A DNA stretch of 64,000 bases from a virus (IMGVR_UViG_3300020419_001132), one strand, 5' to 3'. Shown: positions 1 to 64,000, counted from the first letter of the stretch. A program made the numbers and translations. Notes: generated by a model not told the origin, from the letters alone.

Positions 1-432
1 AGGAGTTATAATCCTAAATACTTCCGGATCGTTGATTCTGTCACCGTCACAATGTGTGGGAAAATAACCTCCTGGCGGCAGTTTAATAAAATGACTTCTT
101 GCTATCCAATCCTTCCAAGGGTCAACTAATTTACGTACTTCCTCGCACTGGTGATAGACAGGTGTAAGTGTTGTATAACTTGCTTCGTAAAAAATTTCGC
201 CTGTTCGTTCCATTACGTCTTTGAGGCTATCTAGGTCGTTACCATCAAAACCCCCATCAATACTAGTTACACTTAATCCGTCTCGTAGGATATGTGGTTT
301 ACCAGGATTAAATTTTTTCCATTTATCTTTAAATGGCTCTAGTTCTTTTTGTAATTTACCTGTATTACATTTAAATTTTGTTGGTAGTAAATCACCATAG
401 TTACACATTATATTGTAAAGATGCCAACTCAT
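1..432 (-). CDS. Asp/Asn beta-hydroxylase-like 2OG-Fe(II) dioxygenase (runs off the window start; not in the ORF track)
   Basis: Manual translation from ATG at 432: MSWHLYNIMCNYGDLLPTKF...ARSHFIKLPPGGYFPTHCDGDRINDPEVFRIITP; HxD motif preceded by the typical 'L.PGG..P.H.D'. Confidence 0.65.
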   Translation of the reverse strand, partial: MSWHLYNIMCNYGDLLPTKFKCNTGKLQKELEPFKDKWKKFNPGKPHILRDGLSVTSIDGGFDGNDLDSLKDVMERTGEIFYEASYTTLTPVYHQCEEVRKLVDPWKDWIARSHFIKLPPGGYFPTHCDGDRINDPEVFRIITP

Positions 433-880
433 TTATAACCTCCTGTACTGCTTCTTCTAGTGTTGTTTTTGTTATTAGATTAGGATTATCTTTTGTAAGT
501 TCATGATTTTTTAGAAATCCCCATGTAAGATACTTTTGATTAAGTGTAGTACTTATATTCCTTAATGCTAATTTATTCTGTTTCTTGATTTTATATTCTT
601 CATCTATAACATTAGCTTCAGTAATATTACTGCCTATATTGATACAAGGAATCTTTTTTTTATTTGCTAGTACACTTATATTTACTTGTGCATTTCCAAC
701 TTCTGCGTTGTTTACAATTACATCAAACTTTGTTTCAAAAATAGCATCAGCATTGAACAATAAATTATAACCATTTGTTCTACTAAATCCTACTACCTCG
801 TATCCTCCTTGAATACATTTTTCTTTAATATGTTTGCCGAAGCCTTTCGTATGCCCGGTTATGCCAATCGTAATACCCAT
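401..880 (-). CDS. Short-chain dehydrogenase-like NAD(P)-binding Rossmann protein
   Basis: N-terminal ITGHTKGFG (TGxxxGxG) and DVIVNNA motif. Confidence 0.6.
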   Translation of the reverse strand: MGITIGITGHTKGFGKHIKEKCIQGGYEVVGFSRTNGYNLLFNADAIFETKFDVIVNNAEVGNAQVNISVLANKKKIPCINIGSNITEANVIDEEYKIKKQNKLALRNISTTLNQKYLTWGFLKNHELTKDNPNLITKTTLEEAVQEVINELASLQYNV

Positions 881-1314
881 TGCAGGCCTCCTCGTGGTAT
901 ATCTTCCTGTGTCAAATTCCAGTTATAAAAGTTATGTTTTTGAAACCATTCCAGTAATTTAGGATTTTCTTCTCTGCTTATCCAGATATCTTTATATCCT
1001 AATTCTAATGCATACTTTGTACTTTGTTCTAACGTTTCGTTTCCTCGTTGCAGATCATCGTTCATACTCCCCCAATCATAATCTCTATCTCTTGTATGTC
1101 TACTCATAATACGTATGCTACCATTATATTCAGGACGTTCTATGCCTGCACTATAATAAATTAGATGGGGATCGTATGCCATACGGGAAAATTTAGTATG
1201 TTCAAATAATGGCCATTGTACATAATTAGATTCATGTTTATGACCTTTTGTTTTTTTAAATAGTTCTTTTATATCATTTAAATGAGGATTAATATCTTCT
1301 AGTAACCATTTCAT
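859..1314 (-). CDS. Hypothetical protein, possibly GNAT-like
   Basis: Coupled to its neighbours; 'ALELGYKDIWISRE' resembles a GNAT beta-strand region, weak. Confidence 0.4.
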   Translation of the reverse strand: MKWLLEDINPHLNDIKELFKKTKGHKHESNYVQWPLFEHTKFSRMAYDPHLIYYSAGIERPEYNGSIRIMSRHTRDRDYDWGSMNDDLQRGNETLEQSTKYALELGYKDIWISREENPKLLEWFQKHNFYNWNLTQEDIPRGGLQWVLRLA

Positions 1315-1886
1315 GGAATGCTTTCTTCGTGATGATCTTTATGGTTACCTTCAAAGGGTGCAATAACATTTACCCATAATCTGTTTGCAGGACCTTCTGC
1401 GTCGTGACCAAACAAGTTTAGCACACCAAAACCTAAGTATGCAAGAAGAAATATTATTGATAAAATTACTAGAGCATTTACACCGAAAAGTAAAAACCAT
1501 AAAATAGTGTTTGCAATATAGATTGTATATCTATGTTTATGGAAAAATACTACTCTTGGATTCTTTATCATGTCTTTTATATATTTCCTTGGTATTGATT
1601 CAATATGCCATAAACTAAAAAGTATATTATACCAGGGTTGGAACTTAGCACTATGGGGGTCTTTTTCAGTATCAGCAAATTCGTGGTGCATACGATGTAC
1701 GCCAACCCATCCTAAAGGACTTCTTAGCCCACATAGCAATCCGCAGTAAAGCATTACAATTTCTTGCCACTTATTTGCCTTAAAACTTTTATGTGAAAAA
1801 TACCTATGATAACCATAAGTAACACCTATTGTTACAACAACCATGTAACAAAAATAAGATAAGAGTATAAGATATAGTACTTCCAT
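1311..1886 (-). CDS. Membrane fatty-acid (delta-9-type) desaturase
   Basis: Three His boxes HRYFSH, HRMHH, HKDHH plus hydrophobic segments. Confidence 0.85.
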   Translation of the reverse strand: MEVLYLILLSYFCYMVVVTIGVTYGYHRYFSHKSFKANKWQEIVMLYCGLLCGLRSPLGWVGVHRMHHEFADTEKDPHSAKFQPWYNILFSLWHIESIPRKYIKDMIKNPRVVFFHKHRYTIYIANTILWFLLFGVNALVILSIIFLLAYLGFGVLNLFGHDAEGPANRLWVNVIAPFEGNHKDHHEESIP

Positions 1887-1928
1887 ACTAATACTTATCT
1901 CAATTATGTTGGGTATAAATTAATGTGA

Positions 1929-3212
1929 TTAGTTTAGGTTTTCCCAAGCACCACCATTGTATCCTTGGAACTTGGCTCCTGCTGTATTAAATACAATCAT
2001 TCCTGCTGAAGGGCTTGAAAGTGCGGTATCACGTGCAGAATCATTTGCATATACAGGTAGCATAAATGCACCTGAAGCTTTTACATTACCTACTACTTCA
2101 ACTGCTTCTGTAACTGCACCAAAACTAGTATTTGCAGGATCAACTCTAAGTTTAACACCACCACTTACCATGTAGTCATTAAATAAACTTAAACCTTTAC
2201 CGCCACCGTTTGAATTAATAAACATAGCTGTTTTTGATGCTGATATATAACCATATGTAGTATTATTATCATTAAATTTTACTGAACCTAATGTTGTTGA
2301 AGAACCTGCTCCTGCTGTTCCATATTCTAATCTTAGTTCTGCGTCTGTTGCATCAATTGTTTTGACTGTAACTTGTTTTGTTTGTACTAATGCATTGTCT
2401 ACGGTACCTACAAGTTTTGATAATATACCATCAACAAGTATTGTAGAATCATCTGAATAAACTGATCCAGTTAGTTCTCCGTCTAATGTACCGTTAACTG
2501 CTCCACTAAATGTTCCTTTAACTATACTAGCTGATATTTGTCCGTTGACAGCATCAACCAGTAATGTTGAATTATCTGCAAATACTGAACCGCTTAGATC
2601 ACCGTCTATTGCTGTTGCATTTACTGTTGCGGCAGTAATAGTTGTAACGTTAGTTATTGCCTGGGTATTCATATTCAATGCGCCACTGCCCATTGTTAAC
2701 CCGTTAAGGTTAATAATAGTATTGGAGTTTGCATCAATATTGCCTGACATTGTTAAGCCAGATATACTTAGAGTGCTTGTCGGTGCCCAATTTGCGCCGC
2801 CCCAAGCTAGTAATTGATTTGTACTAGGGGTTCCTATAGCTACATCACTTAGGTCTTTAATTGAATTATTTGTTAGGACAATTTTACTATTAACAGCATC
2901 TACAAGGATAGTAGAATCATCGCCAACAATACTACCTTTATAATCTCCTACGAAGTTAGTAGCAGTAACAGAGCCAGTTATATTAATATTACCATTACCA
3001 GTAATATTTTTACTGTTCATATCTAAATTTCCGCCAAGTTGTGGAGTAACATCTTCTAAAAGATCGTTCATTCCACTTACAAGGTTTCCACCTAATGTAG
3101 TGCCGTCTCCAGCATACAGTTTTTTCGTATCAGTAGTGTATACTATTTCGCCTTCTGCTGGCGTTACGCCCGTTCTACTAGCATTAGTACCGCGTCTAAG
3201 TCTTAAAGCCAT
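1929..3212 (-). CDS. Virion fibre/structural protein
   Basis: N-terminal LRLRRGT..PAEGEIVYTTDTKKLYAGDG module, PQLGGNLD motif, G/S/T-rich beta repeats, TATAAATA promoter upstream. Confidence 0.75.
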   Translation of the reverse strand: MALRLRRGTNASRTGVTPAEGEIVYTTDTKKLYAGDGTTLGGNLVSGMNDLLEDVTPQLGGNLDMNSKNITGNGNINITGSVTATNFVGDYKGSIVGDDSTILVDAVNSKIVLTNNSIKDLSDVAIGTPSTNQLLAWGGANWAPTSTLSISGLTMSGNIDANSNTIINLNGLTMGSGALNMNTQAITNVTTITAATVNATAIDGDLSGSVFADNSTLLVDAVNGQISASIVKGTFSGAVNGTLDGELTGSVYSDDSTILVDGILSKLVGTVDNALVQTKQVTVKTIDATDAELRLEYGTAGAGSSTTLGSVKFNDNNTTYGYISASKTAMFINSNGGGKGLSLFNDYMVSGGVKLRVDPANTSFGAVTEAVEVVGNVKASGAFMLPVYANDSARDTALSSPSAGMIVFNTAGAKFQGYNGGAWENLN

Positions 3213-3242
3213 GTCTTTTAACTCCTAGTGAATTACTATATG

Positions 3243-3250
3243 TATTTATA
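3243..3250 (-). promoter_or_regulatory. T4-type late promoter TATAAATA
   Basis: Exact match upstream of the fibre gene. Confidence 0.75.
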
Positions 3251-3267
3251 CATTTAGCCATCTAAAC

Positions 3268-3597
3268 TTACCTGCGTTTTTTTAAGAAACTTGCTGTTCG
3301 ACGTTGAATATCTTGCTTTATTCTTTTGGTATCTAGTCTAAAATCAATGTGCTTTATGTCGTTTTCGTATTCAGCAAACAAATCACCCATTGACTTCTCT
3401 ACAGCCTCCGGACTGTCTTTTAATTTAGACTTTGCAACATCTATATCCCATATCTTTCCATCACTAAATTGTACACGAACAGAATGAAGATATTTAATTG
3501 GCACAACATTTAATTCAACATCTTGAAATATTTCCGGCCAATGCGATATAACGTCTTCTGGAAGCTTCTTGGTCTTTTTAGGCACTTTCGTTAGCAA
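3268..3597 (-). CDS. Hypothetical phage protein
   Basis: ORF overlapping the upstream gene; no recognisable motif. Confidence 0.6.
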   Translation of the reverse strand: MLTKVPKKTKKLPEDVISHWPEIFQDVELNVVPIKYLHSVRVQFSDGKIWDIDVAKSKLKDSPEAVEKSMGDLFAEYENDIKHIDFRLDTKRIKQDIQRRTASFLKKRR

Positions 3598-4210
3598 CTT
3601 TTTTCTTCTTGGTAGGCGCTAACTCTTCTGCTTGTTCTCTAAGTTTCTTTGCTTCTTTGAATAACCTATCAGCTTGTGATCTGTACCCAGAGGCAATTTG
3701 TTCATCGCTTAATACACCATCTTGTGGAGCAGTTAAGTTTGTAGTTGCATCGTCTGCAATCGGTTGTGCAGGCGTTGTTTTAGCAGATTCTGTTGCTGTT
3801 TTAGGAGCATCTGAAACTTCTGCTCTTGGATCTTTTAGAGCTAAATCATCAATGCTAACTCCTTTTTGATCAGCAATAATTTTGTTAAGCTCATCTAAAG
3901 AAACTACAGTCTTATTGTCAGGAGTCATTTCAACATCAGATGTGTTAAACTTTACCATCTTTCCTGTTGTATGAAACCTTGCTAACATATTACTTCCATC
4001 TGAAAGTTGTGTTCTAGCCATTACTTCAGCTAGTTCGTTAGCACTCTGAGCGGCATTAGATTCAACAAGACTAATCAAACTATCATGATCAGCCGCTTCT
4101 AAGTTTTCAGTTGTTACACATACACACTGATCAGATTCACCTGGTACAGTTCTATATGCAACTACTAGTTTTCGTTGATTGGTTTTCAATCTTCCTACAT
4201 GTTTAAGCAT
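3578..4210 (-). CDS. Hypothetical phage protein (likely start MLKHVGRLK at 4210)
   Basis: ATG at 4208-4210 overlaps the end of the upstream ORF, with GGAG upstream. Confidence 0.6.
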   Translation of the reverse strand: MLKHVGRLKTNQRKLVVAYRTVPGESDQCVCVTTENLEAADHDSLISLVESNAAQSANELAEVMARTQLSDGSNMLARFHTTGKMVKFNTSDVEMTPDNKTVVSLDELNKIIADQKGVSIDDLALKDPRAEVSDAPKTATESAKTTPAQPIADDATTNLTAPQDGVLSDEQIASGYRSQADRLFKEAKKLREQAEELAPTKKKKVANESA

Positions 4211-4466
4211 TTTTTGCTCCTTCTTGTGCCTTCTGTTGAGCGGCAACGGCTGTTAGAAAGGCTTCTAGTTTGGTATAAACGGTGCCTACTACAGTCATTT
4301 CGTTTGGTTTAAATGCACCTCTGCCACTTGCAACATCAATAATTTGTTTCAAATTATTTAAATCGGCAACGGTTAATTCAACTGGTCCTTCTGCTCCTTC
4401 TGGTGTAGAAGTTTGTTCTTCTACAGGTGCAACAGACTCAGCTGGTTTTTCTTTCTCGTCGGTCAT
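4203..4466 (-). CDS. Small acidic hypothetical protein
   Basis: GGAG SD and TAAATA element upstream. Confidence 0.6.
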   Translation of the reverse strand: MTDEKEKPAESVAPVEEQTSTPEGAEGPVELTVADLNNLKQIIDVASGRGAFKPNEMTVVGTVYTKLEAFLTAVAAQQKAQEGAKNA

Positions 4467-4503
4467 ACAAGTTTCTCCTTATATTATAATTATGACTTAA
4501 TAT

Positions 4504-4794
4504 TTACTTATATTTTAAATGTGGACAAGCTAAAGTGAAATACGATAGCTCTTTAGGTTCTTCAAAACCTACCTTTAAAGACTCTGACATGGTGTTTGAT
4601 GTATCAACATGTATTCCTCTTCCTATGTAAAACCTACCTTTAAGGTGGCTTTTAATCCATTTACCTATTGTGTGATCAAGGTTATACCTCATAGGAACAT
4701 GTATGTATTCAAAATGAGGAGGCGGATTATTCGGAGTTCTTACACCGAAGAAGTCTAAACGATTAGGTTTTTTAATTGTTAATTGCTTCTTCAT
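4504..4794 (-). CDS. Hypothetical phage protein
   Basis: ORF coupled to the VWA gene. Confidence 0.55.
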   Translation of the reverse strand: MKKQLTIKKPNRLDFFGVRTPNNPPPHFEYIHVPMRYNLDHTIGKWIKSHLKGRFYIGRGIHVDTSNTMSESLKVGFEEPKELSYFTLACPHLKYK

Positions 4795-6160
4795 AATGTG
4801 CAGTTATCCCAAATGGTGCTTCAAAATTTTTATCATGATATCCATGTATAATGAATACAGTATCGCAATACTCTTCGTCACCCCAACTATCCCAAGGATA
4901 GCCATCTGTAAACATAATAAATTTCTTAGGTTGAATGTCGTTTTCTTTCATGTATTTCCAATTACACATGAAGTCTGTACCACCTCCACCTTTGATGTCG
5001 TAGTTTAATAAATCATCACTATTGTCAGATGAAAAATCTTGTTCATTATAAACTTTTGTATCAAAGCACCATACTTTAATATTAAAGTCTTTGTATTGAT
5101 CCATAATGCCTTTTAGCTCAGACATCATTTCCTTAGCTTGTTCGTTACCAATTGAACCGCTCATGTCAAGTCCAACGGCAATGTCAATTGTTTCTTCAAA
5201 ATTCATTCCAGGAAGAACTGCACCAATGTGCCAACCTTTACGTGAAGGCCTCATAAAAGTGTAATCGCTCTTTATTACAGATTGAATCTGTTGCTGAATT
5301 ATTTCTCGCCAATTCATTTTAGGTTCTGTAAGTTCTTTTATCATTCTTTCTATTTCACCAGGAACATTACCAGCACCTGCGGCTTGTGCCGCCGCCATCA
5401 TACCTTCTTTAATTTCTTCTTTAATCTTACGAAGTTGCTCTTTTGAATACTTAGGAGGTCCTTTTTTCTTATTTCCATTAGCACCTTTTCCTTGATTATC
5501 ACCGTCTTCACCCCAGTCGATATGATCATCTAACAATTCACCTAATTGATCTAAATCAATTTTTTCCGCATTTTCATATAAGTGATCGTATACTTGTTCT
5601 GACGACCAACCTTCGTATTTGTAGTCTTGATAGATAGGTATTTGTGTAACTTTTTCTCCTATCTTTTCTCTAACAAGTAAGTTGTTTACAAGATAGTCAC
5701 AAGCAATATTATATAAGTGAGGATCTCTATCTACCCTTCGCTCTAAATGATCGAATGCACAATGTAATATTTCGTGTGCAATTACAAATTCAATTTGTTT
5801 TTCTGTAAGGTTATTAAAAAATTGTGTGTTGTAATATAAATGTCTACCGTCTGTTGCGGCAGTAGGACACCAATCATCACAACTAGCTATTTTTAATCTT
5901 GTAGCCATGTTACCAAAGAATGGATGTCTCAATAAAAGTCCAACCCTTGCTACAATAACTTTATCTAAAACTTCTTTAGACATTTTTTCAAGAACTTCTG
6001 GATCAATATCTGGATCTGGTTGCCAATTCTTTTTGCCAAGTTTTTCAGGTAAAGTTGATCCTGGAACTGGCATATTATTAACGTCTGCAACCTCACCCAT
6101 AATGATGTCGTTCATATGTGCTTGGAATTCACCTTCTGTATTTGCTTGTGATATTGTCAT
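4772..6160 (-). CDS. Metallopeptidase-like (HExxH) plus VWA domain protein, MoxR partner
   Basis: AHEILH; MIDAS motif DMSGS, GGGTDF, FTDGY. Confidence 0.85.
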   Translation of the reverse strand: MTISQANTEGEFQAHMNDIIMGEVADVNNMPVPGSTLPEKLGKKNWQPDPDIDPEVLEKMSKEVLDKVIVARVGLLLRHPFFGNMATRLKIASCDDWCPTAATDGRHLYYNTQFFNNLTEKQIEFVIAHEILHCAFDHLERRVDRDPHLYNIACDYLVNNLLVREKIGEKVTQIPIYQDYKYEGWSSEQVYDHLYENAEKIDLDQLGELLDDHIDWGEDGDNQGKGANGNKKKGPPKYSKEQLRKIKEEIKEGMMAAAQAAGAGNVPGEIERMIKELTEPKMNWREIIQQQIQSVIKSDYTFMRPSRKGWHIGAVLPGMNFEETIDIAVGLDMSGSIGNEQAKEMMSELKGIMDQYKDFNIKVWCFDTKVYNEQDFSSDNSDDLLNYDIKGGGGTDFMCNWKYMKENDIQPKKFIMFTDGYPWDSWGDEEYCDTVFIIHGYHDKNFEAPFGITAHYEEAINN

Positions 6161-6195
6161 GTTATGTTCCCTATTCAGTGCCTTATTATGTATAT

Positions 6196-6224
6196 ACTAT
6201 ACTATATTTAATGAAAGAAGTCAA
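6196..6224 (-). promoter_or_regulatory. sigma70-like promoter for the VWA gene
   Basis: TTGACT-17-TATAGT. Confidence 0.65.
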
Positions 6225-6269
6225 GAGAAATGGACATTTTTTGTAAGAGAAATGCCCAAAACTCATATA

Positions 6270-7355
6270 TTATGCCTGTTGTGCTTTGGTAATATATCTA
6301 CCAAAACGATCATGAAACTCATCAAAACACTTAACTTCATCTGGATCAATTGGAAGAGCATATTGTGTGAGGGCCAACTTTACACCCATAACAACCAATT
6401 CAGTTTCGAAGTTGTCCATCATAAAACGTAAAAATCTATCAACCATATCATCGAAGTCTTTATCGTTTTTATCAGATGCTTCTTTAAGTTCATAACAGAG
6501 TGAGACCGCTAAGGAATACATGGCACTGATTTCTTTGGTCTGCAACTCCTTTACCTTGCCGTTTAATATGTCGGCTGGGTTAGGCATTTGTGATGCTACC
6601 TTACGGTGAGCAACAAACTTGAGAGCCAGGCCTTCGCCTACTGAACCACTAACAAGATCTGTTGTAGTTTCCTCGTCAAGTTCATCTTCAAGCAACTCAC
6701 TAACAAAACTCCATGAACGCGGAGTTGCAAATGATCGGCTTGGAGATTTCGGATCAAAGTCGTATAGGTCCTTTTTGCTAAATTGCAAATAACCTACAAC
6801 GTCTTTATGAATTTTGTTATCAACGGCCCATGAAAACCAATCTGGAAAATCAACTGAAAGTTCTAAGTGAACAAACCTGTTTGCTAATGGAGCCGGCATT
6901 CTATAAACAACACCTTTATCTGCTTCTCTGTTACCTGCGGCAACAATATAAACATTATCAGGTAGTTCATAAGTGCCAACACGTCTATTAAGAATAAGCT
7001 GATAAGCCGCCGCCTGTACAGCCGGAGCCGCAGAATTCATTTCGTCTAAGAAAAGGATAATTGCCTTATGTTTCTTAGCCATTTTAGCATTTGGAAGTTC
7101 AACAGGTGGTGCCCATTGCATAGTATTATCGTTTGCTGAATAATACGGAATTCCTTTAATATCTGTTGGTTCCCAAAGTGATAACCTAACATCAATTACG
7201 TGAGCTTCAATAGACTCACCAATTTGATGAACGATATCTGATTTACCAATGCCTGGAGGTCCCCAAATAAATACGGGCCTCTTTTTGTTCATTGCATGTA
7301 ATATTCTTGATTTTGCCGTATTCGGGCCTAGTGTGCGAACTGCTACATTTTCCAT
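6270..7355 (-). CDS. MoxR-family AAA+ ATPase
   Basis: Walker A GPPGIGKS, Walker B LFLDE, AAGNR, PLANRF. Confidence 0.9.
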   Translation of the reverse strand: MENVAVRTLGPNTAKSRILHAMNKKRPVFIWGPPGIGKSDIVHQIGESIEAHVIDVRLSLWEPTDIKGIPYYSANDNTMQWAPPVELPNAKMAKKHKAIILFLDEMNSAAPAVQAAAYQLILNRRVGTYELPDNVYIVAAGNREADKGVVYRMPAPLANRFVHLELSVDFPDWFSWAVDNKIHKDVVGYLQFSKKDLYDFDPKSPSRSFATPRSWSFVSELLEDELDEETTTDLVSGSVGEGLALKFVAHRKVASQMPNPADILNGKVKELQTKEISAMYSLAVSLCYELKEASDKNDKDFDDMVDRFLRFMMDNFETELVVMGVKLALTQYALPIDPDEVKCFDEFHDRFGRYITKAQQA

Positions 7356-7402
7356 TTTGTACTCCTTTTTTTCGTCAGTGCCTAATTTCTAACTATATAT
7401 AC

Positions 7403-7430
7403 AGTATAGCATCACTAGAATAAAAGTCAA
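7403..7430 (-). promoter_or_regulatory. sigma70-like promoter for the MoxR gene
   Basis: TTGACT-16-TATACT with an extended -10 TG. Confidence 0.65.
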
Positions 7431-7450
7431 CCTTTTGTTTACCAAAAAGT

Positions 7451-7831
7451 TTAAGATTGTCGTTTCATTGCTTTAACAAGTCCATATTTACGTAGATCTC
7501 CTGCGAAAAGATGCAGTTCTAATGACTTCTTTTCGTTCGTAACGTAAAGACTATCTTTAGCCATAAAATATGGACAAGTTATAAACTTGTCAAGGAAAAT
7601 TATTGTTTGAGTTGTAATTGCTTTGTTTTTAGGATAAGGTATTTGATAAAATCTAAGATCAAGTGTTTCTTTCAAAAAGATAAATCCTGATTCTGTAAGA
7701 CGTAATCCGCCTTCTTTTTTATCGCGAGTGTTTTGCCACCATAGAGGCATGTGTTCTTTTAGTGTAGCTTCTGATATACTAATGTTTGCTTGTTTTAGAA
7801 ATATTTTTGTATATGTTTCTTTTAAGTTCAT
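7451..7831 (-). CDS. Hypothetical phage protein
   Basis: ATGA overlap with the upstream gene. Confidence 0.6.
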   Translation of the reverse strand: MNLKETYTKIFLKQANISISEATLKEHMPLWWQNTRDKKEGGLRLTESGFIFLKETLDLRFYQIPYPKNKAITTQTIIFLDKFITCPYFMAKDSLYVTNEKKSLELHLFAGDLRKYGLVKAMKRQS

Positions 7832-8115
7832 TCTTTCACTTCTTCACCTGAAGTTAGCTTTATTACCTTGAAGTCTTTAGAATCAAACATGTCGTTTAAT
7901 TTTTCAGCCAAGTTATGAGCATGTCCAGGATTAGAAAATGAAACCTTTTTATATTTAGGACCGGGATAATTTGTTAAAGAGTTGGAACTTTTTAAATTAA
8001 ATGGTTTGTTTTTGTAGAAAACAGCCCATATAGCTTCTGCGTCTAAAACTTGCTCTGCTCTATACGATTTTTTGTCAATAAATTCTAACAATACATTTGG
8101 CTTTGGTCTACTCAT
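7828..8115 (-). CDS. Hypothetical phage protein
   Basis: GATAAATA upstream (core at 8142-8147) and AGGA SD. Confidence 0.6.
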   Translation of the reverse strand: MSRPKPNVLLEFIDKKSYRAEQVLDAEAIWAVFYKNKPFNLKSSNSLTNYPGPKYKKVSFSNPGHAHNLAEKLNDMFDSKDFKVIKLTSGEEVKE

Positions 8116-8151
8116 ATACGTTCCTTAGTTATATACGTATATATTTATCTT

Positions 8152-8388
8152 TTAAAAGCCTCGACCGCCGTCCATTTGTATTTCTATAGGTTGATCTTCT
8201 TGGGTATTTTTTTGAATAAGTTTTTCTAAATCGCCGTTTAACCTAGCTAAAACAATACCTAAAGTAAATGCTAACGTTTTAGCTTGAGAAATATCAAGTC
8301 TTACTTCATTAGACCTACTCTGATCTGCACCTTTTACCTGTTTTAAGAACTGTTCTAATGGTGCAGTATTAATTGGTTCTTTTTCCAT
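8152..8388 (-). CDS. Hypothetical phage protein
   Basis: ORF in operon. Confidence 0.55.
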   Translation of the reverse strand: MEKEPINTAPLEQFLKQVKGADQSRSNEVRLDISQAKTLAFTLGIVLARLNGDLEKLIQKNTQEDQPIEIQMDGGRGF

Positions 8389-8914
8389 TTGCTCTTCCTA
8401 ATGCTTCTCGCATTTCTATTTTTGTTTTGAAAGGCCCTTGGTAATCATAAGTTTCTAAAGTAATAAGTTTAGGACAAAAACTTTTCACCCAACCTTTATC
8501 AAATTTAATTATATAAAATCCTGCACAATATAAACTTTTTGACTTGTAACTTTTTGTAAATAATGGCAGTTTATTTTTTACATCATACAGTGGATTATAA
8601 GGAACAGTAGTTGTAGGAAATCCGTGGCATTCTTTGGTATCAATTACAGTAATTTGCAGTTTATTCCACTTTATTGGTTCCCCTATTGCTCCAGTTACAT
8701 CTCCTTCGCTATCAAAAAATCTTGTACCATTTGAATCGCTAAGTAGATATTTTTCATCTGAAAGAGTTAATGTTGCAACTTTTTGTCCGTTCTCTTCTAA
8801 TATCCAAAATTTGCCATCAACTATTTCTTTTGCAGTTATACTCATTATGTTTCTAACTCCTTTTCTATTATTCCTTCTTTTGTTAGTTGTTTTACTACGT
8901 CTTGATCCACACAT
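8369..8914 (-). CDS. Hypothetical phage protein (true start probably MSITAKEIV)
   Basis: AGGAG SD precedes the internal Met. Confidence 0.55.
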   Translation of the reverse strand: MCGSRRSKTTNKRRNNRKGVRNIMSITAKEIVDGKFWILEENGQKVATLTLSDEKYLLSDSNGTRFFDSEGDVTGAIGEPIKWNKLQITVIDTKECHGFPTTTVPYNPLYDVKNKLPLFTKSYKSKSLYCAGFYIIKFDKGWVKSFCPKLITLETYDYQGPFKTKIEMREALGRANGKRTN

Positions 8915-9114
8915 GAAACCATATGTGGTCTGTAGTCGCTTCCAAACTCTTCGTACAATTTAAACAATATTTTATTTCCGTTTAAGGTTGCATATCGCTT
9001 ACATTGATCTACTGAGGTGAAAGTTGGTTCGGTAAAGACATATGCCATTGGCGGTTCAACTCCTTGTAGTTGACTGTTTAGCAATGTCATTAGTGCTACA
9101 ATATAGACTGTCAT
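8845..9114 (-). CDS. Small exported/membrane-anchored protein with a Cys pair
   Basis: Hydrophobic N-terminus; FTSVDQC...VSC. Confidence 0.5.
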   Translation of the reverse strand: MTVYIVALMTLLNSQLQGVEPPMAYVFTEPTFTSVDQCKRYATLNGNKILFKLYEEFGSDYRPHMVSCVDQDVVKQLTKEGIIEKELET

Positions 9115-10100
9115 TTGTATCTTCCATTCAAAGGTTCAGCATATAGTTGTGCTTGTTCGCTTACTCTTTGTAAGTCCCACTTAGCACAGAATTTCATTAG
9201 TTTCATGCCTACTTGTGTTACTGATTTAGGGTTCTCTGTAGCATCTTCAACTACATCATTTATAATCGATCTAATGTTGCCAGGTTGTGCAGTCAAATCA
9301 CATAGTATTACATTACGATTGTAGTCATCTAGTACACGATGTTCTACACCTTCGTGATCAACCCACCTTTGTAACATCATATTATTCCAGTTATAGCCTT
9401 TTGTATCTTTATCTTCAAATGCCTCTTGTAAGCCTACTTTGTTTCTTGTGCCTTTTTTACGTACACCAGGAAAAGCACTAAACACATTATCACTAGTATC
9501 TCCTCGCATACACTTTTCAAATAACATATATGCAGGATTAGGTGCAGGCTTAGGTTCTCCTGTCTTTTTGTCAAGCACGGGTTTCTTTTTCTTATCGTCA
9601 AAGTAACCTTCATGTGTAATAATTGTATTGCTAACACCGTTATATTGTTTTACATTAGGTGCAATAAGTTGTGCAAAGTCTCCATCAGTTGAAATAATAA
9701 CATGATTATCATTTGGATGTGCTTGTACCCAACCTGCAATTAAGTCATCTGCTTCTAGTTGCGGATTTTGTAATACAGTACAGTTTGTCTTTTCTTTTAC
9801 AAAGTCTTTAAATAGATCAAATGTTTCCCAAAAAGTTTTATTTTCTTCTTGCTCTGCTTCTGTCAGTGCCTCTCTAGCATCTTGTCTATTTCGTTTGTAA
9901 GGCTCGTAAAAGTCTTTACGCCAACTACGACCTTCTAAACAGAATACAACATGATCACCATCAAAGTCTGCCCATGCTTTTTTTACACCACTAAGTGAAA
10001 TGTGCAAAGCCATGCCAATCTTTGTGTCAAGGTCTCCCCTTACTACATGTCTTGCACGAAAAAATGTATTAGCAGTATCAACTAGTATATATGTGGCCAT
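9111..10100 (-). CDS. rnh: RNase H / 5'-3' exonuclease (T4 rnh-like FEN family)
   Basis: LVDTAN, LEADDLIA, ISTDGDFAQL, GDTSDNV motifs. Confidence 0.85.
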   Translation of the reverse strand: MATYILVDTANTFFRARHVVRGDLDTKIGMALHISLSGVKKAWADFDGDHVVFCLEGRSWRKDFYEPYKRNRQDAREALTEAEQEENKTFWETFDLFKDFVKEKTNCTVLQNPQLEADDLIAGWVQAHPNDNHVIISTDGDFAQLIAPNVKQYNGVSNTIITHEGYFDDKKKKPVLDKKTGEPKPAPNPAYMLFEKCMRGDTSDNVFSAFPGVRKKGTRNKVGLQEAFEDKDTKGYNWNNMMLQRWVDHEGVEHRVLDDYNRNVILCDLTAQPGNIRSIINDVVEDATENPKSVTQVGMKLMKFCAKWDLQRVSEQAQLYAEPLNGRYK

Positions 10101-10485
10101 TTAACTCTTCTCTTACGTATCGTTGCAATTCGTGATCTCCCACGTCTTCGGGTATTTCGTTCTTGTAAAAAAGTCTATAACTATCAGAACCATATTTCCC
10201 AACTCCATATAACATAGTAGCATCTTCTCCGTCCCATGTCAAGTAACTTTGGGTCATTTTTCTTATAGAATTTTCACGCCTGTTATAAAATCCTAAACTT
10301 CTGATAACTTCTACAACATCTTCTTTTTTACTTTTAAGAAATGATTCAGCAGTAGGCCATTTTGCAAAGAATACAGGTAGTACACGTTTCACTTGAACTC
10401 TACCTGTTTGATTTAGACAAATTACACCTACAAAGTGTTGCCATAAATTTGCAACCTGTTGTTGCACCATTAGATCTTCTCTCAT
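10078..10485 (-). CDS. HhH-GPD DNA glycosylase, MBD4-like stand-alone domain
   Basis: CLNQT, FFAKWPT, LGFYNRR, LYGVGKYGSDSY helix-hairpin-helix. Confidence 0.8.
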   Translation of the reverse strand: MREDLMVQQQVANLWQHFVGVICLNQTGRVQVKRVLPVFFAKWPTAESFLKSKKEDVVEVIRSLGFYNRRENSIRKMTQSYLTWDGEDATMLYGVGKYGSDSYRLFYKNEIPEDVGDHELQRYVREELNGHIYTS

Positions 10486-10802
10486 TAGTCTTCTCTTTTA
10501 TATACAGGCCTTTGACCAAGTACCATAGGAACATCTAAATTAGGTGTAATTTCCACTTCTGCACAACTAAGATACTCTATATTAACATCGCCAAATTTCT
10601 TTTTGCTATGGTCTAATAATCCATTAAGCAATTTTGCTTCATAGTCGTTATAAAAAATTACACATTCATCGTATGAAGGAAACTGTAGTTGATAACTAAA
10701 TAGGTTTTCAGTTTTATTAGGGTTATCTATATAGCTTACTGTAGCTAAAAATATTATAGCAAAAAATTTCATGTTAGCTAACCTCTGATTTTTCTTTATC
10801 AA
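10485..10802 (-). CDS. Small exported protein with a Cys pair
   Basis: MKFFAIIFLA signal-like start; FPSYDEC...LSC. Confidence 0.5.
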   Translation of the reverse strand: MIKKNQRLANMKFFAIIFLATVSYIDNPNKTENLFSYQLQFPSYDECVIFYNDYEAKLLNGLLDHSKKKFGDVNIEYLSCAEVEITPNLDVPMVLGQRPVYKRED

Positions 10803-11172
10803 TTGGCTTCACATTGATATATCCTATATCTCTTTGTGTGTCAATGCCATCTTCTTCTAGAATTTGAATTGCAATAGTTCTAAACCAACCGTTCACAATT
10901 TCTTCATTAGTTTCACCTGAGTAACCTGCATCAAGTAGTTGTTCAATAAACTCGTTATTCCAATCGAGCTCGAAGAATCCGTTCTTGATGTTCTCAGGAT
11001 TTACTTGAGTATCAAGAACACCTACCCAAGGTTTACCTTCTTTTGTAGCTTCATCTTTTTCTTTTTGTAGAATAGCTCTACGTTGTTCTTCTGAACTAGT
11101 TTCAGGTGCAGTTTTTTCAATCTTAGGTGTAACTCCTAATATTGTTTTTAACTTTTGCCATTTATTTTCCAT
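10774..11172 (-). CDS. Hypothetical phage protein (start MENKWQK)
   Basis: AAGGA upstream of the ATG at 11172. Confidence 0.6.
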   Translation of the reverse strand: MENKWQKLKTILGVTPKIEKTAPETSSEEQRRAILQKEKDEATKEGKPWVGVLDTQVNPENIKNGFFELDWNNEFIEQLLDAGYSGETNEEIVNGWFRTIAIQILEEDGIDTQRDIGYINVKPIDKEKSEVS

Positions 11173-11186
11173 ATGTTTTCCTTTCA

Positions 11187-11366
11187 TTACCATCCTGCCT
11201 TTCTTATTCTATCTGAAGGGTCTTTATCAACCTTAGCCTTCATTGCTTTTTGATGTTGTTTATTTTTGTATTCACGTATGTTTTCAAGTTCGTATTCTGG
11301 ATACGGTGGATGGTAGGGCTTGTTTGCTGGCTTACTTTTAAATAGATTTTTTATAAACTGTAACAT
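11187..11366 (-). CDS. 59-aa hypothetical protein (not in the ORF track)
   Basis: MLQFIKNLFKSKPANKPYHPPYPEYELENIREY...RKAGW; fills the gap after queE. Confidence 0.55.
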   Translation of the reverse strand: MLQFIKNLFKSKPANKPYHPPYPEYELENIREYKNKQHQKAMKAKVDKDPSDRIRKAGW

Positions 11367-11367
11367 G

Positions 11368-12297
11368 TTAAGTTCCTATTGCATTACCAAACAAGTATAC
11401 ATGTACTCTTGCCGCTACATTATATCCACGTTTAAATGCCTTTTCAGCAACTTTGCCTGCACCTGCTATTTGTTCTTCTTCTCTAGCACCTGTTGGCATA
11501 ACCCATATAGGCCAATCTACACCTTCTGCTTTAAACAGTTTAATAACTTCTTCCATTTCTTCCCACTCTCTATCGTCTGGACCAACTACAAACTTTAATT
11601 GTCCTTTATCAGAAAGTTCTCTGTACTCTGCTACTATTTGAGGCTTGATTGCTTTTTCTCTTTTCTCACCTGCAACTGACCATAGTTTAGGACTACAACT
11701 AAAAAATATTTCTGTGTCTATCCTGTTTACCCATTCCTTAAACGGATCTCTTAACTTTTGTGTTCCGTTAGTTTCAAATGTCATACTGCCCGGCAAGTTA
11801 CCTTGTCTTTCAAGTTCTTCATATATTCCGACAGTTGCTGTCTGTCCAGTTACCATTAAAGGCTCTCCGCCTGTAATACATAAGTGTTGACTTTGTCCTG
11901 TTACTGGATGTTTAAATAATCCTTCAGGATTACTTTCGTTTTTCAATATGTCAATAATTTTATTCGCCATTACTGTCGGCGTTTCTTGACCCATCAAGTC
12001 TTTAAACTTCTTTGCCCATGTGTAACTACTATCACAACCTTTATCCCACACAGGCAAGTCTTCAACTTTTTTTACTGTTGATACATCAAAATCTTGAAAA
12101 GGTAATTCATATGTATCTGGATTTGTAGGATCTAATTGTCCAAATCCGTTGCATTGTAAATTACATAAAAAGAAACGTATCCAAGCCGTAGGCACTCCTG
12201 TGTAATGTCCTTCGCCTTGAATACTATGAAATATTTCTGAATAGTAAAACTTCTTTTCTACAGTTTTACCAAATTCATGTTGTGCTAATGCAGACAT
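11368..12297 (-). CDS. queE: 7-carboxy-7-deazaguanine synthase (radical SAM)
   Basis: SEIFHSIQGEG, IRFFLCNLQC...CD, ITGGEPL, ETNGT, SCSPKL, RVHVYLFGN. Confidence 0.85.
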   Translation of the reverse strand: MSALAQHEFGKTVEKKFYYSEIFHSIQGEGHYTGVPTAWIRFFLCNLQCNGFGQLDPTNPDTYELPFQDFDVSTVKKVEDLPVWDKGCDSSYTWAKKFKDLMGQETPTVMANKIIDILKNESNPEGLFKHPVTGQSQHLCITGGEPLMVTGQTATVGIYEELERQGNLPGSMTFETNGTQKLRDPFKEWVNRIDTEIFFSCSPKLWSVAGEKREKAIKPQIVAEYRELSDKGQLKFVVGPDDREWEEMEEVIKLFKAEGVDWPIWVMPTGAREEEQIAGAGKVAEKAFKRGYNVAARVHVYLFGNAIGT

Positions 12298-12497
12298 TAT
12301 ACTATCTCTTCTACAATGCCTAACACTTCAGCTAGTACAAAACCAATACCTGCAAACATCATTAAGTAACCTGAGTAAGCAATAACTATATCTGTATAGT
12401 CGTTTGCCGCCCAAAGTTCATAACCTGCGTAAGCCAATACGCCGCCTGCTAATATTCTTAAAACACTCTTTACCATACTTACTGTAAAATGATTCAT
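12297..12497 (-). CDS. Small 2-TM membrane protein
   Basis: Two hydrophobic stretches. Confidence 0.55.
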   Translation of the reverse strand: MNHFTVSMVKSVLRILAGGVLAYAGYELWAANDYTDIVIAYSGYLMMFAGIGFVLAEVLGIVEEIV

Positions 12498-12508
12498 AAT
12501 ATATCTCC

Positions 12509-13198
12509 TTATTTGTTACAAGCAAATTCTTGTTGTAGTTTAATATTATCCATAAACTCTTTTTTAGTACCTGGATCGTCACCAAATGCTCCACGTAGTA
12601 CAGTTGTTTGTGTTAAACTACTATGAGCACCAATACCTCTATTCTCACAACAACCGTGTGTTGCTTGTAAATAAACACCTACATTAGGACTATTAGTTGC
12701 ATGTTGTATTTTATTAGCAATAACGTTATTAAGTTCTTCTTGTAGTGTTCCACGTCTAGCACACCATTGTGCAATACGTGTATATTTAGAAAGTCCTATA
12801 AGTGTTTCTGCGGCAATTATGCCAATATATGCAACACCGCTTACTGGTTGATGATGATGCGAACACATACTTTTAATTTCGCTTCTTACAACTAACATTC
12901 CTTTATAACTTTCTGTACTGTCATTAGGAAATGCAGTTGCATTAGGCATAGGATTATACCTACCACTCATCAGTTCATTTATATACATTTTTGCTAGTCG
13001 CCTGCCAGTATCCATACTGTTAGGATCATTAAACCTATCAATTACTAAGCCATCTAGTACAGATTCAAACTTAGGAGTCAATTCTTCAATTAGTGCCTCT
13101 TTGTCGCCTTTTTGTAAGACCTCAGAAATGTTGTCACCTGCCCAATAGCGGATGCCAGCATCTTGTAGTCTCATGATAATTTCTTTACTTTTACTCAT
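12509..13198 (-). CDS. folE: GTP cyclohydrolase I
   Basis: SMCSHHH, GLSKYTR, LQEEL, HGCCENRG; the GGAG SD fits the second ATG (13198). Confidence 0.92.
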   Translation of the reverse strand: MSKSKEIIMRLQDAGIRYWAGDNISEVLQKGDKEALIEELTPKFESVLDGLVIDRFNDPNSMDTGRRLAKMYINELMSGRYNPMPNATAFPNDSTESYKGMLVVRSEIKSMCSHHHQPVSGVAYIGIIAAETLIGLSKYTRIAQWCARRGTLQEELNNVIANKIQHATNSPNVGVYLQATHGCCENRGIGAHSSLTQTTVLRGAFGDDPGTKKEFMDNIKLQQEFACNK

Positions 13199-13241
13199 TT
13201 TCATTCTCCGAGTTATAGACGAGGATGTCTATTATGTTATT

Positions 13242-13270
13242 ATTATACAATATATTTAGGCGATTGTCAA
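13242..13270 (-). promoter_or_regulatory. Consensus sigma70 promoter for folE, with a nested CTAAATA late element
   Basis: TTGACA-17-TATAAT exact. Confidence 0.8.
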
Positions 13271-13317
13271 TCAAAACATTCGCCCAAATTAAATTTTTGC
13301 TTGTATTTAGGTTTTTC

Positions 13318-13554
13318 TTACCCATTCAATACAGTTTTGTCGGAACTTTCAGAAAAATATTTGTCCAACATAGATAGTCTATCGTCTGCCGCCGCTAGTT
13401 TGTTTAATTCTTCTATCACTGCTTCTGTAATATCAGAATGTTCACCTATTCCAGCGGGCATAGTTTGATAGACTTTAATATTGGCCATATGGACCGCTAT
13501 CTCCCCCTCTGCCTGCTTTCTAGCCGCAATCAATAAAGCTTCACCTGGCTTCAT
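13318..13554 (-). CDS. Small hypothetical protein
   Basis: Coupled to the HIT gene. Confidence 0.55.
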   Translation of the reverse strand: MKPGEALLIAARKQAEGEIAVHMANIKVYQTMPAGIGEHSDITEAVIEELNKLAAADDRLSMLDKYFSESSDKTVLNG

Positions 13555-13907
13555 CCATTACTCTCCTTACGTTTTAGGTAATTTCCTTTGTTAGGAATTA
13601 CGTTTCTGACCCCACCTCTGGGATCCTCGATATCCCCCTTATTACGGGGAATTAAGTGTACATGAGGATACATCACAGTTTGTCCTGCGGCCTCACCTAC
13701 ATTTTGTCCTATATTAAATCCATCACATATATTATCTTGTACCCATTCATATCCCCAGCCGTATGCGGCTTTATAACAATATGCTAAACACTCCCATGTT
13801 TCTTCTTTAGGCACAAACAAAATATGTCCGTCTGTGACCGGAAATCCGTCTCTATAAACTGTATAATGCTTCGTATCTATTACTATGTCAGTCCAAGGTT
13901 TATCCAT
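13551..13907 (-). CDS. HIT-family nucleotide hydrolase
   Basis: GHILFVPK, GFNIGQNVGEAAGQTVMYPHVHLIPR. Confidence 0.85.
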   Translation of the reverse strand: MDKPWTDIVIDTKHYTVYRDGFPVTDGHILFVPKEETWECLAYCYKAAYGWGYEWVQDNICDGFNIGQNVGEAAGQTVMYPHVHLIPRNKGDIEDPRGGVRNVIPNKGNYLKRKESNG

Positions 13908-13912
13908 AATAT

Positions 13913-14251
13913 TTAATTTCCTACAAAAAAGTTAACAATGCCTGTTGCAAAAATAAAAACTGCTACTCCATTAATAAAAACTAGTGCTCTGTCATGCCAA
14001 AGCATACCTACTACTCCCCAACCCATTACTCCACCAAGATGAAAGAATAAGTTATATGGCTCCATACCTCCAGCACTGGTCAATACCATTCCAATAAGAA
14101 TAATAAAACTAGAAGCCCATTTAATATACCAACTTAGATCGTACTTAGGTGTAATCTTTTTAAACACTCTACTAGAGTTTAACTCCTTAATCTTATCGTC
14201 TAAATTAGGAACCCACTTTTTTATTTCTTTTTCTATATCTTTTTTATTCAT
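13913..14251 (-). CDS. Small multi-TM membrane protein
   Basis: Three hydrophobic helices. Confidence 0.6.
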   Translation of the reverse strand: MNKKDIEKEIKKWVPNLDDKIKELNSSRVFKKITPKYDLSWYIKWASSFIILIGMVLTSAGGMEPYNLFFHLGGVMGWGVVGMLWHDRALVFINGVAVFIFATGIVNFFVGN

Positions 14252-14777
14252 ATGTTCCTACATTTTCCCAAGGGTAAACTAACCAAACATCTTCTTCTGC
14301 CTTGTTCACCTCATGACAAGAATAGTGTGTCTTAAATTTAAAGTCACTAGCTAAATTATCTGTTATAACCGCAAATCTTACATTTTCACACCAAACATTA
14401 CGCCAATGATCATCTTCAGGGTAACAACTACTTTGCCAGTCTTCAACAATCCAATTGAATGTTGATCCTGTATCGTTAATATCGTCAACAATTAATATAT
14501 TCTTTCCTTGTCCGTTACTGTCTGCATTAGGTGTTCCAAATGCATCTTCTGCCATCCAAGCATTAGATTCGTTTGCATATCCACTGTCACGTAAACTAAC
14601 TTTTATTGCTTCACAACGTATGCCGGTCATATTAGAAATAATTGTTGCAGGAACATTGCCGCCTCTTGTTATTCCTACAATATAATCAGGTGTCCATTGA
14701 TCCTTATACATTTGATTTACAATACTTGTGCTACAATTTTCTATGTCTTTCCATGTATAGAAATGCTTTTTAATCAT
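14244..14777 (-). CDS. Type I phosphoribosyltransferase (purine PRT-like)
   Basis: VGITRGG, ILIVDDINDTGST PRPP-binding loop, WLVYPWE; likely start MIKKHF. Confidence 0.85.
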   Translation of the reverse strand: MIKKHFYTWKDIENCSTSIVNQMYKDQWTPDYIVGITRGGNVPATIISNMTGIRCEAIKVSLRDSGYANESNAWMAEDAFGTPNADSNGQGKNILIVDDINDTGSTFNWIVEDWQSSCYPEDDHWRNVWCENVRFAVITDNLASDFKFKTHYSCHEVNKAEEDVWLVYPWENVGTYE

Positions 14778-14778
14778 A

Positions 14779-15339
14779 TTACCAAACCCAAGATACAAAA
14801 CTGTACCTTGTCCCTTCTGTTATTAATGTTACTTTGTGTGAGTACATAAATGTACTTGGAAATATAAGAATATCTCCTGCTCCTAGCTCAACTTTATTGT
14901 CGTCTAGCATAATAAAATCGCCGCCTGTAAAGTTATCGTTTAGTAATCCTACTACAGACAGGGTAGGAATACCTTTTCTTTCACCGTCGAACATCTGTTG
15001 AACTCGATCGGCATGCATATGCATCTGTGTATTTTCATCATACTTATTAAACCTAACATCCGTAAATCCGTCGAATCCTTGAAGTGTAGGTAATGCTATA
15101 TCTTTTTCTATGTATTGTATTAGACTATCTTTAACAATATGATGTAGTTCTTTATAGTGAGGCACTACTTGGTGAGATATAGAAAGTTCAGTATCTGTAC
15201 TAAATTTCTCTTTTTCACTATGGGAATAAAATGTATGCTTTTGCCAATCATCTTGGAAATTATCAATTATAGTATTGCATATGTTTACAGGAACTTTTTG
15301 TTTTTGAACGACTACATAAGACATAAGATCTTTCTTCAT
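14779..15339 (-). CDS. 2OG-Fe(II) oxygenase (prolyl-hydroxylase-like)
   Basis: HAD, LNDNFTGGDF, FPSTFMYSHKV...GTRYSFVSW. Confidence 0.85.
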   Translation of the reverse strand: MKKDLMSYVVVQKQKVPVNICNTIIDNFQDDWQKHTFYSHSEKEKFSTDTELSISHQVVPHYKELHHIVKDSLIQYIEKDIALPTLQGFDGFTDVRFNKYDENTQMHMHADRVQQMFDGERKGIPTLSVVGLLNDNFTGGDFIMLDDNKVELGAGDILIFPSTFMYSHKVTLITEGTRYSFVSWVW

Positions 15340-15704
15340 TATACATCGCCCTCCTTCTTTTTATTAAAGTCTGACTTACACATATCATAAAATAATTTAA
15401 AATTTCTCCAAGCCTTATCTAAACCTGGATAATCTTTAGACATTTCTTCCACATCATTTTTAAAATTAGTTTCTGTATAGGATGCTTCTCCGGGACTAAT
15501 ATTCACTGTGAACTCTGATCCAGTATCATTTGTTCCATATGTTAAAGGATCAAACCTTCCATCTCCATAAGATACACCGCTTGTTCCTCCGCCTGTTGAT
15601 GTTACATCGTATGTAATAGTATCGCCTAAATCTAAATTGAGTTGATCGATATTAACAGTTACAGTATCTTCCAAGTTTATTTTGTAAGTGGTATCATCTC
15701 CCAT
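15339..15704 (-). CDS. Hypothetical acidic protein
   Basis: ORF in operon. Confidence 0.55.
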   Translation of the reverse strand: MGDDTTYKINLEDTVTVNIDQLNLDLGDTITYDVTSTGGGTSGVSYGDGRFDPLTYGTNDTGSEFTVNISPGEASYTETNFKNDVEEMSKDYPGLDKAWRNFKLFYDMCKSDFNKKKEGDV

Positions 15705-16753
15705 TATATAGCCTCATATAACTGCTTACCAGAAAAGAAATCTGTGTTAAGTTTTTTTACTTGTTTATCTAATGGTACAAGAAAGTCTTCGTAGTGTTCC
15801 ATGTATTCGGATATCTGATTAACAACTTCTGATCTATGAATTTTGTAACTTGCAAAACTTTCTGTCCATTTGCTAGGATATTTAAAATCTGGCAAAGCCA
15901 TTTCTTCGTAGCTAAGTCTGTCTGGAACCATTGGTATTGCACCAACAACTGCTCCTTCGTACCAACTAATACCTAGTGTTTCTTGTAAGTTTGCACTAAA
16001 CACCATCTTAGCTTCTCCTAGCAAGTTATGATATTGATTCTTATCAAGTTGTTTTTCTTGACAAACAACAAAATCGTATTGTGGTAACTGTGTTGCTAAA
16101 TCACTGAAGATTTCTAGTTGTTTCTCTGGAGCAATTCTATGTGGAAAAAGTATTAAATTACGTTTCTGCATTCCTTTATATGGAAGCAATTCTTCACGTA
16201 AATACTCCATAGGCCACCCGACTCGAACACTTTTTTCATCTAATTCTATTCCTTCTAACATAAGTTCATTACTAAACATATTAATATGAAACTCTGTAGC
16301 AAAGAAGTTGTGATTATAGCATTCATACATACTAGCTTCAGCTTTTCTAACCCAAGGTTTGTTACCAATTAGTCTACCTAAAAAGTCGTGCGGATCATAA
16401 CTACCAGCATGCCACATGCCACCAATGCTAATGTCAACACCCAATAATTCTGCCATATAACGCAATTGAATAACTGTAGGATTCCAGGCATCGGTGTACA
16501 AAAAATAATCATCGTCTTTAACCTTGCCATTGCAGAACATTTCTCCTATTTGTTCGAGTTGTTTACTCTTATATATGTTCGTTCCGCCAAAGTTAAGAAA
16601 CGCCCCAGGCGTTGTTGCTTGAGGAGTCTCTCCTCCACTTATAGTGACGACTTCCTCATTAGTAGACCGTTTAAGTTGCTTAGGAAGATGCTCCTTCCAC
16701 TGTTTAGTATACCTAGTGTCTACTGCTTCAATGTCTACTATATAAATGGTCAT
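15704..16753 (-). CDS. GT-B fold glycosyltransferase (GT4-like)
   Basis: FPHRIAPEKQ, SANLQETLGISWYEG (ExxGxxxxE), PDRLSYEEM. Confidence 0.8.
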   Translation of the reverse strand: MTIYIVDIEAVDTRYTKQWKEHLPKQLKRSTNEEVVTISGGETPQATTPGAFLNFGGTNIYKSKQLEQIGEMFCNGKVKDDDYFLYTDAWNPTVIQLRYMAELLGVDISIGGMWHAGSYDPHDFLGRLIGNKPWVRKAEASMYECYNHNFFATEFHINMFSNELMLEGIELDEKSVRVGWPMEYLREELLPYKGMQKRNLILFPHRIAPEKQLEIFSDLATQLPQYDFVVCQEKQLDKNQYHNLLGEAKMVFSANLQETLGISWYEGAVVGAIPMVPDRLSYEEMALPDFKYPSKWTESFASYKIHRSEVVNQISEYMEHYEDFLVPLDKQVKKLNTDFFSGKQLYEAI

Positions 16754-16935
16754 CGTCTTTTATTATTCCTCCATTTTTTTCTAGTTCTAGACCAAGCCAT
16801 ATAACTTTCCCAAGTTCTGTCGCCTTTTTTATAAAGGCTGGCTTCTTTAAAAACTTTACCTTCGAGTCTACAGTAATCTCGGAATGTGTCGAGATCGTCA
16901 AAAATTTTCCTAATAAGGGGATTCTTAATTGCCAT
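16750..16935 (-). CDS. 61-aa basic hypothetical protein (start MAIKNPL)
   Basis: AAGGA SD upstream of 16935; ATGA overlap with the glycosyltransferase. Confidence 0.55.
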   Translation of the reverse strand: MAIKNPLIRKIFDDLDTFRDYCRLEGKVFKEASLYKKGDRTWESYMAWSRTRKKWRNNKRR

Positions 16936-16951
16936 GATAGTTCCTTGTATA

Positions 16952-17440
16952 TCATTGTGTGGGGTAATAAATCGAACAGCCGTTTTCACCGTCTTCAGCA
17001 ACGTCAATCTCTACAAATCGGCCTGGGTATTTTGCAGAAATCTCTTGATATAAGTCATCAGCAATCATTTCGCATGACTTATGATTTAATTCTATTACAT
17101 CTTCATTGTATAGTTTTTCCATCCATCGTTTAAACTGAATAAATTCAATATCACGATCATCATGGAATACTTCTATTCGCACTTTGAAGTGGAATATATG
17201 TCGATGTGCAACGCCTAAGAAGCTCACGTCGTCCCAGTCTCCTGTTGCAAGTTTTGGATCATCTTTAGCCGCTGGATACAAATGTATTCCTTCTTTTCTA
17301 AATGTTACCCAAATACTTCGCTTTGCATTTTTCACTGCATCTTCCATACCTTTTACCTTCTCCATAAGTTCTTCAAACCGAGCTTCTCTCTTATTGACTA
17401 AGTTTATTATATTATCTTTAGATGATTTTGTCAAGTCCAT
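16952..17440 (-). CDS. QueD-like T-fold protein with an LxxxHRHxF motif (DpdL-like, putative CDG decarboxylase)
   Basis: EGIH.YP, FLGVAHRHIFHF, RDIEFIQFKR, SCEMIADDL, EDGENG; lacks the QueD CxxxHGH motif. Confidence 0.7.
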   Translation of the reverse strand: MDLTKSSKDNIINLVNKREARFEELMEKVKGMEDAVKNAKRSIWVTFRKEGIHLYPAAKDDPKLATGDWDDVSFLGVAHRHIFHFKVRIEVFHDDRDIEFIQFKRWMEKLYNEDVIELNHKSCEMIADDLYQEISAKYPGRFVEIDVAEDGENGCSIYYPTQ

Positions 17441-17933
17441 AATCTTTCCATTCTGTAAATTTATCTCTATGCATCAAATCATGTAGACTATGACACCAAA
17501 CACCAGGATTAGATGCCTTAAAGTCTTTATCGTCAATTTTTAACATAGTGTTATAGTTCCATTGTTTTATATAAGGAACAGGTACACGCAGTTGCGGAAT
17601 AAAATTATCATATTCGCAAAGTCCACCCTCTAAAAATTCTTCTGCGTATTTTATAGGAATATCTAGAGAGCATAACTTACCAGCTGACAAAAATGCTTTA
17701 ATAAGATTCTCCCATGATTCCCATTCTTTATCATTCTCTGGATGGAATGAATGATTTGCACCAAAGAATATATGTTCACATTGATTTTCATCATAATGTT
17801 TTTGTATTTCGTGAGGTTCGTGTACTCCTGTAACAAATAGTGTTTTTAATCCATATGCAGGAGTCTTTTCTACTTCATTACCTATGAACATTTTAACATC
17901 AGTTTGTGTGCCGTTTTCGTAATCTCTATTCAT
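17418..17933 (-). CDS. Unknown protein coupled to the DpdL-like gene
   Basis: Overlaps the DpdL-like start; HIFFGANHSF and KIDDKDFKASNPGVWCH segments. Confidence 0.6.
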   Translation of the reverse strand: MNRDYENGTQTDVKMFIGNEVEKTPAYGLKTLFVTGVHEPHEIQKHYDENQCEHIFFGANHSFHPENDKEWESWENLIKAFLSAGKLCSLDIPIKYAEEFLEGGLCEYDNFIPQLRVPVPYIKQWNYNTMLKIDDKDFKASNPGVWCHSLHDLMHRDKFTEWKDYGLDKII

Positions 17934-18139
17934 TTGCTTATCATCACTAAAATTGCAGTAAAGAAAAGTGCAAAGAACACAACCGTATAGTCTTTTTTTG
18001 GTTCTATTTTACAAGCCTCCTCAAACTCACTGTAATCTAAAGGCATATAATCTCTGTTCCATGCATCTCTTCTTGTATCTTTCTTACGTTGATCGACTTT
18101 GATAGATCCTGGGTCTACTTTATAATCTTCCTTTTTCAT
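17930..18139 (-). CDS. Small protein with a C-terminal TM helix
   Basis: Hydrophobic C-terminus. Confidence 0.5.
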   Translation of the reverse strand: MKKEDYKVDPGSIKVDQRKKDTRRDAWNRDYMPLDYSEFEEACKIEPKKDYTVVFFALFFTAILVMISK

Positions 18140-18534
18140 CTATCATTTCCTTTCATTGCAAAATACAATCCACCAACCCATAGCATAACATGAAAGTTAT
18201 CATAAAGGATAACATCCATAAAGCTCTCAGGTTGTCCTACCCAAATCACTCCAGTCATAATACATCCAATAGTAAATCCACTGAACTTAGTTATTAAATT
18301 TCCTACCCAGGGCCATAATCTTTTCCAAAGTGCAGAAATTCCTCCGATTAGCAGGCCAAACCCTGCTCCTAGTTCACCTAATATTACAAATACCCAAACT
18401 ATATAAGGCAATTCGAAACTTTGTGCATCTTCAATTGAGATAGGTAGTTTAATAAGTCCTTGTTGAATAAACACTATTGCAAGAGGTACTCTTAGCAACC
18501 AACCAGGTAAGTGTTCGTTTATTTTCTGTATCAT
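18136..18534 (-). CDS. DoxX-family membrane protein
   Basis: WLLRVPLAIVFIQQGLIKLP...ELGAGFGLLIGG. Confidence 0.7.
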   Translation of the reverse strand: MIQKINEHLPGWLLRVPLAIVFIQQGLIKLPISIEDAQSFELPYIVWVFVILGELGAGFGLLIGGISALWKRLWPWVGNLITKFSGFTIGCIMTGVIWVGQPESFMDVILYDNFHVMLWVGGLYFAMKGNDR

Positions 18535-18713
18535 TTTCTTTTTATATGATCCTTTAGTGCTAACTTTTGTTTCTTTAATTTTACTAGATGTTCTTTAGTT
18601 TCCCAACTTCTATCGTAATTTCTTTCTGCTTCTACTTGCTCTACTTTCTTATGAAAGTAATCAAACATATTTTGCATCTTTTTAGCCTTCTTGGTGGCTC
18701 TTCCAGTACTCAT
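18531..18713 (-). CDS. Small coiled-coil protein (YdcH/DUF465-like)
   Basis: HKKVEQVE...LKKQKLALKD pattern. Confidence 0.5.
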   Translation of the reverse strand: MSTGRATKKAKKMQNMFDYFHKKVEQVEAERNYDRSWETKEHLVKLKKQKLALKDHIKRK

Positions 18714-20173
18714 TATATCTCCTCAAACAAATTATTGAACTGCGAACTTGCATTTACAGTTCTCTTTCCAGTAGCACCTCTTGTTCCAATAATCGACATC
18801 CAAAACTTTGAAAACTCTTCTATCACAAGATTTGCTTCATCTCTGCTACTTGTAGCAAAAATAGCTTCAACGACATCTTTGAAGTATACTCTATCAAATC
18901 GTTCGTCTACTAACATAGCAGGAATAGTATTATTGTCGTATTTTCTATTTGCTTCTTGTACTGCATTAATGTGCATCCATACATTGTGTCCCATCATTAT
19001 TGCATAAGAAAAACTATCCCAACTAGTTTTACCTTCTTTTCCTATTTTATTTAGGTCTCCTGGACCATATATACAAATGTCTTTAGCCATTAATTCTGCA
19101 GTAATAGGAGAGTCTAAGAAACTTGTATGTTTTCCTTCTCTAACAAATGCAGTACCAAACGGCGTAGTATCTGTAGATAAACTTTTGTCATCTATACTAG
19201 GAACCATTCTGTATACCCATTTAGATCTATCTTGGGTTTCTAGTTCGCAATATATTTGTCCATTCGCTGTTGCTAAAAACGGACTAGCACAGTCAAATGT
19301 TACAGTAAAGTTTTCGTTATGATACTTACGAACTGCTCTTTGTATATCAGTAAGTAGTGTAGCCCATTCTAGTTTGCTTGTGCCTAAAAAGTGCATTACA
19401 TCATGTATACCTTTTTCTAGTAATCCGTCAAATCTTAGTGCAACTAGTCGTTTCAAAACAAGATGCACATCACACATATTCTGTCCACCCATTGACCATC
19501 CATTAAAGTGATCATTAGGATATTTTTTAGGATCACAATAGTCTTTCATCTGATTATACCAGTCATCTGCATCAGCATGATTTTCGCCTTGTAAAACATT
19601 TAGGAATTTACAAGCACCAGATCTATTTTTCATCCAATAATCGTTATTGATACGTGTGGCATTTACTGCATCTTGGTAGTTGTCAATACCAGTAGCTTTT
19701 GCACCCTCGGGTGAACGTGAAACCCAAGCCGGAATATCTAATATCATTCCATAGTCCATGTAAGCATCCATCCATCGTAGAACACCATCACGTTTCTTTT
19801 GTGCTTTAGGACAATTAGGATCTTTCCAATCGCCTTCCCAAACACCTTTACCTATTTGAAATCCACCAGAGTCTCCTAATATCCAACTGTTATTTCTATC
19901 TCTGTTCCGAATCATATCTTCTTTAGGAGAATCTTTGTTAATATCTAGCTCAGCATGACCTGCAGAATACAAAGTCCATTTGTACTGAAATTGACCCTGT
20001 GTTGGATTAATGTAATTAAGACCTTCTACACCATTTTTTAAGTTACTAGGTATTCTTGACGTTTCAACATATTCATCAAAACGTTGTTTTCCAACATATG
20101 TAGCATAAAATCCGCTTAAAGCTGGAAGAAATCTAGCATAATCTTTTTGTTGTGCAGTTAAGTCTGTAATCAT
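18713..20173 (-). CDS. dpdA: TGT-fold 7-deazaguanine DNA transglycosylase (DpdA/DpdA2-like)
   Basis: DSGGFQ, LDIP, VLQG, GWSMGG, HFLG, TFDCASP; lacks the C-terminal Zn-binding CxCxxC of tRNA TGTs. Confidence 0.8.
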   Translation of the reverse strand: MITDLTAQQKDYARFLPALSGFYATYVGKQRFDEYVETSRIPSNLKNGVEGLNYINPTQGQFQYKWTLYSAGHAELDINKDSPKEDMIRNRDRNNSWILGDSGGFQIGKGVWEGDWKDPNCPKAQKKRDGVLRWMDAYMDYGMILDIPAWVSRSPEGAKATGIDNYQDAVNATRINNDYWMKNRSGACKFLNVLQGENHADADDWYNQMKDYCDPKKYPNDHFNGWSMGGQNMCDVHLVLKRLVALRFDGLLEKGIHDVMHFLGTSKLEWATLLTDIQRAVRKYHNENFTVTFDCASPFLATANGQIYCELETQDRSKWVYRMVPSIDDKSLSTDTTPFGTAFVREGKHTSFLDSPITAELMAKDICIYGPGDLNKIGKEGKTSWDSFSYAIMMGHNVWMHINAVQEANRKYDNNTIPAMLVDERFDRVYFKDVVEAIFATSSRDEANLVIEEFSKFWMSIIGTRGATGKRTVNASSQFNNLFEEI

Positions 20174-20430
20174 GAATCAGCTCTCCACCTATACACTTCT
20201 GGGATACAAAAATTTCTGCCCCATTTACAAGTATTATCTTCTTTGCATACACGTTCGTGTTTACTGTTTTCCCAACAATCACCTGTTAGTCCTCGCATCT
20301 TTACAAGTTTCGCAAATCCATCATCTATTGATAGCATAATAATAGAAGGAAAAATTAAGCCCATGGTTACAATCCAAAAGAATGCCCAACCAAAGCCTTT
20401 ATTATGATATGGTTGATTTGGATCACTCAT
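20170..20430 (-). CDS. Small membrane protein with a Cys-containing tail
   Basis: TM helix followed by four Cys. Confidence 0.5.
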   Translation of the reverse strand: MSDPNQPYHNKGFGWAFFWIVTMGLIFPSIIMLSIDDGFAKLVKMRGLTGDCWENSKHERVCKEDNTCKWGRNFCIPEVYRWRADS

Positions 20431-21158
20431 TATTTGCTCTGAGCTGGTAGTATATAGTCGTATTTTACCATACCACTATCTACTGAAATTTGCATAGCAC
20501 CTTGATCACTCAAACTCATAGTTAAATTACCGTCTAAGTTAAGTATAGATTGAACTTGTGCGACAGGCCAACTCCAAGTATGTGCTAGTGTACCTTCTAT
20601 TCCGTGATGGAAAACAAATTCACCTGCATGTGTGCTTTGATCACCGAACGCAAAAACAAGATTACCATCTTTTGTACTAACATTAAAGTTAGGCTCTTCT
20701 GAATGTGCCGCACTCATTAGTTTCATTCTTGCAATACTTGCCACACTTGGGGCAAATGTAACTTGCCACTGGGCACCTTTAAATTTTACTGTTTTAAGTT
20801 TTTCGTCAATGATTGCTTTGTTCATAAAACGATAATCATTTTGGAAATCACCAGCCGCATTTTCAAAATGAATATGTGTAGGAACAGTTTCTCCATTTCT
20901 TTCTGCTTTTACAACTTCTATCTTTGCATCTTTTTGATATTCTGGATTCTTTAAATGCAATGCAAGTTTGTCTAAATTTGGCATACCAAAAGTATTTTGA
21001 AATTCGCCTACTGCTGACTGTGCTTCAGCAGATAGTATAACACTACGGTCTTCAGCCATAGAGTCAATCTGTGTTCCTTCTTCGTTTGTAACTTTTACCA
21101 AGCTCAAGAACCCTAAAGCATGAGTGTGTGCTACAATATCTTGTAAGATGTCTTTCAT
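20430..21158 (-). CDS. DNA polymerase sliding clamp (gp45-like)
   Basis: Size (242 aa), alternating beta/alpha pattern, C-terminal YDYILPAQ, replication context, sigma70 promoter. Confidence 0.65.
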   Translation of the reverse strand: MKDILQDIVAHTHALGFLSLVKVTNEEGTQIDSMAEDRSVILSAEAQSAVGEFQNTFGMPNLDKLALHLKNPEYQKDAKIEVVKAERNGETVPTHIHFENAAGDFQNDYRFMNKAIIDEKLKTVKFKGAQWQVTFAPSVASIARMKLMSAAHSEEPNFNVSTKDGNLVFAFGDQSTHAGEFVFHHGIEGTLAHTWSWPVAQVQSILNLDGNLTMSLSDQGAMQISVDSGMVKYDYILPAQSK

Positions 21159-21178
21159 ATTATTCTCCTATTGTTATT

Positions 21179-21207
21179 ATTATAGTATCTAAGTGGTTGA
21201 AAGTCAA
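21179..21207 (-). promoter_or_regulatory. sigma70-like promoter for the sliding clamp
   Basis: TTGACT-17-TATAAT. Confidence 0.75.
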
Positions 21208-21989
21208 GTGTTTTTCCTAACTTTATTGTTATATTCTACCGCTGATCTTATGATATTTAGATCGATGCCGGCATTGTCTGCTGATTTTAGGATAGCATTT
21301 GCATCCTTTGGAAAGCAATGACCACCAAAGCCTCTTTCTTCTGTGACCTTGGTATGACTATGTCCTATTCTAGGATCTTCGCCAATTTCTTGAGCTACTT
21401 TATCGAAGTCTATATTTAATTTTTTACACATATCAAATATCTGATTAAAAAAACTTACCTTAGTAGCTAAAAATGCATTGCGAAATACCTTTGCAATTAT
21501 TAATTCTTTAGGTTCGCTTATAATAATGTTTTTGCCACAGTTATTAAAAACTTCAGTCCAATACGGAATATCATCGCCACCAAGAGATATATCTTCACAA
21601 TCTAATAAATCTTTTGTTGCAGTTTTAGATCTCAAATACTCAGGACTAAAAGTTATGTTATGTTTAGGAAATTTTTCTTTTAAATTAAACCAACCATCAA
21701 TACTAATAGTGCTTTTTATAAGTACTGGAATGTTTTCTTTTGTTTGAGATAATACTTCAAAAATGTTTGACATATTACATGCACCATCATAGTCTTCAGG
21801 AGTGCTTACACAAACTATTACACTTTCTGAATTATAATCACTAATCCTACCTAAAAAAGTTTTCTGTTTGCCTAAAATTCTATAGTATTCTGGATCAACA
21901 ATTTGTGTCATGTAATCAAAATCGTTAAGTAATTTTTCGTGAGCTTGTCCTACAGACCCATATCCAGCAATTATAATGTATCCGGTCAT
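21204..21989 (-). CDS. UDP-glucose/GDP-mannose dehydrogenase-like protein lacking the C-terminal domain
   Basis: GYGSVG, VCVSTP, IKSTI, FSPEYLR, catalytic GFGGHCFPKD. Confidence 0.8.
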   Translation of the reverse strand: MTGYIIIAGYGSVGQAHEKLLNDFDYMTQIVDPEYYRILGKQKTFLGRISDYNSESVIVCVSTPEDYDGACNMSNIFEVLSQTKENIPVLIKSTISIDGWFNLKEKFPKHNITFSPEYLRSKTATKDLLDCEDISLGGDDIPYWTEVFNNCGKNIIISEPKELIIAKVFRNAFLATKVSFFNQIFDMCKKLNIDFDKVAQEIGEDPRIGHSHTKVTEERGFGGHCFPKDANAILKSADNAGIDLNIIRSAVEYNNKVRKNT

Positions 21990-22156
21990 TCAGTATCCTC
22001 TATGCAGACAAAGCCTACACCTGGTTCTGCCTCTTGTTCTTCTATGATAGCATTTTTCCAGCATTCGTATGAGCCTGTATAATAATTAATTGATTCTCCG
22101 GTTACAGTTCCGTTAGCAAGAATAGTAACCATTACAAGTATGTAACCATATATCAT
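21986..22156 (-). CDS. 56-aa exported/membrane peptide with a Cys pair (not in the ORF track)
   Basis: MIYGYILVMVTILANG...YECW...GFVCIEDTE; ATGA overlaps on both sides. Confidence 0.55.
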   Translation of the reverse strand: MIYGYILVMVTILANGTVTGESINYYTGSYECWKNAIIEEQEAEPGVGFVCIEDTE

Positions 22157-22557
22157 TCGCAAATCCTCTTTCTTAAATCAGTTGTACTAAATCTATGATC
22201 TCTTTTGTTAAAATATAATTCAATTCCTAAACGTCTACAAATATCTTTTCCAGTAAAGTCTTTATCTTTATATTCTTCACCTAATATACGTATATCTATT
22301 TGATACATTTCAAGTATGTCTTCTACATCTTTTTCTGTTGTGTAAGGAATAATTTCGTCAACATATTTTACACCTTTTAATTGGGTATAACGTTCTACAA
22401 TAGTTTGAATTGGCTTGTTCTTTTCTGGTCTGTCTATGGTAGGATCTAATTGTAGTCCTGCAACCAAATAATCGCATTTATTTTTTGACTCTCTAAGCAT
22501 TGCAATGTGGCCTGCATGTAGCAAATCAAATGCACTAAAGGTTATTCCAACTTTCAA
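22153..22557 (-). CDS. Cytidylyltransferase (TagD/glycerol-3-phosphate CTase-like)
   Basis: FSAFDLLHAGH (HxGH), YVDEII, RDHRFSTT; TTG start. Confidence 0.85.
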   Translation of the reverse strand: MKVGITFSAFDLLHAGHIAMLRESKNKCDYLVAGLQLDPTIDRPEKNKPIQTIVERYTQLKGVKYVDEIIPYTTEKDVEDILEMYQIDIRILGEEYKDKDFTGKDICRRLGIELYFNKRDHRFSTTDLRKRICE

Positions 22558-23279
22558 TTAGCTACTCCTGTTTTTTGTAGATTTTCTAAGATTTCTTTAG
22601 TCTCTCGCCAGTTCTTAACTTGTTTAGCAACTCCACCTCTTTCTTTGACTGCATAAGCTAAACTAAAATCGTTGCCATCAGGATCCATTCTATCTCCAAA
22701 GAAGAATAATTTTTCGTCGTCTTTAAAATGACTTACAATTTGTCTTTTATCTTTTCCTTTAGATATAATATCTATACCTGTTTCTCCGCCTACTACTGCA
22801 CTTACATCTGGAAATTTATTGTTTACTGCTTCAGCTATGTTTACACGTTCTTCACTTTGCATATCCCAATAATAGTAGTCTTTTCTTTGTACTTTATCAG
22901 CTTTTCTACCAACTACGGAAAAGTTTATCATACCTGGACGATGTTCTATGTGCTTACCTGTTTTAGTTTGGTATTCACTTCCTTGCAAATGGTTTTCTAA
23001 AAATGCCAATAGTTCAGCAGATGGTTTCCAGTTGTTTGTGTATACATTTTGTTGCTTTTCCCATATGTCATTACCATTACAGTTGTAACATTTGTTTACA
23101 CTTTTACATATTTCTATTCCTAGTTGCTCTACAGTTTTAGGATTATCACTACCTGTAACTAAAGACACAGGATTTTGTTGTGCAAAATACATAAACCATA
23201 ATGCAAATTCAGATTGTATTCTTTTACGGCTTGGAGTTAGTGTGCCGTCTACGTCAAATAAGAAATGATTCCTATTCAC
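22554..23279 (-). CDS. HAD-IIB phosphomannomutase-like protein
   Basis: FDVDGTLT, LVTGSD, IEHRPGMINFS, GGETGIDI, FFGDRMDPDGNDF. Confidence 0.8.
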   Translation of the reverse strand: MNRNHFLFDVDGTLTPSRKRIQSEFALWFMYFAQQNPVSLVTGSDNPKTVEQLGIEICKSVNKCYNCNGNDIWEKQQNVYTNNWKPSAELLAFLENHLQGSEYQTKTGKHIEHRPGMINFSVVGRKADKVQRKDYYYWDMQSEERVNIAEAVNNKFPDVSAVVGGETGIDIISKGKDKRQIVSHFKDDEKLFFFGDRMDPDGNDFSLAYAVKERGGVAKQVKNWRETKEILENLQKTGVAN

Positions 23280-23697
23280 TATTTTTCTCCTTTATATCTA
23301 GTTTTTCTAAACTTAATTTTTCCTTTGCACTCATTAAATAAGCGGCACCTGCAAGTACAAGAATTGCTCCTGCTTCTGCAATAAGCACCCAAGGATCAGC
23401 ATCCTTTGAATGTAATATAATTAATCTACATAATGCTGTCATAGCAATAATAATTGGTAATGTTACAGGTATTCTATTACTAATAAAGTATGCTCCTACC
23501 ATTCCAACTATTTCAGTGTAAATAAATAGCAAAAATAGATCAGCAAGTTGTATTTGTTTTGCAACCCACATATCCCATACTGAGGTTCCTGCGGCAACAA
23601 CAGTTAAACAACCTATAAATGCTAACATACCTTTTTCTGTTAAGGTAGTTGTCCAATGCAATCTTTTATTAACTTCCATATTACTCTCCAAAGTCAA
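23272..23697 (-). CDS. psiE: PsiE-family phosphate-starvation-inducible membrane protein
   Basis: DLFLLFIYTEIVGMVGAY...IPVTLPIIIAMTALCRLII. Confidence 0.75.
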   Translation of the reverse strand: MTLESNMEVNKRLHWTTTLTEKGMLAFIGCLTVVAAGTSVWDMWVAKQIQLADLFLLFIYTEIVGMVGAYFISNRIPVTLPIIIAMTALCRLIILHSKDADPWVLIAEAGAILVLAGAAYLMSAKEKLSLEKLDIKEKNSE

Positions 23698-26350
23698 ACA
23701 AGCTACTAAATGTGTTTTGTTGTTTAGTATCTTCTAAATTATAGTTTAGCACACCAATAAGATTGTCAAGTTTATTGTCAATAATAGTTTCTTCCATAGC
23801 ATCATTATCAAATGGAAGTTCTTTAAACCAATCTGGTATACGTAATTCATCTGTAGGATATGCAACACTAGTATAACCAAGTGGGTTATTTTTAAGTTTA
23901 CATACAATAACTTTCATTCCGTCAACTATTTCCTGCGAATACTTGTCTCCGTTCATACGTTTTAGTGTATTCCAGTTAATACTTGCTCTAACATGTCCGG
24001 GCATATTTGCCTTTCCTTGTTTTTCTTCTAGCCTTCTATAGTGTCCAACTTTATTAGCACGTTTGGGAGAGCCTTTCTCCCAACCGGGACGTTCTTTAAA
24101 GTCTCGCCTAAATTCTGTAATACGTTCTAGTACTTGCTCCTGTGGAATATCTGTAAGCACCATTAGTAATAGCTCACTTAAAAACTGTTGCATGAATACT
24201 GGCGTATCGGATCTTCGTAAGTCTAAGCCCATTGCTTTTACTTTACCTGGCTTACCGTCTACGTCACTTCTAAAGCCTTCAATATCATATACTAGTGCCG
24301 CATAACGTTTTTTAGTAATATAAAGTCCGCTTTCTGCTACAATTTCTCTACCTGCGGCAATAACATCTGATCTGCTTTTAGGACAATGAAATGCAGTTAA
24401 CATAAACTTTTCAAATGTTGTATTTGCTTCTTCTGCAACTTGGTCGTATAGGGTAATAACGTTATCTTTTGACCAAGGAATATTACCAGCCTCGATATCT
24501 TTTTTAAGTGTAGGATAAGCACTAAAATAAACAGAATCTGTATCACCATATATAACTGCTTGGCCTACATGATCATATGTTCCTGTTATTACCTTGTTTA
24601 CCTCAGCACTCATATGCTTAACAATAGTCCTGCCAGACAATGTTGTTGACTGACCAATACGTTTATCAAAGAATCTACAACCAGGATTAAGTATAGCACC
24701 ATATAAACTGTTTAAGTTAATCTTTTTAACAAGTTGTCTTTTGTCCCAATATTCAGTTTCTATTGCATTGCCGGCATCTTTTGCTTTTTTAAGTTGGGCT
24801 TGTAACTCTTTACGTTCTGCATACCAACGTGCAAGGATTCCAGGTATAACACCTTCAAACTCAGTTGTAAAAATAGTTCCATTAGAACTAAGCATCCAAG
24901 GCATGTTGCTGTCAAATACTAGCTTGTAGATTTCAGCACCACTCATTACTTGACTTTCTTGGTTTTCAAAGTCAACTGTAATGGCAATGTCTTTTCTCTT
25001 TGCCATGACTGCTTCGTATTCTTCTGAGCCGAACTTTCCTTCCCATGCTCCTGCAAAAGACTTCTTTTGCAGTACCATTGCATCATGTAGCATTGCTTCT
25101 GTATGCTCAGCACGTAGTTGTCCAACAATAGTTTCTGGAGCCATATTCAATGCACGAATTACACTAGGATACAGACTGTTTAAGTCCATTGACCCAATCC
25201 ATTTATGCAAACCTTTTTTAGGAAATGCTACATAGGCACCTGCGGCCGCAGTATTTTCGTCATCACGTTTTGGTCTGTTAGGAACTTGTAGTCCTCTATG
25301 ATGAGCTTCGTTGATAATTGCTTGTTCTGTAACTGCTACTGCACCCATAGTGGTTTGAAGCAAAACAGTATTTGCATGTGCTAGTTCGTTACTTAGATCA
25401 ATAAATCTTAGTTTTTTGTCCAGCTTGTCCAGTAATGCGGTATCTTGTATGTTGTATTCAATGAACTTTCTAAAGTCATTGTTGTACAGTTGATCCAAAG
25501 TTCCTTCATACGGAACCTTATTCTCTCCAACTTCGAGCTCGCCAATTGCATCAAGTCTATAAGTGTGTCTTTCTTCATATGTATATTTACGATATAATTC
25601 TAAACTATCTAAATGTACCCTGCCTACTAGGTCATAGGTTACAGCTGATTTGCCGTACTTTTCATATTCACGTTTTTTAGGAAGTTGTTTCCATAAGCAA
25701 AATCTTCTTGTGTCATCTTTGCTTAGTACCCTACTAGTTCTATTTACTGTATAAGGTATATCATAACCTTCACTGTTCCAGCCTGATAATATATCAGCAT
25801 CTTCGATTAATGTTAAGAAAGTGTCGATCATTTCACCTTCTTTTTCAAACAACATTACATTTTCAATGCCTTCAAGTTCTTTCTTTGCTTGATCCATTGT
25901 AAGTGTTTTAGGAGGAACGGCTAAACATATCATTGTTTCCATCCACTGTAAGTAAACACTTATACTTGTAATTGGCATAAACGGATCTGCAGGATCAGCA
26001 AATCCTCGTTCTGGGTCATAATCTGTCTCAATGTCAAAAAATGCAATGTTTAGTTTAGGTGCATCTTGATTGAGATAGTTTTCGCTTAGACATTGGAATA
26101 TAGGATTTATGTCGCTTTCAAAAAGTTCTTTGCCTTTGTTGATAGCAACTTCTTTACGAAAGTCCTTTGTGTTTTTAGAAACAATCCTCGTTAAAGGATC
26201 ACCATATATACTTTTATGTTTACCTTTTAGATCTTTGTAATAGAATGTATATTTTACGGGATATTCGTGAAATCTTCGTTTGCCGTCTACTCTTTCGACG
26301 ACCTTTATTATATCTTGATCACGGTCAAAGACCGCATCTACGTAACTCAT
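23681..26350 (-). CDS. Family B DNA polymerase (gp43-like)
   Basis: Exo I DIETD, Exo II WNSEGYD, Exo III YNIQD; Pol DLNSLYPS, KINLNSLYG, YGDTDS; no intein evident. Confidence 0.95.
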   Translation of the reverse strand: MSYVDAVFDRDQDIIKVVERVDGKRRFHEYPVKYTFYYKDLKGKHKSIYGDPLTRIVSKNTKDFRKEVAINKGKELFESDINPIFQCLSENYLNQDAPKLNIAFFDIETDYDPERGFADPADPFMPITSISVYLQWMETMICLAVPPKTLTMDQAKKELEGIENVMLFEKEGEMIDTFLTLIEDADILSGWNSEGYDIPYTVNRTSRVLSKDDTRRFCLWKQLPKKREYEKYGKSAVTYDLVGRVHLDSLELYRKYTYEERHTYRLDAIGELEVGENKVPYEGTLDQLYNNDFRKFIEYNIQDTALLDKLDKKLRFIDLSNELAHANTVLLQTTMGAVAVTEQAIINEAHHRGLQVPNRPKRDDENTAAAGAYVAFPKKGLHKWIGSMDLNSLYPSVIRALNMAPETIVGQLRAEHTEAMLHDAMVLQKKSFAGAWEGKFGSEEYEAVMAKRKDIAITVDFENQESQVMSGAEIYKLVFDSNMPWMLSSNGTIFTTEFEGVIPGILARWYAERKELQAQLKKAKDAGNAIETEYWDKRQLVKKINLNSLYGAILNPGCRFFDKRIGQSTTLSGRTIVKHMSAEVNKVITGTYDHVGQAVIYGDTDSVYFSAYPTLKKDIEAGNIPWSKDNVITLYDQVAEEANTTFEKFMLTAFHCPKSRSDVIAAGREIVAESGLYITKKRYAALVYDIEGFRSDVDGKPGKVKAMGLDLRRSDTPVFMQQFLSELLLMVLTDIPQEQVLERITEFRRDFKERPGWEKGSPKRANKVGHYRRLEEKQGKANMPGHVRASINWNTLKRMNGDKYSQEIVDGMKVIVCKLKNNPLGYTSVAYPTDELRIPDWFKELPFDNDAMEETIIDNKLDNLIGVLNYNLEDTKQQNTFSSLFDFGE

Positions 26351-26426
26351 TTTCTCTCCTCGTTGCTTATGGCCAACGTACCTTCTACATGCCCGCCAAT
26401 CGGCCTAGGGCGTTTGTTGTATTTAA

Positions 26427-26687
26427 CTACTTGTCTTTACCAACGGTAGCAACAAGAACTTCTAAATCTTCAAATTCATCTGCAACTCTACTCCAGTCGC
26501 CTTTTTGTGCAACTTTTATAGCTTTGTTAATCAATGCAGGTTTGATCTCTAACTCTTCTGCAATTGATTTTACTGTGTCTCTTAAACCTTCTTGTAGGTC
26601 TTCTACTTCTTGTAAAACATTGACACCTTCGTTTACAAGTCTTTCAAGTTTTGCCTTTTCTTCTGCACCGTATACACGACTGCTCAT
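26427..26687 (-). CDS. DsbA/GapR-like small dsDNA-binding protein
   Basis: 86-aa helical pattern (LRDTVKSIAEELEIKPALINKAI) resembling T4 DsbA. Confidence 0.5.
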   Translation of the reverse strand: MSSRVYGAEEKAKLERLVNEGVNVLQEVEDLQEGLRDTVKSIAEELEIKPALINKAIKVAQKGDWSRVADEFEDLEVLVATVGKDK

Positions 26688-26710
26688 ATTGATCTCCTAA
26701 TGTTTAACTA

Positions 26711-26739
26711 AGTATACTATAAGTTTGCCTGTTTGTCAA
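26711..26739 (-). promoter_or_regulatory. sigma70-like promoter for dsbA-like/polB
   Basis: TTGACA-17-TATACT. Confidence 0.75.
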
Positions 26740-26941
26740 GCATTTTTTTATATGCTTCTTCAAAACCATCCAAAGTGCCGTTAAATTCTACACTTTCCCC
26801 TTGTAACCTGCACCACATTCGTTTGAAATAGCCGTTGTAACAACTGTAAATGGTATCCATAGATGAATTCAAATGACCCTTTACAATCCAGAACATTTGA
26901 CAAGCCTCCTTATGTGAGGGGTTGTCCTCGCCGTCCGCCAT
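26717..26941 (-). CDS. Hypothetical protein
   Basis: Start abuts the upstream stop. Confidence 0.5.
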   Translation of the reverse strand: MADGEDNPSHKEACQMFWIVKGHLNSSMDTIYSCYNGYFKRMWCRLQGESVEFNGTLDGFEEAYKKMLDKQANL

Positions 26942-27412
26942 TTATTTGAAATTTCTAAGTGAGTGGTATAATTGGTCCTTAACAGACTCTTCTTTTGGTT
27001 GTTCTTTGGGCCTTTGCCCTTTTAGTATTCTATTCATAGATACTAAACTACTTCTAAATCTAGGTTCAGTAAGTAGCTTTGTTATTAATCCTACATAAGG
27101 ACTGAGTGCATTTCTTTCATTTGGAGTTAATGTTTCTCCTGCTACTGCTTTTTGTAAGCCTCTAGCTACTAGTATATTTGGGTCATCGGAATCTAAGTCT
27201 GATTTAAGTGCTGAAATAGCGGCCGACAATCTATTGGTATCAATGTCATCTTCGCCTACAAGTTTGTCTTTCAAAGGATGTGGTTGTGAACCGTTTTTAC
27301 TTGGTGTAGAAGTTTTTGGTGTTGGATCTTTGCCTTTTGCCTGTCCAGGAGAGCCCATCTTTTGCTTTTCATTTACACCTGCTAGTGTTCGTATTTCATC
27401 AAATATACTCAT
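26942..27412 (-). CDS. Putative internal head protein (MSIFDEIRTLAGVNE)
   Basis: LAGVNE motif shared with 30442..30663; late promoter 5 nt upstream. Confidence 0.55.
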   Translation of the reverse strand: MSIFDEIRTLAGVNEKQKMGSPGQAKGKDPTPKTSTPSKNGSQPHPLKDKLVGEDDIDTNRLSAAISALKSDLDSDDPNILVARGLQKAVAGETLTPNERNALSPYVGLITKLLTEPRFRSSLVSMNRILKGQRPKEQPKEESVKDQLYHSLRNFK

Positions 27413-27420
27413 AATAATAT

Positions 27421-27651
27421 TTAGTCCCTCAATGCGGCGTAGCCTTTGTCCTTGGCAATTTCAATAGCTCTTCTTGCGTCTAATGGTTTAATTTTAGGAA
27501 ATTTTTTCTTCAACATTTTAAGAAGTACTCTTTCAGGATAAATGTTTACCTTAGGCACAATATAAGGAAGATATTCGGTCTTCATTTCCTTGCCCGACCA
27601 ATCCATCCATTTGGGCCAACCCCATCCTTCTGTAATTTGGTGTGCTAACAT
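27421..27651 (-). CDS. Putative internal head protein (start MLAHQITE)
   Basis: ATG at 27651 directly after the Cys-rich ORF; capsid-targeting-like N-terminus. Confidence 0.5.
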   Translation of the reverse strand: MLAHQITEGWGWPKWMDWSGKEMKTEYLPYIVPKVNIYPERVLLKMLKKKFPKIKPLDARRAIEIAKDKGYAALRD

Positions 27652-27652
27652 A

Positions 27653-27760
27653 TTACTTACAATGTTTACAACTGCAACCTGTACAAACATCATTTGCACA
27701 GTCTAAACATTCTTCACCGCAATGATGGTCATGTCCACATTTCTCGCACTTGCATTCCAT
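27653..27760 (-). CDS. 35-aa metallothionein-like Cys/His-rich peptide (not in the ORF track)
   Basis: MECKCEKCGHDHHCGEECLDCANDVCTGCSCKHCK: 10 Cys, 4 His; AGGAGAGG SD. Confidence 0.65.
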   Translation of the reverse strand: MECKCEKCGHDHHCGEECLDCANDVCTGCSCKHCK

Positions 27761-27779
27761 AGTCCTCTCCTAAATTATG

Positions 27780-28466
27780 TTATTTTTTTTGTTCTTTTTT
27801 ATAACGTGCTAAAAACTGCTTGTGTTTCGCATGGCTCTCTGCCGCATCTGGGCTTTTCTTATAAATTTTTAGCCAACCCTTATATTCTAAGTCATCTTTG
27901 GAACTGCTCTCTTTTACTTTTCCATATGTTTTACAAGGGTCTTGGCCACAACCACAGTTCTTTTTCTTTTCAACAAGTTTGTTGTTTAGCTTTTCTGATA
28001 GTACATTTTTGTATGGCGTAGGTGCTTTTGCATGGTACTTAGATTCAGCAAATTTCATTTCATAATCTAAGTTGTGGAAAACAGAAGATATGTAATCAGC
28101 GGCTTTAGTAATTTTACTTTGTTGCCAACCTTGTAGTCCTTCTGCTTCTGAAATATTTTTTAGCATATTATGGAGTTTAATAGAATATTTTGCAAGTTTG
28201 TATAAGTCTGATCTAGCCATATCAACTTCGTGATCTTTTTCGACCATATCAGCCATCATTGCCATATTCGAACCTTCTTCTACCGAATCTTTAATTTTAA
28301 CACAGTTATCAACTGTCTTGCCACCTTTTTTCTTAGTGCCCATACGTTTATAGCCCTTCCAACAAACCTTGCCATCTACACCTTTTTGTTTTTCTTCGTC
28401 TAGTGTAGTGTAACTAGGGTTACCACAATCTGGGCATAATTCGCTTTCAAAATGTTTTAATCTCAT
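27780..28466 (-). CDS. Modular putative internal head protein (MRLKHFESE)
   Basis: Modules CWKGYKRMGTKKKGGKTVDNCVK, HEVDMARSDLY...SKITKAADY and CGCGQDPC. Confidence 0.55.
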   Translation of the reverse strand: MRLKHFESELCPDCGNPSYTTLDEEKQKGVDGKVCWKGYKRMGTKKKGGKTVDNCVKIKDSVEEGSNMAMMADMVEKDHEVDMARSDLYKLAKYSIKLHNMLKNISEAEGLQGWQQSKITKAADYISSVFHNLDYEMKFAESKYHAKAPTPYKNVLSEKLNNKLVEKKKNCGCGQDPCKTYGKVKESSSKDDLEYKGWLKIYKKSPDAAESHAKHKQFLARYKKEQKK

Positions 28467-28493
28467 AACATGCTCCTGTTATAGTATTTATGT

Positions 28494-28880
28494 CTAACCG
28501 GCATGCATTGCCGCCATGTGAGCCTTATACTTTTTAGTTCCTTTTTTATGTGGACTTTTACCTTCTACCTTCTTTTTCTTTTTCTTGCCCATACGTGATA
28601 CAACACCTGGACCACCATTAGCAAAACCGTTACCTCCGCCCATACTAGTTGCTATTGCACTTGAACTTGTGGTTTCTAATATGTAATCGCCTTCTTTATG
28701 CTGTTTTACGTCTTTCATTTTTGACATTACTTTTTGTGCATCTTCTTTGTGTCCTGCATCTTTACATGCTTTTTTTATTGCACCTAGACCTGCGGCTCCG
28801 CCTTCTTTCTTGAGTGTTTTACGTATGCAATCCTCGATTGATCCTTTAGATTTGCTTTCTACTATTTCATATACTTTCAT
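28494..28880 (-). CDS. Basic putative internal head protein (start MKVYEIVES)
   Basis: ATGA overlap with the upstream stop at 28877-28880. Confidence 0.55.
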   Translation of the reverse strand: MKVYEIVESKSKGSIEDCIRKTLKKEGGAAGLGAIKKACKDAGHKEDAQKVMSKMKDVKQHKEGDYILETTSSSAIATSMGGGNGFANGGPGVVSRMGKKKKKKVEGKSPHKKGTKKYKAHMAAMHAG

Positions 28881-30445
28881 TTCTTTCTCCCAGATTTCAT
28901 ATTTGCACACCAATGATACATTTTAGCTTTTTCACCTGATGCATTTTTTGCCTTTTTACGTAGACTAGTAACACTACCGTTGCAACTAGCACCTGAACGT
29001 TTTACACGTCCTGGTCTGCTTTTACCCTTTTTTTTACCGTCTGCAAAGTTTTCTACGATTGCTTTTATTTTCCATGGCAACCTAGCAACTTCAACTTCCT
29101 TTATATTTAACATTTTAAGAGCATCTAGTCTATGATGCCCATTAATTATTTTATTGTCACAGTCTACTACAATATGATTGTATTTACCAGCTGTCAATCT
29201 GTCAACCTGTCTTTTAAAGTTTTCCATAATACGTTCTTGTTGCACAGGGATAAGATCTTTTACTTGTACTTTTTCTATTGTATGTTTAATATTTTGTAAA
29301 TTTTTATTTTTTATTTGTGGAAGTTGGTCTCTTGTATAAGATTCCTTCTTTTGTTGATTCATTGCTATTGCGTAAATAGCACCTTCTGGATCCATTCCTT
29401 TTTCTTTAGCCCATTTTGCTATATTTTTTTTTGCTTTGGGTTTACTTTTTAGTTTGTCAGCTTTTTTATGGGCTGACTTAATATCCGACTTGCTCATATC
29501 TTCTTTCATTAGTGTTTTTAAATTTCTAGCTGTTCTTTCAAACTTATGATCTTTATGTTTAAAGCCCATACCACCAGCGGCTTCCCATTTTCCTATGTTT
29601 ATTCCGTAGTCGTCAATTAGTATGTTAGGAGTGCCATCAGATTGAGATGCGTACTTGGCTTTATCAAATGTAATAATAATATTCTTAGGTGGAAAGAATG
29701 ATAAGTGTTTTTCAATCCATTGTCTTTTATGTGGTTCTGAATTAGGATCATCTGGCAACGGACTGCTTAAAATGTTGTACGATCCTTTGATGTCTTTGAT
29801 TAGAGATAGTAGGTTTTTTGCATTACTTGTCACTGGCAAATTTAGCCAAAAATCTTCTGTATCTCTTATCTTTTGCAAGGCTGGTTTTATGTCTTTTATG
29901 TTTCTCCAATCCTTACCAACAAGTTTTTTCCAGTCTCCAAAAAAATCTGCTAATACACCGTCCATGTCAACATAGATCTCACTTTGTGCATTTATGTCTT
30001 CTTTTACTTGTTCTTTTTCTTTTTTTCTATTCTTAGATATCTGATGTGCAAAATATCCTCCTGCACTACCACCTATTAAATATCTAAGGAAATCTACAAC
30101 TACTTCAGGACTCACACCAGGTGGCATTCTTCTAAGGAATTCTGTCATTATTTCCTTAGCTTTTTTTGCTCCTTTTTTCTTAGCTAATAGTGTAAAAGCC
30201 GCGACTATGATTGGCCAAACTTGTATTGCTTCTGTAACTTGTACTGATTCTGCAAGTCCTAAGTTATAGAGAACATTAGTGCTTTTACCTTTTACTTTTT
30301 TACTTAATGTAGGAGGTCTTCCGTCTTTGTCTACAGTATTACCAAACTTTTTTGCTTGTCTTGGGATTTCATTAGTACCCACATCAACTGTTGTGTTAAC
30401 ACCCTTTACTATTCTGCCGTCTTCGTATAATTCACCTACTTTCAT
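28877..30445 (-). CDS. Multidomain head polyprotein: HAD 5'(3')-deoxyribonucleotidase-like + ParB/Srx-like + basic modules
   Basis: IYVDMDGVLADF...ILIDD...WEAAGG; IVVDCDNKIINGHHRLDAL; N-terminus MKVGELYE. Confidence 0.7.
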   Translation of the reverse strand: MKVGELYEDGRIVKGVNTTVDVGTNEIPRQAKKFGNTVDKDGRPPTLSKKVKGKSTNVLYNLGLAESVQVTEAIQVWPIIVAAFTLLAKKKGAKKAKEIMTEFLRRMPPGVSPEVVVDFLRYLIGGSAGGYFAHQISKNRKKEKEQVKEDINAQSEIYVDMDGVLADFFGDWKKLVGKDWRNIKDIKPALQKIRDTEDFWLNLPVTSNAKNLLSLIKDIKGSYNILSSPLPDDPNSEPHKRQWIEKHLSFFPPKNIIITFDKAKYASQSDGTPNILIDDYGINIGKWEAAGGMGFKHKDHKFERTARNLKTLMKEDMSKSDIKSAHKKADKLKSKPKAKKNIAKWAKEKGMDPEGAIYAIAMNQQKKESYTRDQLPQIKNKNLQNIKHTIEKVQVKDLIPVQQERIMENFKRQVDRLTAGKYNHIVVDCDNKIINGHHRLDALKMLNIKEVEVARLPWKIKAIVENFADGKKKGKSRPGRVKRSGASCNGSVTSLRKKAKNASGEKAKMYHWCANMKSGRKK

Positions 30446-30663
30446 TTCTTCCTGCCTCTAAATTGAACAGGTCCAGTCATGTAGGGTTTAGAAAACCATA
30501 GCTTAAACCAGTCAGCATCTCCAGGCTTAACTCCTAGTTTCTTTTCTTTACGTTTTAATTCTGCGGCTGTTTCAGAGGGGTTTTCGTCTATCTTGTATTC
30601 AGTAAATCCTTTGAACTCATTTACACCTGCAAGACGTTTTAGTTCTTCAATACTAGAATACAT
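30442..30663 (-). CDS. Small putative internal head protein (EELKRLAGVNE)
   Basis: Shared LAGVNE motif; ATGA overlap. Confidence 0.55.
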   Translation of the reverse strand: MYSSIEELKRLAGVNEFKGFTEYKIDENPSETAAELKRKEKKLGVKPGDADWFKLWFSKPYMTGPVQFRGRKK

Positions 30664-30667
30664 TAGA

Positions 30668-32131
30668 CTACCCCTTTACACCTACATCTGGATTAACTGC
30701 CCTTGGTGCTTGAGGTGCTCTTTGTTTTGCTATTCTAGCATTTTGATCTTGATTAGTTTTGTCTAATGACGCCCACCATTCCTTAGCACCTGCGATTGCC
30801 TGATTAGCAGGAATACTACGTCCGTTTTTAAGGAATTTTACATCAGCAATAGCCATTAGTTGTTTTAATCTTTCTGAGTGATTTACATTAGGCATAGGTC
30901 TGCCCATTTGGCTTTGCCGTGTATATGCTAAGTATTTGTCTATAGACTTTTGCATTCTTTCTTTGCCGTATTTTTGTAATTTTGCTGGATTAGATTTTAA
31001 AACTATTGTTACATCATTAAAAGGATCAAACATTGCATTTTTAACTGTTACCCCCGACTTGTCTTTATTTACTGAGAAGCCGCCAGCTCCTACTCCAATA
31101 TTACCGGAGTCTGCTATTTTGTTGCCCTTCATATCATACGTTGCACTTTGGTCTACGTTTGCCTCTCCATTATCAGTTTTAACACTAGTTACAAAATTTA
31201 ATTTAATTTTTCTTTGCACATAGTCATATGTATATTCCAATCCTTTGATAGCTGGTGTTTTCCACATTGTCATTCTTCCATCGACAAATGTGTACTTACC
31301 TCCGCCATTGCTTACATGTACTTTATTGTCATCATATTTGTCTTGTACATAGGTTGTTCCATCATCTGCAGTATATCCAGTTCTGTTAACTGGTATAGTT
31401 GCATCTGGTGCCTTAGGTGGATTTTGTGGCTTAAGAACCTTTATTTTATCCGGTAAAGTATCTCCAACTGCTTCGTTTTTTTGACCCTGACCAAAAACTT
31501 TCTTGCGTCTTTTAAAATCCTTTTTTACTTTGTCCACAACATCTTTAACTATATTTTCACCAATAGCATCGACACCCATTAAACCTTGTAGTTTTTTAAA
31601 CATTTCTTCTGCAAAAGGTAATGCAGATTTTGTAACACCTAACTTGAATGCTTCTATATCATTATCCATTACAGTTTGTCGTAATTTACTTGCACTCATA
31701 CCCGTGGCATCTTCTGCATCTGGATCTCTAGTTAACCGCACTAGTTTTAAAGTATCAAAATTGTAATCGTGTTGATCCATTTTTTTACCATTGTATGATT
31801 GAAGTACATTGCCCATTTTAGGCTCACCTTCTAGATATATTAGATCAGTGTAACCCATTTTATATAATCTATCAGCCGCCAAAAAAGGACTCTTAGCAAG
31901 TCCTACAGCAATGCCGTTAAAACTTTTTTGTGCCCATGCTAATTTTTCTTCGGAACTTAATGGATCTGTAGGAAGTTTAGATGCTCTATCACTTAAAAAC
32001 AAAAAAGGATCTGCATTCTGTCTTTTAATTTCTTCTATTAATAGTTCATGTCCAGAGGTGGCAGGATTTAAACGACCAAATGCAAACGCCGCAGTTTTTT
32101 TTGGTGCTTCAAATAACTGCCTTAATCTCAT
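30668..32131 (-). CDS. HIGH-superfamily nucleotidyltransferase fused to an unknown C-terminal domain
   Basis: FAFGRLNPATSGHELL, MSASKLR; N-terminus MRLRQLFE. Confidence 0.7.
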   Translation of the reverse strand: MRLRQLFEAPKKTAAFAFGRLNPATSGHELLIEEIKRQNADPFLFLSDRASKLPTDPLSSEEKLAWAQKSFNGIAVGLAKSPFLAADRLYKMGYTDLIYLEGEPKMGNVLQSYNGKKMDQHDYNFDTLKLVRLTRDPDAEDATGMSASKLRQTVMDNDIEAFKLGVTKSALPFAEEMFKKLQGLMGVDAIGENIVKDVVDKVKKDFKRRKKVFGQGQKNEAVGDTLPDKIKVLKPQNPPKAPDATIPVNRTGYTADDGTTYVQDKYDDNKVHVSNGGGKYTFVDGRMTMWKTPAIKGLEYTYDYVQRKIKLNFVTSVKTDNGEANVDQSATYDMKGNKIADSGNIGVGAGGFSVNKDKSGVTVKNAMFDPFNDVTIVLKSNPAKLQKYGKERMQKSIDKYLAYTRQSQMGRPMPNVNHSERLKQLMAIADVKFLKNGRSIPANQAIAGAKEWWASLDKTNQDQNARIAKQRAPQAPRAVNPDVGVKG

Positions 32132-34272
32132 GTATATTCACCATTGTTAATTTGTTCTATCTCTTCAGAGTAGATTTTATCGTACAATGCTTGTCTATGA
32201 TCCTGTTTAAAAACTTCATCTGGCATTTTAGCAACATTATATTTTTTGCAGTAAGAGTTAATGCCATTGTCTACTAATGGCATAACAATCATTTTAGGAT
32301 CAAAAACTTTTCTACCTTTAGTAAGTTCTGCAATTTTACACATTGCTGGATAATACTGTTTTCTGTAAAAGTCTCTATCATTTTTCATATGTACGTGTGT
32401 ATCGTCTATAACATCAAAATTAAATTGTTGTTCTAAACCTGCTAGTTCAACTATTCTGTATAAATCTTTCATATCTTTACCATCTCTCAAATCATTTTTT
32501 CTTTTTGGATCATATTGGTCACCGTCCCATTTACCACTTTTTGTGTTATATTTGATGTTACCTTTGCTATCCATTACGCCTCCCGGATGTACCATTTCTT
32601 TTGACTTTGCAATTTTACCATCTGTGCCTCTATAAGAGTCGTACTCAGCTTCTAATTTTTTGTACTCGGGAGAATCCGTATATTCAAAGCCATCTGTCTT
32701 GTCACCAAGTGCGTCCATTTGATCTCTTATTTTTTTCTTCTCTGCACGTAGTTTTTGAGTTTCTTTTGTTGCTCTCATAACTTTTGCAAATCTTGTAGTG
32801 CTTCCCCCACCTGAGGTGCTTGTTGTATTGCTAGATCCACCTGTTGTTGTAACATTGCTTGTGCTTGTACTGGTAGACGATGATGTGGTTTTGACATCTG
32901 CACCACCTTTTTTCATAGCCGCGATTTTGTCTTTGCTTTTTTGCATTGCAGAGTCCATATCGTCGTCATCATCGCCGTCTAGCATTCTATCAAAGTCGTC
33001 TTTTCCATCAGCATCGCGTTTTGTGTTTGTAAACTTGTCTTGCTTTGCCTGCATTGCATCAGCTTCGTCTTTATCTATTTCAACTTCTTTGCCTGTTTTA
33101 GGGTCAGTTTTGTAATATTTTGTTGTACTTTTTTTATTTTTACCTGAGTATCTTCCTTCAGGTTTTTCAGGCAACCCTGTAACACCTGCTTTAACTAGTT
33201 GTTGTTTTATTCTATTGGTGTTCATTAACCTTGCAAAATATCTGTTGCCTTTTACTGCATCTATCAACGCCTGTAGTTCTTGTAATTCAGGTTGACTCAG
33301 TGCTTCGTGTAATAATTTTCCTAGCATACTTTGAAAGTCAATACCTGCAGTTACAGAACTAGAATCTACTTTTTTCAATAAAGCATTTATACGTTTACTA
33401 ACATCGTTTCGCGACATTTGTTTACCATTAATATTAAAAGTATCGTCCTTGGTTGATGCTTTAGTAGTTGCTGTCTTTGTGCCATCTGGGTCTTGTTGTG
33501 CTGGTGTTGCTCCTGTAGTAGCTGGTGCTGTTTTATCAGGAGGTGATACTTTAGGTGCTTTATCTTTAGGATCAGGTGTTGCTGTCTTTGTGCCATCTGG
33601 GTCTTGTTGTGCTGTTGTGGTTCCTGTTGTATCTGATGCTGTTGGAGTGCCTCCAGGTGCAGTAGTTTGTGTTTGTGCATCAGGTGATACTGGTGCTGTT
33701 TGTTGTCCTGTAGTTGTGTCCTGTCCTGCAGGTGTTGCTCCTGTCGTAGCAGGTGCTGTTTTATCCTGAGGAGATACTTTAGGTGTTTTATCCTGGGGGT
33801 TTTGTTGTACTGGAGCTGGTGTTGTAGTTGCACCGGGCGATACTTTATCTTTTGGATTAGGTGCTGGTGCAGTTGTTTGGTTTGCCTGTGTAGTATTTGC
33901 CTGAGCGTCAGCCGGTCCGTCAACACCTTGAGTTGTATTTCCTGATGGCTGAGCTGGTTGTGCTGGAGCCGTCGGAGCAGGTTCTTGTGCGGGTTCTTTT
34001 TGTACACCTGCACTTTGCATAGCCTTCAATGTTCCTGGGCCTGCATCTCCGTCTACTGCTATTCCTTGTTTTTGTTGAAAAGCTCTAACTGCATTGGCAG
34101 TACCTTTTCCGTAAATTCCATCTTCGCCTCCGGCATTAAAGCCGTTAGCATTTAACCATTTTTGTAATTCTACAACTTCAGGCAGTTTGTTAGCACCATA
34201 CCCGCTTTTTTTCCAAAGGCTTTGTGTAGTGTCTACATTAAGTTCTAAAAGGATTTCTGCCCAAGCTACCAT
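32128..34272 (-). CDS. Peptidoglycan-binding-domain protein with a P/T/A/Q linker and C-terminal modules
   Basis: VVELQKWLNANGF...DGIYGKGTANAVRAFQ...VDGDAGPGT (PG_binding_1 pattern). Confidence 0.7.
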   Translation of the reverse strand: MVAWAEILLELNVDTTQSLWKKSGYGANKLPEVVELQKWLNANGFNAGGEDGIYGKGTANAVRAFQQKQGIAVDGDAGPGTLKAMQSAGVQKEPAQEPAPTAPAQPAQPSGNTTQGVDGPADAQANTTQANQTTAPAPNPKDKVSPGATTTPAPVQQNPQDKTPKVSPQDKTAPATTGATPAGQDTTTGQQTAPVSPDAQTQTTAPGGTPTASDTTGTTTAQQDPDGTKTATPDPKDKAPKVSPPDKTAPATTGATPAQQDPDGTKTATTKASTKDDTFNINGKQMSRNDVSKRINALLKKVDSSSVTAGIDFQSMLGKLLHEALSQPELQELQALIDAVKGNRYFARLMNTNRIKQQLVKAGVTGLPEKPEGRYSGKNKKSTTKYYKTDPKTGKEVEIDKDEADAMQAKQDKFTNTKRDADGKDDFDRMLDGDDDDDMDSAMQKSKDKIAAMKKGGADVKTTSSSTSTSTSNVTTTGGSSNTTSTSGGGSTTRFAKVMRATKETQKLRAEKKKIRDQMDALGDKTDGFEYTDSPEYKKLEAEYDSYRGTDGKIAKSKEMVHPGGVMDSKGNIKYNTKSGKWDGDQYDPKRKNDLRDGKDMKDLYRIVELAGLEQQFNFDVIDDTHVHMKNDRDFYRKQYYPAMCKIAELTKGRKVFDPKMIVMPLVDNGINSYCKKYNVAKMPDEVFKQDHRQALYDKIYSEEIEQINNGEYT
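33467..33614. repeat. Two identical 37-bp direct repeats (33467-33503, 33578-33614) within a degenerate coding repeat
   Basis: gttgctgtctttgtgccatctgggtcttgttgtgctg twice, 111 bp apart; encodes AQQDPDGTKTAT. Confidence 0.9.
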
Positions 34273-34835
34273 TTTCTACAACTCCAGTAACGAGCCTTAT
34301 GACGCGGTCCTGGATTAGCACAGTTATGTCTTGCTCTAAAGGAACGTCTACGTGCCGGATTAGACTTTTTAATTTTCACGCCTTTTTGCCCAAAGTTAAC
34401 TTTAACTACATTACCTTTTGGATTCTTTACATAGACTTTAAATTTCTTAACATCTCCAGCCATTGGCTTACCAAGTTTGACTTTACGTCCTTGGTATTCT
34501 GCTTCGTCAATAACATCATCTTCGTTAAACCACATAACACCATATTCTGCAAAAAAATCATCGTCATCATCAAATGTAACTTCGTCTAATTCTTCTGCTT
34601 CGTCTGTTGATACTTCTATATCAAAATCTTCGTATCCTTCAGCAAAAAGGTACTTACTTAACCTTTCAGCATATTCGTCTGATTCTTCGTTAGTTAGTTG
34701 TCTAGCTAAAGGTATTTCTAAAACTCTAGCACCCTGTTCTGATTCTAAAACAGTTAGATTTGGAAAAATAGATTCATCTAGGTTTTCGTTTAAATTATCA
34801 TCTTTTTCAAATACTATTCTTACAAAATGTTCCAT
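34266..34835 (-). CDS. Acidic N-terminal / basic C-terminal putative DNA-binding head protein
   Basis: C-terminal KVYVKNPKGNVVKVNFG...RRRSFRARHNC...ARYWSCRKW; MEHFVRIVFE start. Confidence 0.55.
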   Translation of the reverse strand: MEHFVRIVFEKDDNLNENLDESIFPNLTVLESEQGARVLEIPLARQLTNEESDEYAERLSKYLFAEGYEDFDIEVSTDEAEELDEVTFDDDDDFFAEYGVMWFNEDDVIDEAEYQGRKVKLGKPMAGDVKKFKVYVKNPKGNVVKVNFGQKGVKIKKSNPARRRSFRARHNCANPGPRHKARYWSCRKW

Positions 34836-34845
34836 TGCTTCGTCC

Positions 34846-35211
34846 TTAATGATTTAAAACAACACCATTTACAGTTCCGTCTGTATAGGTTACTACTATT
34901 CTTATCCACACATAATTACCTGTAACGTTACGTATTGCACTTGTAGTCTGTGTAGATAAAGTGTTAGTATCTACAGTAAACCAGTCTGCTTCTGCTGGTG
35001 TTGTCGCAAGTGTGCCTTGTATTAGTATTGTTCCACTGAATCCATCAAGATTATATTGTATACTATGTAAACCATCAGATCGTCCATAGTATCCATCACC
35101 TTTTAGTTTATCAGATGTATTCGTCACTGACGTGCTGTCACCCGGATGGGTGAAACTAGTGTTGTTTGTTGAGCTTATTACAAAATTAAATGTTTCACTG
35201 TTTGCTGGCAT
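34846..35211 (-). CDS. Small beta-rich virion protein
   Basis: S/T/G-rich sequence; late promoter 5 nt upstream. Confidence 0.5.
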   Translation of the reverse strand: MPANSETFNFVISSTNNTSFTHPGDSTSVTNTSDKLKGDGYYGRSDGLHSIQYNLDGFSGTILIQGTLATTPAEADWFTVDTNTLSTQTTSAIRNVTGNYVWIRIVVTYTDGTVNGVVLNH

Positions 35212-35215
35212 ACAA

Positions 35216-35890
35216 TTATTTATCTATATTTTGCCTGCTTACCAATTTGTCTATTCTTGCAAAACTAGTGCCAGCAATCAAATTACACAACATCAGAGTT
35301 GAATCATTTTTAGCATACATATATCGTCCAGCAACATAGCCGTTTTTCTTTATTTCATCATTAGTAGCAGGAGTAATTTTAACTTTATTTTTATTTCTCT
35401 CACACCAGTCACCAAATGAAGCTGGAAGAGGATTATTCCCAAATGTAATCTTATATTCATATGGAAAATCACCATTAACAATCATAGTTTTGTGATTATC
35501 CATTAAAAATTGTGCTAGTTTTGGATCTGGCTCATAAAACTCTGTAATAGATGTAATTTTTTTAGCTATACTTTTAAGCCAAGGTTTGTCATTAGAATAA
35601 ACTTTAACAACATTACCTTCACATCTTAACATATACTCATTTGTATACCTAAAACATTCATTAAAAAAAGTTCTTACATCAGTAAACTCGTCTTGTTTTA
35701 TTTGCTTCTCTTTCATAGTCTTTTTAATCCATAGAGGAAGACCAGATTCGTGAGAACGTTGTAAGTCATCTATAATAGACTTCGCATACCTAAAGTTTTT
35801 ATTTCTAAAGATACTAGCTATAGGATTTCTAAATGACATTCCATAAAGATATTTGTTGTAAAATAGTTTTTTTGTTTCAAACTTTTTCAA
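35216..35890 (-). CDS. Hypothetical protein
   Basis: ORF coupled to clpA. Confidence 0.55.
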   Translation of the reverse strand: MKKFETKKLFYNKYLYGMSFRNPIASIFRNKNFRYAKSIIDDLQRSHESGLPLWIKKTMKEKQIKQDEFTDVRTFFNECFRYTNEYMLRCEGNVVKVYSNDKPWLKSIAKKITSITEFYEPDPKLAQFLMDNHKTMIVNGDFPYEYKITFGNNPLPASFGDWCERNKNKVKITPATNDEIKKNGYVAGRYMYAKNDSTLMLCNLIAGTSFARIDKLVSRQNIDK

Positions 35891-38114
35891 TTTTTACCTT
35901 TTCGTAATCAAGTTTTATAGATTTACCTTTAACGACAATTTTACATTCGCCGCCTTCTTTTAATTCTCCAAACAACATTGCCCTTGATAAAGGCTTTTTA
36001 ATATCTCTATCAATTACACGTTGTAAGGGTCTTGCACCCATCTTACTGTCGTATCCTTTATCAACAAGATAATCTAAAGCATCATTGTCAATAGTAATTT
36101 TGATGCCTTTTGCTTCTACCTGTGTACGTAATGTTACTAGGAATTTACCAACAACTTTCATCATTACTTCTTTACTTAATTTTCCAAAAGTTACTACTCC
36201 GTCTAATCTATTTCTAAATTCGGGAGCAAAGTATTGTTTTAGTTCAGTATCTTCATATTTGAAGTCAAAGTCGTCGGAAAATCCTATAGACTCTTTTTCA
36301 GCTTGTTCTGCACCTAGGTTTGTTGTTAGTATGACTATAGTGTTACGTGCATCTGCTTCTTTACCATTACTTCCTGTCACTTTTCCGTTGTCCATTATTT
36401 GTAACAGTATTTGTGACACATCAGGATGTGCTTTTTCTATTTCATCTAATAGTAATACACAATTAGGATTTTCTTGTAGTTTAGTAATTAAGAGTCCGTG
36501 ATTTTCTTCGTAACCTACATATCCTGGAGGACTACCAATAAACTTTGCTACTGCATGTTTTTCTTGATATTCACTCATATCGAAACGTACAAGTTTTGTA
36601 CCTAAGTGTTTTGCAAGTTGTTTTGCAGTTTCGGTTTTACCTGTTCCAGTAGGACCCATAAATATAAAACTTCCAATAGGTTTATCTTCATCTTTCAATC
36701 CTGCTTGTGCTACTAGGATCTTATCAACTAAATCTTCTATTGCTTTATCCTGTCCGTACACACTACCTTTAATATTCTTTTCAAGATTTGCTAGGTTCTC
36801 AGTTTCTTTTTCAGCAACCTGTTCAGCAGGTAAATTTACAAGTTTTGCAAGTTCAAACTGAATATTTTCTTCTCCTACATTTCTCTCAATATCTTTTTCT
36901 TTTAGATTAAACCTACTACAAGCTAAATCAATCAAGTCAATAGCTTTATCAGGAAGTTTCTTATCACTTTGATATTTCACACTTAATTTAATTGCTGAGT
37001 CGATTGCATCTTCTGAAATAACTGTGTTATGAAACTCTTCATAATACTTTTTGATACCATTAAGAATATCCATTGTTATTTCTTGTGACGGCTCGTCGAC
37101 TGTAACCCTTTGGAACCTTCTCATTAATGCTCTATCTTTTTCAAAGTATTTTCTATATTCTTCCCAAGTGGTACTTGCAACAACTTTGATATTACCTTTA
37201 CTAAGTGCAGGTTTAAGCATATTAGCAAGATCGTTTGAGTTAGGTCCGCCACCTGATCCTGCTCCACTAATCATGTGTGCTTCGTCAATAAACATTATAG
37301 TTTTGCCTTTACCTCTAAGTCCAGCTAAAACAAGTTTGAACCTTTCTTCAAAGTCACCTCGATACTTAGAACCAGCTAGTAATGATCCTATGTCTAAGTT
37401 GTAAACATTGTATTCTTTTAAAAACTCTGGCACAGTATCATTGACAATATTCCAAGCTAATCCTTCTGCAATAGCAGTTTTACCAACTCCAGGATCACCT
37501 ACTAATAATACGTTGTTCTTGTTACGTCTACCTAATGCAAGTGCAATACTGTCTAGTTCTTCACTTCTTCCAATCACAGGATCAATTTTATTTTTTTGTA
37601 CTTCCTGATTTAGGTTTGTTGTAAATGCTCGTAAAGCCCGTTGTGCCTGTCCTGACATTTCATCTTCAGCTAGATCGTATTCCATTTCATTGCTGAGATA
37701 ATCATTTAATTTATCTTTTTGAACACCGCCTTTTTCTAAGTAGTAGTTTGCAACAGATTTCTTTTCTGATAATACACTTAATACAACGTCTTGTAAGTCA
37801 ATATGCGATCTTCCGCTGAAAAGAGTTTGTGTAAAAGCTCTGTTTAAAACCCTTTCAACTGATTGTGTTTTTTTAGGCTTATGTTTAGGATCATCTATTT
37901 CAATATCCTTACAACTATTTTTTAAATGATGCTCTAAATTAGTTTTGATAAATTCAACATCTGCACCAAAACCTTTCAACAAATTATATAAAGTTTCGCT
38001 ACACATTATACTGAACAATAAATGTTCAATAGTAACGTATTCGTGCTTTAGGTTTTTTGCATCTTTAATTGCTTTTTCAAATACTAATTTTAAATCTTCA
38101 CTAGGTTCTACCAT
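35877..38114 (-). CDS. clpA: ATP-dependent Clp protease ATP-binding subunit ClpA
   Basis: Clp-N (HEYVTIEHLL), AAA1 GDPGVGKT/FIDEAH, AAA2 GPTGTGKT/LLDEIEKAH, GARPL. Confidence 0.92.
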   Translation of the reverse strand: MVEPSEDLKLVFEKAIKDAKNLKHEYVTIEHLLFSIMCSETLYNLLKGFGADVEFIKTNLEHHLKNSCKDIEIDDPKHKPKKTQSVERVLNRAFTQTLFSGRSHIDLQDVVLSVLSEKKSVANYYLEKGGVQKDKLNDYLSNEMEYDLAEDEMSGQAQRALRAFTTNLNQEVQKNKIDPVIGRSEELDSIALALGRRNKNNVLLVGDPGVGKTAIAEGLAWNIVNDTVPEFLKEYNVYNLDIGSLLAGSKYRGDFEERFKLVLAGLRGKGKTIMFIDEAHMISGAGSGGGPNSNDLANMLKPALSKGNIKVVASTTWEEYRKYFEKDRALMRRFQRVTVDEPSQEITMDILNGIKKYYEEFHNTVISEDAIDSAIKLSVKYQSDKKLPDKAIDLIDLACSRFNLKEKDIERNVGEENIQFELAKLVNLPAEQVAEKETENLANLEKNIKGSVYGQDKAIEDLVDKILVAQAGLKDEDKPIGSFIFMGPTGTGKTETAKQLAKHLGTKLVRFDMSEYQEKHAVAKFIGSPPGYVGYEENHGLLITKLQENPNCVLLLDEIEKAHPDVSQILLQIMDNGKVTGSNGKEADARNTIVILTTNLGAEQAEKESIGFSDDFDFKYEDTELKQYFAPEFRNRLDGVVTFGKLSKEVMMKVVGKFLVTLRTQVEAKGIKITIDNDALDYLVDKGYDSKMGARPLQRVIDRDIKKPLSRAMLFGELKEGGECKIVVKGKSIKLDYEKVKIEKV

Positions 38115-38137
38115 TAACGTGTTCCTTTGTTTTCCAT

Positions 38138-38557
38138 TTATTCGTGTTCTCCACCTGGATCATTTGCATCTAATTTTACCTTTTTACCATTTACCCACAT
38201 GTTCTGCCTTGCTCTTGGTCCACTGTTATAACCACTCTTGAAGGTAAATGACTTTACAGTTTTATTTAAGCTATCAGGCCTTTTATCAGCCTCATTAAAG
38301 ATCATAACTGTAATTGCAGTACCTGATATTAGTGCGACGTGAGCTATAGCACTTATGCCAAATGCAGTTATACTTCCAACCATAATTGAAAATATTCCAC
38401 TCCACATAAATGCTAAAATCGTAAACACCATATGTGCTACCCTTGGATCTAGTTTACGTAATGCTGATCCTTCGATTGTCATAATAGAATTCCAAAAGTC
38501 TTTGATTATTACGTATACCAATACAGGAGGGTATGCTTTATAACTATTTTTATTCAT
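38138..38557 (-). CDS. Membrane protein of unknown function
   Basis: Two TM helices; own sigma70-like promoter. Confidence 0.6.
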   Translation of the reverse strand: MNKNSYKAYPPVLVYVIIKDFWNSIMTIEGSALRKLDPRVAHMVFTILAFMWSGIFSIMVGSITAFGISAIAHVALISGTAITVMIFNEADKRPDSLNKTVKSFTFKSGYNSGPRARQNMWVNGKKVKLDANDPGGEHE

Positions 38558-38610
38558 CTTTCAATCTCCTAACTATTATACATTATACACATATTTAAAA
38601 AAAATGCAAG

Positions 38611-39453
38611 TTATTTGGTAATATCTCTCTTTATGTTCTCTATCAGTTGCAGGTTCTTTTCTGATAATTTAGGTGTTTGGCAACCAATTTCAACGTATAA
38701 GTTGCCTCTTTGCTTTGTACGCATTACAGGTATTCCGTATCCATTTATACTAAATGTAGTTCCAGGATTTGTTCCTGTAGGTATTGTCAAACTAATAGAT
38801 TTACCTTCAGGAGTGTTTATGTCTATCTTGGTTCCTGTTAGTAAATCTAACATGCCTACGGATATTTTTGTATATATGTTATTACCGTCAACACGCCATC
38901 CAGGAGGATATCTTACTCTTATTACAACGGATAAGTCTCCCCTTGGTAAGTTAGGTATAGAGTTATCGCCGTATCCTGTAAATCTAAGGGTGTCTCCATC
39001 TTTCATACCTTCTGGTATTCTTACATCTAGTATCTCATTCTGTCCATTGGGCAATTTAAATGTTATAGTGTTTCCACCGCCTGTAAATACATCTTTAAAG
39101 TCTATTGTATAGTTTAGTCTTATATCTTTATTTTTACGAGGACGTTGTTGTGCAAAACCAAATGGACCTCCTCCAAACATTTGTTCAAACACGTCTCCCA
39201 TGTTTCCTGAATTAAAATGAAACGACTGGCTTTGATTTTGATTTACTTGCTGTGGATCAGCTGTACCAAATTGATCGTACATTTGGCGTTTTTGTGTATC
39301 ACTAAGGACTTGATATGCTTCGTTAATTTGTTTAAACTTCTCAGGATCTCCTCCTTTGTCAGGATGGTACTGCATTGCTTTATTTTTGAATGCTGTTTTA
39401 AGTTCTTTGTCTGAGGAAGATTTTGTTACCCCTAGAAGTTCATAGTAGTCCAT
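38611..39453 (-). CDS. dnaJ: DnaJ/CbpA-type co-chaperone (no zinc finger)
   Basis: J-domain with HPD, G/F region, C-terminal GDL and GNLYV motifs. Confidence 0.9.
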   Translation of the reverse strand: MDYYELLGVTKSSSDKELKTAFKNKAMQYHPDKGGDPEKFKQINEAYQVLSDTQKRQMYDQFGTADPQQVNQNQSQSFHFNSGNMGDVFEQMFGGGPFGFAQQRPRKNKDIRLNYTIDFKDVFTGGGNTITFKLPNGQNEILDVRIPEGMKDGDTLRFTGYGDNSIPNLPRGDLSVVIRVRYPPGWRVDGNNIYTKISVGMLDLLTGTKIDINTPEGKSISLTIPTGTNPGTTFSINGYGIPVMRTKQRGNLYVEIGCQTPKLSEKNLQLIENIKRDITK

Positions 39454-39465
39454 ACTACTACTTAT

Positions 39466-39915
39466 TTAAACGGTAACTTTGCCTTCGGAGATTAGACGTT
39501 CTCTATTTTTTAAATGCTGTGCATCTATTTCGTCTTTAGATCCACCAAAATATGCAACACCGTAGCCGTCATCAATCATAACTTCAGTAAGTTTTCTTTG
39601 TGCGTCTTTCTCACCATGGTATACTAAAAAGTCTCCTAGTATTCTACCAAACTTACCTCTACTGTCTTCACCTGATTTGTCTATGGTAGTTTTTAAAACT
39701 TGTATTGATCCTACAGGTAGATAACTTTTTACATATTCTTTTGATGCAAGGCCAAACTGCTTTTCTACTAAATCTCTAGTTCTAGATTCAGGAGTATCAA
39801 TGCCCATCATTCTCACACGTTCTTTGTGCATCCATACTCCGAATCCTAAGTCGATATCAACGTCAACTGTATCTCCGTCGACTACTCTTAAAATTTTTGC
39901 CTTATACTCATACAT
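39466..39915 (-). CDS. Thermonuclease (SNase-like); start MYEYKAK
   Basis: VVDGDT, RMMGIDTPE, GKFGRILG. Confidence 0.85.
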   Translation of the reverse strand: MYEYKAKILRVVDGDTVDVDIDLGFGVWMHKERVRMMGIDTPESRTRDLVEKQFGLASKEYVKSYLPVGSIQVLKTTIDKSGEDSRGKFGRILGDFLVYHGEKDAQRKLTEVMIDDGYGVAYFGGSKDEIDAQHLKNRERLISEGKVTV

Positions 39916-39928
39916 TTTATAATCCTTT

Positions 39929-40447
39929 TTAGTTTCTATTTGCGAGAGGATTATCAAGAGCTCTTTGTAACTGTTTCTCCATGTCGTCTTGAAGATCTTT
40001 TATTTTACTTTCTAAAAGTTCTTTTGTAGTAGAGTTTTCTCTTATAAGCATGTCCTTTTGTGCAACATATTGGTTTAACAAGTCATCGCGTTTAGTATCG
40101 AATCTAGTTTCAGCATCGTCTATTAATGTTCTTGTTTTAGTTTCAACTTCATTAATATCATCTTCTACTTTGTCTATAATCTTTTCTAACCGCACTATGT
40201 CGTCACGCAGGCCATTCTTAATATCTCTTGAATAATCTAATGCCTCATCTAACTTTGTATTTATAACATCCATACGTGCATTAACTTGGCCAGTATCTAT
40301 GTTGGCAATGATATCTTTCATGTTTGAATAGTCTTTATAAAATTCAAATCCTGCCCATAGTCCTCCACCTAATGTACCCAAAAGAGGTAATATAAGTAGA
40401 AGCTTCCCTCCACTTAATTTAATTCCTCCATATTCAACTTCTGCCAT
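39929..40447 (-). CDS. N-terminal TM + coiled-coil protein
   Basis: LLLILPLLGTLGGGLWAGF followed by heptad-rich sequence. Confidence 0.65.
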   Translation of the reverse strand: MAEVEYGGIKLSGGKLLLILPLLGTLGGGLWAGFEFYKDYSNMKDIIANIDTGQVNARMDVINTKLDEALDYSRDIKNGLRDDIVRLEKIIDKVEDDINEVETKTRTLIDDAETRFDTKRDDLLNQYVAQKDMLIRENSTTKELLESKIKDLQDDMEKQLQRALDNPLANRN

Positions 40448-40456
40448 TTTTTCCTC

Positions 40457-42979
40457 CTATTTTAAGTTGTATTGTAATTCTTCCATTGCACCAAACTTAG
40501 GATCGTTTAAGAACCATCTAGAAAAATAATGATCCACAGTAGGCTTATCTGGATAAAATGCAATCTGTTCTATTTCTTTTTTATTGTAATCAAAACCTGG
40601 CACAAAAGAAATAAGTGCAAGGAGTTGTCGTTGTACTAACATTTGTTGTTCTATAGTTACTGCGTTTTCAATCTTCTTTGTTAATTCGTTGGCCTTTTTA
40701 GCAATTAACATCTTTAATTTATCATTTCTACTAGTGGGTTTTTTCTTAGCTTTTGGCTCTTCTTTAGTTTCCTCTTTTAGCTGTGCGATTTCTTTTTCAA
40801 TGTCATCTTCTTGTTCTTTACTGCCTCCAATTGATCCATCTTTTTCGCCTGGTGTTTTGTTATCTTCTTTAGACTTTTGTTTATCTTCTTTCTTCTCTTC
40901 TTCTTTTTCTTCAATCTCTTCGGACTCTTCTTTTCCTTCTTCAAGTTCTTCTTTAGCCTCATCAGCATTTGGATTGTTAGTTTCTTCTTCTAATGAAGCA
41001 ATCTCTGCTTCTATGTTATCCTCTTGATTAGATTGTCCATTATTAGACTGTGATTCTAAGGAAGCAATTTCTGCTTCTATGTTGTCAGACATTGCCATTG
41101 TGCCATCCATTGATTCTAGTTCTGCAAGTTCTCTTTCTATACTATCTTCCATTGCTGTCAAGTCAGATTGTACAATATCAACTTCTGGAACTTGTACTGT
41201 TTCAGTTGTTGTGTCGACAGTTGGTTGTACAAAATTTTGTACAGTAGGTAATCCTTCAATTTGTAAACCTGTATTAATATCTCCTATTATAATTTCTGTA
41301 TCTAATATTTCTTCAATTGGATCTATATCAGTTCCATCGTCAACAATTTGTATTGGTGATATGTAACCTGCACACGTTTCATCATATTGTGGATCAAAAC
41401 TACATTGTTGGTTAAAATACGCAACATCATAACCTATGCATGTAGTTTCATATAAAGGGTCAATGTTACATTTTGCTTCTTTATAACCTGTACATGTTGC
41501 ATCAAATAATGGATCTAATGCACATTGTTGATTCAAGTAAGCAGTCGCATGTCCTGGACACCCTTTATCATATAAAGGATCCAATGAACATTGTTGGTTA
41601 TAATATGCTTGTGCATATCCTGTACAGCCTGCATCGTATAATGGATCCAAAGTACATTGCTGGTTATAGTAGGCTGTAGCATATCCAGGACATTGTGTGT
41701 CATACAATGGGTTTAGTGAACATTGTTGATTGTAGTAAGCTGTAGCATATCCTGGACATTGTGCATTATATAATGCACTTATTGAACATTGTTGATTAAA
41801 ATATGCAGTAGCATATCCTGGGCATTGCGGATCATGTAATGCACTTATTGAACATTGTTGATTAAAGTATGCAGTAGCATAACCGGGACAGTTCTGGTCA
41901 TGTAATGCACTTATTGAACATTGTTGATTAAAATAGGCTGTTGCATATCCAGGACAGTTTTGGTCATGTAATGCACTGATTGAACATTGTTGATTAAAAT
42001 ATGCAGTAGCATAACCAGTGCAAGAAGTATCATGTAATGGATTTAAAGCACATTGTTGGTTTAAATAAGCAGTTGCATATCCAGGACAATTCTGATCGTG
42101 TAATGCATTTAAAGAGCATTGTTGGTTATAGTATGCTGTTGAGTATCCAGGACATGTTGGGTCATGTAATGGATTTGCTGAACATTGTTGTGTCATATAA
42201 GCCGCCGCATATCCTGTACAAGTAGGATCAAATAACGGGTTTTGAGTACATTGCTGATTAAACAATGCTACTGCATAACCTTGGCATTGCGGATCATATA
42301 ACGGATCGTTATGGCAAGGATTAGCTGAAAAGGTTAATTTTAATTCAGATTGAGCAACATTAAATTCAGGACCATAACGACCAGCCCAGTTTGCACTATC
42401 ACTTCCTTGTGCGAGTATGTTTATATCTGAAAAATATGACGGAGGTAAAAATTGATTAGGAAAAGTTTCCGATCCGGAATGAGTAGTCCAATTGTGAGAA
42501 TGGCCGTAATCATAAGTATATGTTTGATATGTGTTACCGTTGGAGTCTAATATTTCAACAGTGATTTCAAAATCATCTATTCCTGGTTGGTTTGTGTAGA
42601 TATTTGCGTTACCATTTTTAACTCGCCATTTATAAGTAAATCCGTTTACCTGTATACCTGCCTGTGCTAATGCAGTATTAATAGCTATAGTTGTGCTAAT
42701 AATTTCATCTGCACCACCCCAAATAAATCCACTGTCATTAGGTAATCTATTAGGAACAGATTCGTTTCCAACACCTGCTGGATTTCTACTTCCACCCCAC
42801 CAACCAGTACCATAAGTACCAGTCCAGTTCTGAGCACTGGGATCTAGTAAATCACCTGTCGTGGAAGTTTGGGGAGTTGTATTTACAACCTGTGCTGATG
42901 CATTACAGTAAAAGCAAAAGCATAAGAGCACTGCCAATAACGGCGCCAATACCCAAAGTAGCTTGTTTCTTTTGAACAT
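40457..42979 (-). CDS. Secreted Cys-rich repeat protein (signal peptide, beta-rich domain, 15 repeats, acidic coiled coil)
   Basis: Start MFKRNKLLWVLAPLLAVLL...ASA; 22-aa repeats C-x9-C-x-GY. Confidence 0.75.
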   Translation of the reverse strand: MFKRNKLLWVLAPLLAVLLCFCFYCNASAQVVNTTPQTSTTGDLLDPSAQNWTGTYGTGWWGGSRNPAGVGNESVPNRLPNDSGFIWGGADEIISTTIAINTALAQAGIQVNGFTYKWRVKNGNANIYTNQPGIDDFEITVEILDSNGNTYQTYTYDYGHSHNWTTHSGSETFPNQFLPPSYFSDINILAQGSDSANWAGRYGPEFNVAQSELKLTFSANPCHNDPLYDPQCQGYAVALFNQQCTQNPLFDPTCTGYAAAYMTQQCSANPLHDPTCPGYSTAYYNQQCSLNALHDQNCPGYATAYLNQQCALNPLHDTSCTGYATAYFNQQCSISALHDQNCPGYATAYFNQQCSISALHDQNCPGYATAYFNQQCSISALHDPQCPGYATAYFNQQCSISALYNAQCPGYATAYYNQQCSLNPLYDTQCPGYATAYYNQQCTLDPLYDAGCTGYAQAYYNQQCSLDPLYDKGCPGHATAYLNQQCALDPLFDATCTGYKEAKCNIDPLYETTCIGYDVAYFNQQCSFDPQYDETCAGYISPIQIVDDGTDIDPIEEILDTEIIIGDINTGLQIEGLPTVQNFVQPTVDTTTETVQVPEVDIVQSDLTAMEDSIERELAELESMDGTMAMSDNIEAEIASLESQSNNGQSNQEDNIEAEIASLEEETNNPNADEAKEELEEGKEESEEIEEKEEEKKEDKQKSKEDNKTPGEKDGSIGGSKEQEDDIEKEIAQLKEETKEEPKAKKKPTSRNDKLKMLIAKKANELTKKIENAVTIEQQMLVQRQLLALISFVPGFDYNKKEIEQIAFYPDKPTVDHYFSRWFLNDPKFGAMEELQYNLK
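41363..42316 (-). repeat. Coding tandem repeat, 66-bp period, 15 units
   Basis: Consensus C-x3-[PA]-L-[YHF]-D-x2-C-x-G-Y-A-x-A-Y-x-N-Q-Q; unit 13 is 18 aa and the last is partial. Confidence 0.92.
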
Positions 42980-43466
42980 CTTCTTTTGTCTCCAATTCTT
43001 CACGAGGTGGTATTTTTCCTGGATTGGATTGCCATTCGTCAGTAGCTTGTTCGCCTATTTTTCCTAAATAAGGACAAGGAGTTCCTGCCATTTCCATAGC
43101 ATCATAAACTCTCCTATCTTGACATAGTACTGATACTGCCGCAACTTTCATACCCATGTCGTATAAAGTTTTTGATATTTTTAATCTTTCACAGTTTGCA
43201 TCTCTTACAGTTTCACCTGTTGAAATACCTAGTATCTGTGTTTGTACTGCACCAGCCACTCCAACTGTACATAGATCAGACGATGAACTATTTACTGACG
43301 GAGTTATAGCAGATGGAGGAGGAGATATCACTATCGTCCTGCCCTCTGACTTTACATTGGAGTCGCTTTTAGTATTCGTATTTACATTAGTTTCGGCATA
43401 CGCATCTCCTAATGATCCAAAGACCACAGCAAACAACGTTGCTAAAACAATTACCCTAGTATTCAT
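42903..43466 (-). CDS. Signal-peptide protein with four Cys and a C-terminal TM anchor
   Basis: MNTRVIVLATLFAVVFG...AYA; DLCTVG, NCERLK, VLCQD, TPCP; ends IGAVIGSALMLLLLL. Confidence 0.7.
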   Translation of the reverse strand: MNTRVIVLATLFAVVFGSLGDAYAETNVNTNTKSDSNVKSEGRTIVISPPPSAITPSVNSSSSDLCTVGVAGAVQTQILGISTGETVRDANCERLKISKTLYDMGMKVAAVSVLCQDRRVYDAMEMAGTPCPYLGKIGEQATDEWQSNPGKIPPREELETKEDVQKKQATLGIGAVIGSALMLLLLL

Positions 43467-43492
43467 ATATAGTTTCCCTCACGTTAGGCAAG

Positions 43493-43500
43493 TATTTATA
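43493..43500 (-). promoter_or_regulatory. Late promoter TATAAATA for the envelope module
   Basis: Exact match. Confidence 0.75.
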
Positions 43501-43600
43501 TTGCAATTTGTACCATTAACCAATTACACACCGGTAAAAATCGTAAGAAATTTTACACCTGCAATCGTCAAAATTTTGACGGTTTTTTAAAGTTATTTAG

Positions 43601-43957
43601 TTATTTCCTGCTAGAAGTGTATAGTCCAAACCAAGCCGCACCTGCACCTACGACTATACTAATTAGTCCAGATTGTTCAAGTGTAGGATTATCTAGGTTC
43701 ATAAACCATATTACACACTTATATAACAAGATGATGTATGTAGTAATAAATATTCTTGGAAATATTCTCCAAGCATCGACGGCTTTTGCAAGATGAATAA
43801 TTTTAGCAAAAGGATTAGGACCTAGGTCTTTAACACTTGTATCTACTTCTAGGTCTAGCTTAACTTTTTTACTAATGCTTTCATTACTTGCTGGAACTGC
43901 AATCTCAGCATCTGGTGCCGGTGCAGTTTCTAAATCTTCAAGTTTCTTTCTAGGCAT
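43601..43957 (-). CDS. 2-TM membrane protein, holin candidate
   Basis: Two TM helices at the end of the lysis cassette. Confidence 0.5.
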   Translation of the reverse strand: MPRKKLEDLETAPAPDAEIAVPASNESISKKVKLDLEVDTSVKDLGPNPFAKIIHLAKAVDAWRIFPRIFITTYIILLYKCVIWFMNLDNPTLEQSGLISIVVGAGAAWFGLYTSSRK

Positions 43958-44414
43958 TTCTTCCCCCTCTTTTTATGTTTTCGATTTCTTCTTTGTTTCT
44001 AGCAATACTATCACTGTTTCTATCTATAGTTGCATCTTGTGCTTTATCTATAAGTTTCTGCATTCTTAAACCTTTTTCTATATCTGAATCTAAATGCAGA
44101 TCCTTATTAATAATTTTTTCTAGCTTTAATGAACCTATACGATCATTAGCAACATATCGCCAAGTATAACCTCTGGATCCATAACATCCAAATACAGTTT
44201 CTCGTAAACCTATTTTTACAATTATAGATTGTTCCCCATCTAGTATTACTTCGTCGCCCTCGTTAAAAGCAGGATTAAATCTAAACTTCAATCCTTGCAT
44301 AAAGTTTGTAGCAAAATCTTTGAACCAAAAAGCGGCACTGATGCTTATTAGGATAGCAATCCAAGGAACCATCATAGTGGCAAAGTCTAATCCCAACTTA
44401 TCAAACGCTTCCAT
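43950..44414 (-). CDS. Minimal MscS-like (small mechanosensitive channel) protein
   Basis: TM, then NFMQGLKFRFNPAFNEGDEVILDGEQSIIVKIGLRETVF, matching the MscS TM3 + beta-domain pattern. Confidence 0.6.
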   Translation of the reverse strand: MEAFDKLGLDFATMMVPWIAILISISAAFWFKDFATNFMQGLKFRFNPAFNEGDEVILDGEQSIIVKIGLRETVFGCYGSRGYTWRYVANDRIGSLKLEKIINKDLHLDSDIEKGLRMQKLIDKAQDATIDRNSDSIARNKEEIENIKRGGRNA

Positions 44415-44699
44415 CTATTTCTCCAGTTTCTTTATTCTTGCTTCTAATTCATCGATCTTTTTAGTTACATGTGGATACTTTTTACGCCATGCGTCTTTTG
44501 GTTGTTCAAACCAAGTCCACCCCCATCTTTGAACTAAAAAGTCAAGTACTTGATCAAACTTGCCATAACACCAGATTCCAATTCTAGTGTCTTTGATATA
44601 GGTAGAGAATGCTAGTCCTAGTAATGAACCTGCTATTGCGGTGTAAATCCACAGACGGTCACCCGCCATTCTTTCTACCATGTTCCAAATTGTTTCCAT
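44415..44699 (-). CDS. Single-TM membrane protein, holin/antiholin candidate
   Basis: LWIYTAIAGSLLGLAFSTY; own TATAAATA 6 nt upstream. Confidence 0.5.
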   Translation of the reverse strand: METIWNMVERMAGDRLWIYTAIAGSLLGLAFSTYIKDTRIGIWCYGKFDQVLDFLVQRWGWTWFEQPKDAWRKKYPHVTKKIDELEARIKKLEK

Positions 44700-44705
44700 C
44701 AATAG

Positions 44706-44713
44706 TATTTATA
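44706..44713 (-). promoter_or_regulatory. Late promoter TATAAATA
   Basis: Exact match, 6 nt before the ATG at 44699. Confidence 0.75.
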
Positions 44714-44726
44714 TTGATTTCATTTG

Positions 44727-45125
44727 CTATTTGTCAGTGGTTTCTTCTTGGTCAGGTTTAACTGCTTCTTCGTAATATACAATGATTTCAGTTTGTTGTT
44801 CTATATAACGTCTAAGGTCGGCTATGTTAATTGCAAGGTTTTCATAATCCTTCATAGAAAGAACCACATATGCAAGTTCGCCGTGTTCAGCAGTAAATTC
44901 TTTCACGAAGGATTCGTAGTTATCTTTAGTAACAACGTATACTCTAGTGTCTACTAGATCAATTGGTTTTGGTCGAGCTACTGTCGGTACTGTTGTCTTC
45001 TCTATCTGTGTTACTATTTTCACTTCCGGTTCGCGGAACGACGAGCAACCAGTTAGGAAGAGGAGTATCGCCATCACCGCCAGTAGCGGCTTCCAACTCG
45101 CGCCATAATTTAGCTGTGGCACCAT
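44727..45125 (-). CDS. o-spanin (Rz1-like lipoprotein)
   Basis: Lipobox LTG-C; overlaps the i-spanin 3' end in another frame. Confidence 0.75.
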   Translation of the reverse strand: MVPQLNYGASWKPLLAVMAILLFLTGCSSFREPEVKIVTQIEKTTVPTVARPKPIDLVDTRVYVVTKDNYESFVKEFTAEHGELAYVVLSMKDYENLAINIADLRRYIEQQTEIIVYYEEAVKPDQEETTDK

Positions 45126-45447
45126 TCATCCTTCCTTCTAAGTCTTTACTATCTCTTATAGCATCCTGCACTAGATCTAACTCACGTAGTCTATTGCGTA
45201 AGTTATCACCGTACTGTTCTGCTTTTTGTAAGTCTTTTGTTAATTGATCTGATAAGTTGTTTAGTCTAATATTATCTTCTTTAAGTAATGCTAAACTTTT
45301 TTCAGTAGTTTCTACTGCTGTTTCCAGTTTAGCATTATTAAGTCTCATAATTTCAAGATTGGATTGTAATTGTTTTACGTAAAATAGTCCACCACCAGCC
45401 GCGGCCAGAATAATAAACACCAACGCAATTTTTAATCCACTAAACAT
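44959..45447 (-). CDS. i-spanin (Rz-like)
   Basis: N-terminal TM + long coiled coil, directly downstream of the endolysin. Confidence 0.75.
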   Translation of the reverse strand: MFSGLKIALVFIILAAAGGGLFYVKQLQSNLEIMRLNNAKLETAVETTEKSLALLKEDNIRLNNLSDQLTKDLQKAEQYGDNLRNRLRELDLVQDAIRDSKDLEGRMNGATAKLWRELEAATGGDGDTPLPNWLLVVPRTGSENSNTDREDNSTDSSSTKTN

Positions 45448-45455
45448 AGTTGTAT

Positions 45456-46304
45456 TTACCCTAACAACTTTCCCAAGGTTTTTGGGCCAACAATACCGTC
45501 AGCAACTAGTCCATTTGAACTTTGCCAATGCTTTACAATTTTTGCAGTACCTGGACCAAAAATTCCATCAGCAGGATCAATATCAAGTTTCTCTTGTACT
45601 TCAGATACTAATGGTCCTCTGGAACCTTGTCTTATTGTTTGATTATACTCTATTTCTGGTTCTTCAAAATCACCACCCAGCACGTCTAATGCATGAATGT
45701 AATGTTTTTTACGATCGTCTAAACCAATTGTTCCACCGTTGATGCGTTTAGTCATACCAACAATATCTTGTGCATCACAATACTTGTTGATATTATTTGT
45801 ATCCCAAAACCAACATGCACTATCTAATGCTCCTGCTTTGGTTCTGACATAGTCTACTGCTTCTTCTGGTGTTTTTTCTACAGCTTTTGCGAATTCTGTG
45901 TAGTTGTACCTTCCTGTGAGCTGAAGTATTCCACCACCCCTAAAACGCCAACCATCGCCAGAGGCAGTATCGCCGTTATCCATCCTACTTGCATAAATGA
46001 CATTAGCAATTTTTTCTGGTTGTCTGTGGTATTCATTTGCATCTCTCCCAGCTCTTCTAAAATACTTGGGGAATATAGAATTTAATGCTTTGGCGCTATA
46101 GTTTAAATTTTCACTTAAGACTCTAAAGCCGCCGGACTCATGTCCACATTGTGCTACAAATCCTGCAACACGTTCTATAGTATTAACTTCCCATAATGGT
46201 AAGATTTCGCACATAGCATTGTACCAATCTCGCCAGTCATCTCTATGGATAAGCTCTTCAGCCATCCACTCTTCAAAATTAAATTTAAAGTGTTCTTTAG
46301 CCAT
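45456..46304 (-). CDS. GH19 endolysin with a C-terminal peptidoglycan-binding domain
   Basis: AQCGHESGGF, ENLNYS, FRGGGILQLTGRYNY, SACWFW, INGG; ADGIVGPKT. Confidence 0.9.
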   Translation of the reverse strand: MAKEHFKFNFEEWMAEELIHRDDWRDWYNAMCEILPLWEVNTIERVAGFVAQCGHESGGFRVLSENLNYSAKALNSIFPKYFRRAGRDANEYHRQPEKIANVIYASRMDNGDTASGDGWRFRGGGILQLTGRYNYTEFAKAVEKTPEEAVDYVRTKAGALDSACWFWDTNNINKYCDAQDIVGMTKRINGGTIGLDDRKKHYIHALDVLGGDFEEPEIEYNQTIRQGSRGPLVSEVQEKLDIDPADGIFGPGTAKIVKHWQSSNGLVADGIVGPKTLGKLLG

Positions 46305-46332
46305 TGTTTAGATCCTTTTTTTATAAAATTAT

Positions 46333-47049
46333 TTATTGAATACGTTCAACAACTAATGTCTTCCCGGCATTCTCCAGCGTTAATTTGCTACCGTATTTTG
46401 TAATATTGTAATCTCCTACGTACTTTGATAAAAATATTATTTCAGCAAAGTCCCAAGGATTAAAACTTTCAGTAATACTATCTAGTATTTCTTGTTTATT
46501 ACCAAATTTTATAAAATTAAAGTGTAAAGCTTCTGAGTATTTTTTCTTTATTGTAAGTTTATTCTCAAGTAAGTCGATTTGATCTACATAGCTTTTGTTA
46601 AAAAAGTGTTTGTAATTTTCTAAAGTTGTTTCTTCTTTTATTCTCTTGTAATCGTCTGCGTTAGATGGAACACTTTCTAAGTTTTCAAGAGTAGCTTCCT
46701 TACTTTGAAAGTTTTTATAATATCTAAATTTTAAAGAATCTAATCCGCCAATCTTTTTAACACCGTCTAGTATTTCAAAAATATTATTAGCTACACCTTT
46801 ATCTCGCTCCATTTCTACAAATACTTTATATGTGCCATCGCTTTGTTCTCCAGGAGTAACATCAGCATCTAATATAAAACTATAACCACTTTCTAAAAAG
46901 TTAACTAGGTCAACTGCAGGTGCTTTATCACGCATACTAAAACTAACTGTAACTATATCTTGATCTTCGCCCATTTTGCTTGAAAATGAATCAATCTCAA
47001 ATATATCGTATATCATATGTTTTAGATCTTCTTTATGCAATCCGCCCAT
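46333..47049 (-). CDS. Hypothetical phage protein
   Basis: Long ORF coupled to the upstream gene. Confidence 0.6.
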   Translation of the reverse strand: MGGLHKEDLKHMIYDIFEIDSFSSKMGEDQDIVTVSFSMRDKAPAVDLVNFLESGYSFILDADVTPGEQSDGTYKVFVEMERDKGVANNIFEILDGVKKIGGLDSLKFRYYKNFQSKEATLENLESVPSNADDYKRIKEETTLENYKHFFNKSYVDQIDLLENKLTIKKKYSEALHFNFIKFGNKQEILDSITESFNPWDFAEIIFLSKYVGDYNITKYGSKLTLENAGKTLVVERIQ

Positions 47050-47627
47050 TATACTGCTCCTTCAGGAGGTGCCGCTGGTGCTGGTTCGCCTCCGCCTGGT
47101 ACTGGTGGCGGCGGTGCCGCTCCTCCCATTGCTGTTGCATCAGCAGGTTGAGCTCCTGCTCCGGCTCCTGCATTAGTGTTCTCTTGCGGATCTGCAATCA
47201 TATCTTCCATTTCTTGGTATGAACCAAACATATCTGATATTAATTTTTTAGGCATCATTATTTCTACAATCCAAATTGCTTTTTTATCTAACTTGCCTTT
47301 TTTTGTACCTGGTCTAATGTCGTCTGGCTTTCTAATCTTACGTGGCTCTATCATATGTGTTTTTTGATAGGTAATTTTACAATCATAATCAAGTAAACGT
47401 TTACCGCCCATTGGATCAGGCATCTTAGCTCTGGGCCAAAAGAACTTGCAAGTTACCCAATGCCTGTCAATTTTAGGACCTTCAGCTAATTCGCCATCTT
47501 CCCAGTTGTCGTAGACATACAAGTCTAGTTCATCTAAGACTCTTTCAAAGTCTTTAAGTATACTAAAAGAAGAATTACTTTCGTAAATTCCTTCAACATT
47601 TTTTATAATATCGTAAATATCTTGCAT
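47049..47627 (-). CDS. Hypothetical phage protein with a Pro/Gly/Ala tail
   Basis: Late promoter 4 nt upstream. Confidence 0.6.
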   Translation of the reverse strand: MQDIYDIIKNVEGIYESNSSFSILKDFERVLDELDLYVYDNWEDGELAEGPKIDRHWVTCKFFWPRAKMPDPMGGKRLLDYDCKITYQKTHMIEPRKIRKPDDIRPGTKKGKLDKKAIWIVEIMMPKKLISDMFGSYQEMEDMIADPQENTNAGAGAGAQPADATAMGGAAPPPPVPGGGEPAPAAPPEGAV

Positions 47628-47630
47628 AGT

Positions 47631-47828
47631 TTATTTACTTCCCATATAACCAGCAATAATACCTATTAATCCTGTTAGGGCCATCTTCATGAGTGTTATT
47701 ACTTCTTCATCTATTGGTCTATTTTCTGCTAAGGCTACATAGTAGTCACCAATAATAATAACGCCTAAGAGTCCTAAAACTCCGCCTGTTAATATAATGA
47801 TTACTAAATCTTTTAAATTTTTAATCAT
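47631..47828 (-). CDS. Small 2-TM membrane protein
   Basis: Two hydrophobic helices; GGAG SD and GATAAATA upstream. Confidence 0.6.
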   Translation of the reverse strand: MIKNLKDLVIIILTGGVLGLLGVIIIGDYYVALAENRPIDEEVITLMKMALTGLIGIIAGYMGSK

Positions 47829-47894
47829 ATAGATGTCTCCATTGTATACTTTTATTTATCGTAATATGTATGTTGATAACCTTTGTCTGACAAG

Positions 47895-47902
47895 TATAAA
47901 TA
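47895..47902 (+). promoter_or_regulatory. Late promoter TATAAATA for phoH
   Basis: Exact match on the plus strand. Confidence 0.75.
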
Positions 47903-47971
47903 CTTTTGTAGGGCAACTAGCCCGACGTGGCGCAAGTCCTACGTACAAATCCATTGTAAGGAGGACACTTA

Positions 47972-48691
47972 ATGGGTGCAAAACGAGCGTCTCGAAAAGT
48001 GAGACAAAATTCAGTAAACAATGTCGTCGACTTTGACATATATAAAAAGAAAGATCAAGTAAACATCCTTCCAAGAAATAAAAATCAAGAAACATACATG
48101 CTAAAACTGCTTGACCGGGGAAAAGATATAGTCTTCGGAATTGGTCCTGCAGGAACCGGCAAAACACTTATTGCTGTTCAGGTGGCTGTAAAATTGTTTA
48201 AAGAGGGTGTAGTTGATAAGATAATTGTCACAAGGCCAGCAGTTTCTGTTGATGAAGATCTGGGGTTTTTACCAGGAACATTAGAACAGAAGATGGCACC
48301 TTGGACTAGGCCAATATTCGATGTATTAAGAGAATATTTTAATGCACGAGAAATATCAGGCATGATAGATGAAGGCATAATTGAAATATCCCCACTAGCA
48401 TATATGAGAGGCAGAACATTTAAAAGAGCTTTTATTTTAGCAGATGAGATGCAAAATGCAACTCAAAGCCAAATGAAAATGCTTTTAACAAGGATAGGCA
48501 TAGGATCTAAAATGGCAGTTACAGGTGATCTAGCTCAGGCTGATCGTGTAAATGACAATGGTCTTTTAAAATTTGTTGGATTTCTCGACGATAAACAACT
48601 TTCTCGGTTGGACATAGTCCGTTTTGCAAAAGGAGATATAGAAAGACATGAAGCTGTTAGGGAGGTATTAGAAGTTTACGGAGACGTGTAA
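47972..48691 (+). CDS. phoH: PhoH-family ATPase
   Basis: GPAGTGKT, LGFLPG, PLAYMRGRT, DEMQN, TGDLAQAD; AGGAGG SD. Confidence 0.92.
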   Translation: MGAKRASRKVRQNSVNNVVDFDIYKKKDQVNILPRNKNQETYMLKLLDRGKDIVFGIGPAGTGKTLIAVQVAVKLFKEGVVDKIIVTRPAVSVDEDLGFLPGTLEQKMAPWTRPIFDVLREYFNAREISGMIDEGIIEISPLAYMRGRTFKRAFILADEMQNATQSQMKMLLTRIGIGSKMAVTGDLAQADRVNDNGLLKFVGFLDDKQLSRLDIVRFAKGDIERHEAVREVLEVYGDV

Positions 48692-48704
48692 CTAACTTCC
48701 TGTT

Positions 48705-48736
48705 TCAACCCCGGCTAACTATTAGTCGGGTGTTGA
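48705..48736. terminator. Hairpin between convergent phoH and thyX
   Basis: TCAAC-CCCGGCTAA / CTA / TTAGTCGGG-T-GTTGA: 14-bp stem with one bulge. Confidence 0.6.
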
Positions 48737-49438
48737 GGCTTCCACATATTCCTTTACTGCTGGAAATATTTTTGCAATAACTTCAGCACATGCATGAGCA
48801 ATTTCCATATGTTCTTTTTGTGTGCCGTGACCGCCACGCAGTTCTATATAATGAATCCAACTTCGTAATGTTCCGTTCATGTAAAGTCTAGTTTTAGTTA
48901 GTCCTTCAGGTAGGACTACACGGGCTTGTTCTTTAGCAATGCCGTTATCTATAGCCCATTGATAGGCTTCTTGTGCTTCTCGTATAACTTTGTTTTGATG
49001 ACTGGCCCAAATCATTCCTAGTCTAATATCTTCCTTATTTTCTGGGTCTAAATCAACACTATTTTGTCTATTTTTTTTATCTTGTAACCTAGCTTCGCGA
49101 TGTACAAACATATCGCCCATTTCTTCTGGGTTTGCATAACGTTGACTAAATTCTTGAAAACTAAAACTTCTATGACGTACAATTTGATGTGCAATATCTC
49201 TGGTTGTGTTAATTTCTAAACAAGCACTTACCATCTCAAACGGTGACCAATGTTTGTGTTTTACTAGATATTTTAATAGTTTTTCGTTTGTTTCCTTGTT
49301 ATTTTGATTGCTAGGGTTACTTACTCTAGCACAATAGGCAACTAAATCTTGACAATCTTTTATAGATTTATCAGTTTCATAATAAGCACTATTTTCGTAT
49401 TCCGATGGTTTACTATATGATATTAAGCGAACGGCCAT
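48722..49438 (-). CDS. thyX: FAD-dependent thymidylate synthase
   Basis: HWSPFE, RHRSFSFQEFSQRY, LRSWIHYIELR. Confidence 0.93.
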   Translation of the reverse strand: MAVRLISYSKPSEYENSAYYETDKSIKDCQDLVAYCARVSNPSNQNNKETNEKLLKYLVKHKHWSPFEMVSACLEINTTRDIAHQIVRHRSFSFQEFSQRYANPEEMGDMFVHREARLQDKKNRQNSVDLDPENKEDIRLGMIWASHQNKVIREAQEAYQWAIDNGIAKEQARVVLPEGLTKTRLYMNGTLRSWIHYIELRGGHGTQKEHMEIAHACAEVIAKIFPAVKEYVEASTPD

Positions 49439-49626
49439 TCTTTTTTCCTTCCTTTTAAGTTTCTAATTCTATCTTCAATAAAATGTATTGCAGTATGTAT
49501 ATGTCCCGTGTCTTGGGGTTGGATTAGTGTTCTGTAATACTCTACTTCTTCTTCTAGTACTTCTAATCTAACTAGGTCATTTATTAATGTTCTGTTTTTG
49601 CTAGTCGCCTTCGCCTGGATTTTCAC
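49423..49626 (-). CDS. Small hypothetical protein
   Basis: ORF in operon; start uncertain. Confidence 0.45.
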
Positions 49627-49939
49627 TAAAGTGTTCCTCTAATTTGTTTGGCACTCCTTGCCATTTTTCTGCATCTTCTGGGGCATCTTTCTTTTCAGTT
49701 ATATTTGGCCATTGTTCTGACCATTTTTTATTAAAGTCAACCCAAAAATCTTTGTCACCTGTAGAATCAGGAAGTATTGCATCTACAGGACATTCTGGTT
49801 CGCATACACCACAATCAATACACTCGTCTGGATGTATAACTAACATGTTTTCTCCCTCGTAGAAACAGTCCACGGGGCATACCTCAACGCAATCCATATG
49901 TTTGCATTTTATACAGTTGTCATTTACTATGTACGTCAC
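49601..49939 (-). CDS. fdxA: 7Fe ferredoxin (FdxA-type)
   Basis: [18 protein letters not shown]...[12 protein letters not shown]. Confidence 0.9.
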
Positions 49940-50855
49940 TCGTTAATCTCGAAAGTCTGATTAATGTTGCGGCCAAATTAATTTCTGGATCCACAACTAA
50001 AGTATGATCTACTAATCCTTGTTTTATAATTAAAACTGCTTGATCCTGTTGTTCATCATCACCAAATAGTTCTATATTATCATACAGCCATCTGTATATA
50101 TCTTCCATCTCTTCTGGACGAACTGTACCACACAAAAGTTTTCTTGCTTTTTGTATTTTTCCTTCTTTGAACAGTTCTACCATATCAAGTTTCCAGTCAG
50201 CTTCTCCAGTATCACCTTCATTTGGTCTAAGCAAACTATTGTCTTGTATATTCATTTGTACAGTATTGATACACTTTCTTAAGTCTGGATAAGTTGCTTT
50301 AACATATGTATCAAGTATATCTAAGTCTGGTGTAATGCCTTCAGTAATAAGTATCTCTGCCACTCTAGCTGTGAACTCAGTTTGATCAATTTTTGCAATG
50401 TGAAAACCTTGACACCTGCTATGGATAGCTGGAATAATACGGTTTGGATAATTACAAGTTAGAACAAATCTAGAAGTTGTATGATACTCCTCCATAACAC
50501 CTCTAAGTGCCGCTTGTGCATTAGGTGATAGATAATCTGCTTCATCTAGCAACACAACCTTAAAGTCTCCGAATGGAATCATTTGTACAAAGTTAACAAT
50601 CCTATCTCTAACGTCATCTACTGAGTTAGTTCTACTGGCATTTATTTCTAGTATATCGTATTCGTTAACTTCTAACTCATTAAACAAAAGTTTTGCTAAT
50701 GTAGTTTTACCTATACCTGCATTCCCACTAAAAAGTAGATGAGGAATAGTTTTATCTTTGATCCAAGTTTTAACTTGTTTTCTTTGTGCTTCATCTCTAA
50801 AGACATATCCATTTACTGTCTTAGGACGATACTTTTCAACCCATAGATCTTTCAT
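49920..50855 (-). CDS. Clamp loader ATPase subunit (gp44/RFC-like)
   Basis: [22 protein letters not shown]. Confidence 0.92.
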
Positions 50856-50878
50856 TGTTGCTCCTGCATTTTTATAGT

Positions 50879-50907
50879 ATTATAGCAGTAAAATGTCTGC
50901 TTGTCAA
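50879..50907 (-). promoter_or_regulatory. Consensus sigma70 promoter for the clamp loader
   Basis: TTGACA-17-TATAAT exact. Confidence 0.8.
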
Positions 50908-52433
50908 TGGAATTTTTGGTAAAAATCAACACTATTTTGGAAACTATCTGTATATTTTCTTTTTTCTTGATGTACTTTGTTTATCTTTATATCTAAATTT
51001 TTAAGCTCTTCTGGCAAACTACTACCCCAAAAATTAGCATTTGAGTCTTTAAACATATTATAAGGAGTCATTTTATGTCCAGCTATCATATATAAAACTG
51101 CACCAAACTCCTCCCAACTCAGTCTATTTTCTATTTCCCAATATGGACAACCCATAAGTTCATAAACTTGTCTTAATAAAGGACTGTCTGTAAAATTTTG
51201 TTGTTGTATGTCTTTCCAATATTGATTGTCATCTCTAGAAGTCATTGCATAGTGTAATGATATAAAATCTGCAAAGTATAAAAATTGTTCTCTACAGTTA
51301 TGATTAAATGCTTGTGCATCAAAATTATTTAAGGTTTCTTTATTATGTGCTATATTTACAAACTGTAATAAAAATTCATGAACACTCATAAGTCCGTTCG
51401 ACTCTAATGGTTCTATAAATGCGCCACTTAATCCAATGCTGATACAATTCTTTACCCACATTCTTTCACTCATACCATTACGCATTCTAATGTGTTTAAA
51501 TTCCATTTCATTTGCAATTGGTCCTAAGTAACTTTTATACTCTTTTAATGCATCTTCGGAGGTAATGTAATCATCACAATAATTATATCCTGTCCCAATC
51601 CTCTCCCATGTTGGTATTTCCCATACCCATCCATAGTCAAGAGCTACACTATTTGTATATAATTTTAATTGTTCTTTTTTGTTTTCGTAAGGCCTAGCAC
51701 CTGCCCATGCACAATTTGTATATGTTTTGTTGTTAAAACCTCTCCAAGGTTCATTTAGTACACCTTCTATTAATACTCTTTTAAACCCTGTACAATCAAA
51801 GAACAGATCTGCCTTTAGACGTCCTTGGTCTGTCCTTATGTATTCTATGTATCCGTTTTCATCTTGATCTGCACCTGTGACATCCGCGACAATATGCTTT
51901 ACACCTTTTGGTTTGCAATATTCGTCACGTAAGTATCCATAAAATTTATGTGTATCAAAATGCCAGGCGGCATCTTTTTCTATACACCATCCATTAGGTA
52001 AGACTATATCTGGTACCTTGTTTTCTTCTATACAGTAATTTATAGGTGAACAGTCGTTTACAAAGTCTTCAAAAGGAACCTGCTTGTGAAATTGATATCC
52101 AAACCAGTTTGATATATTATAATATCGTTCGTCTAGTCTTCCAAAAGGATAATGAAACCCCACCTTATCATTTTTATGAAAGTTTTCAAATCTAATACTT
52201 AATTTATTAGTTGCATTACATTTTGTAAGAAAATCTATATCTGGAATTTCAAGAAAATTTTGCCATCTCCGCATTAATTGTGTAGTGCTTTCGCCTACAC
52301 CTACTACAGGTTGGTTTGCAGATTCTACCACTGTTATCTTTTTATTAGGAAATGCTTTTACTAATGTAGCCGCGGTCATCCAACCTGCACTACCACCTCC
52401 TACTACAATTATGCTATTAAACTTCATATACAT
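50904..52433 (-). CDS. Flavin-dependent tryptophan-halogenase-like protein
   Basis: GGGSAGW, VGVGEST, WVWEIP, FIEPLESNG. Confidence 0.85.
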   Translation of the reverse strand: MYMKFNSIIVVGGGSAGWMTAATLVKAFPNKKITVVESANQPVVGVGESTTQLMRRWQNFLEIPDIDFLTKCNATNKLSIRFENFHKNDKVGFHYPFGRLDERYYNISNWFGYQFHKQVPFEDFVNDCSPINYCIEENKVPDIVLPNGWCIEKDAAWHFDTHKFYGYLRDEYCKPKGVKHIVADVTGADQDENGYIEYIRTDQGRLKADLFFDCTGFKRVLIEGVLNEPWRGFNNKTYTNCAWAGARPYENKKEQLKLYTNSVALDYGWVWEIPTWERIGTGYNYCDDYITSEDALKEYKSYLGPIANEMEFKHIRMRNGMSERMWVKNCISIGLSGAFIEPLESNGLMSVHEFLLQFVNIAHNKETLNNFDAQAFNHNCREQFLYFADFISLHYAMTSRDDNQYWKDIQQQNFTDSPLLRQVYELMGCPYWEIENRLSWEEFGAVLYMIAGHKMTPYNMFKDSNANFWGSSLPEELKNLDIKINKVHQEKRKYTDSFQNSVDFYQKFH

Positions 52434-53022
52434 TTCCTGAAACAGTTATTCTATATTCGTCACTTGTATAAAACGGAAAAACTTGGTGTACCATTTTACT
52501 TGGAAAAAACAAAATTCTACCTTCGTCTTTTTTGTCAACTGCAATGTCGCAGTTTGATATTTCGCCAAATATATTTGTATAGCTAAAACTAAAGTATCCA
52601 GGCCTAGGAGTATTACTATGCTTTACACTATTGTTTTCTAATTCTTTATCTAATGTAAAAGGTACTTGTACAAATATAACAAAGCTATAGCTACCATCAT
52701 GATGATGTGGAGGATTAAATTCATGCTTCTTTTGATAATTAACCCATGTATCTCCAAGTTGCCAATTAGCTCCACTACTAGAAGACTCCCATTGTTTTTC
52801 ATATTCTTTGCTTAAAACTTTAAGAAATGGTTCTAATTTACTTTTACAATCATATAGTTTGTATTCGTGTTCTATATTGCCAGCCAAATCATTATTAGCT
52901 ACTTCTTTAGGAAATACTTTAGTTTCTTCTTTTATAGACTGGAATATGTCTTGAGGAACTATAGAATTAATAAATCCGTAATTAGGAAATGTACCAAACA
53001 TAATATCAGACACCAATATCAC
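52417..53022 (-). CDS. Putative 2OG-Fe(II) oxygenase
   Basis: WVNYQKKHEFNPPHHH, FFPSKMVHQV, RITVSGN. Confidence 0.75.
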   Translation of the reverse strand: MILVSDIMFGTFPNYGFINSIVPQDIFQSIKEETKVFPKEVANNDLAGNIEHEYKLYDCKSKLEPFLKVLSKEYEKQWESSSSGANWQLGDTWVNYQKKHEFNPPHHHDGSYSFVIFVQVPFTLDKELENNSVKHSNTPRPGYFSFSYTNIFGEISNCDIAVDKKDEGRILFFPSKMVHQVFPFYTSDEYRITVSGNVYEV

Positions 53023-53614
53023 CTAGTGTTCTAACCCCACTAATATTACGCCCGCCATGATCTATGTCTGAATCACTATTGAAACTTACTATTGTTTTTG
53101 TTTTATTGTTTTTGTTTTTTGGTGCTTGATGTATTACAAAGCTAGGAAATGTAATTACATCTCCTTCTTGGATATCTAGTTTTATGATTGTTTTATTATC
53201 CCAAGGACTTACTAGTTGTGTTTTAGGAGCAAGATCTGGTAAGTCTAAATAATATACACTAGTCCATTGACAGTCAGTATGTACATGCCAACCATGAGTT
53301 GATCCTGTTTCATATTGTTGATACCAAATGTTATGTATCTTAAATGTATCATAACCTAAGTTTTTGTAAGTATCTGTAACAACGTTCATCAAGTAAGGTT
53401 TTAAAAATGTTAACCATTTTCTAGCAGGATCATCGTTATCTAATGTAACACCATCTACTGAATAATCGCATCTTGTTATGTCTAAATTGCCCCCAGCATA
53501 TCTAGTACGTTCACCGGGGCTTTCGTCAATTAAAGAAAGGCATTTTTCCTTTATATCTAAATGTTCTGATATCTTGTTTATGGCTATAGGAACTTCTAGC
53601 TTTTGCTTTAACAT
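53006..53614 (-). CDS. Putative 2OG-Fe(II) oxygenase
   Basis: WYQQY...HGWHVH, EGDVITFPSFVIH, KTIVSFN. Confidence 0.75.
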   Translation of the reverse strand: MLKQKLEVPIAINKISEHLDIKEKCLSLIDESPGERTRYAGGNLDITRCDYSVDGVTLDNDDPARKWLTFLKPYLMNVVTDTYKNLGYDTFKIHNIWYQQYETGSTHGWHVHTDCQWTSVYYLDLPDLAPKTQLVSPWDNKTIIKLDIQEGDVITFPSFVIHQAPKNKNNKTKTIVSFNSDSDIDHGGRNISGVRTLGDIGV

Positions 53615-53626
53615 CAGTTACCCTTT

Positions 53627-54310
53627 CTATTCTCTATCTCCTAAAAGAGCGAGTAGCATTTGAAACAAATTAATAAAGTTTAGATAAAGACTTAAAGCAA
53701 ACTGAATACCGTATTTAGGTTCTCTAGTTTGTAGGAAAATGTTTCTAGCATTTTGTGTGTCCCAAGCAGTCAGTCCTGTAAATATAAACACACCAATAAT
53801 ACTGATAGCAAACATCATTGCTGAACTAGCAAGGAAAATATTTACTACACTTGCAATTATAATACCTATCAGGCCCATTATGAGGAAGTGTCCGAATCCT
53901 GACAAATCCCGTTTAGTAGTATAACCGTAAAGACTTGCACCTGCGAAGGTTGCTGAAGTAATAAAAAATACTTGGGTAATACTATAAGCGGTATATACTG
54001 CAAAAATAGTACTTAAACTAATACCCATTAATGCAACAAATGCATAATAGAATAATCCAAGTTTTTTAATATCCCAATTATGGCTAGTAAAGCTATACCA
54101 CAAGATCATACCGAGTGGTGCAAATACAAAAAGCCACATTAAATTTCCAAGTGAATACAATAGTCCGCTTGAATATGTAAGCCATGCGACTGCTCCGCTA
54201 ATTGCTAAACCACTAGCAGTATGGTTATACATGTTTAACATGAACTGTCTTAAACCTTCATCAAATGCTACGTTTTCTTTTGCACTTGTTGTATAACTTT
54301 GTACTTTCAT
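53627..54310 (-). CDS. Bax inhibitor-1/YccA family membrane protein
   Basis: Seven TM helices; AWDTQ and ALSLYLNFINLF motifs. Confidence 0.88.
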   Translation of the reverse strand: MKVQSYTTSAKENVAFDEGLRQFMLNMYNHTASGLAISGAVAWLTYSSGLLYSLGNLMWLFVFAPLGMILWYSFTSHNWDIKKLGLFYYAFVALMGISLSTIFAVYTAYSITQVFFITSATFAGASLYGYTTKRDLSGFGHFLIMGLIGIIIASVVNIFLASSAMMFAISIIGVFIFTGLTAWDTQNARNIFLQTREPKYGIQFALSLYLNFINLFQMLLALLGDRE

Positions 54311-54879
54311 TATTTCTCTCCTCTTAGTAACTCAATTATTTCTTTCCAATTATTTACTCTAATTACATCAGGATTATCATACCATTTATTGTAATCATGA
54401 TTAATTAATATAACTTTGTGTCCTGCATCAAGTCCTGCGTCACAGTTAAGAGGTTTATCTTCTATCCACCAGTGACCTGGTTCATATTCTTTAAGAATAT
54501 CATCCTTGTCTTGACCTTGTCCAATGCATCTAGTTTTAGTTACCGCAGTTCCAAAATGATTATAAAGATTAAGTTTTCTAAGTTCACCTGCATAATAATC
54601 ACTACTTAGACTAGTAATACATTCTAAATTATAATTCATTTTAGCAAGTTCAGGAACATATTCTGTTGCATCTCTTAAAGGACGTAACCATCCTATCCAA
54701 GCAGAGTCATTGAACCTTGTTACTAAAGCATCTGACTCTTCTTTGGTAATTCCGTATCTCGTGTACTGATTATAAACTTCTGGTTGTACAATAGAGTAGT
54801 TAAGTTTTGACATCCAAGAAGTAAATGCATCTTCCCAGTTAAGTAAAACTCCATCTGCGTCTGTTAATATTTTTTGAAT
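54310..54879 (-). CDS. HAD-family phosphatase/nucleotidase; true N-terminus extends to an ATT at 54879
   Basis: In-frame extension IQKILTDADGVLLNWEDAF (DxD motif) plus WIEDKPLN. Confidence 0.7.
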   Translation of the reverse strand: MQKILTDADGVLLNWEDAFTSWMSKLNYSIVQPEVYNQYTRYGITKEESDALVTRFNDSAWIGWLRPLRDATEYVPELAKMNYNLECITSLSSDYYAGELRKLNLYNHFGTAVTKTRCIGQGQDKDDILKEYEPGHWWIEDKPLNCDAGLDAGHKVILINHDYNKWYDNPDVIRVNNWKEIIELLRGEK

Positions 54880-55283
54880 TAGAGGTCTCCGTCTTTCCTG
54901 TTCTCACTATAGTGTGCATCAAATTCTCCGCCAGGGTAACGGGCTTTTAACTTATTAATATTTTCCTGGATAACGTCATTAGGATCTAAACCCAACGATC
55001 GGCATGAATTAATCCAATACCACATAACATCGCCAAGTTCTCTTTTAATGTGAAACTTTGTGTCGTCATCCAAAGGTTTACCTTGGAATATACATTTTTT
55101 AACGATCTCTGCAAATTCTCCTCCTTCTGAAGCTAAGCCTATGGCTCCTGTTAATAACAGTGACATCTTAACACCAGATTCTTCCTCCAACCTATTCAAT
55201 GTTTCTACTAGGTCTGTTGTACGGCCTGAAGAACCAGATGTTACTTCTTCTACAAAATCTTTGTATTTGTTTAAGTCTATCAT
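54879..55283 (-). CDS. mazG: MazG-like NTP pyrophosphohydrolase
   Basis: GLASEGGEFAEIVKK, RELGDVMWY, NINKLKARY. Confidence 0.88.
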   Translation of the reverse strand: MIDLNKYKDFVEEVTSGSSGRTTDLVETLNRLEEESGVKMSLLLTGAIGLASEGGEFAEIVKKCIFQGKPLDDDTKFHIKRELGDVMWYWINSCRSLGLDPNDVIQENINKLKARYPGGEFDAHYSENRKDGDL

Positions 55284-55633
55284 GATTCGCTCATACTCAC
55301 ATCACTTGGACGTTCTTGCGAATATGCTAGGACGCAATCTGCGTCTACCATTCGTAGTACTATTTCTTCATCTCCATTATCTATTTTACAACTCCTAGTC
55401 CAACGACCGTGTTCGATTAGAATCCATTCTCCGACAGAATAATCATCTTCATTCCGCGGGCCTTTTGCATACACCTTACCCCATCTAGGATAGATGCCTC
55501 TAGTTGTTGTGTCGTCGTCTAAAACAATTAATCCTGCCTTAGTTTTCTGCTCTCCGAAATGCATATCACTAACCAGAACTCTATCTCTAATAGGGCGTAA
55601 ATCCCCTTTGATTGTATGTAAGTTTATAGCCAT
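55280..55633 (-). CDS. groES: GroES-like co-chaperonin
   Basis: LRPIRDRVLV, TKAGLIV, GKVYAKGP, VGEWIL. Confidence 0.8.
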   Translation of the reverse strand: MAINLHTIKGDLRPIRDRVLVSDMHFGEQKTKAGLIVLDDDTTTRGIYPRWGKVYAKGPRNEDDYSVGEWILIEHGRWTRSCKIDNGDEEIVLRMVDADCVLAYSQERPSDVSMSES

Positions 55634-55980
55634 TATTCACCTTTTTTTACAAAGTTACCATCTTCGTCTTCAACCCAATCTTCGTTGTCTTCTGCAACAA
55701 CTAATGGATCTTCAACTGCTTCTTCTGCTCCTGATGCAAGTTCTGCTCTTGACATCATTCCTTCATCAGGAACTCCTGGATTAGAATCATAGTAGTCTTT
55801 AAGAACTTGTTCTCTAGTTCTTACAATTTCACCACCAGGCCCTAATTCATCGCCACGTGCATTTACTTTTGCATTTCCAACAGCAGGAGTAAGCTCATTT
55901 TTTTGACGTAGTAAATCCATATCAACGACTTTACCTTGCATTGATTTGTACTGTTTACGTCCTACTTGTTTCATCGGCAT
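55633..55980 (-). CDS. Hypothetical acidic protein
   Basis: AGGAGG SD; TAAGTA upstream. Confidence 0.55.
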   Translation of the reverse strand: MPMKQVGRKQYKSMQGKVVDMDLLRQKNELTPAVGNAKVNARGDELGPGGEIVRTREQVLKDYYDSNPGVPDEGMMSRAELASGAEEAVEDPLVVAEDNEDWVEDEDGNFVKKGE

Positions 55981-56008
55981 GATATTACCTCCTTTGTTAT
56001 ATATGTAC

Positions 56009-56566
56009 TTATCTCAGGAACTCGTGCCAATCGAGTCCATATTGGATTGGGTTTATTTTATGTATACCTATTAGATATAACACATAACTAGCAACACTAG
56101 ATCCTCTACCCACGCCCCAAACTATATTATTTTTTCTCATAAAATCAACAAGGTATACCATGTATCTTAAAACATCTAACATACCACGTTCAGTAAATGC
56201 ATTAATCTCGTCATCAATCCTTAGACGCTCTGTTGACAATTCTGTTGTGCCATAACTTGTTGTTTGTAGTTCTTCCATTAACTTTGCTTTACACCATTCA
56301 TGTATGTCAAGATTTTTATATTCTTCTGGCATAAACCATTCGCTTTGACATACACCGTCAAATGTTTTTTCGTCTACATCTAATGGAACATATTTTGTAA
56401 GAGTTGGAAGACCTTGCTCTTCCATTGCAGTATTGAATCTGTCTATATCATCACTTGGGTCACATAATACCATGTGACATTTGTCAACATGGCCTGTATA
56501 GATCATATCCATTAAATCACGATTAGAAAATCGTGGTATACCTAATTCATCTGTTTTCATCAGCAT
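56009..56566 (-). CDS. Stand-alone fragment of DNA polymerase III alpha (DnaE palm N-part)
   Basis: EINAF...YLVDFMRKNNIVWGVGRGSSVASYVLYLIGIHKINPIQYGL..EFLR; ends before the PDID catalytic motif. Confidence 0.8.
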   Translation of the reverse strand: MLMKTDELGIPRFSNRDLMDMIYTGHVDKCHMVLCDPSDDIDRFNTAMEEQGLPTLTKYVPLDVDEKTFDGVCQSEWFMPEEYKNLDIHEWCKAKLMEELQTTSYGTTELSTERLRIDDEINAFTERGMLDVLRYMVYLVDFMRKNNIVWGVGRGSSVASYVLYLIGIHKINPIQYGLDWHEFLR

Positions 56567-56575
56567 ATCTTTATA

Positions 56576-56803
56576 TTAACTGATTTTTATCAAGTTGTCA
56601 AGTGTTTTATTGTCTTCTTGTGGATCTTTTTCTGCGGATCTTCTGCGTTCTGCTTCTAGCCTAAGCTCGTCTATTATCATAACCATCTGACTCCTAACTT
56701 GTTCGTTATTTGTCATCCAATATTTTCTATTAAGTGCGTCTAACTTGTTACCTAGTTCAACATCAGATAAAGTTTTGTAGTCCTCTGCTAAGGGGTGGTT
56801 CAT
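56576..56803 (-). CDS. Small helical hypothetical protein (start MNHPL)
   Basis: ATGA overlap with the upstream gene at 56800-56803. Confidence 0.55.
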   Translation of the reverse strand: MNHPLAEDYKTLSDVELGNKLDALNRKYWMTNNEQVRSQMVMIIDELRLEAERRRSAEKDPQEDNKTLDNLIKIS

Positions 56804-57366
56804 GTACCAAACGTACCAACAAATTGTGCATATACAATAGTGCCGCCGTCTGATGTCCAAAAGTCAACAATTTTAGGTTGTGTAGATGAAGCAATAGCAA
56901 ATGATCCTGGAAAAGCACTATCTTTTCTAAGTGTTCCTCCACTTGTTGCCCAAGTAACTACCCTTGAAGGACCGTCGCTTGTAACAACCATTCTCAATTT
57001 ACCTAGCTTTCCAGAAGCTGGCCACTGAGCAAGTGTAAGTGTAAGATCTGCACCAACTTGAATAGTTTGGTAACTACCATTTGACCAGTTTACATTTTGT
57101 GGAGCAGAAACATTTCCTATGCCATATGCAACATCAGTTGTGGCTAAAAAGTTAGCTTCTTGTATTGTCTCACCATTAAAGTCGTTAGTTGCATTAAGTT
57201 TAGCAGTATTTGTATCTAAAGATGAAAGGTCAGCCCTTGCTTTTGTTAGTGTAGTTTTAATATTATTAAAATTATCTCTAAAGCCCTGACTGTCGTTATC
57301 CTGACCTGCAACAGGGTATGTTGCGTCGATAGCATTTATCTCAGTTAAACTTGTTGTTATAGCCAT
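56800..57366 (-). CDS. Virion (baseplate/tail) structural protein
   Basis: YPVAGQDNDSQGFRDNF; TATAAATA at 57383-57390. Confidence 0.6.
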   Translation of the reverse strand: MAITTSLTEINAIDATYPVAGQDNDSQGFRDNFNNIKTTLTKARADLSSLDTNTAKLNATNDFNGETIQEANFLATTDVAYGIGNVSAPQNVNWSNGSYQTIQVGADLTLTLAQWPASGKLGKLRMVVTSDGPSRVVTWATSGGTLRKDSAFPGSFAIASSTQPKIVDFWTSDGGTIVYAQFVGTFGT

Positions 57367-57382
57367 ATTTCTTTCTCCATAG

Positions 57383-57390
57383 TATTTATA
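57383..57390 (-). promoter_or_regulatory. Late promoter TATAAATA
   Basis: Exact match. Confidence 0.75.
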
Positions 57391-57394
57391 TCAT

Positions 57395-59920
57395 TTAAAC
57401 ATTGTATTCATAGTTATGAAATAGCAAGTATTGTTCGTTAGAATTGCCAGTTGTACTGTCTATCACATATCTATCTATGTCGAAGTCAAACTGGTTAAAT
57501 TTAACATTGGCAGTATTTAAAGCATTTATTATAGTTGTACTATTGCCAGGTTTAACGTAACATAAAGGAACTGCCTTAACATATCCTAAATTTTCTATTG
57601 AACCAGGTTGTGAAGTACGCATCCATAATGGTAAAAAGTTTAATTCAGTCTCTCCTACAGCCCTAATATTATCTCTCATGTTAGTAATATTGCTTATATA
57701 CTTTTTGCCTTCGTTGCCACCATCAACACTTATAGCAAGACTGTCTGCTTTTACAGTATTTTCAGGAACTGGTCTAAATCTAAACGGATCTTCACTTCCT
57801 TGTACGTCTGGCCTAAAAGTAATATCGCCTGACCTTAGTGTAGCACTAATAGGATTTGAAGTTACTTGTACGTCTGCAGTTCTTGTCCCTATTGTAAAAG
57901 CTGGTAACAGTTGAAAGATAACATCTCCGCCTCTGGTACCCATTCTTAGACCAGTAGGTTCTAAGTTTTCTACACTATCAGCATCTAAGTTATACATTGT
58001 TTGATCCACTGTTCTTTCAGTAGGATTAAATGTTGTAAAGTGTTTTCTTGTCTTTTTAATTGCATCTTCTGGGTCTATTACTTCAACATAAATTACTTCG
58101 TATACTTCTGTAGTTGTTCCTGGTGTTTTTGCTACTGCACTTTTTATATCGCCTAGTCTATATGTTTTTCTCTTATGATTTTTTGCTGTAGCGGCTACAT
58201 AATTATTAACGGACTTAGTTTCTATTCCAGCATACACAAGCATCTGCATAGTTTTTTGTATTCCAAATTTAGGATCGTTTGGTCTATATATTAATGAACT
58301 GTCAAACAAGTTATTATCACTAACAATAAGTTCATAATTACTTCTTTGTGTTGTTTTTAGCATTGGCCTTATGTATAAATTACTATAAAGTTTATCATCA
58401 GGATCAGTAACCTGTATTGTAAATTCTCTTGTTATAGCACTATAGCCAAAATGATCTTGTACTTTAACTGTAAATTTAAATTTCCTATCAATAGAAGTTG
58501 TATTACCGTCTAGTTGTAATCCTGCGTTATCAAACACAGTCAATCCTAAATTTCCTACAGATCCAAAACTATTAATCTTTCCTATAATTTCTCCGTCGTA
58601 GCTTAATGCAAGTCCAGGAGGTAAGCTACCACTAGTTAGTGTATATAATAAGTTTGCTCTAGGAACAGTAGAAGTAGCTACTACACTCAATGTGCTAATA
58701 TAGTTACTATTGATTGTTCCTAAGTCTGCTTTTGTAGTCCATGCAAGAACACTATCAATCTCTCCAAGCATACTGACAGTAAACGTTTTATCTTTAAAAC
58801 TAGTTTCAGCTGTTGTCGCCGCCTGCCTAAATGCCCGTATTGTAAATTTGTATTGTTTTGTAACTGCTGGTTGGTATGGTACTTTACCTGCTATTTCTCC
58901 ATTAATTGTATCCAATGCCATTCCTGGCGGTAATGCACTAGTACTTCCATCATCATTTGTGGTTTGTAAAGAATATGATATGACGCCACTTAAACTGTTA
59001 GGGTCTATCACATCTAAAAATAATGTGACATAGTTATTAGCTCTTCTAAACCCAAAGTTCGCCGGAGTTAACCAAATAGGAACCCTAATATGGGAGTTGT
59101 CAGCAGTAAACACGCCATTTGCAACCTGCATGATAGTATTGTCTGCTCTAAGGAAGTCATCTCCTACAACATAAATTCTAAATTTTCTTTTAACAATGGT
59201 ATCACCGTCACTAACAGAAACAATAAATTCGTAAAATCTGTTAAGTTTTTTAGGACTATTTGAAGGTGTAGATGTGTCATAAATTACTGTATCGTAAAAG
59301 AAGCTATCAAAACCGTTATCTGGTCTTATGCCAAAATCAAACGGATAATTTCCATAGTTATTAGTATCATACTTTCCAGATCCTGAGGCATCTTCTAATG
59401 CTAGTATTGGTTCTACAACACCTACAAGTTTACCGTCAGTTGTTAGCTGTATTCCTGGAGGCAATTCTCCATCACCTTCTTGTATGTAATACTCTAAAGT
59501 ATCTCCTGCAGATAAATCAGTATCTGTTGCAACTAATTGAAAGTCTAAAGGAGCACTATCAATAATATAAAATGTGTTATTTGGGCCTACCGGTAATAAG
59601 TCTTCTGCGGTTACCCAGGTAGGTGCATCTGCGCCTGTGACTATTATACTATAAGTTCTATCATCAATAACTCCGTTTTGATTTGCTCTAACAACAAATT
59701 TGTAAACTGTATCTCTTGTTACTTCTAAAGGAGTGCCTACAAGATTTTCGCCACTTAATCTCATGCCTTTGGGTATTGTACCACTTACAAGGCTTATAGT
59801 CATATTATTACTAGCTAAAGGAAGGTATTCACTCTTTATAGGAAGAGCATATGTAGTTGTGACTCTTTCAGATAATGTTGTTAATGTTGTGCCAGATAAT
59901 GATGTCCAAAAAATAGCCAT
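57395..59920 (-). CDS. Baseplate wedge-like protein with putative Ig-like repeats
   Basis: Repeated LPPG[ILM]xL..G.i.G units; late promoter; structural context. Confidence 0.65.
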   Translation of the reverse strand: MAIFWTSLSGTTLTTLSERVTTTYALPIKSEYLPLASNNMTISLVSGTIPKGMRLSGENLVGTPLEVTRDTVYKFVVRANQNGVIDDRTYSIIVTGADAPTWVTAEDLLPVGPNNTFYIIDSAPLDFQLVATDTDLSAGDTLEYYIQEGDGELPPGIQLTTDGKLVGVVEPILALEDASGSGKYDTNNYGNYPFDFGIRPDNGFDSFFYDTVIYDTSTPSNSPKKLNRFYEFIVSVSDGDTIVKRKFRIYVVGDDFLRADNTIMQVANGVFTADNSHIRVPIWLTPANFGFRRANNYVTLFLDVIDPNSLSGVISYSLQTTNDDGSTSALPPGMALDTINGEIAGKVPYQPAVTKQYKFTIRAFRQAATTAETSFKDKTFTVSMLGEIDSVLAWTTKADLGTINSNYISTLSVVATSTVPRANLLYTLTSGSLPPGLALSYDGEIIGKINSFGSVGNLGLTVFDNAGLQLDGNTTSIDRKFKFTVKVQDHFGYSAITREFTIQVTDPDDKLYSNLYIRPMLKTTQRSNYELIVSDNNLFDSSLIYRPNDPKFGIQKTMQMLVYAGIETKSVNNYVAATAKNHKRKTYRLGDIKSAVAKTPGTTTEVYEVIYVEVIDPEDAIKKTRKHFTTFNPTERTVDQTMYNLDADSVENLEPTGLRMGTRGGDVIFQLLPAFTIGTRTADVQVTSNPISATLRSGDITFRPDVQGSEDPFRFRPVPENTVKADSLAISVDGGNEGKKYISNITNMRDNIRAVGETELNFLPLWMRTSQPGSIENLGYVKAVPLCYVKPGNSTTIINALNTANVKFNQFDFDIDRYVIDSTTGNSNEQYLLFHNYEYNV

Positions 59921-59937
59921 AATAACTCCTTATACTA

Positions 59938-59945
59938 TATTTATA
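59938..59945 (-). promoter_or_regulatory. Late promoter TATAAATA
   Basis: Exact match upstream of the baseplate gene. Confidence 0.75.
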
Positions 59946-59949
59946 GGAA

Positions 59950-60648
59950 TTAGAGACTGCCGCCTTCTATTGAAACTGCTTGTGGAGACGCAAAAGTACC
60001 CATATCATAGTCTGTCGTAAGTATAATAAAATCCATGACATTTGTTGCTGTCAAATCAAGACCACCCATATCAAAGTCTATCAAAGACGAACTAACACTT
60101 CTAATATCGATGCCATAAACTAAACCTTCTAAAGCACCGTTAAAATTAGATGCTGTAATAGTTCCACCATTAGTAACATTGTTTCCGTTAGCATCTAAAT
60201 TTCCGCTTAGAGTAGGTGATGTATCAAGAGCTACTAATCCCGATCCAGTAACATTAATTTTAAGATTGCCACTTTCTACTTTAGTTTGTACATTTGTGCC
60301 ACCCTGTATATTAGCTGACTGTCCACCTCCGGGCAAAATAATACTTCCGTCATCACTTATTAGTATTAACTGTGTAATACCTGAGTCTGCTGTAATACTT
60401 ACAGTATTACCGCCAGGCGTAATGGTTACACCAGCACCTGCCTGTAGTGATTTGAATTGCAATGTATTATCAGATTTTTGTGCAAATAGTCCAGTGCCTG
60501 TTCCAAGATTAGATGCCTGGACATTTACGCTTGTTACTGATGTATTCAATTCTGTAAAGTTATCGTTTACCTTAATGAACGCTTCACGTAGATCATCACC
60601 TGTTCCGTCGTTTGCTATATTTCCTATGTTAATAGCTTGAATAGCCAT
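59950..60648 (-). CDS. Baseplate/fibre connector (gp9/gp10-like N-terminus)
   Basis: INIGNIANDGTGDDLREAFIKVNDNFTEL. Confidence 0.7.
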   Translation of the reverse strand: MAIQAINIGNIANDGTGDDLREAFIKVNDNFTELNTSVTSVNVQASNLGTGTGLFAQKSDNTLQFKSLQAGAGVTITPGGNTVSITADSGITQLILISDDGSIILPGGGQSANIQGGTNVQTKVESGNLKINVTGSGLVALDTSPTLSGNLDANGNNVTNGGTITASNFNGALEGLVYGIDIRSVSSSLIDFDMGGLDLTATNVMDFIILTTDYDMGTFASPQAVSIEGGSL

Positions 60649-60685
60649 CTGCTTGACTCCTTATATTGTATTTACCAGCTAAAAT

Positions 60686-62710
60686 TTATTTCTTAATTCT
60701 AATATTAGCATTGTTAATTTGTATGCCCCGGCCTAAAACTCTTCTTTTCCCTTTGCGTGTTCGTCTATCTATATTTCCTTGATAAAGAACTTTTGGATCT
60801 CCACCTTCTAAACTATTATAATCAGTCCAGTTTGAATCATTAGTAGTGGTTGATTCTGTACCAGTGTAAAAGTTTGATGCATCTTGGTTGTCTAAACTTT
60901 TAATCCATTGTTTAATCTGTCTATAAGTCCAATCTCTATTGTGTTCTAATACTGTCGATATAAATCCTGCGGCTACAGGACATGCCGCACTAGTGCCACT
61001 AAAACCTGTATCTTCTCCAACACCTGCTCCTGATCCACTGTTGTAAGTAAAGCCAGGATATGTAGATGGATAGTCACCCTCGGGTGTATATTTTACATTT
61101 GCGGCAAGTGTGCCATCAGCAGGTAGATAACAATCTATACCTTCTCCGCGATCGCTATAACCAACTTTTGCTTCTTTAGATGAATTATAATCATCATCTA
61201 ACGCACCTATATTAATTGTTCTGTAATCTATTGTGCCGTCACCTTTAGTATGTTTTCCACCTTGTTGTGGAAAGCCTCTACGATTGGTTGTTCCGGTAAC
61301 CTCTACACTAAATTCTTGGAACGAGCTTTGTTCTAAAGTGTCTGTATTATTTGTTGCAATATAATTATTAAAGTCTACATGTCCGTCGTTTACTTGTTTT
61401 TGATTACTGTTGCCCGCCGCACATACAAATATTACACCTGAATCTATTAATTCATCTAATGCTGTTGTCATAGAATTGGTTTTCATTTCTGATTTCCAAC
61501 GTCCACTGTCCCCTTGTGAGCCCATGTGACTCAGCCAAGAAATTCCTGTTTCTGCTGTATAAGAAGTTGCAGAACCACCTCTGAAGTGATAATACCATGG
61601 AGGAGATGTTGGAGATTTATTAGCTCTGTATCCCCAACTGTTTGAACTAAGTGTAGGGTTTTTATTTCCGTACTCTGGATTAATTGGCTTCATTACATGG
61701 AAAAGTTTTTGCACATCAAAGCCTGATTCAATACCTGAACCATCTGCACCATATAAATTTAATACCCACTTGTTTGCATTGTATGCCCATCCTTGTGTTC
61801 TACCAAAAGTTAATGCACAACAAGGAGTAGAGTGTCTGCATACTGTGCCTCCGGGAACACTTGTATTATCACCATTACAGTTGCTTCTTGTATAATCTAC
61901 TGTCAAAGAACCTACTGTGCCATATGATTGGAATTTTGTACTTCTATTACTTGCATTTGTCCACCATCCTCTAGCAAAACTTTCTACAGGAACAGTTGTA
62001 CCGTCAAATCTAGTAGTAAGTCTAGATGCTGAATCCGCATTAAAGTAATCTGGATCTATATAATAAGGAGCATCTAATACTATATCTAATAGATCGCATG
62101 TACCATTACCGGGTAATAAATTACCACCTACGTAATCAGCAGGTGCAGGAGCGCCTGTGCAGTTGTTTTGGAACTCTGGATGTCCTATCCAACCTCCACC
62201 ATCATCTGCAACAATTACATCTACATCCTTTCCTGTACCAAGTTGTTGTATTTCTACATCAGCAACAAAATTATCTGCATAACCATTAGCCACCCAAGGG
62301 TCTAATTTTTGCATACATCTCCATATTTGATAACCAGTTCTATTTACATGCGAAACATTTAATGTATTAGATACTTCAAATTCTCTATAAACTTTGACAG
62401 ATCCTGAATATCTATTAAGGAGTTCAGGGCGAGTGGCATATATCTCATCTGGAGGGGGAGCATACGTTTCCGGATACTTCATGTAATCAATGTTGATAAA
62501 TTTTACTCTGGGATCTACTTTTAAGGCTGTTGCTTCATCGTCTGTAAGCAAATATGATCCTCTTGTAGGACTATGTAACTTTTCATCTTCAACTGTAACT
62601 TGTCTACTAGGTACAGAGTCATAGGTATTGCCATCTGCTATTAATTCTGCATGTAATTCAATCCATTGCTCTGAAGTGTGTGTTCCTAGCTGGTAGTACT
62701 TTTCACTCAT
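60686..62710 (-). CDS. Subtilisin-like (S8) serine protease with propeptide
   Basis: D in VIVADDG, H in RHSTPC, N in AAGNS, S in SGTSAACP; no signal peptide. Confidence 0.8.
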   Translation of the reverse strand: MSEKYYQLGTHTSEQWIELHAELIADGNTYDSVPSRQVTVEDEKLHSPTRGSYLLTDDEATALKVDPRVKFINIDYMKYPETYAPPPDEIYATRPELLNRYSGSVKVYREFEVSNTLNVSHVNRTGYQIWRCMQKLDPWVANGYADNFVADVEIQQLGTGKDVDVIVADDGGGWIGHPEFQNNCTGAPAPADYVGGNLLPGNGTCDLLDIVLDAPYYIDPDYFNADSASRLTTRFDGTTVPVESFARGWWTNASNRSTKFQSYGTVGSLTVDYTRSNCNGDNTSVPGGTVCRHSTPCCALTFGRTQGWAYNANKWVLNLYGADGSGIESGFDVQKLFHVMKPINPEYGNKNPTLSSNSWGYRANKSPTSPPWYYHFRGGSATSYTAETGISWLSHMGSQGDSGRWKSEMKTNSMTTALDELIDSGVIFVCAAGNSNQKQVNDGHVDFNNYIATNNTDTLEQSSFQEFSVEVTGTTNRRGFPQQGGKHTKGDGTIDYRTINIGALDDDYNSSKEAKVGYSDRGEGIDCYLPADGTLAANVKYTPEGDYPSTYPGFTYNSGSGAGVGEDTGFSGTSAACPVAAGFISTVLEHNRDWTYRQIKQWIKSLDNQDASNFYTGTESTTTNDSNWTDYNSLEGGDPKVLYQGNIDRRTRKGKRRVLGRGIQINNANIRIKK

Positions 62711-62719
62711 AACTTCCCC

Positions 62720-63976
62720 TTAAATCAAATTGGCCCATGAACCGTTTTCATATCCTTGAAACTTGTTATCAGTTGTGTTGTAAATTATGTCTCCATTAGA
62801 GGGTGTAAGAGCATTCCGTTGTGTCGTTGTAACATTCAGCATTTGGAATGGACCAGTTGTTGCTTTTATTCTTGTGCCAGCGTTTAATTCTATTTCGTTG
62901 TCTGAAAAAATTTCAGGAGTTCCTGATCCTGTAGTGTTAAGCGATCCAGCAACATTTAAATTATTGTTGACTACAAGATCATTTTCAACAGTCAAATCAC
63001 TACTCATTGTTATAGCTGGAGTTACTACTATGCCACTACTATCACTAGAATCTATTGTTGTTCCTGTGAATGTAATAGATCCAAGTGATGGAACAGATGG
63101 AATTTCAGAAAAATTTGCAAGTTTATTCCAACTACCACCGTGAGCAAAATACATTGCCCCGTCTGCATGGCTGTGTCCTATTGCGCCATGGTATGTAGTA
63201 GCACTTGGAAATGCGGCTTGATTAGCATAATAAAAAGGAATAACAGCTGATGTTGTAGTAGTTGCACCTCTTGCTAATACAGTTGATAATGTGTCTGATT
63301 CACTTGTAAGATAACTGCTTAAATCTGGTGGTGTAAAAGTAAACACACCTGTTGAATTATCGTATGCTATTGATCCTGAACCACTTGCACTTGCTGGTGA
63401 TCCTACACTTAGGCTATCCAATGCAATACCAGTTCCACTGGTAATTGTAATAGTTTTGGTTGCACCATTGCCAGTAGCAGTAACACCTGCTCCTACAAAA
63501 TTTAAAATTGTGCCGGACGATGTTAAATTTGAACCTTCGTCTTGTATGGTAATTCCAGCGCCGCCGCCTCCACCGCCACCTGTTTGATCGCCTGGTTCAT
63601 ATCTACCTAAACTTGCATTATAAATTAACACTTGATTGTTTGTTGGTGCAGTAGATCCTACATTATCTAAACTTTCTATTGTTGTTTTTAAAGTAGGCTT
63701 ATTGGTAAGGTCAACGTAGCTTCCACTAAACAATGATGGCTTATTAGATAAGCTATTGTAATCACCTGTAAATGCTGTGCTATGAAATGATTGTCCTCCT
63801 ATAGTTGCACTAGAACTATCTATAACTAGACTATTTGCACTTAACGCTCCAGACGCTGTAATATTCACTGCATTAACAACATTATTTCCAGTAAGGTTTA
63901 AATCATCTCCTGAAGGTAATTCCTTTATTTTATTGTTATCTGCTGTATCTATTATTAGAGGATATCTTGTCGCCAT
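62720..63976 (-). CDS. Virion fibre/structural protein
   Basis: G/S/T-rich; C-terminal GDIIYNTTDNKFQGYENGSWANL module. Confidence 0.7.
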   Translation of the reverse strand: MATRYPLIIDTADNNKIKELPSGDDLNLTGNNVVNAVNITASGALSANSLVIDSSSATIGGQSFHSTAFTGDYNSLSNKPSLFSGSYVDLTNKPTLKTTIESLDNVGSTAPTNNQVLIYNASLGRYEPGDQTGGGGGGGAGITIQDEGSNLTSSGTILNFVGAGVTATGNGATKTITITSGTGIALDSLSVGSPASASGSGSIAYDNSTGVFTFTPPDLSSYLTSESDTLSTVLARGATTTTSAVIPFYYANQAAFPSATTYHGAIGHSHADGAMYFAHGGSWNKLANFSEIPSVPSLGSITFTGTTIDSSDSSGIVVTPAITMSSDLTVENDLVVNNNLNVAGSLNTTGSGTPEIFSDNEIELNAGTRIKATTGPFQMLNVTTTQRNALTPSNGDIIYNTTDNKFQGYENGSWANLI

Positions 63977-64000
63977 TTTGTTTTCCTATTTACTATATTT

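Follow-up and report, generated by a model that had tools for sequence, protein, structure and literature searches.

The 64-kb stretch of DNA analysed here (the window) comes from an uncultured marine jumbo phage, whose replication region contains a 7-deazaguanine module. The genome that hosts the locus is that of an abundant marine giant phage. Related phages are jumbo phages of about 350 kb, and as the window covers 64 kb of a roughly 350-kb genome, the absence of a gene counts for the window only. A sequence-only reading had reported queE, folE, a T-fold gene with an LxxxHRHxF motif, a DpdA-like transglycosylase gene and a glycosyltransferase (GT) gene at 11368-20173 on the minus strand, and all five were found there. 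From dpdA to 13318 the genes form a tightly coupled run, as had been described, with gaps of at most 5 nt, and going downstream from the T-fold gene the GT gene comes second, as stated. The features of the locus are as follows.

11368-12297, minus strand: QueE-like radical SAM enzyme, the 7-carboxy-7-deazaguanine (CDG) synthase (PHROG 2076, 5.7e-55)
12509-13204, minus strand: GTP cyclohydrolase I, FolE (PF01227, 2.5e-36; NF006824, 1.6e-38)
13242-13270, minus strand: perfect σ70 consensus promoter before folE (12/12 match)
13551-13907, minus strand: HIT-family nucleotide hydrolase/transferase (PF01230, 5.7e-10)
14244-14798, minus strand: purine (xanthine/guanine-type) phosphoribosyltransferase, PRTase (PF00156, 2.8e-14; NF006613, 3.4e-13)
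14779-15339, minus strand: 2OG-Fe(II) oxygenase, a variable insert (PF13640, 3.8e-10)
15704-16753, minus strand: GT4-type GT-B glycosyltransferase, 349 aa (AF2 fold, family profile)
16750-17007, minus strand: small basic ORF between dpdL and the GT gene, 85 aa, pI 10.4
16952-17440, minus strand: DpdL-type T-fold protein, a QueD paralogue (LGVAHRHIFHF motif; PHROG 17812)
17406-17434, minus strand: perfect σ70 consensus promoter before the DpdL core (12/12 match)
17418-17933, minus strand: u171, a conserved protein of unknown family
18713-20173, minus strand: DpdA-like DNA transglycosylase, 486 aa, a divergent TGT-superfamily member (motifs, hhalign)
20430-21158, minus strand: putative sliding clamp, 242 aa, between polB and dpdA (PHROG 12062, function unknown)
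21204-23279, minus strand: nucleotide-sugar genes for a truncated UDP-sugar dehydrogenase, an RfaE-II/TagD-like nucleotidyltransferase and a PMM-like HAD-IIB protein (Pfam, NCBIfam)

The gene order dpdA-u171-dpdL-GT-PRT-folE-queE is constant in 70 distinct alleles from related contigs. Perfect 12/12 matches to the σ70 consensus occur three times in the 64 kb against 0.06 expected, and the promoters of dpdL and folE are among them. Judged from the sequence, DpdL and the GT lie under one perfect σ70 promoter and are predicted to be co-transcribed, and translation of DpdL probably begins behind the promoter, at 17365 or 17347. All 69 of 69 related contigs keep the u171 gene, and its place between dpdA and dpdL does not change; in phage ACP17 it lies just upstream of dpdA. 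Its AF2 model (pLDDT 89) found no clear match in a fold search, the best being a QueE-like partial barrel (Z 6.1, TM 0.60). The 85-aa basic ORF is present in 40 of 80 related loci, and a family search with it gave no match. The putative clamp gene is found in 77 of the 80 loci and also in PA5oct; its product was modelled as a trimer (pLDDT 90), and modelling hints that the C-terminus of DpdA might bind to it. The nucleotide-sugar genes (PF00984, 2.2e-25; PF01467, 2.3e-12; PF03332, 3.5e-25; TIGR02199, 1.9e-19) are kept in part of the relatives only and are possible suppliers of a sugar donor.

The DpdL motif (residues 75-85) fits the LxxxHRHxF signature, where QueD has CxxxHGH, and the residues H79, H81, F83, H93, E99 and S-C-E at 122-124 are invariant. 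The window protein was matched by tblastn to the DpdL of ACP17 (1e-34) and of phiST (CGPG_00067, 5e-8), the DpdL family profile matches phiST DpdL at 6.7e-42, and the gene is present in 48 of 48 related contigs. DpdL, which carries LxxxHRHxF, has been proposed to decarboxylate CDG to 7-deazaguanine, and DpdL phages are defined by the absence of QueC (Cui et al. 2023, PMC10516641); the sequence-only reading had named this motif and activity, in agreement with the paper. The window DpdL is accompanied by FolE, QueE and the DpdA-like gene. The QueE-like gene was matched to E. coli QueE by tblastn (3.7e-7), while its protein gave only partial matches, below cut-off, to the NCBIfam QueE models. Neither QueC, QueD, QueF nor QueC-like sequence was detected in the 64-kb window by tblastn and a motif scan, which bears out the earlier claim for queC and queF. 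The claim that there is no canonical queD stands for the window only; PA5oct and one of five long relatives have PTPS genes. QueD was not seen in the other four long relatives, whose genomes are incomplete, and the window phage probably encodes its QueD elsewhere in its roughly 350-kb genome.

In the DpdA-like protein, the motifs DSGGFQ (residues 101-106) and FDCASP (293-298) are invariant among the homologues of the window, PA5oct, Xanthomonas phage X1 and ACP17, and they provide the candidate catalytic aspartates, D101 in DSGGFQ and D294 in FDC. The hhalign comparison with E. coli Tgt (probability 88%, E 3e-6) aligned QG, GGxxxG, LGxx and FDC, and the Atlas feature similarity was 0.94 to the TGT cluster and 0.89 to the DpdA cluster. 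No Pfam family was matched at E ≤ 0.01, the TGT (PF01702) and DpdA (PF23859) models included, and a PDB sequence search gave no match; a related protein from the metagenomic locus L101 matches TGT at 6e-4. The alignment with phiST DpdA3 (CGPG_00065) is marginal (hhalign 45%, E 2e-4, 148 columns), and the window protein has 486 aa versus 259 aa in DpdA3. It probably belongs to a subfamily separate from DpdA3.

The GT model (pLDDT 95.2) shows the two Rossmann-like domains of the GT-B fold and superimposes on sucrose-phosphate synthase (SPS; 6kih) with a VIA Z of 26.0 and an rmsd of 3.2 over 315 residues, and, likewise along its whole length, on BshA and MshA with Z about 25. In the E-x7-E motif, E258 is nearly invariant and E266 is invariant. 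The PF00534 (Glycos_transf_1) model is matched by 37 of 62 family members, the window protein itself not being among them, and the GT profile matches GT4 chains in the PDB at 1.5e-5. These data indicate that the 349-aa protein, as modelled, is a full-length GT4/GT-B glycosyltransferase. It is 44% identical to EST35_0317 of PA5oct and 42% to ASD50404 of ACP17. Its acidic pI of 5.1 is weak evidence against a sugar on DNA, as DpdA is likewise acidic. A relation to queuosine mannosyltransferase (QTMAN/GTDC1) found no support: PF12038 (QTMAN_N) was found in 0 of 62 family members at E ≤ 0.01.

The association of this GT with DpdL and DpdA extends far beyond the window. The sequence-only reading had made GT-DpdA co-occurrence a check, and this passed strongly, with the GT in all 41 marine jumbo-phage contigs related to the window whose sequence extends to its position, and in distant lineages. 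The gene order is dpdA-GT-dpdL in PA5oct and ACP17 and GT-dpdA-dpdL-queE in X1; dpdL and the GT gene are 3 kb apart in BCSR5, and in Phosso they are adjacent while dpdA lies 170 kb away. In the metagenomic loci L096, L098, L099 and L101, the GTs are 27-35% identical and each still lies beside DpdL and/or DpdA. Altogether, the GT is found beside DpdL/DpdA in the window phage and at least 8 other lineages. We conclude that the deazaguanine module has the GT as a constant component, which is new here. As Phosso exemplifies, it is tied more closely to DpdL than to DpdA, which fits a precursor-level role. Some of these GT genes have sugar-tailoring neighbours: a CE4 deacetylase in L098, a UDP-GlcNAc 2-epimerase and an FdtA-like isomerase in L099, and an NAD epimerase/dehydratase in L101 and PA5oct. 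Together with the possible donor genes of the window (PMM, nucleotidyltransferase, UGDH), they favour a sugar that stays in the product. The 2OG oxygenase, which had been suggested as a pathway partner, lies outside the conserved module; among 80 loci it is confined to the window and the near-identical contig L007. In about one relative in four, non-orthologous 2OG genes occupy this variable slot, and the window phage has many 2OG genes.

The best-characterised comparison is the dDG system of phiST, consisting of FolE, QueD, QueE, DpdL and DpdA3 (Cui, Hutinet et al., NAR 2023, PMC10516641). Both loci lie beside replication genes, lack QueC, and combine FolE, QueE and an LxxxHRHxF DpdL with a TGT-superfamily transglycosylase. 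In contrast to the window, phiST includes QueD and has no homologue of the window GT, u171 or PRTase. ACP17 and PA5oct share the dpdA-GT-dpdL core with the window; their DpdL proteins are 53-59% identical to that of the window, and the DpdA of PA5oct is 36% identical. The u171 gene is common to the window and ACP17, the PRTase to the window and PA5oct, and the polB to RNaseH region is syntenic between the window and PA5oct. These phages differ in host and genome size, and QueD lies inside the ACP17 module whereas the two PTPS genes of PA5oct are 55 kb off its module. The DNA of PA5oct has modified, restriction-resistant G (PMC12191111). Outside phages, huimycin/dapiramicin biosynthesis in Kutzneria albida likewise joins a 7-deazapurine derived through FolE, QueD and QueE with a GT4-type glycosyltransferase, HuiG, which attaches GlcNAc at the 2-amino position of this base (PMC7439116; bioRxiv 2026.04.15.718813). 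Unlike the window module, it makes a secondary metabolite from free O-methylated preQ0 base, needs QueC and has no transglycosylase. Its N2-GlcNAc deazapurine serves as a chemical precedent only.

From the observed gene identities, folds, motifs, synteny and co-occurrence, we infer the reactions, the acceptor, the donor and a sugar in virion DNA as follows. FolE would produce dihydroneopterin triphosphate, a QueD encoded elsewhere by phage or host would convert it to CPH4, and QueE would make CDG. DpdL would then process CDG, by decarboxylation to 7-deazaguanine according to the published proposal, and the divergent DpdA-like enzyme would swap guanine in DNA for the deazapurine. The retaining GT4, inherited with DpdL and DpdA, would most likely use a nucleotide sugar to add a hexose or N-acetylhexosamine to the deazaguanine, either as the free base or after its insertion into DNA, and the final DNA base would be a sugar-bearing 7-deazaguanine. 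The 2-amino group is the acceptor position with chemical precedent, and the sequence-only reading had named the CDG carboxyl as a candidate, but the acceptor atom is a guess because 7-deazaguanine has no hydroxyl group. The nearest structural relatives of the GT, BshA, MshA, SPS and OtsA, act on small molecules rather than DNA, which counts against a sugar on DNA. It is very probable that this module places a 7-deazaguanine of some kind in DNA without QueC; for the whole reading, a QueC-independent DpdL-type module whose GT yields a sugar-bearing 7-deazaguanine in DNA, our estimate is about 45%.

It is somewhat unlikely that the DNA instead carries plain dDG as in phiST, with the GT in the module leaving no sugar on the DNA. 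The GT might then supply the DpdL step with a short-lived glycosylated intermediate or a helper metabolite, or it might glycosylate a protein or small molecule. Its tightest tie being to DpdL and its closest folds being small-molecule GT4 enzymes are consistent with this, and pterin glycoside synthesis likewise pairs a T-fold enzyme with a GT4, the BH4 glucosyltransferase 5zes being among the Foldseek matches. To our knowledge, CDG decarboxylation via a glycosyl intermediate has no precedent, which counts against this explanation, and the deacetylases, epimerases and donor-synthesis genes by the GT suggest that the glycoside is a tailored end product, not a short-lived one. In favour of plain dDG, the GT is dispensable for deazaguanine insertion as such, because phiST, which together with at least 6 other DpdL phages has no GT, reaches 100% dDG (PMC10516641).

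We regard as improbable a nucleotide-level pathway as in tubercidin, in which the PRTase would join CDG/DG to PRPP, DpdL and the GT would act on the nucleotide or nucleoside, and the product would go to the polymerase or end as a soluble huimycin-like glycoside outside DNA. The tubercidin route does combine CDG, a PRTase and a decarboxylase without QueC, and none of 34 relatives in the lineage lacks the PRTase, which also occurs in PA5oct (EST35_0321) and is fused to DpdL in L101. Genes for other nucleotide enzymes are the HIT-family gene of the window (present in 33 related loci), a Nudix gene beside a different GT and, in two relatives, a GMP reductase gene. However, the DpdA-like transglycosylase is always there and requires a free base, the PRTase may merely salvage guanine freed by base exchange, the fusion represents one cluster only, and no PRTase was seen in the ACP17 and X1 modules.

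It is very improbable that the genome encodes a QueC-like enzyme at another site which leads to preQ0, ADG or a derivative, all known products, and that the GT is unrelated to it. A candidate, a 247-aa PP-loop protein of the relative G002 (22.2 bits on PF06508, C-terminus only), lies amid radical SAM tailoring genes outside the module. Moreover, the complete genomes of PA5oct, ACP17, RHph_I1_18 and phiST have zero QueC matches and all keep DpdL, and lack of QueC defines the DpdL phages (PMC10516641).

There is hardly a chance that the GT modifies another base, such as a hydroxymethyl pyrimidine, and that its place in the replication region is fortuitous: known phage DNA glucosyltransferases are GT-B enzymes and the window encodes ThyX and nucleotidases, but its strong Pfam matches include no homologue of a hydroxymethylase-type thymidylate synthase, and the GT stays adjacent to DpdL/DpdA in more than nine lineages at 24-47% GT identity. 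The T-even enzymes AGT and BGT, GT-B enzymes that use a UDP-sugar donor on 5-hydroxymethylcytosine in DNA, differ from the window GT in family and in their acceptor, a pyrimidine hydroxymethyl, and were not among its top 50 structural matches.

No characterised glycosyl-deazaguanine in DNA was known to the sequence-only reading, and our literature search agrees, having found none described. The persistence of the GT within deazaguanine genes across lineages suggests that the DNA of these phages may carry a sugar-bearing purine. If the reading of a glycosylated 7-deazaguanine is true, the DNA base would go beyond those we found described in the literature, as a purine that bears a sugar.

The deazaguanine genes of the window occupy 11368-20173 on the minus strand, all present in the order and at the coordinates that the sequence-only reading had listed. 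They lie inside a replication region (9-26 kb) that includes a family B DNA polymerase, a 242-aa putative clamp and an RNase H/5'-3' exonuclease, in AT-rich DNA (GC about 35%) with nearly all genes on the minus strand. From the DpdA-like gene down to 13318, all intergenic gaps are 5 nt or shorter. A megablast search with the locus found no match among phage records, and neither the glycosyltransferase (GT), the DpdA-like protein nor u171 is matched in Pfam, NCBIfam or PHROGs.

Genes of the module
11368-12297, minus, QueE (PHROG 2076 at 5.7e-55; E. coli QueE by tblastn at 3.7e-7)
12509-13204, minus, FolE (PF01227 at 2.5e-36)
in the module region, minus, HIT protein, DUF6552 protein, purine phosphoribosyltransferase (PRTase) and 2OG-Fe(II) oxygenase
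15704-16753, minus, GT, 349 aa
16952-17440, minus, DpdL, 162 aa, containing LGVAHRHIFHF
17418-17933, minus, u171, an orphan protein of 171 aa
in the module region, minus, DoxX-like membrane protein
18713-20173, minus, DpdA-like protein, 486 aa

Between polB and the clamp gene, the window also carries a nucleotide-sugar block (21204-23279) that is found in only part of the relatives and encodes a PMM-like HAD-IIB protein, an RfaE-II/TagD-like nucleotidyltransferase and a 261-aa UDP-sugar dehydrogenase without the C-terminal domain. A short HhH-GPD/EndoIII-like protein (135 aa, 10078-10485) is kept near the module in 28 relatives, and is worth noting because END defence nucleases sense modified bases via inactive EndoIII domains. 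Other cargo comprises ClpB, DnaJ, tryptophan halogenase, Bax1-I, PsiE, PhoH, ThyX and two peptidoglycan-binding proteins.

Our main result is the linkage of the GT to the deazaguanine genes. Across the window lineage, sampled as 80 IMG/VR contigs with 70 distinct dpdA alleles at 80-100% amino-acid identity, we observed an unvarying order, polB-clamp-dpdA-u171-dpdL-(small ORF)-GT-...-PRT-...-folE-queE. Counted over the contigs that reach far enough, u171 is present in 69/69, DpdL in 48/48, the PRTase in 34/34, FolE in 33/33 and QueE in 32/33. The sequence-only reading had named GT-DpdA co-occurrence as a check, and the two do co-occur: the GT is present in 41/41 contigs of the lineage that extend far enough and is dpdA-linked in the cultured phages PA5oct, ACP17 and Xanthomonas X1 and in the metagenomic contigs L096, L098 and L101. 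This linkage and the DpdL motif stand; the role proposed for the neighbouring 2OG oxygenase is not supported, the gene not being conserved and being found among the 80 loci only in the window and the near-identical contig L007. Other, non-orthologous 2OG genes occupy a variable slot beside the GT in roughly a quarter of the relatives, and 2OG genes are numerous in the window phage overall.

This slot, between the GT and folE, is filled in a few relatives by a transporter of the Vut_1/YhhQ type (L078:7037-7693), the queuosine-precursor importer family, or by a member of the GMP reductase/IMPDH family (L051:15120-16163). Nearly all L007 genes share 97-100% identity with those of the window; FolE (90%) and QueE (36%; window 11368-12297 vs L007:8153-9083) stand apart. 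The lineage alternates between two types of QueE, one about 36% and the other about 80% identical, a pattern suggestive of cassette replacement.

The same gene company is kept well outside this lineage. The order is dpdA-GT-dpdL in PA5oct and ACP17, whose GTs share 44% and 42% identity with the window GT, respectively, and folE-...-GT-dpdA-dpdL-queE in X1; dpdL and GT are adjacent in phage Phosso and 3 kb apart in phage BCSR5. Metagenomic GTs at only 27-35% identity still have these neighbours.

Gene order in metagenomic contigs with distant GTs
L096: dpdL-GT-x-dpdA
L098: queE-folE-dpdL-x-x-GT-dpdA-CE4 deacetylase-methyltransferase-PTPS
L099: isomerase, UDP-GlcNAc 2-epimerase, folE, dpdL, GT, x, radical SAM, ..., PTPS
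L101: dpdA-x-[PRTase+DpdL fusion]-GT-epimerase/dehydratase

The CE4 polysaccharide deacetylase directly follows dpdA (L098:10303-11073), the FdtA-like isomerase and UDP-GlcNAc 2-epimerase lie beside the GT homologue (L099:4316-6026), and GlmS and an LmbE/BshB-like deacetylase accompany a distant GT homologue in PhiXhv-15 (L092, 4861-6989). Such tailoring genes suggest that the donors carry HexNAc, which is then deacetylated to an amino sugar. The PhiXhv/Ep032 homologues (24% identical), with GlmS and LmbE-type deacetylase neighbours and without DpdL, were not counted as the same system. Two other GT neighbourhoods, lacking DNA or too short, were left out of the comparison. The GT is absent from phiST (a DpdL phage of the DpdA3 type), RHph_I1_18 and five other DpdL phages.

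The GT is predicted to be a complete GT-B enzyme. Its model (pLDDT 95.2, from a 62-sequence alignment) matches sucrose-phosphate synthase at Z 26.0 and BshA and MshA at Z about 25, with a Foldseek value of 1.9e-10 to BshA; E-x7-E is invariant in the alignment and 37/62 family members match Glycos_transf_1. A QTMAN-like reading was rejected, as PF12038 matched 0/62 members, and isoelectric points gave no separation of DNA from small-molecule acceptors. The family is very common, with more than 8000 90%-identity clusters close to the window GT and 1174 50%-identity clusters.

Motif and homology identify the 162-aa protein as a DpdL. Cui, Hutinet et al. described LxxxHRHxF in place of the CxxxHGH of QueD (PMC10516641), exactly as the sequence-only reading had it. 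The protein matches the ACP17 DpdL at 1e-34 and phiST CGPG_00067 at 5e-8, and a profile built on it finds DpdL in nine loci. It has no Pfam or NCBIfam match, its sole family match being PHROG 17812, of unknown function, and the profile gave only a weak PTPS match in the PDB (2dj6 at E 0.17). The DpdA-like protein is, judged by conserved motifs, a member of the TGT superfamily despite having no Pfam match and no PDB sequence match by phmmer and profile searches: DSGGFQ and FDCASP are invariant in its alignment with the PA5oct, X1 and ACP17 homologues, its QG, GGxxxG, LGxx and FDC blocks coincide with those of E. coli Tgt in hhalign (probability 88%, E 3e-6), and Atlas features relate it to TGT and DpdA clusters. 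We file it as DpdA-like, not DpdA3, because its alignment with phiST DpdA3 is only marginal. As for u171, which is invariant in the lineage and also occurs in ACP17, we found no convincing relative when its model (pLDDT 89) was searched against the PDB, AFDB clusters and Atlas; a weak match to the QueE partial barrel (Z 5.5-6.1, TM 0.6), lacking the iron-sulfur cysteines, recurs, and we treat this likeness as a lead only. The protein phiST CGPG_00066 is not homologous to u171.

Perfect TTGACA-17-TATAAT sites, the sigma-70 consensus, number three in 64 kb against 0.06 expected.

Perfect sigma-70 sites
13242-13270, minus, directly before folE
17406-17434, minus, directly before the DpdL core
50879-50907, minus

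The site before folE would drive folE-queE, the one before the DpdL core indicates that dpdL and GT are probably a single transcription unit, and DpdL likely starts at 17365 or 17347 rather than 17440. Upstream, dpdA follows the putative clamp gene (20430-21158), whose 242-aa product has no clamp family match, and a C-terminal LF motif is conserved in DpdA homologues of four lineages. A complex prediction with three copies of the 242-aa protein and DpdA residues 420-486 scored 0.58 (best control 0.02), passing a mark reached by 51/78 solved complexes and 2/108 mismatched pairs, although passing scores of 0.60 or lower include only 5 of the 78 solved complexes but all 4 passing mismatches, and clamp-peptide complexes are textbook cases whose likeness to solved structures may raise the score. 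At least 43% of contacts agree between runs, with partner pLDDT at least 43. This weakly supports binding of the DpdA C-terminus by the putative clamp.

No QueC lies in the module, as the sequence-only reading had noted; QueC, QueD and QueF are all absent from the 64-kb window. The relatives are jumbo phages, one 256-kb contig being rated 72% complete. The absence of QueD from the window says little, because a PTPS gene lies 50 kb from dpdA in one of five long relative contigs and PA5oct has two PTPS genes 55 kb from its module. The complete genomes of PA5oct, ACP17, RHph_I1_18 and phiST contain no QueC.

We class the window module as a new form of DpdL-type deazaguanine system. On the published baseline, GTP would be converted via H2NTP and CPH4 to 7-carboxy-7-deazaguanine (CDG), followed by the DpdL step and base exchange by DpdA, and the GT would contribute a step that phiST does not have. 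That the sugar would be kept in the product is argued by the sugar-tailoring and donor-synthesis genes that recur next to the GT, by its probable co-transcription with DpdL, and by the failure of DpdL and DpdA alone in E. coli reconstitution (PMC10516641). 7-Deazaguanine offers no hydroxyl as acceptor. The sole chemical precedent we found for a sugar on a 7-deazapurine is HuiG, a GT4-type enzyme of huimycin that N-glycosylates the 2-amino group (PMC7439116; bioRxiv 2026.04.15.718813); the dapiramicins have the same linkage.

Action of the GT on a free base or precursor fits as well as action on DNA, given that its nearest folds are enzymes acting on small molecules and that its linkage to DpdL is tighter than its linkage to DpdA. 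A tubercidin-like nucleotide route is a less likely alternative: the invariant PRTase, the HIT, Nudix and GMP reductase genes, and the natural PRTase-DpdL fusion adjoining a GT and a DpdA (L101:1534-2457; PF00156 at residues 15-121) favour it, but in the protein collection the fusion forms just one cluster, and salvage of released guanine may explain the PRTase equally well. A QueC-like enzyme outside the module is a minor alternative, in that a 247-aa PP-loop ATPase of relatives (L089:970-1713, about 27 kb from dpdA in the relative G002; SGGPDS and a C-terminal Cys cluster) reaches the Pfam QueC threshold at 22.2 bits, but over its C-terminus only and among radical SAM/SPASM genes.

We put at a little over 40% the probability that virion DNA of this very abundant lineage of marine jumbo phages and of PA5oct, ACP17, X1, Phosso and BCSR5 contains a glycosylated 7-deazaguanine, which would be the first sugar-bearing purine in DNA, with a sugar tailored per lineage (HexNAc to HexN, uronate, epimers), and that the GT and the QueE-fold-like u171 are the factors missing from DpdL reconstitution. 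Such lineage-by-lineage tailoring would resemble the glycans on hydroxymethylcytosine. To our knowledge, known DNA glycosylations so far are all on pyrimidines, and the literature searched did not describe any DNA deazaguanine carrying a sugar. At G-containing sites PA5oct DNA shows resistance, and END nucleases sense it, its nucleoside not being identified in that study (PMC12191111). The idea is testable in cultured phages. If true, it could explain the failed reconstitution, and would bear on purine-labelling enzyme tools and on how far sequencing of marine viromes is biased. The base predicted here would itself be of a new kind and would define a new chemical class of DNA modification, bearing on how these phages evade restriction and CRISPR and meet type IV and END-type defences.
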